The notes under the pieces were generated by a model. It did no database searches. It had not been told where the DNA came from and saw nothing but the letters and a program-made list of their open reading frames with translations. From positions 1 through 35,435 of IMG/VR virus record IMGVR_UViG_3300030606_000030: DNA of 35,435 nucleotides. One strand, given 5' to 3'. A program made the translations under genes and the position numbers. This DNA is from a virus. Taxonomy: Duplodnaviria; Caudoviricetes. Of the stretch, positions 1 through 35,435 are shown one piece after another. Positions within the stretch are counted from its first letter, which is position 1; every line of letters begins with the position of its first letter.

Positions 1-2
1 AG

Positions 3-116
3 TTGGAGTCGAAGGGCGTCAGCACCTACCACTACCGCGTCGTATTCAAGCCCCAGACGATCATCCCGGACGTGGATTTTCGCGGTGACGCCAGTGAATT
101 AGCGCCAAACGATTAA
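3..116 (+). CDS. 3' end of a conserved phage protein (beta-sandwich lipoprotein-like), truncated by window start
   Basis: Frame 3 reads LESKGVSTYHYRVVFKPQTIIPDVDFRGDASELAPND*; YHYRVxFKPxTIIPD recalls the C-terminus of a widespread phage family. Confidence 0.6.
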   Translation: MESKGVSTYHYRVVFKPQTIIPDVDFRGDASELAPND

Positions 117-153
117 CCTCTGTTCCAACCCCGACGACCGAAAGGACTCTGAC

Positions 154-555
154 ATGGCCACCAAGATGAACGCCAACGGTAACAGCGAAGACACGGGCGT
201 TACCGCCCAGCACAACGTCAAGGAGCGCGACAAGCAGATCAAGGATGCGATGGAGGAGCTTTACCAGGCCGACAAGCGGATCTCCGCGGCGCTCGAGAAG
301 CACGTCGCCCCGGACCGCGAGGTGAAGAAGGACGCGAAAAAGAAGCTCCGCGAATCTCTGCAGCTCACGACCGAGGTGATCAACGTCGAGTATGCGACCT
401 ACAAGCTCACCCGGCAGAGCCAGGACAATGGCGACGACGCGACGCTCGACCTGATTCGCGAGATGCACGAGCGCCTGCCGCTGGGCGGCACCCTCAACTT
501 CGACGATGCGCTGAAGGTGCGGGATCAGGCGGAGGGCGCGGGCGCGACGGCCTGA
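154..555 (+). CDS. Hypothetical helical protein, possibly GapR/DUF2312-like DNA-binding protein
   Basis: AAGGA RBS upstream; host-like codon usage; HN motif followed by charged helices; family assignment is by loose resemblance only. Confidence 0.6.
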   Translation: MATKMNANGNSEDTGVTAQHNVKERDKQIKDAMEELYQADKRISAALEKHVAPDREVKKDAKKKLRESLQLTTEVINVEYATYKLTRQSQDNGDDATLDLIREMHERLPLGGTLNFDDALKVRDQAEGAGATA

Positions 556-935
556 TGTTCCCGCGCGCACCTCGTCTGGAACCGCGCGACCAGAGGCCGC
601 ACACCATGGATTTCTCGAAGCTGATCGAGGCGATCAACGGGCGGTTGACTTCGATTCCGCTCGATTTGAGGTTATACCGAGAGGGGCGGTCTGGTACGGC
701 TCGCGAGGCCCCCAGCCCAGGGGTTCAGCCCGCCGCCCCGCCACGCCAGGAAACGGGGGCGGACGGTTCACGATTATCGAGCCGCGCCTCCGTTTCCGCT
801 CGCCGCGGGCCCTGGTCCAAGTTCCAAGCGGTCGTCCAGTCGATGACGAACCATCAACGCCATCAGTGGGCGCGGGCCGGCTATCCGGGGCTGAGACAGA
901 AGGACGTGAAGGCGCTGCGGAGGTTCGTCCGGTGA
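555..935 (+). CDS. Hypothetical phage protein
   Basis: TGATG coupling to the previous gene and GTGA coupling to the next; C-terminal MTNHQRHQWARAGYPG. Confidence 0.6.
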   Translation: MFPRAPRLEPRDQRPHTMDFSKLIEAINGRLTSIPLDLRLYREGRSGTAREAPSPGVQPAAPPRQETGADGSRLSSRASVSARRGPWSKFQAVVQSMTNHQRHQWARAGYPGLRQKDVKALRRFVR

Positions 936-1447
936 CTGCGCCCAGCCTGCTCTCGCTCGACCTCGCCACTTCGGTCGGCTGGGCGCGGCTGCGCGACGGC
1001 CGGGTCGACTACGGCACCTACCGGCTGCCGGCGACCGGGCCCGACGTCGGGCGATTCCTCGCCGCCTACGAGGACTGGCTGCGAGTCGCGATGCTGGACG
1101 GGGTCGATGTTTGCGTATTCGAAGCCCCATTCGTGTCCGGGAAGACCAGCCAGGATACCGCGAGGAAGCTGCTCTGCCTCGCCGGGGTGACCGAGCTCGT
1201 GTGCCACCGGCGCGAGATCCGGTGCTTCGAGACCAACATCAAGACCGTGACGAAACACTTCGTCGGTCGCTGCCCGCCGCAACGCGCGGAGAAGAAGGCG
1301 GCGACCTTGAGGGCTTGCAGGCAGCGCGGTTGGCAACCGAAGAACGACGACGAGGCCGATGCACTCGCCGTGCTCGACTACGCCGTCCACTGGCTGCGGC
1401 TCCCGGTGAAGCTGCCGGTGGGCGGACTGTTCGGAGATGCGGCGTGA
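932..1447 (+). CDS. RuvC-like Holliday junction resolvase
   Basis: GTG start in GTGA overlap; motifs LLSLDLATSVGWA, VFEAPF, NDDEADALAV match RuvC acidic catalytic residues. Confidence 0.88.
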   Translation: MTAPSLLSLDLATSVGWARLRDGRVDYGTYRLPATGPDVGRFLAAYEDWLRVAMLDGVDVCVFEAPFVSGKTSQDTARKLLCLAGVTELVCHRREIRCFETNIKTVTKHFVGRCPPQRAEKKAATLRACRQRGWQPKNDDEADALAVLDYAVHWLRLPVKLPVGGLFGDAA

Positions 1448-2859
1448 TGCCTCCGCTCACAATCGATCTGACGGACGGACAACTCGCCATTGTGCGCCAC
1501 TTCGGCAACGCCATGGGCATGAGCGATGCCGAGGCCGCCAAGCACTTCATGTTGCGCGACGCGCTCGACTGGTACGCCAAGGTGATGGTGCGCGAGGCGC
1601 GTGAGGGCCAGCCATCAGCACCACTCCCGGCGGCCGAGAAACCGCCGCCCGTCGTACCTGTGCAGGAACCTGCCCACCGACAGCCGTTGCGAACCGAGGG
1701 CGCCCATGCCGCTTGGACGAACGAGGAATATGCCAAGCTTCGCCAGTGGCGCGCCGAAGGAGTGTCGGCCAGGCAGATGGCGGACCGGCTCGGCCGAAGC
1801 GTCGCCGCGGTCAACACCCGTATTTCCATGCTCAAGCTGCCGCGAGGCAAGCGGGCAAAAAAAAATGGCGTGGCCACACCCCATCGCCGGTTTACCAATC
1901 ACGCGCCCATCGATCCTGAGCGGACGCACGGACTCGCGGATGATCACCCAGCGGTCATTGACGGCCGCACCCTCTTTCCGAGCACCGTCGCGGACCCGGC
2001 CGCTCAAGCGAACGTGCTGATCTCCGGGGCCAACTCGCCTAAGCTGGGCGACTGCGTTGTCAAAGGCCCCTGGGCCGGCCTGCCGATCTACAGCCTGACA
2101 CTCGAGGAGCGCGCCACCTGTCCGCGTTCCTGTCACGTCTGGCGCGAGTGTTATGGGAACGGTATGCCCATGGCGCGGCGCCATCGGCACGGCCCGGAAC
2201 TCATCGCCGCCATCGATACCAATCTTCGAAAGCTGCTGGACGTGCACGAGCAGGGCATCGTCGTCCGGCTGCACCAGCTCGGCGACTTCTACGACAACCC
2301 CTATGTGGCCGCCTGGTGGATGTGGCTCAATGAGCTCCGCGCCCTGCGGGTCTTCGGCTATACCGCGCATCCGAAGAAATCCAAGATCGGATTGGCCATC
2401 GGCGAACTCAACCACTCCTTCCCCGACCGCTGCGCCATCCGCTTCTCCGCTGCCGAGCCCCAGCCCATGGGGGCGACGACGATCCGGCGGAAGGATCGGG
2501 GCCGCGTCGGCGAGGGCATCGTGTGCCCGGCGCAGACCGACGACACGGCCTGCTGCGGCAGTTGCGGGCTGTGCTGGCACCCGGAAGCCCGCGACAAGAC
2601 CATCGTCTTCATGCTGCACGGGCGGAAGTCCGCCGCCGAGGCGAAGCGGAATCCGGCCAAGGCGGGTAAGCCGTGGCCAGCGGAAAAACGAACCGGGCGA
2701 CCGGCCCTCACGGAGTCCGACAACGTGCGCGAGCACGGCGGCGTGTTCAGCCGCCCCATGCAGCGCCGGTGCTTGGAGTGTGACCAAATCTTCAAGACGC
2801 GATCGGTCGATCAGACCGTCTGCGGTCACTGCGGTACCGGCGCGAGTGCATCGCCATGA
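1447..2859 (+). CDS. Multidomain protein: GcrA/Myb-like HTH + Gp88-like Cys-rich domain + C-terminal zinc ribbon
   Basis: ATG in TGATG overlap; WTNEEYAKLRQWRAEGVSARQMADRLGRS (HTH); NSPKLG..TCPRSCHVWRECY..VRLHQLGDFY..CPAQT..CCGSCGLCW (Gp88-like); CLEC..CGHC. Confidence 0.75.
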   Translation: MPPLTIDLTDGQLAIVRHFGNAMGMSDAEAAKHFMLRDALDWYAKVMVREAREGQPSAPLPAAEKPPPVVPVQEPAHRQPLRTEGAHAAWTNEEYAKLRQWRAEGVSARQMADRLGRSVAAVNTRISMLKLPRGKRAKKNGVATPHRRFTNHAPIDPERTHGLADDHPAVIDGRTLFPSTVADPAAQANVLISGANSPKLGDCVVKGPWAGLPIYSLTLEERATCPRSCHVWRECYGNGMPMARRHRHGPELIAAIDTNLRKLLDVHEQGIVVRLHQLGDFYDNPYVAAWWMWLNELRALRVFGYTAHPKKSKIGLAIGELNHSFPDRCAIRFSAAEPQPMGATTIRRKDRGRVGEGIVCPAQTDDTACCGSCGLCWHPEARDKTIVFMLHGRKSAAEAKRNPAKAGKPWPAEKRTGRPALTESDNVREHGGVFSRPMQRRCLECDQIFKTRSVDQTVCGHCGTGASASP

Positions 2860-2938
2860 CCGCGCCCGCGCCTTCCATCTCATTGCCCACAGCGGCAGGG
2901 CATGGATGCCGCCAAGTAAGGAGAGCTGATTCTAGCGC

Positions 2939-3127
2939 ATGAGTCGGGATTGCAACATCGGGGCCGAATGCTGGATGCGGCTGGACGAGGCGATGCTGGC
3001 CGAGCTGCGTGCGATCTGGTGGCGCGCCCGGCGAAACGGCGTCGTTCTGCCGGCCCAACGGGGCATCATAATCGTGGATGGCGACAAGGCAGACGAGGGG
3101 ATCGCGACGTGGACGCCCGCGGCCTGA
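2939..3127 (+). CDS. Small hypothetical protein
   Basis: 62-aa ORF filling the gap before the primase; AGGAG upstream but at long spacing. Confidence 0.35.
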   Translation: MSRDCNIGAECWMRLDEAMLAELRAIWWRARRNGVVLPAQRGIIIVDGDKADEGIATWTPAA

Positions 3128-4953
3128 CGCGCGCCTTGCATGGTAATTGGCACGGCTCTTACGGGACCGCCAAGTGCCCGGCCCATGACGACCGCTCGCC
3201 CAGCCTCTCGATCAGCGACGGAGACAATGGCGGGCTTCTGGTCCACTGCCACGCCGGCTGCTCGCAGGATCAGGTCATCGGCGCGCTCTCCGATCGGGGG
3301 CTGTGGAACGGTCACACGACGGAGCGGGGCCTAAAGCCCGTCGCCCACGCGAAATTCGGCAAGCCCAATGAGATCTACGTCTATACCGAGGATTTCGAGG
3401 TGTGGCGTTGGGAGGCGATCGCGGATCGCCCAAAGGTAATCCGCCCGCTCTACCGGCTGGATGGCGAGTGGCAGTGGAAGCAAAGCATGCCGCCGCCTCG
3501 GCCGCTCTATCGCTTGGCTTCGTTGAAGGCGGACACGTTTCGTCCAGTTTTGCTTGTCGAGGGAGAGAAAACGGCCGAGACGGCTCAATTATTGCTTTCA
3601 CAGTTCACGGTCATGACCTGGCCCGGCGGCGCGAAAGCTATCAAGCAGATCGATTGGCACCCTCTCGGCCACCGGAAAGTGATCTGCTGGCCGGATGCGG
3701 ACGACGAAGGCAAGCGGAGCATGCGGGAGATCGCGGCGAAGCTGACGCATCTCGGGGCTGATGTGCGGATCGTCGACGTGCCGTCGAGTTTGCCGCGTAA
3801 ATGGGACCTGGCCGACAATATCCCGGACGGGCTGGACATCGAGGAGATGATCGCGGCCGCACCCCAGTACACGGCCGAGAAGGCCACTCTGGGTAGCGGG
3901 ATCGCGGTCGTGCGCCCCGAGACGCTGGCGGGAGAGCCTCCGGAAAGACCCTGGCTGGTGGCCGATTGGATTCCTCTCCGGGCCGTCACGATGCTCTCCG
4001 GCGACGGCGGACTCGGCAAGAGCCTGCTCGACATGCAGCTGCAGACCTGTTGCGCGGAGGGGCGCGCCTGGCTCGGTCAATTCGCAAAACGGTGTGTCAG
4101 CGTCGGCGTCTACTGCGAAGACGAAGTCGACGAGCTCCGGCGTCGCCAAATGGCGATCAACAAGGCATTGGGCATCGACACGCCGCCAGGAATGCACTGG
4201 GTAACCCGTGTCGGCTCCGACAACGCCTTGGTCACGTTCGACCGCTTCACCGGAGAAATGGAGCCTACCGGGCTATTTGAGGACCTGCATCGTCTGACGC
4301 AGGATCTCGGGGCCCGCCTGTTGATCCTTGACGCGCTCCACGACTTTTATCCCGGGAACGAGAACGATCGCGTGATGGCGCGACGGTTCATCAATCTCCT
4401 GACCCAGCTCGCCTGCGACATGGACGGCGCTATCGTCCTGAACGCGCATCCGTCCCTGAGCGGCCGCGCCAGCGGCACCGGCGAGTCCGGCAGCACCGCC
4501 TGGAGCAACGCCGTCCGCTCGCGGCTCTATTTCCACCGGCCGCTTGTCGACGGACTGGAGAGCAACGACCGCGACGCGCGGATTTTGAGCAACCGCAAGG
4601 CCAACTATTCGGCCAGTGGGAACACGATCCAATGCCGCTATCGCGATGGCATGTTCGAGCCGAAAGCGACTACGCCGACGAGCGCGGGAGCCGTGGAGCG
4701 CATATTCCTGGACGCCGTGGAGCGCCTTACGAAGCAAGGCGTCAACATGAGCTTCAGTTCGCACGCATCGAATTATGCCGTGCGAAACATCATGACCGCC
4801 GGGCTGAACGATGGAGCAACCAGTCAGGATCTTGCAAAAGCGCTTCGGAACCTCGAGACACGAGGGATCATCGGGACAGAAAAATATGGGAAGCCGAGCA
4901 ACCAGCACACGCGGCTGGCCATCGTTCGAAGGGATCTTTTCAATGCGGCGTAG
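3109..4953 (+). CDS. Primase-helicase fusion (zinc finger + Toprim + RepA/AAA_25 SF4 helicase)
   Basis: GAGGGG RBS and GTG at 3109; CPAHDDRSPSL..HCHAGC zinc finger; VEGEKTA..WPDADDEG Toprim; Walker A GDGGLGKS; Walker B LLILDAL; SGSTAWSNAVRSR. Confidence 0.92.
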   Translation: MDARGLTRALHGNWHGSYGTAKCPAHDDRSPSLSISDGDNGGLLVHCHAGCSQDQVIGALSDRGLWNGHTTERGLKPVAHAKFGKPNEIYVYTEDFEVWRWEAIADRPKVIRPLYRLDGEWQWKQSMPPPRPLYRLASLKADTFRPVLLVEGEKTAETAQLLLSQFTVMTWPGGAKAIKQIDWHPLGHRKVICWPDADDEGKRSMREIAAKLTHLGADVRIVDVPSSLPRKWDLADNIPDGLDIEEMIAAAPQYTAEKATLGSGIAVVRPETLAGEPPERPWLVADWIPLRAVTMLSGDGGLGKSLLDMQLQTCCAEGRAWLGQFAKRCVSVGVYCEDEVDELRRRQMAINKALGIDTPPGMHWVTRVGSDNALVTFDRFTGEMEPTGLFEDLHRLTQDLGARLLILDALHDFYPGNENDRVMARRFINLLTQLACDMDGAIVLNAHPSLSGRASGTGESGSTAWSNAVRSRLYFHRPLVDGLESNDRDARILSNRKANYSASGNTIQCRYRDGMFEPKATTPTSAGAVERIFLDAVERLTKQGVNMSFSSHASNYAVRNIMTAGLNDGATSQDLAKALRNLETRGIIGTEKYGKPSNQHTRLAIVRRDLFNAA

Positions 4954-4980
4954 GATATCCTGTCGGTTGAAAGAGCGAAC

Positions 4981-5115
4981 GTCCCGGTTGGTCCCGGTTC
5001 CCTGTAAGTCATTGAAATTGGCCCGTCCTGGTTATTTCGTCCTGGTTCGGTCCAGGTCCGTCCTGGTTATCCATAACACTTTGATATCATTCGCAGGTCT
5101 AGGTTCGTCCAGGTT
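4981..5115. repeat. Putative replication origin: eight GTCYNGGTY iteron-like repeats with IHF-like sites
   Basis: Copies at 4981, 4991, 5025, 5039, 5050, 5060, 5097, 5107; TAACACTTTGATA (5074-5086) fits IHF consensus YAANNNNTTGATW; TAAGTCATTGAAA (5005-5017) is one mismatch; directly downstream of the primase-helicase. Confidence 0.7.
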
Positions 5116-5388
5116 GCGTCCGGCTAGGTCCTACTACTACGTAGATAGAGGAGGTGGTGGTAGTGGTGGTCGGTGTAGGTCGAGACGACAGCGCAGCGCA
5201 GCGGGTGTCCCGGTCCTAGCGCTCCGCCTGGAGGGCTCGCTTGGACCCGGACCCCTTGCGCTCTCGATCCATCATCGAACGGCTTTCCTCTCACGTCCTG
5301 GATTCAACGTGCCAGTATCCGCGCCCGCGCGCGAGCGGCCCCACCCGCACCTTCCCGAAGGCGAAATTTTCAGACCGGAGAAAACACC

Positions 5389-5655
5389 ATGAGCAAACCA
5401 GCAACCAAACCGCCGTCGAGATCGTCGAAGCCCCGGCCGCCGCCCGCGCCGCCTAAGCACATGAGCCGTCCTACGGTGCGGCAGGTAACGGAGCTGCAAG
5501 GCTTGTTGCGCGAGGCCAATGTGGACAGGCTTCGAGCAATCCTGGCACGTGACCGCGCCGAGACTCGGCTGCTGCGCATTGCTCTGCTGTGCCTCGCCGC
5601 GGGGCTCGCCGTCGGCGGGGTGGCCATGTTCGGGATCCTTGCAGTGGGAGGGTGA
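5389..5655 (+). CDS. Small protein with C-terminal transmembrane helix
   Basis: GGAG RBS; hydrophobic C-terminus IALLCLAAGLAVGGVAMFGILAV. Confidence 0.7.
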   Translation: MSKPATKPPSRSSKPRPPPAPPKHMSRPTVRQVTELQGLLREANVDRLRAILARDRAETRLLRIALLCLAAGLAVGGVAMFGILAVGG

Positions 5656-5685
5656 ACACCATGCCGCTGCCCCTGATCAGCGGCC

Positions 5686-5819
5686 GGCGCGAGGCCAGCC
5701 GTGGCGTGATAGCCAGCTACATCCTGCCTCGCGCCATCTACACCATGCCGCCGTCCCAAACCGGCGGCCGCCACGGGACCATGCCACAGGTGACAACCAG
5801 CACCTTGCTGTCCCGTGGC
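5686..5819 (+). ncRNA. TIGR-like guide units 1-2 (stem-flanked dual-spacer units)
   Basis: GGCGCGAGG-CCA-GCCGTGGCG-TGATAGCCA-GCTACATCC-TG-CCTCGCGCC (5686-5735) and GCCACGGGA-CCA-TGCCACAGG-TGACAACCA-GCACCTTGC-TG-TCCCGTGGC (5770-5819); both have perfect 9-bp stems. Confidence 0.85.
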
Positions 5820-5870
5820 CCTCACAACCTCCGGCCCGGGTGTTTGGGATCGGGCTAGGAGACTAAGACC

Positions 5871-6605
5871 ATGACAATGAAGGATAAACTCGCAAGCGCC
5901 GGCGCGCTGCCGCCCGACCGGAGGCTCTACCTGCTGGCGGTGAAATGCCTACAGGGTGCGGACGGCGTGCCCACGCGCGCGGTGGAGGGTTTCCTTGACG
6001 GCCTGCGCGCGGAGCCGGACCTGCTGTTGGCATTGCTCGCCAAGGACGAAATCGGACAACCGGCGTGGCGCTATCTGAACGCGCGTGCTCAAGAGATGGC
6101 CGGGAAGCCGGCCCGCGGGGGCCAGTCAGCATCTGACAGCCATTTGAGCGGTGCCCCCGCGACCAAACCCCGCCCGGGCGGCCATCCTGGCACTGAAAAC
6201 CATATTGGCGGTGCCGCTCCGGGCGGTGGCGCGAACGGGGCGGGCCACCTTGACGCTGACATCCAAACTACCGGTGCCCGTCCCGTTTCGGTTCGCGCTC
6301 ACAATCGCAGGACACCCGAGGGTCATGCCGCGCTCACCAAGAGCTTCTGGGATCAGAAGCTCGGCCTGTTCGACATCACGCTCAAGACGGCCACGCGGCA
6401 GGATTTCGTCAACCTCAAGCGCAAGGGCATGGTGGTCGACCATATCGCGGATCGCGCGCTGACCGAGATCGATTGGCCGGACGATGTGACGCCGCTGCCC
6501 GAGGTGGCGACACAGGCGCAGGTGGAGGCGATCTTGGCGAGCGGGCGCAAGCTTCTCGGATCGCTCGGTATCGCGAAGGTCAAGGAGGTAGGCCATGCGG
6601 CGTGA
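5871..6605 (+). CDS. Hypothetical protein immediately upstream of Tas; central linker encoded by three guide units
   Basis: AGGAG RBS; helical N- and C-terminal parts joined by a Gly/Pro-rich linker with GQxxxDxH/GHxxxExH/GHxxxDxQ repeats; overlaps the Tas start. Confidence 0.8.
   Translation: MTMKDKLASAGALPPDRRLYLLAVKCLQGADGVPTRAVEGFLDGLRAEPDLLLALLAKDEIGQPAWRYLNARAQEMAGKPARGGQSASDSHLSGAPATKPRPGGHPGTENHIGGAAPGGGANGAGHLDADIQTTGARPVSVRAHNRRTPEGHAALTKSFWDQKLGLFDITLKTATRQDFVNLKRKGMVVDHIADRALTEIDWPDDVTPLPEVATQAQVEAILASGRKLLGSLGIAKVKEVGHAA
6114..6288 (+). ncRNA. TIGR-like guide units 3-5 (inside ORF 5871-6605)
   Basis: CCA-GTCAGCATC-TGACAGCCA-TTTGAGCGG-TG (CCA at 6122); CCA-TCCTGGCAC-TGAAAACCA-TATTGGCGG-TG (6182); CCA-CCTTGACGC-TGACATCCA-AACTACCGG-TG (6245); each closed by its own GC-rich stem. 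Confidence 0.85.
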
Positions 6606-7482
6606 TGGAAACCCGGAGGACGACGGAGGCCAACCAGATCATGACATCCAGACACGAACTGCCTCCGCGTTGGGAGAGGGGGCGGCCCATGGGCATCATG
6701 AAAGCCAAAGTAGTAGTGTCCGCTCCCTCTCCGAAGTCTGCGATCTGTTGGCCAATGCCCAGGCTAAGCGGCGCTTCTGCATCGGCCAGCAGTCGCGTCT
6801 CAACAATGCCCTCGGTGCGCTCGCACGCTGGCAGCTTGGCTGGAAGGTCAGCCTGCCGGAAGCGGAGCGGGAGCGCATTCGCAAGGACGCCGCTAAGCTG
6901 GTCAAGGCGGTCCAGGATGGCGAGCTGCCCGCCGGCATGGAGGATGCGGCGGAAACGCTGCTGCCCTACGTGCAGGACACCGCCATCGGGCGCACGCCCT
7001 TTGATCTGCGCCGCAAGGAGATCGAGAAGGAGATGCGGAAGCTGGTGCGGGATCTGCCGGCCTACGAGTTCGCAGAGAGTGTGAAGGGATTCGGGGATCT
7101 CGCCTTGGCGGTGATCGTGGGCGAGGCCGGGAACCTCGCCAACTATCCGCACTGGCAGCACTTGTGGAAACGGCTCGGCTGGGCGCCGCGCGAGGAATAC
7201 CCGAAGGGCGAGAAGTCCGAGGGCCGCAAGGTGCCGCGCCGGGTGAAGGGCGAGCTATACGGCACCGTCATCGAGCCGCTCATGAAGCTCAACGGTGACG
7301 GCAAATACAAAGCGCTCTACGACCGGCGCAAGGCGGACTACCTGGCGCGCTTCGAGGCCGACGGCAGCAAGACGCCCAAGCTGCACGCCCACAAGCTCGC
7401 CATGCGGGTGATGCTCAAAGAGCTGCTTAAGGATCTTTGGAAGGCCTGGAATGGCCAACTCGACCGTGACGACCAGACGTGA
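6595..7482 (+). CDS. tasA: TasA-like RNA-guided Nop/IS110-domain protein with no nuclease domain
   Basis: AAGGAGG RBS; RRFCIGQQSRLNNAL coiled coil; FAESVKGFGDLALAVIVGEAGNLANYPHWQHLWKRLGWAP (IS110 Transposase_20/Nop-like); C-terminal YKALYDRRK..HAHKLAMRVMLKELLKDLWKAW; no N-terminal DEDD RuvC or HNH; flanked by dual-spacer units. Confidence 0.85.
   Translation: MRRDGNPEDDGGQPDHDIQTRTASALGEGAAHGHHESQSSSVRSLSEVCDLLANAQAKRRFCIGQQSRLNNALGALARWQLGWKVSLPEAERERIRKDAAKLVKAVQDGELPAGMEDAAETLLPYVQDTAIGRTPFDLRRKEIEKEMRKLVRDLPAYEFAESVKGFGDLALAVIVGEAGNLANYPHWQHLWKRLGWAPREEYPKGEKSEGRKVPRRVKGELYGTVIEPLMKLNGDGKYKALYDRRKADYLARFEADGSKTPKLHAHKLAMRVMLKELLKDLWKAWNGQLDRDDQT
6624..6732 (+). ncRNA. TIGR-like guide units 6-7 (inside the 5' end of the Tas ORF)
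   Basis: CGGAGG-CCA-ACCAGATCA-TGACATCCA-GACACGAAC-TG-CCTCCG; GGAGAGGGGGCGGC-CCA-TGGGCATCA-TGAAAGCCA-AAGTAGTAG-TG-TCCGCTCCCTCTCC. Confidence 0.85.
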
Positions 7483-7785
7483 TGTGCCAACCAGGCTTTC
7501 CCTCGGGGCGGGCCAGCATAGCTGTGATTGCCAGAAATGGGCCGCCTGCCCCGCAGTTTCGGAGGACCAGAACATGCCTGACAACCAGCTTGTGCGTGTC
7601 CTCTATCGGCGGGAGGCCGTCCTCCTCATGACAACCAAATCAACTATGCCTCCCGCCGTTACCTTCGCCGTGGAGAGGGCTAGGCACCAACTGCTTGCCA
7701 GAGAAGGTTTGCCCAGACCGGGGCGCGCGCGGGCGGAGGGCCAGATAGAGGCTGATATCCAGTCCTGGCCTGCCCTCCGCCCCGC
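7439..7785 (+). ncRNA. TIGR-like array downstream of Tas, units 8-13
   Basis: Spacer pairs ACTCGACCG/GACGTGATG (CCA at 7455), GCATAGCTG/GAAATGGGC (7513), GAACATGCC/GCTTGTGCG (7567), TCCTCCTCA/AATCAACTA (7617, CCG variant), GGCACCAAC/GAGAAGGTT (7680, degenerate), GATAGAGGC/GTCCTGGCC (7741); loop TGANNNCCA; stems flank each unit. Confidence 0.88.
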
Positions 7786-7814
7786 AACCCTCTGCAACTG
7801 ATTCGGAGACCTGG

Positions 7815-8384
7815 ATGCCCAGCCGCGCCGCCCGCCGCCGCCGGTTCCGCAAGGCGAAGGCCAAGGAGATGACCCTGCCGGAGGCCGCCAACGACGAGGT
7901 CCCGCCCCCGCCCGAGCGGTTCGGCCACGGCGACGCGATCGAACGGGCGCGCGCCTCCGACGCCATGCCGTGGGGCGACCGCCCGCCGCTCCGGGTCGCG
8001 ACCGAGAACATGCTCGACAGGTATCTCCGCCAGGGCGCGATCAAGCAGCCTCAGCACGACGCCGGCATGCGGCTCTACCGCGAATGGCTCGGCACCGGTG
8101 CGAACCCCAAGGTGGTGGGCGGGTTCCTCATCCGCATCGAGGCGCCGCCAAGTTTCAGCGCGCACCAGGCCGAGATGCGCCTGCTGGTCAACCGCGCGGC
8201 CGCGGCAGTCGGTCCGGTCGCCTACGGGGTCCTGTTCCACGTCTGCTGCTGCAACCTCTCGGCGCGGGACTGGACGCTGGCGCGGGGTTACCGGGTGAAC
8301 GTCGCCAAATCGGCCGGCATCGTGATCCTCAAGGAGGCGCTGCACAGCCTCGAAAAGCACTACCGCGAAAGGGGAGGGCGATGA
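7815..8384 (+). CDS. DUF6456-like phage late transcription regulator
   Basis: GGAG RBS; ENMLDRYLRQGAIKQPQHDAGMRLYREW and C-terminal LKEALHSLEKHY; position between replication and packaging modules. Confidence 0.75.
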   Translation: MPSRAARRRRFRKAKAKEMTLPEAANDEVPPPPERFGHGDAIERARASDAMPWGDRPPLRVATENMLDRYLRQGAIKQPQHDAGMRLYREWLGTGANPKVVGGFLIRIEAPPSFSAHQAEMRLLVNRAAAAVGPVAYGVLFHVCCCNLSARDWTLARGYRVNVAKSAGIVILKEALHSLEKHYRERGGR

Positions 8385-8698
8385 GCCATAATGCCAAACC
8401 TGTAACCATCAGGGGGATAACCTATCCATCTGGTCGTGCTGCTGCATTGGCGCTCGGCTTATGCCCAGACACAGTTACTAAGGCAGCGAAACGCGGAACA
8501 TTGGATTTTGTGGGACTCGGGCCGCGTGGCTCGAAAGGTAGAAGTCACAGAGGTAAACCGATAATTATTCAAGGTGTACGATATCCATCACAACGAATTG
8601 CAGCGGAGGTATTGGGGGTTCACCAAGCCACGGTTTCCCAAGCAAAACGCCAGGGATGGCTTGATCGTCTCGGAACGAAACAGTCAAAGCTCAAATAA
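8381..8698 (+). CDS. Small DNA-binding protein with two NUMOD1/HTH-like repeats
   Basis: ATGA overlap; KPVTIRGITYPSGRAAALALGL and KPIIIQGVRYPSQRIAAEVLGV; visibly lower GC than neighbours. Confidence 0.8.
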   Translation: MSHNAKPVTIRGITYPSGRAAALALGLCPDTVTKAAKRGTLDFVGLGPRGSKGRSHRGKPIIIQGVRYPSQRIAAEVLGVHQATVSQAKRQGWLDRLGTKQSKLK

Positions 8699-8706
8699 TT
8701 TTCCGC

Positions 8707-8737
8707 TTGACAGGGGGCCCCCGGAAGTCGTTAGGCT
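8707..8737 (+). promoter_or_regulatory. Putative late promoter
   Basis: Perfect -35 TTGACA at 8707-8712 after an AT-rich tract; candidate -10 TAGGCT at 8732-8737 (19-bp spacing, suboptimal). Confidence 0.45.
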
Positions 8738-8768
8738 TGTCAGCGTTCCACAATTGGGTCAGCACCAT

Positions 8769-8798
8769 GCCCCGCCGGCATCGCCCGCGCGGGGCTTT
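8769..8798 (+). terminator. Terminator-like hairpin in the late leader
   Basis: GCCCCGC...GCGGGGC followed by TTT (short U tract). Confidence 0.4.
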
Positions 8799-8816
8799 CC
8801 GTTGCCGGGAGGGCAG

Positions 8817-10100
8817 ATGCAGCCTCGCGATCTCACCGTCCGCCACATCGCCCTTGCCGAGCTTAAGCCCTACGCCCACAACGCGCGGACTCACTCCGAG
8901 ACGCAGGTGGCGCAGATCGCCGCCTCCATGGGCGAATTCGGCTGGACCAATCCGGTGCTGGTGGACGGCGCCAAGGGTATCATCGCAGGCCACGGTCGGG
9001 TGCTGGCCGCCGAGCAGCTTGGTCTGGATACCGTCCCTTGCATCGAGCTGGGCGATCTCAGCGAGGCGCAGGCGCGCGCCTACATCATCGCCGACAATAA
9101 GCTCGCCCTCAATGCCGGGTGGGACGAGCCGTTGCTGGGCCGGGAGCTGCTTGCCCTCGACGCGCTCGGCTTCGACTGCACGCTCGCTGGCTTCTCCGGT
9201 GACGAGCTGGACGGGCTATTCGCTCGGGCACAGAGCGCCGGTGAAGGCCTCACCGACGAGGATGCCGTACCCAGCGTCCAGGAGCAGGTCGTAAGCCAGG
9301 CGAGCGATGTGTGGCTGTGTGGGCGGCACCGGGTGCGCTGCGGGGATTCCACCAACGCCGAGGACGTGGCGGCGCTGTTGGCCGACGTCGAGCCGCATCT
9401 CATGGTGACGGACCCGCCGTACGGGGTGAACTATACACCGGGCTGGCGTAACGAGGCCGTCACACAATTCGCGCCAAGCATCTCAGCGCGAGTCGAAAAC
9501 GATGACCGGGTGGATTGGTCAGAAGCATGGGCTTTATTCCCGGGGGCCGTGGTCTATGTCTGGCATGCAGCGACTCAAGCGATTCAGGTCGCGGCGTCCC
9601 TCGGTGTGGCGGGATTTGAATGCCGTTCACAAATCATCTGGGCTAAGCAAAACCATGTGATTGGCCGAGGCCATTATCATCCACAACATGAGCCTTGTTG
9701 GTATGCTGTTCGCAAGGGCAAGCAGGGTCATTGGACTGGCGGGCGGACGCAGACGACGCTTTGGCGAATTGACAATCTCAACCCTGTTGGTTCGGCGAAC
9801 GAACGCTATGACCGCAAGGTTGGCCACGGCACCCAGAAACCCGTCGAGTGCATGCGCCGGCCCATCGTGAACAACTCCAACCCCGGCCAGGCGGTCTACG
9901 ACCCCTTCCTCGGCTCCGGCACCACCATGATCGCCGCCGAGAAGGAGGCGCGCATCTGCTACGGCATGGAGATCACACCGCAGTATGTCGACGTGGCGGT
10001 GCGCCGGTGGCAACAATTCACCGGCGAGGAGGCCACGCTCGAAGACAATGGCCGCACCTTCGCTGAGGTCGCTGCGGCGCGCCTGAAAGAAGCCGCTTGA
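8817..10100 (+). CDS. ParB-N domain + N6/N4 DNA methyltransferase (beta class)
   Basis: GGAGG RBS; LKPYAHNARTH..FGWTNPVLVD..IIAGHGR (ParB-like); DPPY; HGTQKPVE; DPFLGSGTT. Confidence 0.93.
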   Translation: MQPRDLTVRHIALAELKPYAHNARTHSETQVAQIAASMGEFGWTNPVLVDGAKGIIAGHGRVLAAEQLGLDTVPCIELGDLSEAQARAYIIADNKLALNAGWDEPLLGRELLALDALGFDCTLAGFSGDELDGLFARAQSAGEGLTDEDAVPSVQEQVVSQASDVWLCGRHRVRCGDSTNAEDVAALLADVEPHLMVTDPPYGVNYTPGWRNEAVTQFAPSISARVENDDRVDWSEAWALFPGAVVYVWHAATQAIQVAASLGVAGFECRSQIIWAKQNHVIGRGHYHPQHEPCWYAVRKGKQGHWTGGRTQTTLWRIDNLNPVGSANERYDRKVGHGTQKPVECMRRPIVNNSNPGQAVYDPFLGSGTTMIAAEKEARICYGMEITPQYVDVAVRRWQQFTGEEATLEDNGRTFAEVAAARLKEAA

Positions 10101-10630
10101 TGTTCGTCGACCCGAAGAAGCTCACCCAGGGCCGCTATCGCGGCCGCCGCAAGGACGGCACCCTGCGGCAAGTGGGCGTGGGCCGCGGCACGGACGCCGG
10201 CCGCCCAACTCACGAGCCGACACTGAAGGATCGCCACGAGGTCATGGCGATGGCCGGCTACGGCCTCAACGAGAAGAAGATCGCCAAGGTCAAGGGCATC
10301 GCCTGCACGACGTTGCGCGAGCACTACCCCGAGGAGCTCGAGCTCGGCCGCTGCCAGGCGGACGTAAAGGTGGTCGAATCGCTCTACGACAACGCCACGA
10401 AGAACAGCAACGTCGCGGCCCAGATCTTCTGGGTCTGCAACCGCATGCCGGACCAGTGGCGGCATGTGTCGCATATCGTGCACGACGGTACCGTGAAGCA
10501 TCAGCATGACCATCAGCACACCTTCGTCGACGAATTCCGTGATCGAGTGCTTGGCGCTGCTGCCCGCCTCGGAGCGGGACCAGATTCTGCAAAGCCTAAC
10601 GGAAGCGGAGGCGCGGAAACTTCTCACTAG
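10100..10630 (+). CDS. Putative terminase small subunit
   Basis: GRPTHEPT..MAGYGL..IAKVKGI..TLREHY..LYDNATK..NVAAQIFW; directly upstream of TerL. Confidence 0.75.
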   Translation: MFVDPKKLTQGRYRGRRKDGTLRQVGVGRGTDAGRPTHEPTLKDRHEVMAMAGYGLNEKKIAKVKGIACTTLREHYPEELELGRCQADVKVVESLYDNATKNSNVAAQIFWVCNRMPDQWRHVSHIVHDGTVKHQHDHQHTFVDEFRDRVLGAAARLGAGPDSAKPNGSGGAETSH

Positions 10631-11840
10631 CTGGCGCGTTCACGCGCGCCCGAAGCAGTTGCCGCCCGACGGCGACTGGTCGACCTGGGTCATCCGCGCC
10701 GGCCGCGGCTTCGGCAAGACCCGTGCCGGCTCTGGCTGGGTGCAGGAGCGTGCCGAGGAGCACGCCGGGCGCTGGATCGCGCTCGTCGCCCGGACGCCGG
10801 CCGACGCCCGCGAATACATGGTCGAGGGCCCGGGCGGGTTCCTGCGTAACGTGCCCGAAGCCAAGCGCCCGCTTTACGAGCCGTCCAAACGCCGCCTCAC
10901 CTGGCCGAACAGTTCGTGGGCGACGATCTACTCCGACGAAGAGCCCGACCAGCTGCGCGGCTTCTCCGGCGACACCGCCTGGCTCGATGAGATCGCCAAG
11001 TTCAAGCATCCGCGAGAGACCTGGGACAACCTGCAGTTCGGCATGCGGGAGGCCTCGGGCGACCGGCCGCGGCGGCTCATCACCACCACGCCCCGGCCGT
11101 TGAAGCTGCTGCGCGATATCGAGGCCCACGCCGGCACGGTGACCGTGATCGGTTCGAGCTACGAGAACCGCGCCAACCTCGACCCGACCTGGTTCGCCGA
11201 AACGCTCGCCCAGTACGAGGGCACCCGCCACGGCCGCCAGGAGATCCACGCCGAGATCCTCGAGGAGGCCGAGGGCGCGCTGTGGACCCGGGCGCTGATC
11301 GAGAAGCACCGGGACAAGGCCTATCCCATCGATCTGGTGCGCGTCGTGGTGGCGATCGATCCGGCGGTGACCTCGAACGAGCAGTCCGACGAGACCGGCA
11401 TCATCGTGGCGGGTCTCGGCGCCGACAAGCGCGGCTACGTGCTGGCGGACTTCTCCGACCGCATGAAGCCCGCCCAGTGGGCCGAGAAGGCGCTCAAGGC
11501 CTACAAGCGCTTCGAGGCCGACCGCATCGTCGGCGAGGTGAACAACGGCGGCGAGATGGTCGAGCACACCATCCGCACCCAGGCGAACGGCACCCACTTC
11601 GGCTTCAAGGCGCTCCACGCCTCGCGCGGCAAGCAGGCCCGGGCCGAGCCGGTCGCCGCGCTCTACGAGCAGGGAAAGGTGACCCATGTCGGCGGATTCG
11701 ACGAACTCGAGGATCAGATGGTGACGTGGGAGCCGCTCGGCACCGAACGTTCGCCCGACCGCGTCGATGCGCTGGTGTGGGCGCTGACCGAACTGATGGT
11801 CAAGCCCGACCGCCACGGCCCCCAGGTGCGGCGTCTCTGA
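10506..11840 (+). CDS. terL: Terminase large subunit (GTA/Terminase_6-like)
   Basis: Walker A RAGRGFGKT; Walker B AWLDE; TTTPRP; nuclease VVAIDPA..DETGI..SPDRVDALVW; exact start uncertain. Confidence 0.95.
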   Translation: MTISTPSSTNSVIECLALLPASERDQILQSLTEAEARKLLTSWRVHARPKQLPPDGDWSTWVIRAGRGFGKTRAGSGWVQERAEEHAGRWIALVARTPADAREYMVEGPGGFLRNVPEAKRPLYEPSKRRLTWPNSSWATIYSDEEPDQLRGFSGDTAWLDEIAKFKHPRETWDNLQFGMREASGDRPRRLITTTPRPLKLLRDIEAHAGTVTVIGSSYENRANLDPTWFAETLAQYEGTRHGRQEIHAEILEEAEGALWTRALIEKHRDKAYPIDLVRVVVAIDPAVTSNEQSDETGIIVAGLGADKRGYVLADFSDRMKPAQWAEKALKAYKRFEADRIVGEVNNGGEMVEHTIRTQANGTHFGFKALHASRGKQARAEPVAALYEQGKVTHVGGFDELEDQMVTWEPLGTERSPDRVDALVWALTELMVKPDRHGPQVRRL

Positions 11841-13243
11841 TGGGCCTTGCCGCCGCCTGGGCGGGCCTGTGGGGCCGCCCGTCACGCCGTGAACGCAAGG
11901 ACAGCCTGTCGCACCCGCTCTTGGCCCTCTTTGGCGTCGGGCGCGCTATCCCGACGCCGCGGGAGTACGACAAGCTCGCGAAGGAAGGCTTCCAGTCTAA
12001 CGCGGTGGTTTTCCGCTGCGTGAACCTGATCGCGGAATGCGCGGCGGCGGTGCCGTGGCAGCTGTTTCGCGGCGAGGCCGGCGCTAAGACCGAGATCGAG
12101 CAGCACCCGCTCCTTGATCTGATGAAGCGTCCCAACCCGTTCCAGGGCGGGGCCGCATTCTTCCATGCCGTCTATGCCTATCGGCTGCTTTCGGGGAACT
12201 CCTACATCGAGGTGGCCGGGCCGACCGGAGGCATCCGCGCGGGCCAGCCCAAGGAGCTGTGGGCGCTCCGGCCCGACCGCATGCGGGTGATCAAAGGCGA
12301 GAACGGGCAGCCGGCCGGCTACGTGTTTCAGGCGGGCGGCCGAGAGGCGCGCTGGGACGCCAACCCGCTGAAGCCCGCCGGCTCGCCGATCCTCCATTCC
12401 CGGTCGTTCCATCCGCTCGACGACTGGTACGGCATGAGTCCGCTCGAAGCGGCTGCGTTCGAGATCGACCAGCACAACGCTGCCGGCCGCCACAACTTCA
12501 ACCTGCTCGCCAACAGCGCGACGCCGTCGGGTGCACTCGTCTACACGCCGGTCGATGAGGGCGCATCGGACGTCATGTCTGACGAGCAGTTCCTGCGGGT
12601 GAAACGGGAAATCAAGGAACATTCTGGACCCGATGCTGCTGGCGAGCCATGGCTCTTGGAAGGTGGCCTACAATGGCAGCAGATGTCCTTGAGCCCCCGC
12701 GACATGGACTGGCTCAAAGGCCGCGACATGAGCGCGCGGGACATCGCCATGGCCTACGACGTGCCACCGCAGCTGGTCGGCATCGAGGGCTCGCAGACCT
12801 TCGCCAACTTCGAGCAGGCGCGGCTCTCGCTCTACCAGGACGCGGTCCTGCCGCTGGTCGACACCTACATGGACGATCTCAACAGGTGGCTGGTGCCGCG
12901 CTACGGCGAGGGGCTCTCGCTCGGCTTCGACCAGGACGAGATCCCGGCCCTGCAGGTGCGCCGACGTGAAAAGTGGGACATGACCCGCCAAGCCGATTTC
13001 CTCACCATCAACGAGAAACGGGCGGCGCTCGGCTTCGACGCTATCGAGGGCGGCGATGTGCTGCTGGTGCCCGCCACCCTGCTGCCGCTCGGCTCGGAGC
13101 CGGAAAGCGACCCCGAGGAAGACGAGGCGCGATCCCTGATCCAGTTGCCCGTCGGCGGCCTCACCCCGGAGCAGGCCCGCGAGCAGTTCCGCCTGGCCTA
13201 TGGCGATCCTGAGAGCGAGCGGCCGCCAGGCGCGGCTGCGTGA
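11840..13243 (+). CDS. HK97-family portal protein
   Basis: ATG in TGATG overlap; NAVVFRCVNLIA, HPLLDLMKRPNP, LLSGNSY, LRPDRM, YGMSPL, LEGGLQW, TINEKRAALG. Confidence 0.95.
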   Translation: MGLAAAWAGLWGRPSRRERKDSLSHPLLALFGVGRAIPTPREYDKLAKEGFQSNAVVFRCVNLIAECAAAVPWQLFRGEAGAKTEIEQHPLLDLMKRPNPFQGGAAFFHAVYAYRLLSGNSYIEVAGPTGGIRAGQPKELWALRPDRMRVIKGENGQPAGYVFQAGGREARWDANPLKPAGSPILHSRSFHPLDDWYGMSPLEAAAFEIDQHNAAGRHNFNLLANSATPSGALVYTPVDEGASDVMSDEQFLRVKREIKEHSGPDAAGEPWLLEGGLQWQQMSLSPRDMDWLKGRDMSARDIAMAYDVPPQLVGIEGSQTFANFEQARLSLYQDAVLPLVDTYMDDLNRWLVPRYGEGLSLGFDQDEIPALQVRRREKWDMTRQADFLTINEKRAALGFDAIEGGDVLLVPATLLPLGSEPESDPEEDEARSLIQLPVGGLTPEQAREQFRLAYGDPESERPPGAAA

Positions 13244-13991
13244 GTGGCGGGCGCAGCTCCGGCTTCGCACGCGACTTGAGCGCAACCTGACGCGGCGTCT
13301 CAACGGCGAGTTCCGCGCGACCGGCCGGGCGGCGGTCGCAGGCTACCGGGCCGACGGCCGGGTCGGCGCCGGCATGGCGATGGCGGGCCACCGGCCGAGA
13401 TTGACGGCGCTGCTCGCCATCCATCACCGGCGGGTTTTCCAGGTGTTCGGCGAACGACTCGCCGTGCAGGCCAAGGCCGCGTTCCAGGTCCTCGAAACCA
13501 AGGACTCGGAGAACTTCTTCAACGCCGCAGTCATTCGCTGGCTGGAGCTGATCGTCGGCGAGCGCGTCACCCGCATCGATGGCACGACGCGCCGCCTCAT
13601 CATGGACGCGATCCTGGAGGGCGAGCAGGCCGGCGAGGGCATCGAGGCCATAGGCAAGCGCATCCGCGAGAAGACATCCGGCACCATCGGCCGGGCTCGT
13701 TCGCTGCTGATCGCGCGTACCGAGACCCATGCTGCCTCGACCGCGGCCGACGACGAGATGGTGCGGGCTCTCGGGCTCGATGAGCAGTTGCTGCGCGAGT
13801 GGGTATCGGCCGAGGACGAGCGCACCCGCCAAGCGCACCGCGCTCCGACCGACGGCCAAATCCGCAAGATGGACGAGCCGTTCGACGTCGACGGCGTGAA
13901 GATGGATCGACCGGGCGATCCGTCGGCGCCGCCGCGCCTCGTCATCAACTGCCGCTGCGTGCTCGCCTATCGCGGGACCGATCTGGACTAG
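13200..13991 (+). CDS. Minor head protein (Mu gpF/SPP1 gp7 family)
   Basis: IARTETHAA, EWVSAEDERTRQAH, PGDPS..INCRC. Confidence 0.9.
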   Translation: MAILRASGRQARLREWRAQLRLRTRLERNLTRRLNGEFRATGRAAVAGYRADGRVGAGMAMAGHRPRLTALLAIHHRRVFQVFGERLAVQAKAAFQVLETKDSENFFNAAVIRWLELIVGERVTRIDGTTRRLIMDAILEGEQAGEGIEAIGKRIREKTSGTIGRARSLLIARTETHAASTAADDEMVRALGLDEQLLREWVSAEDERTRQAHRAPTDGQIRKMDEPFDVDGVKMDRPGDPSAPPRLVINCRCVLAYRGTDLD

Positions 13992-13996
13992 CCGCT

Positions 13997-14872
13997 ATGC
14001 CGATGCCTAAGCCTCACGACGGCGAGAGCCGCGACAAGTTCCTCGCGCGCTGCATGGGCAACGCCACCATGCGCGACGAGTTCCCGGACCGGGACCAGCG
14101 CTTCGCGGTGTGCAACACGCAGTGGCGCAACCGAGACAAGGACGACGCCATGGCCCTGAGCGATCTGGATCTGGATGCGGACAACGACTGGGAGACCAAG
14201 CGCCTCACCTTCGACGCCGAGATCAAGGCCGACGAGGACGAGGACGGCATGTTCGAAGGCATGGCCTCGACCTTCGGCAACATGGACCTGGTCGGCGACG
14301 TGATCCGCCGCGGCGCCTTCAAGGAATCCCTGAAGCGGCGCCCCGCCCACAAGGTGAAGATGCTGTGGCAGCACCGCAGCGACGAACCCCTCGGCGTGTT
14401 CTCCGAGATGAAGGAGACCCGGCAGGGCCTGTTCGTGCGCGGCCAGCTCGCGCTCTCGATCCAGCGCGGCCGCGAGGCGCACGAGCTGATGAAGCTGGGT
14501 GCGATCGACGCGCTCTCCATCGGCTTCCGGGTGCCCGAGGGTGGTGCCGAAACCGATAAGGACGGCAATCGGATCCTCCGCGAGATCGACCTCATGGAGG
14601 TCTCGGTTGTCACCTTCCCGGCCAACCCCAAAGCGGAGATCGGCCGGGTGAAATCCATCATCGAAGGTGGGGGATTCCCCACCGAACGACAATTCGAACG
14701 GCTGCTCATGCGGGATGCTGGGTTCAGCCTCGAGGAGGCCAAGACGATCATCAGTCGCGGCTTCAAGCATCTTCAGAGCATACGGGATGTTGCCGAAGAT
14801 GACGTGGACGAAGTGATCGCGATTCTGCGCGAGAGCTTCGCCAAAGCACGGGCACGCGCCAGCGCCGCTTAG
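13997..14872 (+). CDS. HK97-type prohead protease with short N-terminal extra domain
   Basis: FEGMASTFGNMD, MLWQH, LSIGF, LMEVSVVTFPANPKA; N-terminal MPKPHDGESRDKFLARCM..QRFAVC. Confidence 0.93.
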   Translation: MPMPKPHDGESRDKFLARCMGNATMRDEFPDRDQRFAVCNTQWRNRDKDDAMALSDLDLDADNDWETKRLTFDAEIKADEDEDGMFEGMASTFGNMDLVGDVIRRGAFKESLKRRPAHKVKMLWQHRSDEPLGVFSEMKETRQGLFVRGQLALSIQRGREAHELMKLGAIDALSIGFRVPEGGAETDKDGNRILREIDLMEVSVVTFPANPKAEIGRVKSIIEGGGFPTERQFERLLMRDAGFSLEEAKTIISRGFKHLQSIRDVAEDDVDEVIAILRESFAKARARASAA

Positions 14873-14895
14873 ACGCCGGGCAATCCCGTTCCGTC

Positions 14896-14919
14896 AAGCC
14901 GCCGTTCCGGCGGCTTTTT
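14896..14919 (+). terminator. Rho-independent terminator-like hairpin between protease and capsid
   Basis: AAGCCGCCG-TTC-CGGCGGCTT-TTT. Confidence 0.7.
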
Positions 14920-14943
14920 CATTGGCAACGAAGGAGACAGGAC

Positions 14944-16377
14944 ATGACTCCTGAGCTCAAGGCTCTTGTCGAAGAGCAAGCGAAGACCTTCGAGGCCCTG
15001 AACGCCAGCCTCGACGAGATGCGCGGCCAGATCACGGAGCTCGGCTCCGCGGACGCCGTCACCGAGGACAAGGTGGAGAAGGCCAACAAGGCGGTGAGCG
15101 ACCTGGCGGAGAAGATCGCCAAGGCGCACGCCGAGGCCGAGGCCGCCGAGAAAGCCCGCAAGGCGATCGAGGAGGCATTCGAGGCCGACAAGAAGGAAAC
15201 CCAGGAACGGCTCGACACCCTCGAGACGGCCTATTCGCGCGGCGGCAAGGCCACCGGCGAGGAGGATGCGAAGATCGAGAAGGCAGTCGCGCAGTTCTGG
15301 CGGGTGCCCACGCACATGCAGAACGCCCGTTCGCTCGGCGTCGAGTTGGACCGTGCTTCCTATGACGCCTACGACGGCGCGTTCCGCAAATATCTGCGAT
15401 GGGGCGAGAAGTTCTCCGGCCTCGACCAGAAGGCACTGCAAGTCGGTGCCGATGCGGACGGCGGCTATTGGGTGCGGCCGCAGATGATGGACGCCATCAT
15501 CGCGCGGATGTTCGAGACCTCGCCCATGCGCTCGATCGCTTCGGTGATGCAAACCGGCACCGATGCGGTCGAATGGGTGACCGACACCAACGACGCCACG
15601 TCGGGCGGCTGGGTCGGCGAGACCGAGAGCCGCGGCGAGACGGCGACGCCCGAGATCGGCAAGGTACGGATCTCGGTTCACGAGCAGTTCGCCAACCCGC
15701 GCATCACCCAGAAGCTCCTGGACGATGCCGAGTTCGGCGTCGAGGAGTGGCTTAACCGCAAGCTCGCGGACAAGCTGGCGCGGACGGAGAATACCGCGTT
15801 CGTGACCGGCAACGGCGTCAATCAGCCGCGCGGCTTCCTCGACTATTCGGGAGCGGCCACCACTGCGGACGATGCCTCGCGCGCCTGGGGCATCCTCCAG
15901 TACGTGGCAACGGGCAAGTCCGGCGCGTTCGACACCGACACCGTCGACGCGACGGCAAGTCCGGCGGACGAACTGGTCGACCTCATGGCCAAGCTCAAGC
16001 CGATCTTCCGGCCGAACGCCCGCTGGCTCATGGCCCGCGCCAGCGAGGCCGAGGTCCGTAAGCTGCGGGCGACGACCGGCGAGTATCTGGTGACCATGAA
16101 TACCGGCAACATCACCGGCGTGCCGCTCGGCTCGTTCATGCTGTTCGGCTTCCCGATCACCGGGGCAGAAGACATGCCGGCGATCGCGGCCAACAGCTTC
16201 TCGATCGCATTCGGCGACTTCATGGAGGGCTACCAGATCGTCGACCGCATCGGCATCCGGATCCTCCGCGATCCCTTCAGCAGCAAGCCGTACATCCAGT
16301 TCTACACCACCAAGCGGGTGGGCGGCGATGTCATCAACTTCGATGCCATCAAGCTGCTGAAGTTCGGCACCAGCTAA
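14944..16377 (+). CDS. HK97-fold major capsid protein
   Basis: AAGGAG RBS; coiled-coil delta domain; DGGYWV, GWVGE, TQKLLDD, FVTGNGVNQPRG, IAFGDF, KRVGG. Confidence 0.96.
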   Translation: MTPELKALVEEQAKTFEALNASLDEMRGQITELGSADAVTEDKVEKANKAVSDLAEKIAKAHAEAEAAEKARKAIEEAFEADKKETQERLDTLETAYSRGGKATGEEDAKIEKAVAQFWRVPTHMQNARSLGVELDRASYDAYDGAFRKYLRWGEKFSGLDQKALQVGADADGGYWVRPQMMDAIIARMFETSPMRSIASVMQTGTDAVEWVTDTNDATSGGWVGETESRGETATPEIGKVRISVHEQFANPRITQKLLDDAEFGVEEWLNRKLADKLARTENTAFVTGNGVNQPRGFLDYSGAATTADDASRAWGILQYVATGKSGAFDTDTVDATASPADELVDLMAKLKPIFRPNARWLMARASEAEVRKLRATTGEYLVTMNTGNITGVPLGSFMLFGFPITGAEDMPAIAANSFSIAFGDFMEGYQIVDRIGIRILRDPFSSKPYIQFYTTKRVGGDVINFDAIKLLKFGTS

Positions 16378-16392
16378 GAGGAGGGCTGAATC

Positions 16393-16842
16393 ATGGCAAC
16401 CCGTAGCAAATACAACGCCCTGAAGTACGTCCAGGCGTTGGTGCCCTCCACGATCACGACCGCGGCCAAGAACACCGGGGACGAAGATCTGAGGGGCTTC
16501 GACTCCTGCCTGATCGTCGTGGACCTGGGCCTGATCGACGGCCTGTCGACCGGCTCGCCGACGCCGGGCACCATCGCGGTCAAGGTGGAGCACGCCGACG
16601 ACGACGGTGCCGGCGCAGCCGGCGCCTACGCCAACGTGGCCGACACCGACCTCGATGGCGGCACCCAGACGGCCGGCGTCGTGCACACTTTCGACGAGGA
16701 CAACACCACGGCCTTCAAGATCGCCTACATCGGCGACCGGAGGTTCATCAAGGTGACCCTGACCCCGACCGGCCTCGGTTCCGGCGGCCCGATCGGCGTC
16801 GGCCTCGTCCTCGGCCACGCCCACCTCGAGCCGGCGGGCTAA
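16393..16842 (+). CDS. Virion structural protein following capsid (decoration-like)
   Basis: GAGGAGG RBS; beta-rich; VKVEHADD..IAYIGDRRFIKV. Confidence 0.75.
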   Translation: MATRSKYNALKYVQALVPSTITTAAKNTGDEDLRGFDSCLIVVDLGLIDGLSTGSPTPGTIAVKVEHADDDGAGAAGAYANVADTDLDGGTQTAGVVHTFDEDNTTAFKIAYIGDRRFIKVTLTPTGLGSGGPIGVGLVLGHAHLEPAG

Positions 16843-16898
16843 TACCTCTCGGAGTGGCTGGGCCAATCTGCCTCCCTGGAGTCCTGGCCACGAAACTC

Positions 16899-16929
16899 GG
16901 GGCGCATCTTCGGGTGCGCCCCACTTTTT
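16899..16929 (+). terminator. Terminator-like hairpin
   Basis: GGGGCGCATC-TTCG-GGTGCGCCCC followed by ACTTTTT. Confidence 0.65.
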
Positions 16930-16943
16930 CAAGGAGTTCACCC

Positions 16944-17333
16944 ATGACCGAGATCCGCATGCTGCGGCGGGAACGCGGCGCGCCCAACTTTGTGTCTGTC
17001 ACGACCTACGAGAAAGGCTGGCAAGGTGACGTGCCCGAGCACCTCGCCAAGGCGTTCTGCGAGGACATGGACCCCCCGGCGGCGGTGCGGGTGGAGGCGA
17101 AGGCGATCATGGCCGCGCCGGAGAACAAGATGCTGGCCGGCGCCGAGGAGAACAGGGCGGTGCCCGATGCGGGGCCCGCGGGCGATCCCGACCCGGCGGA
17201 CGAGGGCGACGAACCGGCCTCAGGCACCCCACAGACGCCCGTGGATAGCGATCCCGCCGAGGCGGCCGAAGATGCCGACGAGGATGAGGGCGCCCCTCCA
17301 CCGCGGCGAGTCGGCCGCCCAAGGCGCGCCTGA
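16944..17333 (+). CDS. Hypothetical protein with acidic disordered tail
   Basis: AAGGAG RBS before ATG 16944; APENKM motif typical of small post-capsid genes. Confidence 0.75.
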   Translation: MTEIRMLRRERGAPNFVSVTTYEKGWQGDVPEHLAKAFCEDMDPPAAVRVEAKAIMAAPENKMLAGAEENRAVPDAGPAGDPDPADEGDEPASGTPQTPVDSDPAEAAEDADEDEGAPPPRRVGRPRRA

Positions 17334-17336
17334 GCC

Positions 17337-17657
17337 ATGACCGAAGTCCGCGTCACCCGCGCCCGCCATGTCCCCTGGCAGGGTCGTACCATCGCCTACC
17401 CCAAGGGCTGGACGGGCGAGGTGGCCGACGACCTGGCGGCGCACCTGTGCGACGGGCTCGGGATCGCCCGGCGAACGCCATCGCCTCCGCGCCCGTGGCA
17501 GAGGCCGGTTGAGCGCCTGATCCCGCGCCCTATCGCCGAGACCGCGCCGGTCGTCGAGAACAAGGCCAGTGCCGAGCCGCTCCGCATAGCGGACGAAACC
17601 GAGGATGACGAGCCCGATGATCTGCCAATTCGGGCGCGGCGATCGCGGCGCGTCTGA
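17337..17657 (+). CDS. Hypothetical protein, paralog of the preceding gene
   Basis: MTEVRV..YPKGWTGEVADDLA versus MTEIRM..YEKGWQGDVPEHLA. Confidence 0.7.
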   Translation: MTEVRVTRARHVPWQGRTIAYPKGWTGEVADDLAAHLCDGLGIARRTPSPPRPWQRPVERLIPRPIAETAPVVENKASAEPLRIADETEDDEPDDLPIRARRSRRV

Positions 17658-17687
17658 ATGGCCATCAAGATTCACCGAGGATAAGAC

Positions 17688-18017
17688 ATGGCAACCTATG
17701 ACTCGTTATCCGCCTCCGACAAGGCGGTTGTTCAGAACACGGTCAATCTCGTTCGTGCAGGTGCAGGCGAGATCGCCAAGGTGTTCAATCACCTGAAGGC
17801 CATCGCAGACGATTCCAACGCCGTCGCCCTGGTAGGGTCCATCGACGTTGGGCAGACCATCCCGAACACCAGCGGCTTGGCGGGCGCGGACGATCTGACG
17901 CGGACGGAGGCTGTGGATCTGTTCAATCTCATCAATGGGATTCGAACGACCAACGACAATGCTTCATTCCGCGCAGCAGCCTCTAAAGCGGCGGGCATCA
18001 ACGCGCTGCTGGGGTGA
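17688..18017 (+). CDS. Hypothetical protein
   Basis: GAGG RBS; 109-aa helical ORF ending GINALLG. Confidence 0.75.
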   Translation: MATYDSLSASDKAVVQNTVNLVRAGAGEIAKVFNHLKAIADDSNAVALVGSIDVGQTIPNTSGLAGADDLTRTEAVDLFNLINGIRTTNDNASFRAAASKAAGINALLG

Positions 18018-18164
18018 TTGAGATGTCAAAAGGCATTTTCACTCCAGGGGCTATAGTCCGCGAAAACACGATCATCTTATTGCCGCCTTGGCGAGCGAAA
18101 TTGCGCACCAAATTGTATCATCTTTGGTGGCGGTTTTGTTGGCGTATCAACGCGCTGCTGGGGT
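17997..18164 (+). repeat. 19-bp direct repeat flanking a 130-bp insert
   Basis: ATCAACGCGCTGCTGGGGT at 17997-18015 and 18146-18164. Confidence 0.85.
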
Positions 18165-18166
18165 AG
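18023..18166 (+). CDS. Possible 47-aa ORF in the repeat-flanked insert
   Basis: MSKGIFTPGAIVRENTIILLPPWRAKLRTKLYHLWWRFCWRINALLG*; below the ORF-track cutoff. Confidence 0.4.
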   Translation: MSKGIFTPGAIVRENTIILLPPWRAKLRTKLYHLWWRFCWRINALLG

Positions 18167-18172
18167 CTCTGA

Positions 18173-19201
18173 GTGGCGGCCCCTACAGAAGTCTACGTCG
18201 ATCCGGCTATAGCGGGGGATAGCGGCACAGGCACGATAGGTGACCCTTACGGCGACCTGCAATTCGCACTGGACAGTGCTACTCGCGATGCCACGAACGG
18301 CGACCGTTTCAACATCAAAGCGGGCACCGACGAAATTCTGGCAGCAGCGCTATCTCTTGTAACTTATGGGACACCGACCTTCGATGCACCGCTGATTTTC
18401 GAAGGCTATACGAGTGCAGCCGGAGACGGCGGCATCGGTGGGATTGATGGCAACAATGGCAACTTCACTATTTTTGCCGGGGCGGCTTCCGTACATTTCA
18501 TCAATATGCACTTACACAACACTGGCACCGCTACTGTTGTTACCGTGGCCATGAGGTCCATAATTACAGGTTGCGAAGTTAACAACTCTTCCGGTGGCGG
18601 CATTGTCATAAATAATAATGAAACTGTGTGTGACAGCAATCATGTCCATGATATTGGCGGAGTCGGAATAAATAGAACGGGAGGCACTGCCGGCGGCAAT
18701 ATTCTGCGTAATTATTTGAAGAATGACGGCACTAATGATTTTACTACTGCTATCTCTATTAATACCACGTTTGCTGATTGTGCCAGAAATATCATTTCAA
18801 TTGACGGTGCCAGTAATGGAATAGCCACGACGGACCGTAGTAATATTACGAGGAACTCCATTCTTTCGGCCGGCGGAACAGGGAAGGGGATTTCGGTAAG
18901 CGCAACGTCCAAGCTAGTAGCCAGCCTTCATAGCAATTTAGTCGAGGGCTTTAGTGGTGTGGGTGGCGAAGGAATCGAAATTCCTGTCGGCACGCGACAA
19001 ATGGCAATTTATGGAAAGAACGCAGTCTTTAATTGTACAACGGCGTATGATGTTGATACGGTCGATATTATGGTCCTGCTCGGAGATAACGAAACCCTTA
19101 GCGTCACTCCCTTCGCCAAGTCCGGGGCCGATACCTTCGCCAACAGGCTCGCCTATTTCGCGCCGGTCGATACCGGGAATGTGATCGGCGGGGCTTATTA
19201 A
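18173..19201 (+). CDS. Right-handed parallel beta-helix protein (putative glycan-binding spike/fibre)
   Basis: VYVDPAIAGDSGTGTIGDPY start; repeated I-x-x-N/GI strands (ITGCEVNN, DSNHVHD, ILRNYL, ITRNSI); AT-rich core. Confidence 0.8.
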   Translation: MAAPTEVYVDPAIAGDSGTGTIGDPYGDLQFALDSATRDATNGDRFNIKAGTDEILAAALSLVTYGTPTFDAPLIFEGYTSAAGDGGIGGIDGNNGNFTIFAGAASVHFINMHLHNTGTATVVTVAMRSIITGCEVNNSSGGGIVINNNETVCDSNHVHDIGGVGINRTGGTAGGNILRNYLKNDGTNDFTTAISINTTFADCARNIISIDGASNGIATTDRSNITRNSILSAGGTGKGISVSATSKLVASLHSNLVEGFSGVGGEGIEIPVGTRQMAIYGKNAVFNCTTAYDVDTVDIMVLLGDNETLSVTPFAKSGADTFANRLAYFAPVDTGNVIGGAY

Positions 19202-19215
19202 TAACGGAGGATTCT

Positions 19216-19392
19216 ATGTCTTTTAATGAAACACAATGGCGAGAGAATTTGAAACAAACAATCGCCAAGCTAGAAAAGGCTGCAGGAGATTGTCAGAAAG
19301 CTAAAAGCATTTTCAGTGACATTGATGCACGCCCTATGATTAGCGCACTCAAAAAGGTCGTAGAAGAAAGCGAAAGAGGTAACTTGTTCTAA
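19216..19392 (+). CDS. 58-aa AT-rich hypothetical protein (not in ORF track)
   Basis: GGAGG RBS; MSFNETQWRENLKQTIAKLEKAAGDCQKAKSIFSDIDARPMISALKKVVEESERGNLF*; TAATG coupling to the next gene. Confidence 0.7.
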   Translation: MSFNETQWRENLKQTIAKLEKAAGDCQKAKSIFSDIDARPMISALKKVVEESERGNLF

Positions 19393-19898
19393 TGGCTCTG
19401 GATAAAGGTGCCGTCCAGACTGGCGGACTGGACAAGGGCGCCGTCCAGAGTGCCGGGTCAATAAACCAATTCGCCCGGCCCTTCACCGACATCTCGCTGG
19501 GCAGCTGGATGCCGGAAGTTGAGGGTTCACCGTCGTTCGCGGGGTCGCCGACCGAGCTGTGGCCCATGATCGACGAGGCGAGCGCCGACGACAGCGACTT
19601 CATCCACTCCGGCCCGGCACCGAGCGACGATGCCTGCGAGGTGCGGCTGGAAGAAGCGGGCGACCCGGCATCCTCGGCCAACCACATCGTGCGCTACCGC
19701 TATGCGAAGAATGTCGACGCCGGCCAGATCGATCTGACCGTGGCGCTGATGGAGGGCGCGGTCGAGCGCGCGAGCTGGAGCCATACGGACATCTCTGCGA
19801 CGCTGACGGCGGCGGAACAGACCTTGACGGCGGAGCAGGCGGATTCGATCGGCAGCTACGGCAACCTCAGGCTCCGGTTCACCGCAGACCAGCCGTGA
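19392..19898 (+). CDS. Putative virion accessory beta-sandwich protein
   Basis: Coupled at both ends; duplicated LDKGAVQ at the N-terminus; YGNLRLRF C-terminus. Confidence 0.75.
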   Translation: MALDKGAVQTGGLDKGAVQSAGSINQFARPFTDISLGSWMPEVEGSPSFAGSPTELWPMIDEASADDSDFIHSGPAPSDDACEVRLEEAGDPASSANHIVRYRYAKNVDAGQIDLTVALMEGAVERASWSHTDISATLTAAEQTLTAEQADSIGSYGNLRLRFTADQP

Positions 19899-20257
19899 AG
19901 TGGAAGATCTGGCACGCCGACGGTTCGACGTTCTCCAACCTCGACGGCGGGCCGGAGGACGCGCCGTCTTATGGCGTGCAGGTCATCGCACAGCGGGACG
20001 GCGACCCGGGGGCCAGCAATGTCGGCCGGGTGCTCCTGCATCTTCATGACTGGTACTATTACCGCACCGACACGGAGGAATGGTGCGGGGGCGATCTTTT
20101 AGGGCTGCTGGATCAGTTGCTTTCCCGCTCGCCGATCATCGCCGTCTGCCAGGGTCGTCTGATTCCGAAGGCCAGGTTCAACGAGATCTACCAAGCGGCG
20201 AAGGCCGATCCTGACTTCCCGCCCAAGAGCGCCGGCAAGCGAGGCGAGCGGCCATGA
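19895..20257 (+). CDS. Hypothetical protein
   Basis: GTG start in GTGA overlap (KWKIWHADGSTF...); ATGA overlap with the next gene. Confidence 0.75.
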   Translation: MKWKIWHADGSTFSNLDGGPEDAPSYGVQVIAQRDGDPGASNVGRVLLHLHDWYYYRTDTEEWCGGDLLGLLDQLLSRSPIIAVCQGRLIPKARFNEIYQAAKADPDFPPKSAGKRGERP

Positions 20258-22362
20258 CAACGGCAGCGTTCGATCAAGACAGTTTTCGCGGCCGCGAGGA
20301 CGACGACAGTGAGGCGTTGGCGACATGGAAGGCGGATGCCAACGTCAACTGGACGCAGCCCGTTGACGAGAACTTCCGGGTCCGTTTCCTCGTTCAGGAG
20401 ACGGCCGGAGGAATGGGGGTCAATACCCAGCTTCAGCTGGAATACAATCTCAACGGCGCGGGCTGGAATGCCGTAAATGCTGCATCATCGGTCGTTCGAT
20501 CATCGGCGTCAGGCAACTTTGCCGACGACGATAACACCACGCAGCAAATCGGCAGCGGCACCTTCATCACGCCCAACTCGGGCATGGACGAGGACAACGG
20601 CCTCGCTGGCGAGACCAACGACATAGACTTTGCCGGCAACGACGAGGTCGAGGTCGAGTATTGTGCTCAGATTCGCACCGCCGACGTTGCGGACGGCAAT
20701 ACCGTTCAGCTTCGCGTCACCCGGGCTGGCACGGTTCTGGACACCTACACCAACACGCCGTCGATCACTGTCCAGGAAGCGGCGGCCCCAATCGAGATCG
20801 TCACCTCGCTCGATGGCGTAGTGCAGCAGCAGCAGACGCTCGCGGCGAGCCTGAACGCCGCCCTGCAGGCCGACGCGCAGCACCCGGTGGATCTCGACGC
20901 GGCGCTGCAGAAAGTCCAAGTCCAGACGACCGAACTGGACGCGGCCTTGCAGCGGCTCAAGAGCGCCGGTGCCGATCTCGATGCCACGTTGCGCGCCACC
21001 CTAACGGCGACGACCAGCCTCGATGCCGGGATTTTGGCGAGAAAGACCCGAACGGTCGGCCTCGACGCCAGCCTCGCCGACGCCGCCACGACGCTCGCGG
21101 CTTCGCTCGATGCCTACGTCGAGGCGCTGCGCGTCAAGGTCACCTGGGCCGAGATGCAGGTGCCGTCGGCAGCGGCGGTCACCGTCCGGACCGTCATCGC
21201 CTCGCTGGATGCGGCGATCCTACAGGCCAAGACGCGCTCGGCGAGCCTTGACGCGGCCTTGCGAGAAGCCAGGACGGCGGCGCTCAGCGTCGACGCGGCG
21301 GTCGCGCAAGGCTTTACCCGGACGGCGGCCCTCGATGCCGCGGTGCTGAAAGCACAAACGGCCGCGGCGAGCCTCGACGCGGCGGTGCTTCGGGGCCAGA
21401 GCCGGGACGCCTCGCTCGATGCCGCGGTTCAGATTGCGCGCACGGCTTTGGCCTCGCTCGACGCGGTCATTGCCGTCGGACAGACGCTCGCAGCCTCGCT
21501 CGACGCCGCCGTTCAGAGGCGGGAAACCGCAGCAGCGTTGCTCGACGCCGCACTCCTGCAGGCGAAGACCAGGACGACATCTCTTGACGCTGCGCTGCAG
21601 CAGCAATTCACCGCTGCAGCGAGTCTGGATGCTGCCCTTGCGCTGCTGAACACGCGGACCGCCGATCTGTCGGCTGCGGTCCGGCAGGACAAGACGCTCG
21701 TCGCCTCGCTCGATGCGCGGCTGATCGTGCTCGGCGAGACGACGCTGACGCTCTCTCTGGATGCGGCGCTCGAAGCTGCGGCGATGGCGACGGCCTCCCT
21801 CGACGCCGCCCTGGCCGCTGGTCGGACCGCAACGGCCTCCCTTGATGCGGCTCTCGCTGAAAGCCGGACACGGGCGGCCAGCCTCGATGCGGTCCTGCAG
21901 GCGCGGCGCACGGCGGCAGCAGCGCTCGACGCGGCGGTGCTCCGGACCTTCGATCTCACGGCCGCGCTCGATGCGGTGCTGGCATCGGCGGCGGCGACGA
22001 CCCTCGACGTTTCGCTCGATGCGGCTCTGGAACAAACGCAGGCGCTGCAGCTCAGCCTGTCGGCGGCGGTGCTGGCAGGACAGAGCCGCATAGCCTCGCT
22101 CGACGCCGCGATCCGCCGCGGCCAAAGCCTCACGGCCAGCCTGTCGGCCGGCCTCGCCAACGCCCGGCAGCGCACCCTCGTGGTCGACGCCGCCCTGGCG
22201 CTCGCGCAACTGCAGACGGCGGGGCTCGACGCGGTTCTCATCGGCGGCGCGCTCTCGCCCAGCACACGGCGCGGCTGGAAGATCGCGAGCCGCGGCGACT
22301 ACGACGTGCCGGGTCGCGACGATTACCGCGTGCCCTCGCGCGGCCGCTTTACCGTCCACTAG
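20254..22362 (+). CDS. 702-aa fibre-like protein with tandem 14-aa (A)SLDAA repeats
   Basis: Acidic globular N-terminus (~175 aa) followed by roughly 30 ASLDAAxxxxxTxT units. Confidence 0.85.
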   Translation: MTTAAFDQDSFRGREDDDSEALATWKADANVNWTQPVDENFRVRFLVQETAGGMGVNTQLQLEYNLNGAGWNAVNAASSVVRSSASGNFADDDNTTQQIGSGTFITPNSGMDEDNGLAGETNDIDFAGNDEVEVEYCAQIRTADVADGNTVQLRVTRAGTVLDTYTNTPSITVQEAAAPIEIVTSLDGVVQQQQTLAASLNAALQADAQHPVDLDAALQKVQVQTTELDAALQRLKSAGADLDATLRATLTATTSLDAGILARKTRTVGLDASLADAATTLAASLDAYVEALRVKVTWAEMQVPSAAAVTVRTVIASLDAAILQAKTRSASLDAALREARTAALSVDAAVAQGFTRTAALDAAVLKAQTAAASLDAAVLRGQSRDASLDAAVQIARTALASLDAVIAVGQTLAASLDAAVQRRETAAALLDAALLQAKTRTTSLDAALQQQFTAAASLDAALALLNTRTADLSAAVRQDKTLVASLDARLIVLGETTLTLSLDAALEAAAMATASLDAALAAGRTATASLDAALAESRTRAASLDAVLQARRTAAAALDAAVLRTFDLTAALDAVLASAAATTLDVSLDAALEQTQALQLSLSAAVLAGQSRIASLDAAIRRGQSLTASLSAGLANARQRTLVVDAALALAQLQTAGLDAVLIGGALSPSTRRGWKIASRGDYDVPGRDDYRVPSRGRFTVH

Positions 22363-22371
22363 GAGACAGCC

Positions 22372-22917
22372 ATGGCAGCAACCGTCATCATCAACGAATG
22401 GACCTCGGCGGCCGTAATCACGGACAAGACGTCGGGCACGGTCAGGTTCAAGAACGCGAACAACGCGACCGTGGATCTCAACGATCCGCTGATCGTCCCG
22501 ACCGCGAACCGCGAATACTCGTTCGAGAAGTGGCTGCGGGCCCAGATCACCGACGAGGGCGGGTTCACTCAGATCACGGATCTCGAGGCCTATACCGACG
22601 GCGCCGGCTTTGTGGAGGCCGGGATCAAGGCGTGGTATGCGGTCGAGCCCACTTTCCAGGCGCCGTCGATTCCCGACGAGGCGCAAGACCCGCCGTTCTT
22701 CAACGGCCCTTCGGCGGGCTCGCCGGGCAACGCCATGGAGGATCTGTTCGGCCTCACTTCAGGCGCCCCGGCCTCGCTCGGCGCCGGGCCGTTCACCGAC
22801 GGCTCGCCGGCCGAGCACATCGGCGACTTCCTCGTCATGGTGATGGAAGTGGAGATCGGCGCCAGCGCCGGCGTGCTGGGAGCGGAAACGTTGACTTTCG
22901 CTTTTAGTGAAATCTGA
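22372..22917 (+). CDS. Putative virion structural protein
   Basis: AGGAG RBS; YSFEKWLR; C-terminal ETLTFAFSEI. Confidence 0.75.
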   Translation: MAATVIINEWTSAAVITDKTSGTVRFKNANNATVDLNDPLIVPTANREYSFEKWLRAQITDEGGFTQITDLEAYTDGAGFVEAGIKAWYAVEPTFQAPSIPDEAQDPPFFNGPSAGSPGNAMEDLFGLTSGAPASLGAGPFTDGSPAEHIGDFLVMVMEVEIGASAGVLGAETLTFAFSEI

Positions 22918-22936
22918 AGCTAAATCAGCCACTAAA

Positions 22937-23191
22937 ATGACCCACCAGGTCGTCAACGGCTCATTCGACGCCCGGCCGGCGCTCGAGGACCGCCATGTCA
23001 TCGGCGATCTCGCGGTGCTCACCGTGAAGCCGGACGGGGCCACGCTGTGCCGGGTCGACAACGGCATCAAGTGGCCGGGCGGGCGCAAGGTCTCGATCTA
23101 CGTCGGCGAGATCGACGGGGTCAGGGCCTACGTCCATGAGCGCGAGGGGAAGGTCCATGTCATCCTGACCCGCGGCGAGATCAAGCCTTAG
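22937..23191 (+). CDS. Hypothetical protein
   Basis: Host-like codon usage; abuts the next gene; start could be GTG 22907. Confidence 0.6.
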   Translation: MTHQVVNGSFDARPALEDRHVIGDLAVLTVKPDGATLCRVDNGIKWPGGRKVSIYVGEIDGVRAYVHEREGKVHVILTRGEIKP

Positions 23192-23497
23192 ATGCCCTAC
23201 GTGCTGCAGGATCCCGCCGAGGAGCTCGACTATCCGGTCGACTGGTCGGAGGTGCTCGACGACGTGGGCTCGCCCTCGGACACCATCGCGACCTCGGCCT
23301 GGCGGATCGAGCCCGAGCAGGCCGGCAGCCCGAGCGCCGAAACCATCTCTAGCGAGACGATCACCAGCAATGTGACCAACTGCCTCGTCTCCGGCCTCGA
23401 TCCAGCGGTGAAGCTCTATCACCTCATCAACACCATCACGACGGCAGAAGGGCGCATCTTCGAGCGCAGCCAGACGATCCGATGCCAGAATCGCTAA
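23192..23497 (+). CDS. Phage fibre/adaptor protein (xDPxExLDYxxDW family)
   Basis: QDPAEELDYPVDWS..DTIATSAW..YHLINTITTAEGRIFERS. Confidence 0.7.
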   Translation: MPYVLQDPAEELDYPVDWSEVLDDVGSPSDTIATSAWRIEPEQAGSPSAETISSETITSNVTNCLVSGLDPAVKLYHLINTITTAEGRIFERSQTIRCQNR

Positions 23498-24132
23498 AGC
23501 TAGAACTGGTCACGCCGCCGGCGCAGCTGCCGGTCTCGCTCAACGAGGCCAAGAAGCAGCTCGAGCTGGGCGACGACGACACGACCCACGACGCCTTCCT
23601 GGCGGGGCTGCTGGACGCGGCGACAGAGGAATTTGAGCGCTATACCGGGCGGGCTGGCATCACCCGCACCTATCGGCTCTTCCTCGACCGCTGGCCGAGC
23701 GACAGCCGCGCCGAGCCATGGTGGGAGGGCGTGCGCGAGGGGCCGATCTCGATGCTGAACACCGCGGCACGAGACGTGGAGATCCCGCGTCCGCCGCTGC
23801 TCTCGGTCGCCCACATGAAAGCCTACGACGACGACGACAATGCAACCACCTTCGCCGCCTCCAACTACTTCGTCGACACGGCGAGCCAGCCGGGGCGCAT
23901 CGCGCTCAGGACCGGGGCGGTCGCCCCCGTCATCGAGCGGGTCGCCAACGGTCTCGAAGTGCAGTTCGCCGCCGGCTACGGCGCCAACCCCGGCGACGTG
24001 CCCGAGCCGCTCCGTCAGGGCATCCTCATGACGGTCGCCTGGATGTTCACCAACCGCGGCGACTGCGAGGACGCGGCGAAGAATTCTGGCGCCCATGCAG
24101 TGTGGCGGAAATACAGGGTGCTGAGGCTCTAA
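23482..24132 (+). CDS. Head-tail connector/adaptor (gp6-like, phiE125 gp8 type)
   Basis: LVTPPAQLPVSLNEAKKQL, FAAGYG..VPEPLRQGILMTVAWMFTNRG. Confidence 0.9.
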   Translation: MPESLKLELVTPPAQLPVSLNEAKKQLELGDDDTTHDAFLAGLLDAATEEFERYTGRAGITRTYRLFLDRWPSDSRAEPWWEGVREGPISMLNTAARDVEIPRPPLLSVAHMKAYDDDDNATTFAASNYFVDTASQPGRIALRTGAVAPVIERVANGLEVQFAAGYGANPGDVPEPLRQGILMTVAWMFTNRGDCEDAAKNSGAHAVWRKYRVLRL

Positions 24133-24135
24133 GCC

Positions 24136-24501
24136 ATGGGCAAGTGCTGCGCCGACATCCGCGCCTGCGACCTGCGCCAGACCATCGTAATCCAGGCCGA
24201 GAGCGCGGCCGCTGACGGCGGCGGCGGCTTCGGCAACCCGTGGGCCAGCCCGACGACGGTCGCCACTCTGCGCGCCTGCGTCGAGCCCCTGAGGGGCTTC
24301 GAGCGGCTCAGGGCGATGCAGCTCGAAAGCCCGGTCACTCACCGGATCACCACCCGCTACAAGGCGGGCCTGAAGCCCGAGCACCGGATTAAGTTCGTGA
24401 AGGACGGCGCGACCCGCTATTTTAACATCCGGTCGATCGTGAACATCGAAGAGCGGAATCGCTGGATCGAGATCATGGCCGAGGAAGGGGTGGCGCTGTG
24501 A
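24136..24501 (+). CDS. Head closure protein (SPP1 gp16-like)
   Basis: LRQTIVIQ..DGGGG..W..VEPLRGFE..THRITTRY..FNIRSI. Confidence 0.9.
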   Translation: MGKCCADIRACDLRQTIVIQAESAAADGGGGFGNPWASPTTVATLRACVEPLRGFERLRAMQLESPVTHRITTRYKAGLKPEHRIKFVKDGATRYFNIRSIVNIEERNRWIEIMAEEGVAL

Positions 24502-24665
24502 GCGAGGAATCCGAGATCCTCGAAGGGCGATTCCTGGAAGTGGCGATCCCAGTCGAATTCTGGTTGAGCATCAGCGTAGACCGCATGTGCGAACTTTTGG
24601 AAGGCGCACCTTTCGAAGACGCGGAAACGGCCCTGGTGCTGCGCCTCGCGGGGCGGCTCAATTGA
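24498..24665 (+). CDS. 55-aa hypothetical protein inserted in the neck module (not in ORF track)
   Basis: GTG 24498 to TGA 24665, overlapping both neighbours by 4 nt; SEESEILEGRFLEVAIPVEFWLSISVDRMCELLEGAPFEDAETALVLRLAGRLN. Confidence 0.55.
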   Translation: MSEESEILEGRFLEVAIPVEFWLSISVDRMCELLEGAPFEDAETALVLRLAGRLN

Positions 24666-25108
24666 GCGTCCGGGTCAAGATCATCGGGCGGGATCGGCTC
24701 AATGCCAAGTTCCGTCGTCTGCCTGTCGACCAGGTGACCGGCGTCGGGCGGGCCGTAGCCCTGAGCGCCCTTGAGGTCCAGGGCGAGGCGCGGAAGTCGA
24801 TCCAGCGCGGCCGGCGCACCGGCGTGATCGTCCGGAAGGGCGGCAAGCGCCATCAGCGATCGGCGCCGGGCGAGCCGCCCAAGACCGACACCGGGCGCCT
24901 CGTTTCCAACATCTTCGCGATCCTCGATGCCAACCAGTTGGGGGCTGAAATCGGCACCGATATCCGCTATGGTCGGCACCTGGAGTTCGGCACCCGGAAA
25001 ATGCAGCCGCGGCCCTGGCTGCATCCTGCCTTCGAGCGTATGAAACCGAGGATCGCGAAGCGCTTTGCCAAATTCTTCAAAGACGCCAACCGGAAATCCG
25101 GACGATGA
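24662..25108 (+). CDS. HK97 gp10-family neck protein
   Basis: TTG start; SAPGEPPKTDTGRL, YGRHLEFGTRKMQPRPWLHPA. Confidence 0.9.
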   Translation: MSVRVKIIGRDRLNAKFRRLPVDQVTGVGRAVALSALEVQGEARKSIQRGRRTGVIVRKGGKRHQRSAPGEPPKTDTGRLVSNIFAILDANQLGAEIGTDIRYGRHLEFGTRKMQPRPWLHPAFERMKPRIAKRFAKFFKDANRKSGR

Positions 25109-25254
25109 GAAAGTCGAGCCGCTCAGGAAGCGCGCGCCGTTCCGGCCGAAGCGTGAGAAGGGCGTTTCGATCGGCTTCGGCATTGACGGCGGCGACTTGG
25201 TCGAGCGCCTCCCCGATGGGACGATCCGGCGTACGCCGCTGAGGCCGCCCGAGG

Positions 25255-25698
25255 ATGACCGCTGATTCCCAATGGGCCTTGCAACAGGTGATCTATTCGA
25301 CGCTGCGTGCCGACGCCACGCTCAAGACCCTGACCGGCGCCGATCCCGCCCGTGTGTTCGATCATGTGCCGCAGACCACCTGGGAGGCGCCCAATGCGAG
25401 CGGGATCTTCCCCCCCTACGTGGTGGTGGGCGAGACGGAAGCCCGCGAGTGGGACACCAAGACCGAGGACGGCATGGAGCAGACGCTCATGGTGCATACC
25501 TGGTCGCGCGGCCGAGGCATGAAGGAGCCAAAGCAGATTATGGGTGCGATCGTGGACGCGCTGGACCAGGTGGCGCTCAGCGTGACCGGCCATGATCTCG
25601 TGCAGTTCCGCTTCGAGTTCTCCGAGACCTTCCTCGAGGACGACGGGCTGACGCGCCACGGCGTGCAGCGGTTCCGGGCGCTGACGGAGGCGGCATAG
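25255..25698 (+). CDS. Tail completion/terminator protein (DUF3168)
   Basis: ALQQVIYSTL, VFDHVP, PYVVVGE, VHTWSR, HGVQRFRA. Confidence 0.9.
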   Translation: MTADSQWALQQVIYSTLRADATLKTLTGADPARVFDHVPQTTWEAPNASGIFPPYVVVGETEAREWDTKTEDGMEQTLMVHTWSRGRGMKEPKQIMGAIVDALDQVALSVTGHDLVQFRFEFSETFLEDDGLTRHGVQRFRALTEAA

Positions 25699-26114
25699 TG
25701 CTGTTCGCTTTTGATCGCGACTACACAGTCGATTGCGCGGAAGATCCCGGTCCAGTGCCCCTCGCTTGGCTGAAAGCGCTGAAGCCCAGCCATCTGTGCT
25801 GGGCAATCGGCAATCCCAAGCTCGGCCTGGAAGCAGGAATCGCAACGCATCACACGATAAAAGAGCTGTGCGCGAATCGTGGCGTTCATGTGGAGATGCC
25901 GACAGTCTCAGTTGGCCATCTCCATGAGAAATGGCATTCCAATGCGGAAGGAAAGATCAGACGGATGTTTCGATTGTCGGCGCTCTATCCAGATTCTTGT
26001 CGCGTCGTGGTCGACGACATCGATCTCAGCACCATGCCAGGATGGCTTTGGGTTTCGCCGCGAGGATTCGTGGCGCCCGGCTTGGACTTCTGGCTGAGAC
26101 TGGAGGCGGCGTGA
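25698..26114 (+). CDS. Small HAD-like protein
   Basis: N-terminal FAFDRDYTV (DxDxT) and late VVVDD; lower GC. Confidence 0.55.
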   Translation: MLFAFDRDYTVDCAEDPGPVPLAWLKALKPSHLCWAIGNPKLGLEAGIATHHTIKELCANRGVHVEMPTVSVGHLHEKWHSNAEGKIRRMFRLSALYPDSCRVVVDDIDLSTMPGWLWVSPRGFVAPGLDFWLRLEAA

Positions 26115-26278
26115 TTTCCGAATGGTCCGGGTGGCTGTGGCTACTCTTGTTGGCAGGATTTATCGGCTGGTGGTTCTGGAGTGCTGGCGGGTCGCCGCCC
26201 AAGGATGCCAAACGGCACAAGACGGCGCGAAAGGCGGCGCGGCGATTGCGCATGCGCTTGCCGTGGGAAGGGCTGTGA
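26111..26278 (+). CDS. Small membrane protein
   Basis: GGAGG RBS, GTGA overlap; WLWLLLLAGFIGWWFW followed by a basic tail. Confidence 0.55.
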   Translation: MISEWSGWLWLLLLAGFIGWWFWSAGGSPPKDAKRHKTARKAARRLRMRLPWEGL

Positions 26279-26284
26279 AGTGAT

Positions 26285-26602
26285 ATGACCCCCGACGAAT
26301 GGCTCGCCCAGGGCCGCAAGGACCATGATACTGGCGTGCCGCGCGTGGCGGCGCCGAGCGCCGAAGGCACCGAGGCTGGAGACCACTGGCGGGCGGGATG
26401 GGACGCCGCGGCAATCGAAGATGAGCAGGCTGAACCCGAGGCCATGGAAATCCTGCCGGTGCGGCTTGAACTCCGCGACGGCCGCCTATTGCTGACAGAC
26501 GCGCGCGGGCGCGCGATCGGCAGCCAGGTCGGGCTCGTGGTCGAGCAGGGCGAGGAGCTGACGGCCTCGGTCACCTTCGCCGGGCTGATAATCGCTACGT
26601 GA
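26285..26602 (+). CDS. Hypothetical protein
   Basis: 105-aa ORF with GTGA overlap to the next gene. Confidence 0.65.
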   Translation: MTPDEWLAQGRKDHDTGVPRVAAPSAEGTEAGDHWRAGWDAAAIEDEQAEPEAMEILPVRLELRDGRLLLTDARGRAIGSQVGLVVEQGEELTASVTFAGLIIAT

Positions 26603-27288
26603 CGGTTCCATACTGGTCGGTCCCGCGCCTGTGGCCGGGCGAGACCGTCGCGTTGATCGCGAGCGGGCCGAGCCTCACAGAAGACCAGGTGCTCATGCTG
26701 CGGGGCCGCGTCCCGGTCATCGTGGTCAACGACAGCTACCTCATGGCACCGTGGGCGGATATCCACTATTTCGCCGACGCGAAGTGGTATGAGTGGCACC
26801 GAAACTATGAGAGTCCAGCGCAGCACCTCTTCGGCCGCGAGCGGGCCTTGGCCCTCTTCCACGGCTTCCAGGGCGCACGCGTCACGATCGAGAACCATCA
26901 GGCCAAGATCCGCGCCCATGAGCCGGGCGTGAAGGTGGTCCGCAACGATAACCACGCGCCCGACTGCCCGAAACCGCCCGAGGGCCTGTGCCTGAAGCCG
27001 GACGGGGTGCGTACGGGATCGAACAGCGGCTACCAGGCGCTCAACCTGGCGGTCCATACCGGGGCGAAACGGCTGCTGCTGCTCGGCTACGACATGCGGG
27101 AGTCCGACGGCAGGACGCACTGGTTCGGCGACCATCCTCGCAAGACCAGCAGCGCCGAGCAGTTCGTCCCGGCCTTCCGGACGCTGGTCGAGCCGCTCCG
27201 GAAACTCGGCATCGAGGTCGTCAATTGCACGCCGGGATCGGCGCTCGACTGTTTCCCGAAACGAGCTTTGGAAGAAACGCTATCATGA
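26599..27288 (+). CDS. MAF_flag10/MptE-like (GT29/GT42-related) glycosyltransferase-like protein
   Basis: ALIASGPSL, VIVVND, ADIHYFAD, NSGYQALNLAVHTGAKRLLLLGYDM, VVNCT. Confidence 0.8.
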   Translation: MTVPYWSVPRLWPGETVALIASGPSLTEDQVLMLRGRVPVIVVNDSYLMAPWADIHYFADAKWYEWHRNYESPAQHLFGRERALALFHGFQGARVTIENHQAKIRAHEPGVKVVRNDNHAPDCPKPPEGLCLKPDGVRTGSNSGYQALNLAVHTGAKRLLLLGYDMRESDGRTHWFGDHPRKTSSAEQFVPAFRTLVEPLRKLGIEVVNCTPGSALDCFPKRALEETLS

Positions 27289-27620
27289 CAGAACGTCAAA
27301 TGCGCACAGTCTATATTTATCAAGGATATCCGCCCAATTGGATGGACGAATATGGTAACGAGACGAATCTTCCCGCCCTCAAGACATGGCTTGATGAGCA
27401 AATCGGAAAGATTCCGCCGGAATATCGTGAGACAGCACGCTTCGGCGTCAACAGCGTTTCCGAATGGTGGGAGGCACACTATGCCGAAATCACTATCACT
27501 TATCGCCGCCCCGAAACGGATGCTGAAATGGCAGGGCGCCAACAGAGACAGACCGATTGGGTGGAAAATCGCCAAACCGAATTAAGACGCGAGCTGTCAC
27601 GGCTCGAACAGCACGAATAA
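27285..27620 (+). CDS. Hypothetical protein, lower-GC insert
   Basis: ATGA and TAATG coupling; YRRPETDAE..ELSRLE C-terminus. Confidence 0.7.
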   Translation: MTERQMRTVYIYQGYPPNWMDEYGNETNLPALKTWLDEQIGKIPPEYRETARFGVNSVSEWWEAHYAEITITYRRPETDAEMAGRQQRQTDWVENRQTELRRELSRLEQHE

Positions 27621-28450
27621 TGCCGACCGCGTTCTCGATCCTGCCGGAGCGGTTCGAGGATGGGCGCTGGCGGGCGCTGCTGGACGGCCTGAAGCGGGTC
27701 GGCTTCGAGATCGAGCATAATCCGGGATGGCGCTGGGCAGGCTTGCCGGCGGACAAGCGCCCGGCCTCGCGCCGAGACGTGCTGATTACCTGGACCCGAC
27801 ACAAGGGTCCGATCGAGGCAACCTGCCGGAAATTCGAGGACCAGGGCGGACGCGTCATTGTCGCTGAGGAGGCGCACCTGCGCCGTCTGCCGAACGGGCC
27901 CTATCCGGCCGATCAGTATTTCAGCCTGTGCCTCAATGATCATCAGACCTTCTGGCGCAGCGACGGGCCGGCCCGGTGGGCGAGCTGGAACGTGAAGATC
28001 GCACCGTGGCGGACGGACGGGGACAAGATCCTGGTGCGCGAGCAACGCGGCATCGGCTCGTCAGATGTGGCCTGCGCGCCAGACTGGCACGCCAGAACTG
28101 CGGCGGAGCTGCGGCGCTATACCGACCGGCCGATCGAGATCGTGGAGCACCCAAAGAAACTGAAGCGGCGAGGCATAGCGGTGCCGAGGCCGGAGGAACA
28201 GTTCGCCGATGCATTCTGCGTCATCACCTGGAACTCGCACATGGGCACGATGGCGCTGCTGCACGGCGTGCCGGTTATCGCCTGCGGGCCGAAATTCTTC
28301 GTGTCGACGGCGGCCGGACGGGATATCGCCCAAGTCGATGATCCATCACGACCGGAGACGCGAGAGGCGGCCTTCGCCCGCTTCGCCTGGGCGCAATGGG
28401 CGATGAGCGAGATCCGCTCCGGCGAGGCGTTCCGGAGGCTGCTCGGATGA
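27620..28450 (+). CDS. KpsS/KpsC-like (capsule synthesis, GT-B) glycosyltransferase
   Basis: IVEHPK; CVITWNSHMGTMALLHGVPVI; AWAQWAMSEIRSG. Confidence 0.7.
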   Translation: MPTAFSILPERFEDGRWRALLDGLKRVGFEIEHNPGWRWAGLPADKRPASRRDVLITWTRHKGPIEATCRKFEDQGGRVIVAEEAHLRRLPNGPYPADQYFSLCLNDHQTFWRSDGPARWASWNVKIAPWRTDGDKILVREQRGIGSSDVACAPDWHARTAAELRRYTDRPIEIVEHPKKLKRRGIAVPRPEEQFADAFCVITWNSHMGTMALLHGVPVIACGPKFFVSTAAGRDIAQVDDPSRPETREAAFARFAWAQWAMSEIRSGEAFRRLLG

Positions 28451-29244
28451 CCGTCACCTGCTACCCCTCGCCCGGCAAGAAGAAGGGCCTGATGCTGTGC
28501 GAGGCCTTCGCGCAGGGCTGCGGCGGCCAAGTAGCGGCACTGGGCGATCCCGTTCTACGCGACGGGGCGGGGTTCTTCTACGGCTGGACTGATTACACAG
28601 CGCCGCTGATTGCCCGCTGCAAGGCTGAGGGCCGGACCTGGTTCTACTGCGACAATGCCTATTATCTCGGGCGCCATACTTGGTTCCGGGTCACCAAGAA
28701 CGCCATGATGCACGACGGCTCAGGCCAACATGGGCTGGAACGCCTGAAGCCGTTTGGAGTCGAACTGAAGCCGTGGAATCTGACCGGCCGGAACATCGTC
28801 ATCACCAGCCAGAGCGAGGTTCACTATACCGCCCGGCTCGGCACGACTCGGGACGCCTGGACGGCGGCAGTGATCGCCGAGTTGCGGTGCCACACCGATC
28901 GCCCGATCAAAGTCTGCCACAAGCCTGATGCCAAGTCTTCCGGCAATGCCTACGCGGCACCGGGCTTCGAGGCGGAGCTCGCCGATGCCTGGGTGGTCGT
29001 GGCGCACTGCTCCAGCGCCATGGTGAAGGCGCTGATCGATGGTGTGCCGGTGTTCTCGCTGGCATCCTCAATGGCGACCCGCATGGGGCGCTCGGATCTC
29101 GCGCAGATCGAGGATCCCCACTACCCGAACGACCGCATGCAATGGCTCGCGAACCTCGCGGCCAATCAGTGGACCCGGGACGAGATGCGCGACGGCACCT
29201 GCTGGCGCGCGCTGCAGACGCAGACGATGGAAATTGCGGCATAG
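28447..29244 (+). CDS. KpsS/KpsC-like glycosyltransferase, paralog 2
   Basis: YCDNAY; VVVAHCSSAMVKALIDGVPVF; AANQWTRDEMRDG. Confidence 0.7.
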   Translation: MTVTCYPSPGKKKGLMLCEAFAQGCGGQVAALGDPVLRDGAGFFYGWTDYTAPLIARCKAEGRTWFYCDNAYYLGRHTWFRVTKNAMMHDGSGQHGLERLKPFGVELKPWNLTGRNIVITSQSEVHYTARLGTTRDAWTAAVIAELRCHTDRPIKVCHKPDAKSSGNAYAAPGFEAELADAWVVVAHCSSAMVKALIDGVPVFSLASSMATRMGRSDLAQIEDPHYPNDRMQWLANLAANQWTRDEMRDGTCWRALQTQTMEIAA

Positions 29245-29253
29245 GAGATCGGC

Positions 29254-29889
29254 ATGGCGAAGGCGATGCGCTACGGACAGATCCTCGGGCTGATCGAGCA
29301 GGTGAAGCCCGAGACGATCATCGAGATCGGCGTGTGGAACGGAGTCCGGGCGACCGAGATGGCGCTGGCCGCGCTCGCCCACAGTCCGCGCGTCCACTAT
29401 ACCGGCTACGACCTCTTCGAGGAGGCGACCGAGGAAACTAACCGGGACGAGCTGAACGCCAAGCGCAACTGCACGCTGGCCGACGTCGCCGCGCGGCTCG
29501 AAGCCTTCGGGCGCGACAATCCCGGCTTCAGCTTCGGTCTCGTGAAGGGCAACACGCGCGAGACGCTCAAGGAGAAACACCTCGTCGCCGACTTCGTCTA
29601 CATCGACGGCGGCCATTCGGTCGAGACCATCCGCTCGGACTACGCGGCGGTGAAGGACAGCCCGGTCGTAGTGTTCGACGATTATTACAAGCCGGATGCT
29701 GAGGGGAAGGGTGCAGATCTGGCCAAATTCGGTGCGAATGAGCTCATCGACGGCATCCGATGGTCTGATCACGACTATCTCGAAGCCGAAGTGCTGCCTT
29801 CGACCGATCCATTGAACGTCGGCGGCACGGTGCATCTGGCGGTCGTGCGGCACTTTCCGAATGAGCCTTCCGAGCCTGCCGTTTCGTGA
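29254..29889 (+). CDS. Class I SAM methyltransferase (Methyltransf_24-like)
   Basis: IIEIGVWNG, GYDLFE, DFVYIDGGHS, VVFDDY. Confidence 0.88.
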   Translation: MAKAMRYGQILGLIEQVKPETIIEIGVWNGVRATEMALAALAHSPRVHYTGYDLFEEATEETNRDELNAKRNCTLADVAARLEAFGRDNPGFSFGLVKGNTRETLKEKHLVADFVYIDGGHSVETIRSDYAAVKDSPVVVFDDYYKPDAEGKGADLAKFGANELIDGIRWSDHDYLEAEVLPSTDPLNVGGTVHLAVVRHFPNEPSEPAVS

Positions 29890-30427
29890 GCGCGGCCAAG
29901 GCGGCTGGTTCACGATCCCCAATATCCAGGATGGCGAGCGGACGCTCGAAGAAGGCATCCGCGGCATTGAAGTGCTGCGCCACGAGGCGCGCCATGCCCG
30001 GGTGCTGGATCTCGGCTGCGCCGAGGGCCTGATCGCGCGCTGGTTCATCGAGGCGGGGGCGCAATCGGCCGATGGCATCGACATTGATCGCAGGGCGCTC
30101 GCGCTTGGCCATGCGCTCGCCGAGCGACCGGATGGCCGGAAACTGCATCTCTGGTGGGCGGACTTCGACGATCCCGCGACCTGGCCGGGCCTCAAGATCG
30201 ACTACGACATCGTGATGTGCCTCTCGGTCTTGCACAAGCTGAGGAACCCGGCGCCGCTGCTCGATCTCGCCATCGCAAAGGCGTGCCGCTGGCTGGCGGT
30301 GCGCGCGCCGGCGCGCACGCTGAAGAGCGGCTTCGCCATCAAGACCATGATCGAGGAGGCCGGGTTCCGCATGGTCTCCGAGGTTATGGATATTCCCTGG
30401 GTGGGCATATTCCGAAGATGCACCTAG
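29861..30427 (+). CDS. Class I SAM methyltransferase
   Basis: VLDLGCAEG, GIDID, YDIVMCLSVLHK. Confidence 0.88.
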   Translation: MSLPSLPFRERGQGGWFTIPNIQDGERTLEEGIRGIEVLRHEARHARVLDLGCAEGLIARWFIEAGAQSADGIDIDRRALALGHALAERPDGRKLHLWWADFDDPATWPGLKIDYDIVMCLSVLHKLRNPAPLLDLAIAKACRWLAVRAPARTLKSGFAIKTMIEEAGFRMVSEVMDIPWVGIFRRCT

Positions 30428-31101
30428 ACGATCAGGTTCTCTTCGTCCATTGCCCGCGCACGTCAGGGACCGCCATCCGGCGGTCTCTTCTTTTGGGGGC
30501 CGATCCCAACGCCCGGGCGCAGTGGCCTCCCGACCTCGGCAAGCACGCCTTCGCCTCGCAGCTACGGGAACGTATCCCGGCGGAGGTGTGGGAGACGCGA
30601 TTCAAGTTCGCGGTCGTGCGCAATCCCTGGGACCGGTTGGTCAGCCTCTACCATCTTTTTCGGCGACCGACGGAGCCGACGTTTCAGGAACGGGCGGCTG
30701 GGGCGAAGTTGCCGATCAAGCTCGGCAAGTTCATGGCCGCGTTGCCAAAGGCGCCGAAGGCGGAGAAGGCCAAGCAACGGCTCTACGCGCAGCGGGCGCT
30801 CAAGCTGTCGTTCCTCGACTGGCTGAAGTTCTGCGATGACACGGGCTGGCAGGCCTGCCCCTATCTCGGCGTCGGGCCGATGACGCGAATCCCGCAGTCG
30901 CGGTGGTTCGACGGCCTCGACCGGGTGCTCCGCTTCGAGTACCGCGAGGAGATCGACGGCTTCCTGCGAGCCCGCGGCTATCCGCCGGCGGTGCCTGAGA
31001 ACGTCACGCTGCATCGGCCATGGATCGCCTACTACGATGCGCCAGCCTACGACCGGGTGGCGGCCATCTTCGCCGAGGACATCGCGCGGTTCGGCTACTG
31101 A
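30418..31101 (+). CDS. Sulfotransferase family 2 protein
   Basis: 5'-PSB LFVHCPRTSGTAI; 3'-PB FAVVRNPWDRLVSLY; C-terminal FAEDIARFGY. Confidence 0.88.
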   Translation: MHLDDQVLFVHCPRTSGTAIRRSLLLGADPNARAQWPPDLGKHAFASQLRERIPAEVWETRFKFAVVRNPWDRLVSLYHLFRRPTEPTFQERAAGAKLPIKLGKFMAALPKAPKAEKAKQRLYAQRALKLSFLDWLKFCDDTGWQACPYLGVGPMTRIPQSRWFDGLDRVLRFEYREEIDGFLRARGYPPAVPENVTLHRPWIAYYDAPAYDRVAAIFAEDIARFGY

Positions 31102-31102
31102 C

Positions 31103-31930
31103 ATGGGTTGCGGCGATGAAATCCTAGTGACCGGCGAGGCGCGGGCGCTGCAGGAGGCCGACCCGGCGCGGCGGCGGGTGCTCGTGGTGGATCGCCACAA
31201 TCGGCCGCGCTGGCATGCGCTGTGGGAACGCAATCCGCGCATCGTGCCACCGGGCAGCGAACGCAACGGCGAGCGGCTGCTGCGATTAGCTAACGCGGCC
31301 TGGACTCGACCCTATATCGACTGGCATCGCATGAAGGCGGAATTCGTGGCGATCCATCCGGGCCGCGAGTTCACCACCAAGAAGATCCGCGATCCCCGGT
31401 TGCCCTGGCGCTTCACCGGACACAAGGCCAAGCGTGGTGAACTCTATCTGGAGCGCTGCGAGAAGCGCGGCTACATCGTGATCGAGCCGCACTACAAGGC
31501 GGGCGTGTCGCCGAACAGGGACTGGGGATTCGAGCGCTATCAGCAGGTGGTCAATGCGCTGCCCGGCCTCGACTGGGTCCAGTTGAACCCAAATGGGTCC
31601 GAACTTCTGCGCGGCGTGCGCCACCTGCCGGCGGATCACTTCGCCTTGGCCTGCTGGCTGCTCTCGGGCGCGGCGCTCTACGTCGGGCCGGAGGGCGGGC
31701 TCTATCATGCTGCGGCGGCGCTCAGCGTGCCGGCAGTGGCGATCTTCGGCGGCTTCGTCAGCCCGGCCAACCAGGGCTACGACGATCCGAACTACGTGAA
31801 CCTTTACGAGCCGATGGACGGGCTAAGCCCCTGCGGTCAGCGGGTGCCGTGCCCGCACTGCAAGGACGCCATGGCGCGCATCACGCCCGAGCGGGTGATC
31901 GCGGGAGTGCGAAAGATCCTGAATGTCTGA
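31103..31930 (+). CDS. GT9 (heptosyltransferase-like) glycosyltransferase
   Basis: MGCGDEILVT; NRDWG; YVGPEGGLYHAAAALSVPAVAIFG; PCG..CPHC..MARIT. Confidence 0.85.
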   Translation: MGCGDEILVTGEARALQEADPARRRVLVVDRHNRPRWHALWERNPRIVPPGSERNGERLLRLANAAWTRPYIDWHRMKAEFVAIHPGREFTTKKIRDPRLPWRFTGHKAKRGELYLERCEKRGYIVIEPHYKAGVSPNRDWGFERYQQVVNALPGLDWVQLNPNGSELLRGVRHLPADHFALACWLLSGAALYVGPEGGLYHAAAALSVPAVAIFGGFVSPANQGYDDPNYVNLYEPMDGLSPCGQRVPCPHCKDAMARITPERVIAGVRKILNV

Positions 31931-33167
31931 CATCTACACCACTATCGCCGACTGCCGGCTGTGCGGCTGCGCCGATTTGGCCGAAGTCGTGCATCTTGGC
32001 GAGCGGCCGCTCTCGGGCACGTTCCCGCTACCGGACGAATCCGTGCCAAGCGGACCGCTCAGGCTCCTGCGCTGCCAAGCCTGCGGCCTCGTCCAGCTCG
32101 GCGAGAACTATCGCCCCGACCTGCTCTATGGAGAGAACTATGGCTACCGCTCCGGCCTCAACCGCGCCATGGTCGAGCATCTGCAGGACCTGGCTCGATA
32201 TGCAGCGCGCGTGGCTGATCTGCAGCCGGGTGACCTGGTCGTTGATGTCGGCTCAAACGACGGCACACTGCTTCGATCTTATCCGACCAAAGGGCTCTCC
32301 AAAGTCGGCATCGACCCGACCGCCGCCAAGTTCCGCGAGCACTACGAGCCGGAGGTCGAGGTCTATCCCGGCTTCTTCTCAGGCGAGGCCATCGAAGCGC
32401 TCGGTATAGCCTGCAAGGCCAGAATCGTCACCTCGATCGCCTGCTTCTACGACCTGGAGCGCCCGCTCGCGTTCGTAAACGACGTTCTGGAAGCGCTTGC
32501 CGACGATGGCATCTGGATCTCCGAGCAATCCTATCTCCCCGCGATGATCCAGGCGCACGCCTACGACACCATCTGCCACGAGCACCTGGAATACTACCGG
32601 CTCGCAGACTTCGCGTTCATCGCACGGCTCTATGGGCTCCAGATCCTCGACGTGGCGATGAACGACGTGAACGGCGGTTCGTTCCGGGTGACGCTCGCGC
32701 GCGAGGGCGCGCCCTATGTCGGCAATCCGGCGAAGGTGAACGAAACGCTCGCAGCGGAGGATCGTGATTATGGCTGGCTATGTGTGCCTCGGCCCATGCG
32801 AGATTTAGCCGGCTGGCTGCCCGGTCATCGCGACGCGCTGCTCTCGACCCTCGCCAACTTCAAGGCGCGCGGCAAGACGGTCATGGGCTACGGCGCCTCG
32901 ACCAAGGGCAATGTGCTCCTCAACTACTGTGGCATCGGGCCGGACCTGCTGCCCGCCATCGCCGAAGTGAACGAGGACAAGTTCGGCCGGGTGACGCCGG
33001 GCTCGGCCATCCCGATCATCCCGGAGGCGGAAGCGCGGGAGCGCGCCGACGCCTTCCTGGTACTGCCGTGGCACTTCCGGCGCGAGATCTGCCGCAAGGA
33101 GGAGGGGTTTCTGCTGAGTGGCGGGCAGCTGATCTTTCCGCTGCCCGAAGTCGAGGTGATCGGGTGA
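31923..33167 (+). CDS. NDP-hexose C3-methyltransferase (TcaB9/EryBIII/NovU family)
   Basis: Zn motif CRLCG..CQACGLVQL; DVGSNDG; YDTICHEHLEYY; GYGASTKGNVLLNY; LVLPWHF. Confidence 0.92.
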   Translation: MSDIYTTIADCRLCGCADLAEVVHLGERPLSGTFPLPDESVPSGPLRLLRCQACGLVQLGENYRPDLLYGENYGYRSGLNRAMVEHLQDLARYAARVADLQPGDLVVDVGSNDGTLLRSYPTKGLSKVGIDPTAAKFREHYEPEVEVYPGFFSGEAIEALGIACKARIVTSIACFYDLERPLAFVNDVLEALADDGIWISEQSYLPAMIQAHAYDTICHEHLEYYRLADFAFIARLYGLQILDVAMNDVNGGSFRVTLAREGAPYVGNPAKVNETLAAEDRDYGWLCVPRPMRDLAGWLPGHRDALLSTLANFKARGKTVMGYGASTKGNVLLNYCGIGPDLLPAIAEVNEDKFGRVTPGSAIPIIPEAEARERADAFLVLPWHFRREICRKEEGFLLSGGQLIFPLPEVEVIG

Positions 33168-34174
33168 AGCGCGCGTTCGTCACCGGGATCTCCGGTCAGG
33201 ACGGCGCCTACCTCGCGCAGTTCCTGCTCGGCCAGGGCTATCAGGTATTCGGTGGTGAGCGGCGCGGTTCCTCGCCGAACAACTGGCGCCTGAAGGCGCT
33301 CGGCATCCATGGCGAGGTCGAACTGGTGCCGTTCGAGCTGGCCGACGATGCCAGCATCTACCGCGCGATCGAGGTCGCCCAGCCCGACGAGATCTACAAC
33401 CTTGCGGCCCAGTCTTTCGTGCCGGTCAGCTTCCAGCAGCCATGCTACACCGGCGACGTGAACGGCAGCGCCGTGGCGCGCATCCTGGAGGCGATCCGGC
33501 ACCTCGCCCCCGAGTGCCGGTTCTATCAGGCTTCCAGCTCGGAGATGTTCGGCCTCGCGCACGAGACGCCGCAGCGCGAGACCACTCCCTTTCACCCGCG
33601 CAGCCCCTATGCAGCCGCCAAAGCCTATGCCCACTATCTGACGGTCAACTACCGCGAGGCCTACGGGCTGCACGCCTCCTGCGGCATCGCGTTCAACCAC
33701 GAGAGTCCGCTCAGGGGCGCGGAGTTCGTCACCAAGAAGATCGTCGTCGATCTTGCGCGCATCCACCGCGGCGACCTCGATTGCCTCAGGCTCGGCAACC
33801 TAGACGCTCGGCGCGACTGGGGCTTCGCCGGCGACTACGTGAAGGGCATGTGGCAGATGCTACAGCAATCCGGGCCTGAGGATTACATCCTCGCGACCGG
33901 CGAAACCCATTCGATCCGGGAATTCGTCGAGTGGGCCTGCGCCGTGCTCGACTGGAGCATCGAATGGACCGGCGAAGGCGGCGAGGAGCGCGGCATCGAA
34001 ACCAGCAGCGGGCGGATGCTAGTGGCGATCGACCCGGCCCTCTACCGGCCTTCGGACGTGCCGGCGCTGCTCGGTGACGCCACCAAGGCGCGCGAGACCT
34101 TCGGCTGGCAGCCGCTCCATACCGCCGGCCAGATCGCCTTCATGATGATGGACCACGAGCTTTCTCATGTCTGA
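33164..34174 (+). CDS. gmd: GDP-mannose 4,6-dehydratase
   Basis: TGISGQDGAYLA, PDEIYNLAAQSFV, FYQASSSEMFG, PRSPYAAAK, FNHESPLRG, RDWGFAGDYV. Confidence 0.96.
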   Translation: MKRAFVTGISGQDGAYLAQFLLGQGYQVFGGERRGSSPNNWRLKALGIHGEVELVPFELADDASIYRAIEVAQPDEIYNLAAQSFVPVSFQQPCYTGDVNGSAVARILEAIRHLAPECRFYQASSSEMFGLAHETPQRETTPFHPRSPYAAAKAYAHYLTVNYREAYGLHASCGIAFNHESPLRGAEFVTKKIVVDLARIHRGDLDCLRLGNLDARRDWGFAGDYVKGMWQMLQQSGPEDYILATGETHSIREFVEWACAVLDWSIEWTGEGGEERGIETSSGRMLVAIDPALYRPSDVPALLGDATKARETFGWQPLHTAGQIAFMMMDHELSHV

Positions 34175-34286
34175 GTTTGAAGCAACGCTCATTAATTCTG
34201 CTCTGTTGCTGATTGGCGGCTTTGTGATGCTGATTCTCAATTGGCAGACGCGCCGAACTGAACGAAAACGCCGTGCCCCAGATTGA
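34167..34286 (+). CDS. 39-aa single-pass membrane peptide (not in ORF track)
   Basis: MSEFEATLINSALLLIGGFVMLILNWQTRRTERKRRAPD*; overlaps both neighbours. Confidence 0.45.
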   Translation: MSEFEATLINSALLLIGGFVMLILNWQTRRTERKRRAPD

Positions 34287-34650
34287 GGTCTCGCCCGGCG
34301 AGCTGATCGACCGGCTTTCGATCCTGACCATCAAGTCCGAGCGCCTCACCGATCCGGGCAAGCTGAAACGGGTCAACGCGGCCCTCAGTTCATTGCTGGT
34401 GCGCGTGGCCGAGACCTTCGGCGCACATCACCAGAGCCAAGTATGGCCTCTCTACGAGCGCCTGAAGGCCGCCAACATGGCGATCTGGGACGCCCAGGAG
34501 GAACTGCGCATCGTCAACTGGGACGATGACCGTGCTGTGGCGGTCCAATCACGACTTGCGCATCGCGGGAATGACGAACGATTCCGTCTCAAGCGCAAGA
34601 TCGATGCCCTCATGGCCTGGGCGACGTCCGAGGAGAAGTCCTACCTGTGA
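34273..34650 (+). CDS. DUF6165-family protein
   Basis: IEVSPGELIDRLSILTIK..N..IWD..NDERFRLKRKID..EEKSY. Confidence 0.8.
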   Translation: MPQIEVSPGELIDRLSILTIKSERLTDPGKLKRVNAALSSLLVRVAETFGAHHQSQVWPLYERLKAANMAIWDAQEELRIVNWDDDRAVAVQSRLAHRGNDERFRLKRKIDALMAWATSEEKSYL

Positions 34651-35396
34651 GCGGCGTCCCGGACGGCCCGCTCCGCGTCTACATGGGTTGGGATCCGCGC
34701 GATACGCTCGCCTTCGAGGTGGCGGTCCACAGCTTGCGGAAGCACGCCTCGATCCCGGTCGAGATCATACCGCTGAAGGATTGGGAATTACGGACCCAGG
34801 GCTGGTTCTATCGCTCGGCCTGGATCAACGAAGAGGGCCAGCGGTTCGATGGGCGCGATGGCATAGCCTTTTCGACCGAGTTCTCCTATCTGCGGTTCCT
34901 CGTTCCGCTGTTGGAGCAACACCGATCCAGCTGGGTGCTGTTCACCGATCCGGATGTCCTGTGGCGGGCCGACGTGGCCGAGTTGTTCGCGCTCGCGGAA
35001 GCCGACAAGGCCGTCATGTGTGTCAAGCACGACCACCGGCCGCGCGAGACCCTCAAGATGACCGGCACGCTGCAGCGCCATTACGCGCGCAAGAACTGGT
35101 CGTCGGTGATGCTGATCGACCCGGCGAAGAACCGGGCTCTTACGAAATACCGCGTGAACATGGACTCGAAGGACTGGCTGCACACCCTCGCTTGGCTCTC
35201 GGACGACGAGATCGGCGCGCTGCCGGAGGCCTGGAACTGGCTCGCGGGGTGGTCGCCGCCGGAGATTGATCCGAAGCTGGTGCACTTCACCAGAGGCACG
35301 CCCGACATGCCGGGTCACGAAGACGAGCCTTATGCCGAGGAATGGCGGGCCGCGCTCGTCGAGACGGGCCTGAGGCTCGCCGCCTTTCCAATCTGA
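34647..35396 (+). CDS. GT-A glycosyltransferase (GT8/Cdi-like)
   Basis: VYMGWDPR, STEFSYLRFLVP, FTDPD (DxD), KNWSSVML, WNWL, LVHFTRGTP. Confidence 0.88.
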   Translation: MSGVPDGPLRVYMGWDPRDTLAFEVAVHSLRKHASIPVEIIPLKDWELRTQGWFYRSAWINEEGQRFDGRDGIAFSTEFSYLRFLVPLLEQHRSSWVLFTDPDVLWRADVAELFALAEADKAVMCVKHDHRPRETLKMTGTLQRHYARKNWSSVMLIDPAKNRALTKYRVNMDSKDWLHTLAWLSDDEIGALPEAWNWLAGWSPPEIDPKLVHFTRGTPDMPGHEDEPYAEEWRAALVETGLRLAAFPI

Positions 35397-35435
35397 TTCG
35401 CCGGCTCCGACGCCGTCGATCCCCGGCCGCCCCTC

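Follow-up and report, generated by a model that had tools for sequence, protein, structure and literature searches.

The window that we analysed is the whole stretch of DNA of a 35.4-kb virus record (35,435 nucleotides), which carries genes for a primase-helicase, a protein with a GcrA-like domain, a methylase, a terminase, a portal and a capsid. It probably represents a phage of Alphaproteobacteria, and no integrase was seen among its annotated genes. Between positions 5695 and 7772 lie 13 hairpins with the core CCA-N9-TGA-N3-CCA-N9-TG: two are intergenic, three lie within a 244-aa open reading frame, two in the 5' end of the reading frame at 6595-7482, one over the stop codon of that frame, and five downstream. 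Guides are therefore found to either side of tas and inside it. The features of the locus are as follows.

5695..5726, + strand: guide 1 core, with box C, spacer A (5698-5706), a 9-nt loop, spacer B (5716-5724) and box D, inside a stem; last bases of A and B complementary
5779..5810, + strand: guide 2 core; last bases of A and B complementary
5871..6605, + strand: 244-aa open reading frame with no family match; guides 3-5 lie in frame within its low-complexity middle
6122..6153, + strand: guide 3 core; last bases of A and B complementary; 17-bp reading at chance level against IMG/VR
6182..6213, + strand: guide 4 core; last bases of A and B complementary; two exact 17-mers and no exact 18-mer in IMG/VR, chance level
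6245..6276, + strand: guide 5 core; last bases of A and B complementary; two exact 17-mers (a single cluster) and no exact 18-mer in IMG/VR
6595..7482, + strand: tasA, 295 aa; nuclease-free, with a coiled coil and a Nop domain; guides 6-7 overlap its first 47 residues, and guide 8 contains its stop codon
6630..6661, + strand: guide 6 core, within the 5' end of tasA; last bases of A and B non-complementary
6687..6718, + strand: guide 7 core, within the 5' end of tasA; last bases non-complementary; the sole guide closed in the 17-bp coding register
7455..7486, + strand: guide 8 core, lying across the stop codon of tasA; A and B end in non-complementary bases
7513..7544, + strand: guide 9 core; A and B end in complementary bases; 381 alphaproteobacterial genomes gave neither a 17- nor an 18-bp match
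7567..7598, + strand: guide 10 core; last bases of A and B complementary; short stem
7617..7648, + strand: guide 11 core; last bases of A and B non-complementary
7680..7711, + strand: guide 12 core, degenerate, with two box mismatches and a weak stem
7741..7772, + strand: guide 13 core; last bases of A and B non-complementary
7815..8384, + strand: DUF6456 gene, which closes the locus and is followed by the methylase, terminase and head genes

The guide array and its TasA protein

With up to one mismatch allowed, the box pattern CCA-N9-TGA-N3-CCA-N9-TG matched the window 13 times, against 0.44 expected (maximum 3 in 100 shuffles); these matches comprise 12 guide units and one stray on the opposite strand. 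Accordingly, 12 of the 13 units have two 9-nt spacers, each between a box C and a box D, with no more than one box mismatch. Folding gave z values of -1.8 or lower for 11 of the 13 units, a palindromic stem standing in place of an edge repeat. The remaining two are unit 7567 (z -0.76) and unit 7680, whose fold was not significant (z +0.27) and which, with its two box mismatches, may be decaying. A contig of run X1 covers positions 4900-8800 with every letter identical, although this contig may itself be the source of the record. No promoter or terminator signal was found at the array. The initial annotation had described 13 units, with the first spacer A starting at 5698 and the last spacer B ending at 7770, and had derived an 18-bp target from each; the units lie exactly there, and a script rebuilt all 13 predicted 18-mers letter for letter. 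We conclude that the 13 guides of the window are real.

The protein encoded at 6595-7482 gave a phmmer match to 9MTY (TaTasR; E 2e-4). Its predicted model (pLDDT 91.6) has three long N-terminal helices and is all-helical over residues 48-295, the preceding 47 residues being those that overlap two guides. In a fold search with this model, the best 10 rows were all TasH or TasR (E 0.001-0.007, probability 1.0). Neither RuvC nor HNH was found in the protein, as judged from the all-helical model and from a domain annotation with no nuclease family. The C-terminal Y/H processing loop is also absent: the last helix ends 10 residues short of the stop, and the tail contains no Tyr or His. Because the guides flank a nuclease-free Nop protein with a TasH/TasR-like fold, the locus is a stem-loop TIGR-TasA system, a known kind. 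The locus has no DEDD recombinase domain, and its 13 separate guides take the place of the RNA with target and donor loops that marks an IS110 bridge recombinase; likewise, it has box C/D hairpins and a Nop fold instead of the GGY/NN repeat RNA and the Vipr protein of VIPR.

Target searches for the guides of the window

From opposite-strand tandem pairing, with spacer A followed by the reverse complement of spacer B, the initial annotation had seen, by eye, no full match within the window. Our searches agree: the best match in this order had 4 mismatches, was reached by 3 of the 13 guides and was no better than those of non-cognate pairs. The alternative order that it had put forward, rc(B) followed by A, came no closer than 3 mismatches in the window and 2-3 in 4.53 Mb of related DNA. 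Five join orders and gapped halves gave nothing above chance in the window, and no window guide matched the window's own genes with silent differences only.

The related DNA comprised 271 sequences (TasA loci, their phage records and flanks), from which the window's own record and the loci hit by our scans were excluded. There, the best A+rc(B) matches had 2-4 mismatches, like those of shifted pairs (2-4), and the enrichment of true over shifted pairs expected of real 18-bp targets did not appear. No target above chance was found for any of the 13 guides in the window or in this 4.5 Mb of phage DNA, nor for the four of the 13 that were scanned widely. These wide scans covered guides 6182 and 6245 (as 17 and 18 bp) and 6122 (as 17 bp only) in IMG/VR, and guide 7513 in 381 alphaproteobacterial genomes. 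Exact 18-mers numbered 0, 0 and 0 for the three guides scanned as 18 bp (6182 and 6245 in IMG/VR, 7513 in the 381 genomes). Exact 17-mers numbered 2 (6182), 2 (6245), 5 (6122) and 0 (7513), none of them above other centre variants.

Guide 6182 gave six matches of the pattern 8-N(1,2)-8 in IMG/VR; one of its exact 17-mers lies in frame in a DpdA-like gene of an unrelated phage, in which further window guides did not match beyond chance, and the other is intergenic in a provirus of 51% GC. For guide 6122, a 17-bp pattern of 16 variants gave 72 matches, of which 5 were exact against 4.5 expected: one in a portal gene, one in a head-tail adaptor gene, two unassigned and one in a different register. 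The 25 matches of guide 6245 form about nine clusters. The IMG/VR matches of these three guides are at chance level and are candidates only, and guide 7513 matched none of the 381 genomes.

Searches of IMG/VR with tasA and primase revealed no close relative of the window phage, and among the INPHARED matches listed the capsid was at most 48% identical. The JGI metagenomes held only the window's own record (L211), which was excluded from all counts, and five loci at 37-41%. The closest TasA proteins, at 78% and 67%, are on contigs of 1.5-3 kb. Because this phage has no close relative in the collections searched, the failure to find a target is expected and does not refute the idea that its guides act on targets elsewhere; given that the data searched contained neither a close relative nor a host genome, the negative result for the window phage is weak.

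Spacer ends and natural targets in related loci

We extended the analysis to 124 related TasA loci. Among these and the window, 74 loci yielded 421 units whose loop is 9 nt long, 382 of them unique. A longer-loop set contributed 180 unique units from 52 loci (218 were found, compared with 14 on the opposite strand), and with the window's unit 7680 the total came to 563 guides. Read as 18-mers, the family guides gave no matches above shuffles, and true A/B pairs, which the initial annotation had expected to outnumber shuffled ones, showed no enrichment (382 guides in 2.0 Mb: 0 exact matches, and 3 at 1 mismatch against 1-6 in shuffles). Tested for codon phase, the 18-bp reading gave z -0.8, whereas real coding 18-mers, the positive control, gave 7.5. 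Within loci the codon-phase test was weak (z 1.3), a point against the 17-bp reading.

In a table of A bases by B bases, a single cell was conspicuous: spacers A and B end in mutually complementary bases (z 7.9). This A9/B9 complementarity occurred in 161 of the 382 guides, against a within-locus null of 113.6 +- 7.5 (maximum 139 of 5000), and it was replicated in the long-loop guides, where 72 of 180 had it against a null of 51.2 +- 4.9 (maximum 69 of 3000). Overall, 233 of the 563 guides are complementary at this position and 330 are not, and loci do not differ in this respect (p 0.54). The window itself has complementary ends in 7 of its 13 guides, which alone is not significant (4.5 expected, p 0.11). 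Such complementarity is the pattern expected from a 17-bp site in which the two spacers share one base pair. Among the 330 non-complementary guides, a synonymous centre was found in 252 against 244 +- 5, which is not significant. Palindromic targets and A-B hairpins showed no excess. A covariation of A6 with B6 (z 4.0) failed to replicate in the long-loop guides (z 0.8).

When phage records were extended to 3.5 Mb, a search of sibling genomes in the 17-bp geometry gave three matches with no more than 1 mismatch, where 0.36 were expected. In a prophage of Bosea vaviloviae (L035), two guides agreed with genes of that prophage itself save at silent third positions. We then assessed all 563 guides for matches to own or sibling genes with up to three silent differences over the two 8-nt cores, at four lengths and in six registers. 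At 17 bp, with spacer B as the coding strand from codon position 1 (register B0), 8 of 563 guides matched against 0.30 expected (Fisher p 6e-8; 1 of 24 cells). The next cell, 18 bp in the same register, held 3 against 0.70 (p 0.04), and the mirror register A0 had 0 against the 8 of B0, a strand bias. The B0 cell was picked after the two L035 guides had been seen; when these are left out, 6 matches remain against 0.3 (Poisson about 1e-6, by hand calculation). Under a second null, non-cognate pairs within each phage (555 guides), 0 of 2494 fell in this cell.

The eight genes matched in this register encode a minor tail protein, a tail sheath, a virion structural protein, a head-tail adaptor, a tail-fibre-like protein, a terminase (in a sibling), MucR/Ros and an unknown protein; six of the eight are tail, head-tail or terminase genes, and seven matches lie in the phage's own genes. 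Mismatches fell at target positions 3, 6, 12 and 15 and once at 7; counted by spacer position, they fall at 3, 6 and 9, with one at 7. The centre, which was not scored, is complementary in five of the eight guides.

Two of the eight guides were followed up by prediction and had perfect natural matches, both of 17 bp. Guide L035:9729 matches 17/17 in the tail-sheath genes of two other Bosea prophages (G540 and G541), which are 75-78% identical in DNA to L035's own gene; the own gene has two silent differences from the guide. The same guide matches 16/17 in a third Bosea genome and in phage L111, and at up to 1 mismatch it was found in 9 of 91 Bosea genomes, against 0 for a control pattern, with eight of the eleven sites in other genes. 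Read as an 18-mer it would break the frame. Once the gene is known, however, it is little surprise that some homologue matches perfectly where the motif is conserved and its codons are common. Guide L037:9721 matches 17/17 in another mucR copy of the same metagenome bin; the contig that bears this copy also carries mnmE, mnmG and a sugar transporter and is probably host chromosome. The prophage's own mucR, which lies beside tasA, has three silent differences from this guide. MucR is an H-NS-like protein of Alphaproteobacteria (PMC11662661). The last bases of this guide are non-complementary and the mucR site follows B9, which indicates that 17-bp sites are not confined to complementary guides.

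Single matches of other lengths were also found. Guide L033:10531 stays in frame across WKRMGL, a conserved motif of tas genes, only when taken as 18 bp (17/18 in L111; five mismatches in its own gene), and this 18-mer had 0 matches in IMG/VR. Guide L067:11174 matches the ribosome site and start codon of a sibling gene only as 16 bp, and its own orthologous site differs in the B half. Of three further L035 guides searched in the 91 Bosea genomes, two had no match and the third had six 1-mismatch matches, none in the predicted gene family. A held-out test, with the cell fixed beforehand, covered 170 guides on 61 stretches not used before, whose 0.90 Mb of coding DNA was new to the analysis and came in part from host chromosome: 0 of 170 fell in the predicted cell (null 0.08), where the discovery rate predicted about 2, a test of low power. 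Its three matches were all of 17 bp (0.7 expected; other lengths 0 against 2.25), lay in other registers and included one from a doubtful GC-only unit. In all, 8 of 563 guides (1.4%) are explained and 98.6% are not. The matches that can be detected are those to homologues of the phage's own genes.

Judged by sequence, these natural matches point to rivals' late genes and one host regulator as putative targets, with self differing at wobble bases. They also bear on the pairing rule of the initial annotation. Opposite-strand tandem pairing stands, as does the expectation of targets outside the window; in all natural targets found in related loci, A comes first and rc(B) second. The flush 18-bp site does not hold up in the same way: the best-supported natural sites are of 17 bp with one shared middle base pair, so that the flush rule is probably one base too long for this clade. 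The natural site in the clade is likely most often 17 bp, and the single natural matches of 16 and 18 bp suggest that the junction is probably flexible. For the window, we take as working predicted targets the 17-mers formed by A and rc(B) minus its first base, the middle base being open for the six non-complementary guides. The 17-bp coding register is open in 12 of the 13 window guides (examples are FERML, NYRRQ, EMGSY, NQLEE and EKVLV); other registers are open in 9-12 of 13, and an open register alone is therefore not evidence. A codon model ranks the 17-bp register first in 6 of the 13 guides and 18 bp in 2.

Proposed mechanism, alternatives and known systems

The guide anatomy, the TasA fold, the A9/B9 complementarity and the 17-bp natural matches in related loci form the basis of our proposal. 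We think it probable that the guides direct a nuclease-free TasA dimer to DNA sites of about 17 bp in genes of rival phages or the host, A and B lying on opposite strands with a shared middle base pair, and that transcription is thereby blocked while silent differences spare the phage's own copy. Guide processing from stem-loops, dimer binding and repression by TasA have been published (Faure 2025, PMC12045711; Xu 2026, 10.64898/2026.09.09.750476; Guan 2026, 10.64898/2026.08.11.744272). By analogy with these published steps, the array would be transcribed together with the genes in which it lies and then cut into hairpins, and a TasA dimer would load one guide, open the DNA and block RNA polymerase. 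Spacer A would pair with one strand and spacer B with the other, sharing the middle base pair; perfect sites in competitors' or host genes would be repressed, and the own copy would be spared through silent differences. Repression may give the phage a competitive edge. That the guides silence competitors and spare self is likely, and the window phage's guides would follow the family rule.

We hypothesize further, with somewhat more doubt than confidence, that the alphaproteobacterial TasA clade is a phage silencing system with a code of its own: 17-bp sites with a shared middle base, a codon register on one strand, and wobble bases that tell self from non-self. It may be aimed at the virion, terminase and even tas genes of rivals as well as at regulators of the host, for example the silencer MucR, in whose place the prophage would put its own copy. 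The 1-bp overlap could both descend from the core of the IS110 bridge RNA and reflect how spacer pairs are captured.

We considered whether the flush 18-bp site nevertheless holds for most guides, as in TaTasR, PlTasA and CsTasR, with 17-bp sites a minority. Published assays and structures used 18 bp, 330 of 563 guides lack complementary last bases, the 18-bp cell of register B0 had a small excess, the L033 guide needs the 18-bp length to stay in frame through the tas motif, and window guide 6245, read as 18 bp, fits a terminase cluster, albeit with both middle bases off. However, 18-mers were not enriched in any shuffle test, the codon-phase test was negative where its positive control was strong, both perfect natural matches are of 17 bp, and the published sites were designed from spacers rather than found in nature; we therefore regard an 18-bp rule as rather unlikely. 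It is also conceivable, though quite unlikely, that positions 3, 6 and 9 tolerate mismatches and that self is targeted as well, in which case TasA would repress late genes of the phage and its kin as RNA-guided immunity or a lysogeny brake. This would fit the seven of eight register matches in own genes and the positions of their mismatches, and VIPR is described as skipping the codon wobble base (10.64898/2026.04.26.720920). Yet no guide has a perfect self target save one doubtful GC-only unit, homologues, where found, match better than self, and no window guide has a silent-only match in the window. Moreover, the seed reported for TaTasR is formed by the positions adjoining the cut, which are 3-4 on our reading (Faure 2025, PMC12045711).

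The complementarity of A9 and B9 might instead stem from guide RNA structure or spacer capture and have nothing to do with binding, most guides being stale and lacking a living target. Near-identical phages (L009, L013, L049 and L054) carry different spacers in the same hairpins, which indicates fast turnover, and nearly all guides are unexplained. The 17-bp natural matches are in frame across the junction, however, and if capture left an overlap of 1 bp, the natural site would be 17 bp all the same; we judge this explanation very unlikely. Pairing with RNA, as by box C/D snoRNAs, with spacer A antisense to mRNA in the favoured register, would account for the strand bias and agree with the Nop fold, but it is hardly credible: spacer B equals the coding strand and so pairs only with template DNA, TasR was inactive on RNA (Faure 2025, PMC12045711), and published TasA binds DNA.

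The natural targets of TIGR guides are posed as an open question in both main papers (Faure 2025, PMC12045711; Xu 2026, 10.64898/2026.09.09.750476). Faure 2025 describes A and B as without obvious covariation and overlap as unlikely, tested gaps of 1-2 bp and called genuine targets hard to identify; the sections covered here report no test of overlap. We found nothing on spacer overlap in passages of Guan 2026 (10.64898/2026.08.11.744272), PMC13421893 and a yeast preprint, and our literature searches listed no paper on 17-bp sites or natural TasA targets. What is new here is the natural targets of TIGR guides, together with a probable 17-bp targeting rule for the clade. A 17-bp site escapes any search made with 18-mers, and this may account in part for the lack of identified targets. 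The 17-bp rule makes the question directly testable with 17,756 published stem-loop guides, a cultured prophage of Bosea vaviloviae SD260 and E. coli reporters, and it bears on guide design for TasA repressors and on the acquisition of paired spacers.

Several known systems resemble this one in part. VIPR is likewise a phage-borne RNA-guided silencer of other phages with coding targets in a wobble register, but its protein and RNA (GGY/NN code) are unrelated, it skips the wobble base and it hits both strands (10.64898/2026.04.26.720920). In the TasA clade, the wobble bases are read and one orientation prevails. TldR reportedly silences the host copy of a gene while the prophage carries its own, and the mucR case of L037 looks alike. 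TldR of temperate phages is similarly a prophage RNA-guided regulator of a host gene (10.1101/2023.11.30.569447; PMC13418256), although it is derived from TnpB and uses a single guide, whereas here a Nop protein serves an array with only one such host case. IS110/IS621 shares with TasA a related Nop-like fold and left and right guides that pair with opposite strands (Durrant 2024, PMC11208160); its guides overlap at a shared 2-bp core, whereas the 1-bp overlap seen here has no fixed core sequence, and TasA has many guides but neither a recombinase domain nor a donor loop. Closest are PlTasA, BlTasA and MbTasA, which like the window have a Nop-only protein, 9-nt spacers between C/D boxes, a 9-nt loop and variable stems, with guides flanking and inside the tas gene and no C-terminal Y/H loop. 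A flush 18-bp site is a described property of the TIGR-TasA members tested and does not define the family, whereas the best matches in the related loci are of 17 bp, with one (L033) of 18 bp. The published stem-loop TasA systems are described with a flush 18-bp site and no obvious covariation of the spacers, whereas in the present clade the last bases covary and natural sites of 17 bp were found.

Guide sites in tas and other phage genes

Guide L033:10531, which lies directly 3' of tasA and is identical in the related locus L118, has an 18-bp site that reads as WKRMGL, a motif conserved in the tas genes of other phages. We found that this site is matched at 17 of 18 positions in the related locus L111, and that the guide's own tas gene carries five mismatches. 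Judged from these matches, TasA-versus-TasA targeting is possible. A sibling tas gene is also fitted by a guide of another locus (L065:863), with differences that are silent.

Guide L067:11174 comes last in its array. It matches 16 bp, with a 2-bp overlap, at L059:11409-11424 in a sibling phage, where the next gene has its ribosome-binding site and start codon. At the orthologous site in its own phage, the A half alone is kept.

Matches in bacterial genomes and array turnover

In the L037 prophage, mucR/ros adjoins tasA, and guide L037:9721 has a perfect site in another, probably chromosomal, mucR copy (G070:C81:18660-18676), found in the same genome bin as the prophage. Guide L035:9729 of the Bosea vaviloviae prophage also matches, at 16 of 17 positions, a 637-codon frame in six Bosea genomes (L378, L381-L385), a match that its own host does not have.

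Among the closely related prophages L009, L013, L049 and L054, hairpin scaffolds and their positions are constant and the spacers entirely different, a pattern that points to rapid spacer replacement in arrays that do not grow. Guides in 52 loci (e.g. L009, L021, L023, L045) have loops of 10-21 nt that form an inner hairpin; their spacers are still 9 nt long.

Other features of the window

4985-5135: several near-repeats of a short GTCCTGGTT-like word, immediately after the primase-helicase gene
30154-34174: sulfotransferase, glycosyltransferase, C-methyltransferase and GDP-mannose dehydratase genes, beyond the tail region

The repeat cluster appears origin-like, and the genes at 30154-34174 are predicted to serve sugar modification of the surface or virion.

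TasA relatives in other phages

Seventy-nine mycobacteriophage records contain a gene weakly homologous to a TasA relative (e.g. MZ648034.1:44978-45694; E about 1e-5 to 1e-6 among the matches listed), annotated as hypothetical, transposase or DNA-binding. The cultured Rhizobium phage RHph_X2_25 (MW960032.1) encodes a TasA homologue with seven guides, flanked by two repressor-like genes (L001:19171-20672); this locus offers a test system ready for use.

What the first reader, a model, noticed from the sequence alone, without database searches (positions are those of the whole stretch)
6114..6288. Guide units embedded in-frame inside the upstream protein-coding gene (dual-coding array)
Seen: units 3-5 lie in the middle of ORF 5871-6605 at 60- and 63-nt spacing, both multiples of 3. 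They translate as GGQSASDSHLSGAP, GGHPGTENHIGGAA and AGHLDADIQTTGAR. All six intragenic units (3-8) share one phase (first C of CCA at codon position 3), which keeps the invariant TGA box out of frame, while the intergenic units 9-13 are in mixed phases. Inferred: selection keeps both protein and guide, so the mRNA doubles as the pre-guide array and guide processing would cut the message, giving built-in autoregulation. I am not aware of this layout being described.
Basis: partly seen in the sequence, partly recalled or inferred. Interest (0 to 1): 0.88.

Follow-up and report, generated by a model that had tools for sequence, protein, structure and literature searches.

The report
Guide RNAs inside TasA's partner gene
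Three guide-RNA-like hairpins of a phage TIGR-TasA system are written in frame into the predicted floppy middle of a conserved, uncharacterised gene next to tasA, so the same DNA likely encodes both a protein and exchangeable guides, extending a layout already described for tasA itself.

Summary
Observation confirmed. Three stem-loop TIGR units (core starts 6122, 6182, 6245) lie in frame in ORF 5871-6605, directly upstream of a nuclease-less tas gene (6595-7482). All six intragenic units share one codon phase. The ORF is a real gene of an unannotated family that sits right before tas in 46-54 of 80 related loci. Its two helical domains are under purifying selection (dN/dS 0.07-0.24), are never split by a stop (0 of 42), and flank a low-confidence linker made of the units. 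The units are constrained as RNA: wobble bases forming box D are kept (22/31 and 28/31 vs 4.6 and 5.8 expected) and stems pair. Spacers are largely replaced between phages whose domains are 92-97% identical. Dual coding is thus well supported by sequence evolution. Expression, processing and targets were not shown. Autoregulation is untested and weakened by tas's own strong ribosome-binding site and by the internal-promoter alternative. In-frame tigRNAs inside tas were described in a September 2026 preprint; embedding in a conserved non-tas partner was not found in my searches. New variant of a known system.

The parts
5871..6605 (+). Partner (companion) gene, 244 aa: helical N-domain (about aa 3-76), unit-encoded linker (about aa 77-148), helical C-domain (about aa 149-231)
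   Evidence: 61 relatives by phmmer; AF2 model pLDDT about 87-97 in the domains, about 50 in the linker; no Pfam, PHROG or NCBIfam family
5857..5861 (+). Shine-Dalgarno-like AGGAG before the partner gene start
   Evidence: sequence
6110..6163 (+). Unit 3, stem-loop tigRNA-like unit (core 6122-6153) in frame in the linker
6170..6226 (+). Unit 4 (core 6182-6213) in frame in the linker
6232..6290 (+). Unit 5 (core 6245-6276) in frame in the linker
6582..6589 (+). Strong Shine-Dalgarno (AAGGAGGT) of tas inside the partner gene's last codons; tas ATG overlaps the partner's end by 11 nt
   Evidence: sequence
6595..7482 (+). tasA-type gene, 295 aa, Nop-domain RNA-guided DNA-binding protein with no nuclease domain detected
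   Evidence: family profile hits PDB 9mty (E 6.5e-18) and TasH chains (E 4.9e-5); NCBIfam TIGR_Tas_endo E 1.4e-19, below cut-off
5695..5810 (+). Units 1-2, upstream of the partner gene (cores 5695-5726, 5779-5810)
6630..6718 (+). Units 6-7, in frame in the tas N-terminal tail (cores 6630-6661, 6687-6718)
7455..7486 (+). Unit 8, in frame at the tas 3' end; tas stop lies in its spacer B
7513..7772 (+). Units 9-13, downstream array (7513, 7567, 7617, 7680 degenerate, 7741)

Best explanation
This is a stem-loop TIGR-TasA locus of a phage in which three guide-like units form, in frame, the predicted disordered linker of a conserved two-domain partner gene directly upstream of tasA, so the stretch likely serves both as protein code and as guide RNA. 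Shown by sequence comparison: the partner's two domains are held by protein-level selection. The boxes and stems of the units are held by RNA-level selection. The spacers change freely as long as no stop appears. The single phase puts the fixed box bases on wobble positions and gives Gln/His and Asp/Glu, which a flexible linker tolerates. Inferred: partner gene, tasA and the 13 units are one transcript; a fraction of the messages is trimmed, probably by host RNases around TasA-protected hairpins, into tigRNAs. These would load into TasA dimers that bind 18-bp DNA targets and block transcription, as shown for other TasA proteins. Units colonised the linker and the tas tails because these are the only places in a compact operon that tolerate them. 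Any feedback on the partner's expression is a likely by-product, not a shown function.
For: Partner family directly upstream of tas, same strand: 46 of 80 tas loci with linker-free profiles built from outside proteins, 54 of 80 after one iteration. 4 of 4 new loci found through the partner have tas behind it. N- and C-domain in one ORF in 42 of 52 partner loci, split in 0, N-domain not detected in 10. dN/dS 0.07-0.24 in domains vs 0.66-2.0 in linker, 12 pairs. Peptide-defined units keep T at two wobble positions in 22/31 and 28/31 vs 4.6 and 5.8 expected. Flanks of peptide-defined units pair better than shuffled in 24 of 27. Stops in the coding phase: 0 of 32 embedded vs 11 of 76 outside units (p 0.03), no such depletion in another phase (7 of 32). 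At least one unit detected in the linker of 35 of 52 partners. Intragenic tigRNAs of BlTasA are processed and TasA represses transcription (preprint).
Against: No target found for any guide: none in the window, no exact match for units 3-5 in IMG/VR, no excess over mixed-pair controls for 223 guides in 0.97 Mb of related DNA. 17 of 52 partners have no unit detected by my strict detectors, so the protein does not need them in every lineage. Linker length tracks unit count only weakly. The stop-avoidance test is partly circular. The CUU processing motif of the preprint is not evident at these stems.
Confidence: 0.65

Rival explanations
1. Selected feedback: the partner is a dedicated accessory of this TasA clade (guide maturation, spacer renewal or co-repression), and cutting guides out of its message is a built-in switch that lowers partner and TasA synthesis once TasA is present.
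For: Near-obligate adjacency in both directions; tas ATG overlaps or abuts the partner's stop in 42 of 52; units sit at the same place in the partner across deep tas lineages and different loop classes; the preprint names auxiliary factors for stem-loop maturation as an open question.
Against: tas has its own strong Shine-Dalgarno, so it need not depend on upstream translation. 21 of 73 non-redundant tas loci lack a detected partner (at least two of them hold divergent members). Other stem-loop loci are processed in E. coli, which suggests host enzymes suffice. No invariant catalytic-looking column in the partner family.
Confidence: 0.2
2. Guides 3-5 come from separate small transcripts (internal promoters) or from a minority of messages, so DNA is dual-coding but there is no coupling between translation and guide production.
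For: The preprint states that intragenic tigRNAs could come from embedded promoters and that its data cannot tell.
Against: No sigma-70-like promoter on the + strand in 4900-8900 (weak test). Units abut each other with little room for promoters.
Confidence: 0.1
3. The embedded units are relics: they were captured into the linker once and now persist only as peptide, without giving guides.
For: Some relatives carry degenerate or no units in the linker. No targets found.
Against: Wobble-position box bases and stems are kept; spacers are replaced while stems between them stay nearly identical; units 3-5 have perfect boxes.
Confidence: 0.05

Closest known systems
Intragenic stem-loop tigRNAs within tas, e.g. 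Bifidobacterium longum BlTasA (Xu et al., bioRxiv 10.64898/2026.09.09.750476)
   Same: Stem-loop units in a coding sequence without breaking the frame, mapped to disordered regions; proposed link between guide maturation and translation; nuclease-less Tas. Units 6-8 here are exactly this case.
   Different: Units 3-5 lie in a separate, conserved non-tas gene. The text I read (abstract, Results parts 1 and 3 of 3, Discussion, Extended Data legends, keyword passages) mentions only the tas coding sequence. Figures and supplements were not seen.
Stem-loop TIGR-TasA (Faure et al. 2025, PMC12045711; Peromyscus gut PlTasA)
   Same: [quoted passage not shown]
   Different: There the subarrays are described as intergenic; no partner gene is described for the stem-loop clades in the passages read.
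tasParB-tasA operons (Faure et al. 2025, fig. S14 per methods text)
   Same: A conserved gene operonised with tasA.
   Different: tasParB is ParB-like and goes with dual-repeat arrays lying upstream, downstream or between the genes. The partner here shows no ParB match by Pfam and carries stem-loop units inside its frame.

Membership tests
Stem-loop TIGR array | [quoted passage not shown] | tested here: met
   13 units CCA-N9-TG-N4-CCA-N9-TG, spacers all different
Stem-loop TIGR array | Variable palindromic stems instead of edge repeats | tested here: met
   9 of 9 units folded close a stem, z -1.6 to -5.3
Stem-loop TIGR array | Adjacent Nop-domain Tas gene | tested here: met
Stem-loop TIGR array | Units processed into small RNAs bound by Tas | not testable with these tools
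   no RNA holder listed
TasA | Nop domain without RuvC or HNH | tested here: met
   295 aa; about 45 N-terminal residues are units; hits to 9mty and TasH cover only their C-terminal part; no nuclease family by Pfam or NCBIfam beyond the Tas and IS110 models
TasA | RNA-guided DNA binding and repression | not testable with these tools
   no target found; function taken from preprint
Intragenic tigRNAs (Xu et al. 2026) | Units in frame in a disordered part of a coding sequence | tested here: met
Intragenic tigRNAs (Xu et al. 2026) | Host gene is tas itself | tested here: not met
   units 3-5 are in a separate ORF and frame; met for units 6-8
Intragenic tigRNAs (Xu et al. 2026) | CUU motif at the stem base | tested here: inconclusive
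   not evident by eye in the flanks of the 13 units; true RNA ends unknown
Dual-repeat TIGR array | Uniform 36-nt units with conserved edge repeats | tested here: not met
   spacing 50-84 nt, variable stems
tasParB companion | ParB-like domain in the gene operonised with tasA | tested here: inconclusive
   no ParB family by Pfam in 53 + 25 members; fold searches list no ParB but cannot exclude it

The most novel reading that the evidence does not exclude
The partner is an undescribed dedicated accessory of a large phage TasA clade, possibly the missing guide-maturation or spacer-renewal factor. Its own message is the guide precursor, so making guides switches the accessory off. Spacers are rewritten inside a live reading frame under a no-stop rule, which gives a natural record of how TIGR spacers are replaced in place.
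Probability: 0.2. Interest if true: 0.82.

Novelty: new variant of a known kind. Interest (0 to 1): 0.55.

Why it matters
How TIGR arrays gain spacers and how stem-loop guides mature are stated open questions (preprint Discussion). This locus adds two handles. The first is a conserved, unannotated gene tied to tasA in most of this clade, the obvious candidate to delete. The second is sets of near-identical prophages in which spacers were replaced at fixed positions inside a coding sequence, which argues for replacement in place rather than addition at an array end. It also means annotation pipelines that look for arrays only between genes or in tas will miss the link to this gene.

Full report
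Observation. A motif scan of the whole window finds 13 units of the form CCA-N9-TG-N4-CCA-N9-TG clustered on the + strand between 5695 and 7772. Units 3-5 (6122, 6182, 6245) lie inside ORF 5871-6605 at 60 and 63 nt spacing. Units 6-8 (6630, 6687, 7455) lie inside ORF 6595-7482. All six have the first C at codon position 3. The nine units folded each close a G+C-rich stem of different sequence.

The system. ORF 6595-7482 has 95 homologs besides itself. Their profile matches PDB 9mty (E 6.5e-18) and TasH chains over the C-terminal part only, and the protein matches NCBIfam TIGR_Tas_endo below cut-off. With two 9-nt spacers, box C/D motifs and variable stems, this is a stem-loop TIGR array with a nuclease-less TasA as defined by Faure et al. 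(PMC12045711; sections 6 and 9 and keyword passages read). The locus lies in a phage genome between a primase-helicase and the methylase-terminase-portal block.

The host ORF is a real gene. A library-wide search gives 61 proteins at E up to 0.001. They share an N-terminal helical part, a variable middle with repeated G-[QH]-x3-[DE]-x-[QH] peptides and a C-terminal part. AlphaFold2 models both domains with confidence and the middle (about aa 77-148, the units) without. I fetched 80 viral loci by tas similarity (the best 80 of 107). Profiles of the two domains, built without the linker and without those loci, find the family in 46 of 80, always the gene directly upstream of tas on the same strand. 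One iteration raises this to 54 of 80. After removing near-duplicates it is 47 of 68 tas-found loci, or 52 of 73 with the window and the partner-found loci. Searching with the partner gave six loci: the window's own record, one already held, and four new ones, all four with tas directly behind. Both domains are in one ORF in 42 of 52 and split in none; the tas ATG overlaps or abuts the partner's stop in 42 of 52. In two groups of four related phages, dN/dS is 0.07-0.24 in the domains and 0.66-2.0 in the linker (12 pairs).

The units are constrained as RNA. Defining units only by the peptide motif in 45 non-redundant partners gives 31 instances in 20 genes, including the window's three and several chance hits outside linkers. 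The wobble base before D/E is T in 22 (4.6 expected from codon usage) and the last wobble base is T in 28 (5.8 expected); the two box C bases are also enriched (25 vs 17.1; 28 vs 16.5). Flanks pair better than shuffled in 24 of 27. Strict DNA detectors (2 and 0 minus-strand false hits against 223 and 46 units) find one to three units in the linker of 35 of 52 partners, in at least two loop classes; 17 have none detected, some of them degenerate units by eye. In L001, L004, L008 and L009 the domains are 92-97% identical in DNA and the stems between units are nearly unchanged, yet the spacers of all three units are largely replaced, with a few still related, and the frame stays open with no indel.

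Phase. The TGA box forbids one phase. tas uses both others (55 vs 23), whereas the partner's 4-nt-loop units are 32 of 32 in the phase seen here. I infer that this phase is favoured because it gives polar residues and puts fixed bases on wobble positions; shared ancestry contributes too. Longer-loop units start in other phases. Embedded units carry no stop in the coding phase (0 of 32 vs 11 of 76 outside; p 0.03, partly circular).

What is not shown. No RNA data exist for this DNA in the index. No guide target was found; the order spacer A then reverse complement of spacer B was inferred from the opposite-strand rule, and the other order was tested too. The partner's function is unknown from families or folds. 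I commit to the reading that it is co-transcribed with tasA and that its linker is a tolerated home for guides. A dedicated accessory role with feedback is the main rival. tas has its own strong ribosome-binding site, which weakens the idea that cutting the linker silences tas.

Prior art. Xu et al. (bioRxiv 10.64898/2026.09.09.750476; abstract, Results parts 1 and 3, Discussion, Extended Data legends and keyword passages read) report stem-loop arrays inside tas without frame disruption, small RNAs from the embedded BlTasA units, possible coupling to translation, and repression by TasA. They do not mention other host genes in that text. Faure et al. describe a ParB-like companion for dual-repeat TasA only. 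Guan et al. (10.64898/2026.08.11.744272; passages) and the yeast preprint (10.64898/2026.07.30.739390; passages) added nothing on this. Five literature searches found no non-tas host gene; figures and preprint supplements were not seen. Two earlier notes of this scan describe what looks like the same partner layout in other genomes; they are not independent evidence.

Verdict. Real dual-coding layout, supported by evolution on both levels. The principle is known for tas; the conserved partner gene carrying exchangeable guides is the new part. New variant of a known kind, interest 0.55.

Noticed in passing
L109 (Rhizobium phage RHph_X2_25, MW960032.1) 1058-3170: A cultured phage has a tas relative with stem-loop-like units and an upstream 199-aa gene weakly similar to both partner domains (single-sequence E 5e-5 and 2e-4) but with no clear embedded unit; a tractable place to test the partner's function.
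   Followed up: partly
L001 3385-3640, L004, L008, L009: Subclade with a longer loop that forms a mini-hairpin (9 nt between box D and box C); three linker units with spacers replaced between near-identical prophages, and one spacer pair related between different positions, hinting at unit copying.
   Followed up: partly
L038 2598-3833; L074 68-1090: Divergent partner-like genes missed by the profile, with 4 and 3 units in the usual phase.
   Followed up: partly
window 7451-7801 and 5519-5866: Open frames of 116 and 115 codons run over the downstream and upstream arrays; probably chance in G+C-rich DNA, no homolog search made.
   Followed up: no
window 4980-5135: Short degenerate repeats (GTCC-A/T-GGTT-like) just after the primase-helicase gene, possibly a replication origin.
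   Followed up: no
window 1111-2859: Long ORF with weak GcrA-like HTH, GP88 and DUF7227 matches; may be more than one gene.
   Followed up: no
   Followed up: partly

What the first reader, a model, noticed from the sequence alone, without database searches (positions are those of the whole stretch)
6595..7501. The Tas gene carries guides in its own 5' end and across its stop codon
Seen: a strong RBS (AAGGAGG, 6582-6588) precedes ATG 6595; codons ~10-46 are units 6-7 (GGQPDHDIQTRTAS, AAHGHHESQSSSVRS); unit 8 overlaps the last codons, with the TGA stop (7480-7482) inside its spacer B. Inferred: Tas binding or processing of its own mRNA could give negative feedback, and a change of spacer 8B would alter the protein's C-terminus.
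Basis: partly seen in the sequence, partly recalled or inferred. Interest (0 to 1): 0.75.

Follow-up and report, generated by a model that had tools for sequence, protein, structure and literature searches.

The report
Guide hairpins overlapping tasA gene ends
A phage gene for a small protein predicted to bind DNA under RNA guidance (TasA) has two guide-like hairpins in frame at its start and one across its stop codon, so one transcript likely serves as both message and guide source; the layout is real but a 2026 preprint already describes it for this family.

Summary
Observation confirmed. ORF 6595-7482 is a nuclease-free Tas (TasA) of a stem-loop TIGR system in a phage-like contig with 12 units. 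Units 6-7 lie in frame in codons 9-46; the stop codon lies in spacer B of unit 8. Start 6595 is well supported: strong RBS, no rival start, and in relatives such starts overlap an upstream gene's stop (17 of 21, 3% by chance) while 5' units avoid in-frame stops (2 of 89, against 18 of 89 in the other frame). A hairpin anchored on the last-helix codons is common (21 of 71 loci), but a stop inside it occurs at the chance rate (5 of 21 in either frame) and tails run 2-180 residues, so the 'spacer 8B alters the C-terminus' idea is true on paper and probably meaningless. Feedback on Tas level is plausible but untested; no RNA data, no targets found. Intragenic tigRNAs at 5' and 3' ends, and a link to translation, are already in a 2026 preprint, and this scan noted the layout in at least six other genomes.

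The parts
6582..6589 (+). Shine-Dalgarno site of tasA
   Evidence: -12.7 kcal/mol, strongest of the five starts scored
6595..7482 (+). tasA, 295 aa: disordered residues 1-44, coiled coil plus Nop domain 45-285, 10-residue tail; no nuclease domain
6619..6671 (+). unit 6 hairpin (core 6630-6661; spacers 6633-6641 and 6651-6659), in frame in the N-terminus
6672..6732 (+). unit 7 hairpin (core 6687-6718; spacers 6690-6698 and 6708-6716), in frame, ends where the first helix begins
7439..7501 (+). unit 8 hairpin (core 7455-7486); 5' arm is the codons W282-G287 of the last Nop helix, spacer B 7476-7484 holds the TGA stop 7480-7482, 3' arm is untranslated in the tas frame
5871..6605 (+). upstream companion ORF, 244 aa, no family; holds units 3-5 in frame (cores at 6122, 6182, 6245); its stop overlaps the tas start by 11 bases
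   Evidence: relatives in 5 of the other 78 loci
5661..5858 (+). possible 65-aa ORF with a strong RBS that reads through units 1-2 (cores at 5695, 5779)
   Evidence: no PHROG match; coding status not established
7502..7790 (+). downstream units 9-12 (cores at 7513, 7567, 7617, 7741) and a degenerate unit near 7683 that does not fold

Best explanation
This is a phage stem-loop TIGR-TasA locus in which guide-like hairpins lie in the floppy ends of the tasA reading frame, so one transcript likely serves both as Tas message and as guide precursor, and the peptides that the hairpins encode are likely passengers. Shown by sequence and comparison: the units, their frame, the overlap with the stop. 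Strongly inferred: translation starts at 6595, coupled to the upstream gene, and runs through units 6-7; selection keeps the 5' units free of stop codons but does not act on the 3' unit. Inferred from other family members: the hairpins are cut out as tigRNAs, load a TasA dimer and guide it to 18-bp DNA sites, where it blocks transcription. Inferred and untested: cutting out unit 6, 7 or 8 would destroy that copy of the message (units 6-7 separate the RBS from the Nop core; unit 8 removes the stop codon and the end of the last helix), which gives a built-in trade-off between guide and protein output; I put the chance that this acts as Tas-dependent feedback at about 0.3.
For: Tas identity: profile of 37 relatives matches TasR 9MTY (E 4e-19) and TasH (E 6e-8); the model's top ten Foldseek hits are all TasH/TasR chains. 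Start: only other in-frame starts before residue 53 are TTG 6670, CTG 6745, TTG 6748, none with an SD (0.1 to -0.5 kcal/mol), the last two inside the first helix H45-80. Close relatives P0004 and P0006 begin MRRE with the unit peptide also at residue 12; P0002/P0003 carry 1 unit, the window and P0004 2, P0006 about 4, by protein signature only. In 72 non-redundant loci with 5' context, 37 have a unit within 250 bases before the first helix and 22 of these have no in-frame start after the last unit (one, L058, has its unit outside the ORF and was left out afterwards). For the other 21 the best-SD start overlaps the stop of an upstream ORF of 100 codons or more in 17, against 216 of 6784 control positions. 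5' units: 8 of 97 in the frame where box D reads as a stop, against 29 of 49 downstream units; in-frame stops in 2 of 89, against 18 of 89 in the other frame and 17 of 98 downstream. 3' unit within 20 bases of the last tryptophan codon in 21 of 71 loci; with a no-bulge stem rule 22 of 71, against 8 of 2087 background windows; register-specific stem in 13 of 71, 0-1 when slid. Residues 1-40 have pLDDT 46-66 and the tail about 65. Preprint 10.64898/2026.09.09.750476: intragenic units map to disordered regions, intragenic BlTasA guides are recovered from the purified complex, TasA represses transcription.
Against: Nothing here shows expression, processing or binding for this locus. Units within a locus and related loci are not independent, so the Fisher p values (2e-4 to 5e-4) overstate certainty. 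35 of 72 loci had no unit of this pattern near the 5' end and 50 of 71 none at the 3' end (my pattern misses variant units, e.g. L055), so the overlap is not required in the family. The CUU processing motif of the preprint is within 22 bases of only 3 of 12 units. No DNA target was found for any spacer pair in the window. Unit 6 folds only weakly (z -1.57) and an alternative fold pairs the RBS region with it in one context.
Confidence: 0.72

Rival explanations
1. Dedicated negative feedback: excess Tas binds the box C/D hairpins in its own mRNA and blocks elongation or triggers cutting, and the layout is kept for this purpose.
For: The last 5' unit sits at a fixed place (31-35 bases before the first helix marker in 12 of the 22 loci) and the 3' unit is anchored on the last-helix codons; precedents are L7Ae autoregulation (PMC5539422, abstract) and TnpB making its guide from its own mRNA (PMC10278001, passages); the preprint suggests a link between maturation and translation.
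Against: [quoted passage not shown] No direct test was possible.
Confidence: 0.3
2. Neutral packing: hairpin units spread by duplication through a compact operon and survive wherever the frame stays open and the protein is floppy; guides come from a minority of transcripts or from internal promoters, with no effect on Tas level.
For: Unit counts of 1-4 among close relatives and about 10 in L020; both stop-free frames are used (58 and 31 of 97); 3' stops at chance rate; preprint leaves internal promoters open.
Against: Fixed registers at both ends over 30-40% protein identity suggest old, maintained positions; no + strand sigma-70 promoter was found in 4900-8800 (a weak test).
Confidence: 0.45
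3. The guide sequence tunes the protein: changing spacer 8B switches the Tas C-terminus and so its activity or stability.
For: Stop in spacer B also in L008 and L010 (3 of 21 with the window) and L055; P0002 (78% identical) reads through the whole unit.
Against: 5 of 21 first 3' units hold a stop in the tas frame and 5 of 21 in the other frame; tails of 2-180 residues, median 19, in 71 loci; P0004 and P0006 end two residues after the last tryptophan; two frames are used.
Confidence: 0.06
4. Units 6-7 are a 5' untranslated array and translation starts after 6732.
For: Many relatives start 3-5 residues before the first helix; 15 of 37 loci have an in-frame start after the last unit.
Against: The only candidates (CTG 6745, TTG 6748) lack an SD and cut the first helix; strong SD and stop-start overlap at 6595.
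Confidence: 0.05

Closest known systems
Intragenic stem-loop tigRNAs in tas genes, e.g. Bifidobacterium longum TasA (Xu et al., bioRxiv 10.64898/2026.09.09.750476)
   Same: Stem-loop units at the 5' end, 3' end or inside tas, in frame, in disordered regions; nuclease-free TasA; proposed link between guide maturation and Tas translation.
   Different: BlTasA's embedded guide maps to the wedge loop, here they are at both ends. The parts I read do not single out a unit that straddles the stop codon or a stem built on the last-helix codons, and do not use the words feedback or autoregulation. Boxes here are CCA/UG and the CUU motif is mostly absent.
Stem-loop TIGR-TasA of the Peromyscus gut contig (PlTasA; Faure et al., PMC12045711; structure in bioRxiv 10.64898/2026.08.11.744272)
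   Same: TasA without nuclease, sub-arrays of hairpins with two spacers between box C and box D, each processed as one unit.
   Different: Its sub-arrays are described as separated by intergenic sequence; here 8 of 12 units overlap likely reading frames.
TnpB making omegaRNA from its own mRNA (PMC10278001)
   Same: Guide derived from the effector's own message.
   Different: Unrelated protein and RNA; TnpB cuts the RNA itself, whereas the stem-loop Tas processing enzyme is unknown.
L7Ae autoregulation through a k-turn in its own mRNA (PMC5539422)
   Same: A box C/D-binding protein limiting its own translation is the model for the feedback idea.
   Different: There the site is in the 5' UTR and feedback was measured; here the sites are in coding sequence, begin about 24 bases after the start codon, and nothing is measured.

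Membership tests
TIGR-Tas | Nop-domain protein related to characterised Tas | tested here: met
   9MTY E 4e-19, TasH E 6e-8; Foldseek ranks 1-10 TasH/TasR, TM 0.39-0.48 by query; Pfam Transposase_20 only below cut-off
TIGR-Tas | [quoted passage not shown] | tested here: met
   11 strict plus 1 near unit, two 9-base spacers each, 0.05 expected
TIGR-Tas | Units are expressed, processed and bound by Tas | not testable with these tools
   needs small-RNA sequencing of the purified complex
TIGR-Tas | RNA-guided binding of an 18-bp DNA target | tested here: inconclusive
   no site better than chance in the window; no exact target for units 6, 7, 8 in viral contigs
Stem-loop TIGR subtype | Palindromic flanks instead of edge repeats | tested here: met
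   all 12 units close a terminal stem in the predicted fold; z from -1.28 to -5.01
Stem-loop TIGR subtype | No long C-terminal Y/H processing loop | tested here: met
   10 residues after the last tryptophan, none Y or H
Stem-loop TIGR subtype | CUU at the stem base (described as frequent, not universal) | tested here: not met
   CTT within 22 bases of the core in 3 of 12 units
TasA | No RuvC or HNH domain | tested here: met
   residues 1-44 unstructured, remainder all helical
Intragenic tigRNA (Xu et al. 2026) | Unit inside the tas reading frame without breaking it, in a disordered region | tested here: met
IS110 transposase (considered) | N-terminal DEDD RuvC-like domain and catalytic serine wedge | tested here: not met
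   no N-terminal folded domain; no DEDD_Tnp_IS110 Pfam hit; IS110 structures rank below Tas

The most novel reading that the evidence does not exclude
In this TasA clade the message is bracketed by guide hairpins at fixed registers, one just before the first helix and one built on the last-helix codons, so that Tas-dependent excision leaves a head-less, stop-less mRNA: a self-limiting circuit that sets the ratio of protein to guide and is translationally coupled to the companion gene upstream.
Probability: 0.3. Interest if true: 0.55.

Novelty: new member of a known kind. Interest (0 to 1): 0.24.

Why it matters
As a locus it is one more case of a layout already reported. What it adds is modest: comparative evidence that the 5' guides really are translated (stop avoidance, coupled starts), that the 3' hairpin is anchored on the last-helix codons across the clade, and that the stop-in-spacer is chance. 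If feedback were shown, it would explain how these nuclease-free repressors balance protein and guide and would matter for anyone recoding tas genes for tools, since codon optimisation would erase native guides. A cultured phage with an intragenic unit (RHph_X2_25) offers a way to test this.

Tried and rejected
Self-targets: all 12 spacer pairs, both geometries, gaps 0-2, both strands of the window; best non-self sites had 3 mismatches, like shuffled spacers. Exact targets of units 8, 6, 7 (spacer A then reverse complement of B, no gap; geometry inferred from the 3' overhang) in viral contigs: 0, 0, 0; the other nine units and gapped forms were not searched. Expression: no RNA holder listed; three DNA contig runs showed no variant in units 6-8, but only X1, a possible source of this DNA, covers unit 8 fully. 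Idea that downstream arrays are kept as open frames (ORF 7451-7801 reads through five units): 6 of 11 arrays open against 5.3 expected, p 0.43; 0.13 chance for this window, so not supported here. Close relatives at DNA level: none in viral contigs, one at 50% in metagenomes besides the window's own record, so spacer 8 could not be compared between near strains; P0002-P0006 are protein only. Promoter/terminator scan: no + strand site. Rfam: no match. Companion ORF: no Pfam, PHROG or usable Atlas match. Searches for a published Tas autoregulation claim found only the preprint's 'may link' statement. Scan notes by place, by sequence and by stop-codon/feedback words returned nothing.

Full report
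Context. The window is a tailed-phage-like contig: primase/helicase, DNA methylase, terminase, portal, prohead protease and capsid genes by Pfam. The assembly held for it is the window alone. The finding lies between the replication genes and the packaging genes, in a run of + strand genes from 5389 to 8384.

Observation. The pattern CCN-N9-TGAnnnCCA-N9-TG occurs 11 times on the + strand and never on the - strand, with a twelfth unit ending in CG; 0.05 are expected. All 12 close a terminal stem in the predicted fold. Units 1-2 lie in a possible 65-aa ORF, 3-5 in frame in a 244-aa ORF, 6-7 in frame in tas, 8 across the tas stop, 9-12 downstream. Box D followed by A spells TGA, so one of the three frames is closed in every unit; all coding units use one of the other two.

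The protein. A search with residues 47-295 gave 39 proteins including itself. A profile of 37 of them (two fragments left out) matches TasR 9MTY at E 4e-19 and TasH at 6e-8. The AlphaFold model (mean pLDDT 88) has no structure in residues 1-44, helices from 45 to 285 and a low-confidence tail; its ten best Foldseek matches are Tas chains, followed by IS110 recombinases and Nop5/Prp31. It is a TasA.

Is the 5' array translated? In the window the other in-frame starts are TTG 6670, CTG 6745 and TTG 6748, none with an SD; 6595 scores -12.7 kcal/mol. I fetched 80, 9 and 2 loci, replaced the window's own record by the window, and kept 79 of 91 after removing 12 near-duplicates. Of 72 with enough 5' context, 37 have a unit within 250 bases before the first helix; 22 have no in-frame start after the last unit, 15 do. 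Of 97 such units, 8 are in the closed frame, against 29 of 49 units downstream of the stop. Of the 89 in open frames, 2 hold an in-frame stop, against 18 of 89 read in the other open frame and 17 of 98 downstream readings. For 21 loci (the 22 minus L058, whose unit is outside the ORF) the best-SD start overlaps the stop of an upstream ORF of 100 codons or more in 17, against 216 of 6784 control positions. Units and loci are not independent, so p values are optimistic, but three separate signals agree. At protein level the closest relatives start at the same place and differ by whole units.

The 3' unit. A unit begins within 20 bases of the last tryptophan codon in 21 of 71 loci. A stricter no-bulge rule gives 22 of 71 against 8 of 2087 background windows, but misses the window's own bulged stem. 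At the commonest register, 13 of 71 loci have at least 10 of 11 pairs, 0-1 when the partner is slid; pair types vary at the inner positions, though these 13 were chosen for pairing. So a hairpin whose 5' arm is the codons of the last helix is a clade trait. The stop is after the unit core in 16 of 21, in spacer B in 3 (window, L008, L010) and in the loop in 2; L055 has the window's geometry but fails my box threshold. A stop inside the unit occurs in 5 of 21 in the tas frame and 5 of 21 in the other frame, no different from 17 of 98 downstream. Tails are 2-180 residues, median 19. The stop in spacer B is therefore what chance gives once the tail is free to vary. Its general consequence is not special to this locus: wherever such a unit is cut out at its stem base, the message loses its stop codon (inference).

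How it likely works. Shown: anatomy and frames. Strongly inferred: coupled translation from 6595 through units 6-7. Taken from the family: hairpins are processed to single guides and TasA binds DNA and represses transcription. Untested: whether making guides 6-8 costs message, and whether that depends on Tas. Against a dedicated circuit, half the relatives show no unit of this pattern near the 5' end, units also sit in the neighbour gene, and the stem-loop processing enzyme is unknown. Targets were not found.

Prior knowledge. Preprint 10.64898/2026.09.09.750476 (I read parts 1-5 of 7 of the text, and passages; supplements not seen) reports stem-loop arrays inside tas at the 5' end, 3' end or internally, in frame and in disordered regions, says this may link maturation and translation, recovers intragenic guides for BlTasA, and notes that internal promoters are not excluded. 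The words feedback and autoregulation do not occur in it. Also consulted: PMC12045711 (section 6 and passages); bioRxiv 2026.07.30.739390, 2026.08.11.744272, PMC13421893, PMC10705468, PMC10278001 (passages); bioRxiv 2026.07.15.738680 (no passage matched); PMC5539422 (abstract). The non-stop mRNA/tmRNA consequence rests on my own knowledge. The preprint's supplements and TIGRSafari may already list this locus or stop-spanning units. Earlier notes of this scan report the same layout in at least six other genomes; they are leads, not support.

Verdict. Real, correctly described, and a new member of a known kind. Interest 0.24.

Noticed in passing
window 5871-6605: Companion ORF with three in-frame units in its middle; relatives lie before tas in 5 of the other 78 loci (L003, L015, L016, L018, L076); no family found.
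   Followed up: partly
window 7451-7801: A 116-codon frame starting inside the last tas codons stays open through units 8-12 and ends 14 bases before the next gene; weak SD; about 13% chance, and not enriched in relatives.
   Followed up: yes
window 7683-7712: A degenerate unit with a shortened loop between units 11 and 12; it does not fold (z +1.09).
   Followed up: partly
L014, L018, L019, L048, L050 (about 200-280 bases into the core): Two in-frame units inserted inside the coiled-coil region of tas.
   Followed up: no
L020 2451-3110: About ten units in alternating open frames inside one 200-codon N-terminal extension.
   Followed up: no
L092 1250-1281 (Rhizobium phage RHph_X2_25, MW960032.1): A cultured phage whose annotated tas-like gene holds one unit in its N-terminal part and a hairpin just after the stop; a possible test system.
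   Followed up: partly
loci, up to 400 bases after the tas stop: Downstream units are enriched in the frame that is closed relative to tas (29 of 49); may reflect a few arrays with three-base periodicity; unexplained.
   Followed up: partly
window 1111-2859: ORF with a GcrA-like and a gp88/DUF7227-like region, a hint of an alphaproteobacterial host.
   Followed up: no
window 5029-5135: Short repeats rich in GTCC(T/A)GGTT between the primase gene and the TIGR operon, origin-like in position.
   Followed up: no
window 29254-34174: Methyltransferase, glycosyltransferase, C-methyltransferase and GDP-mannose dehydratase genes at the end of the phage contig.
   Followed up: no
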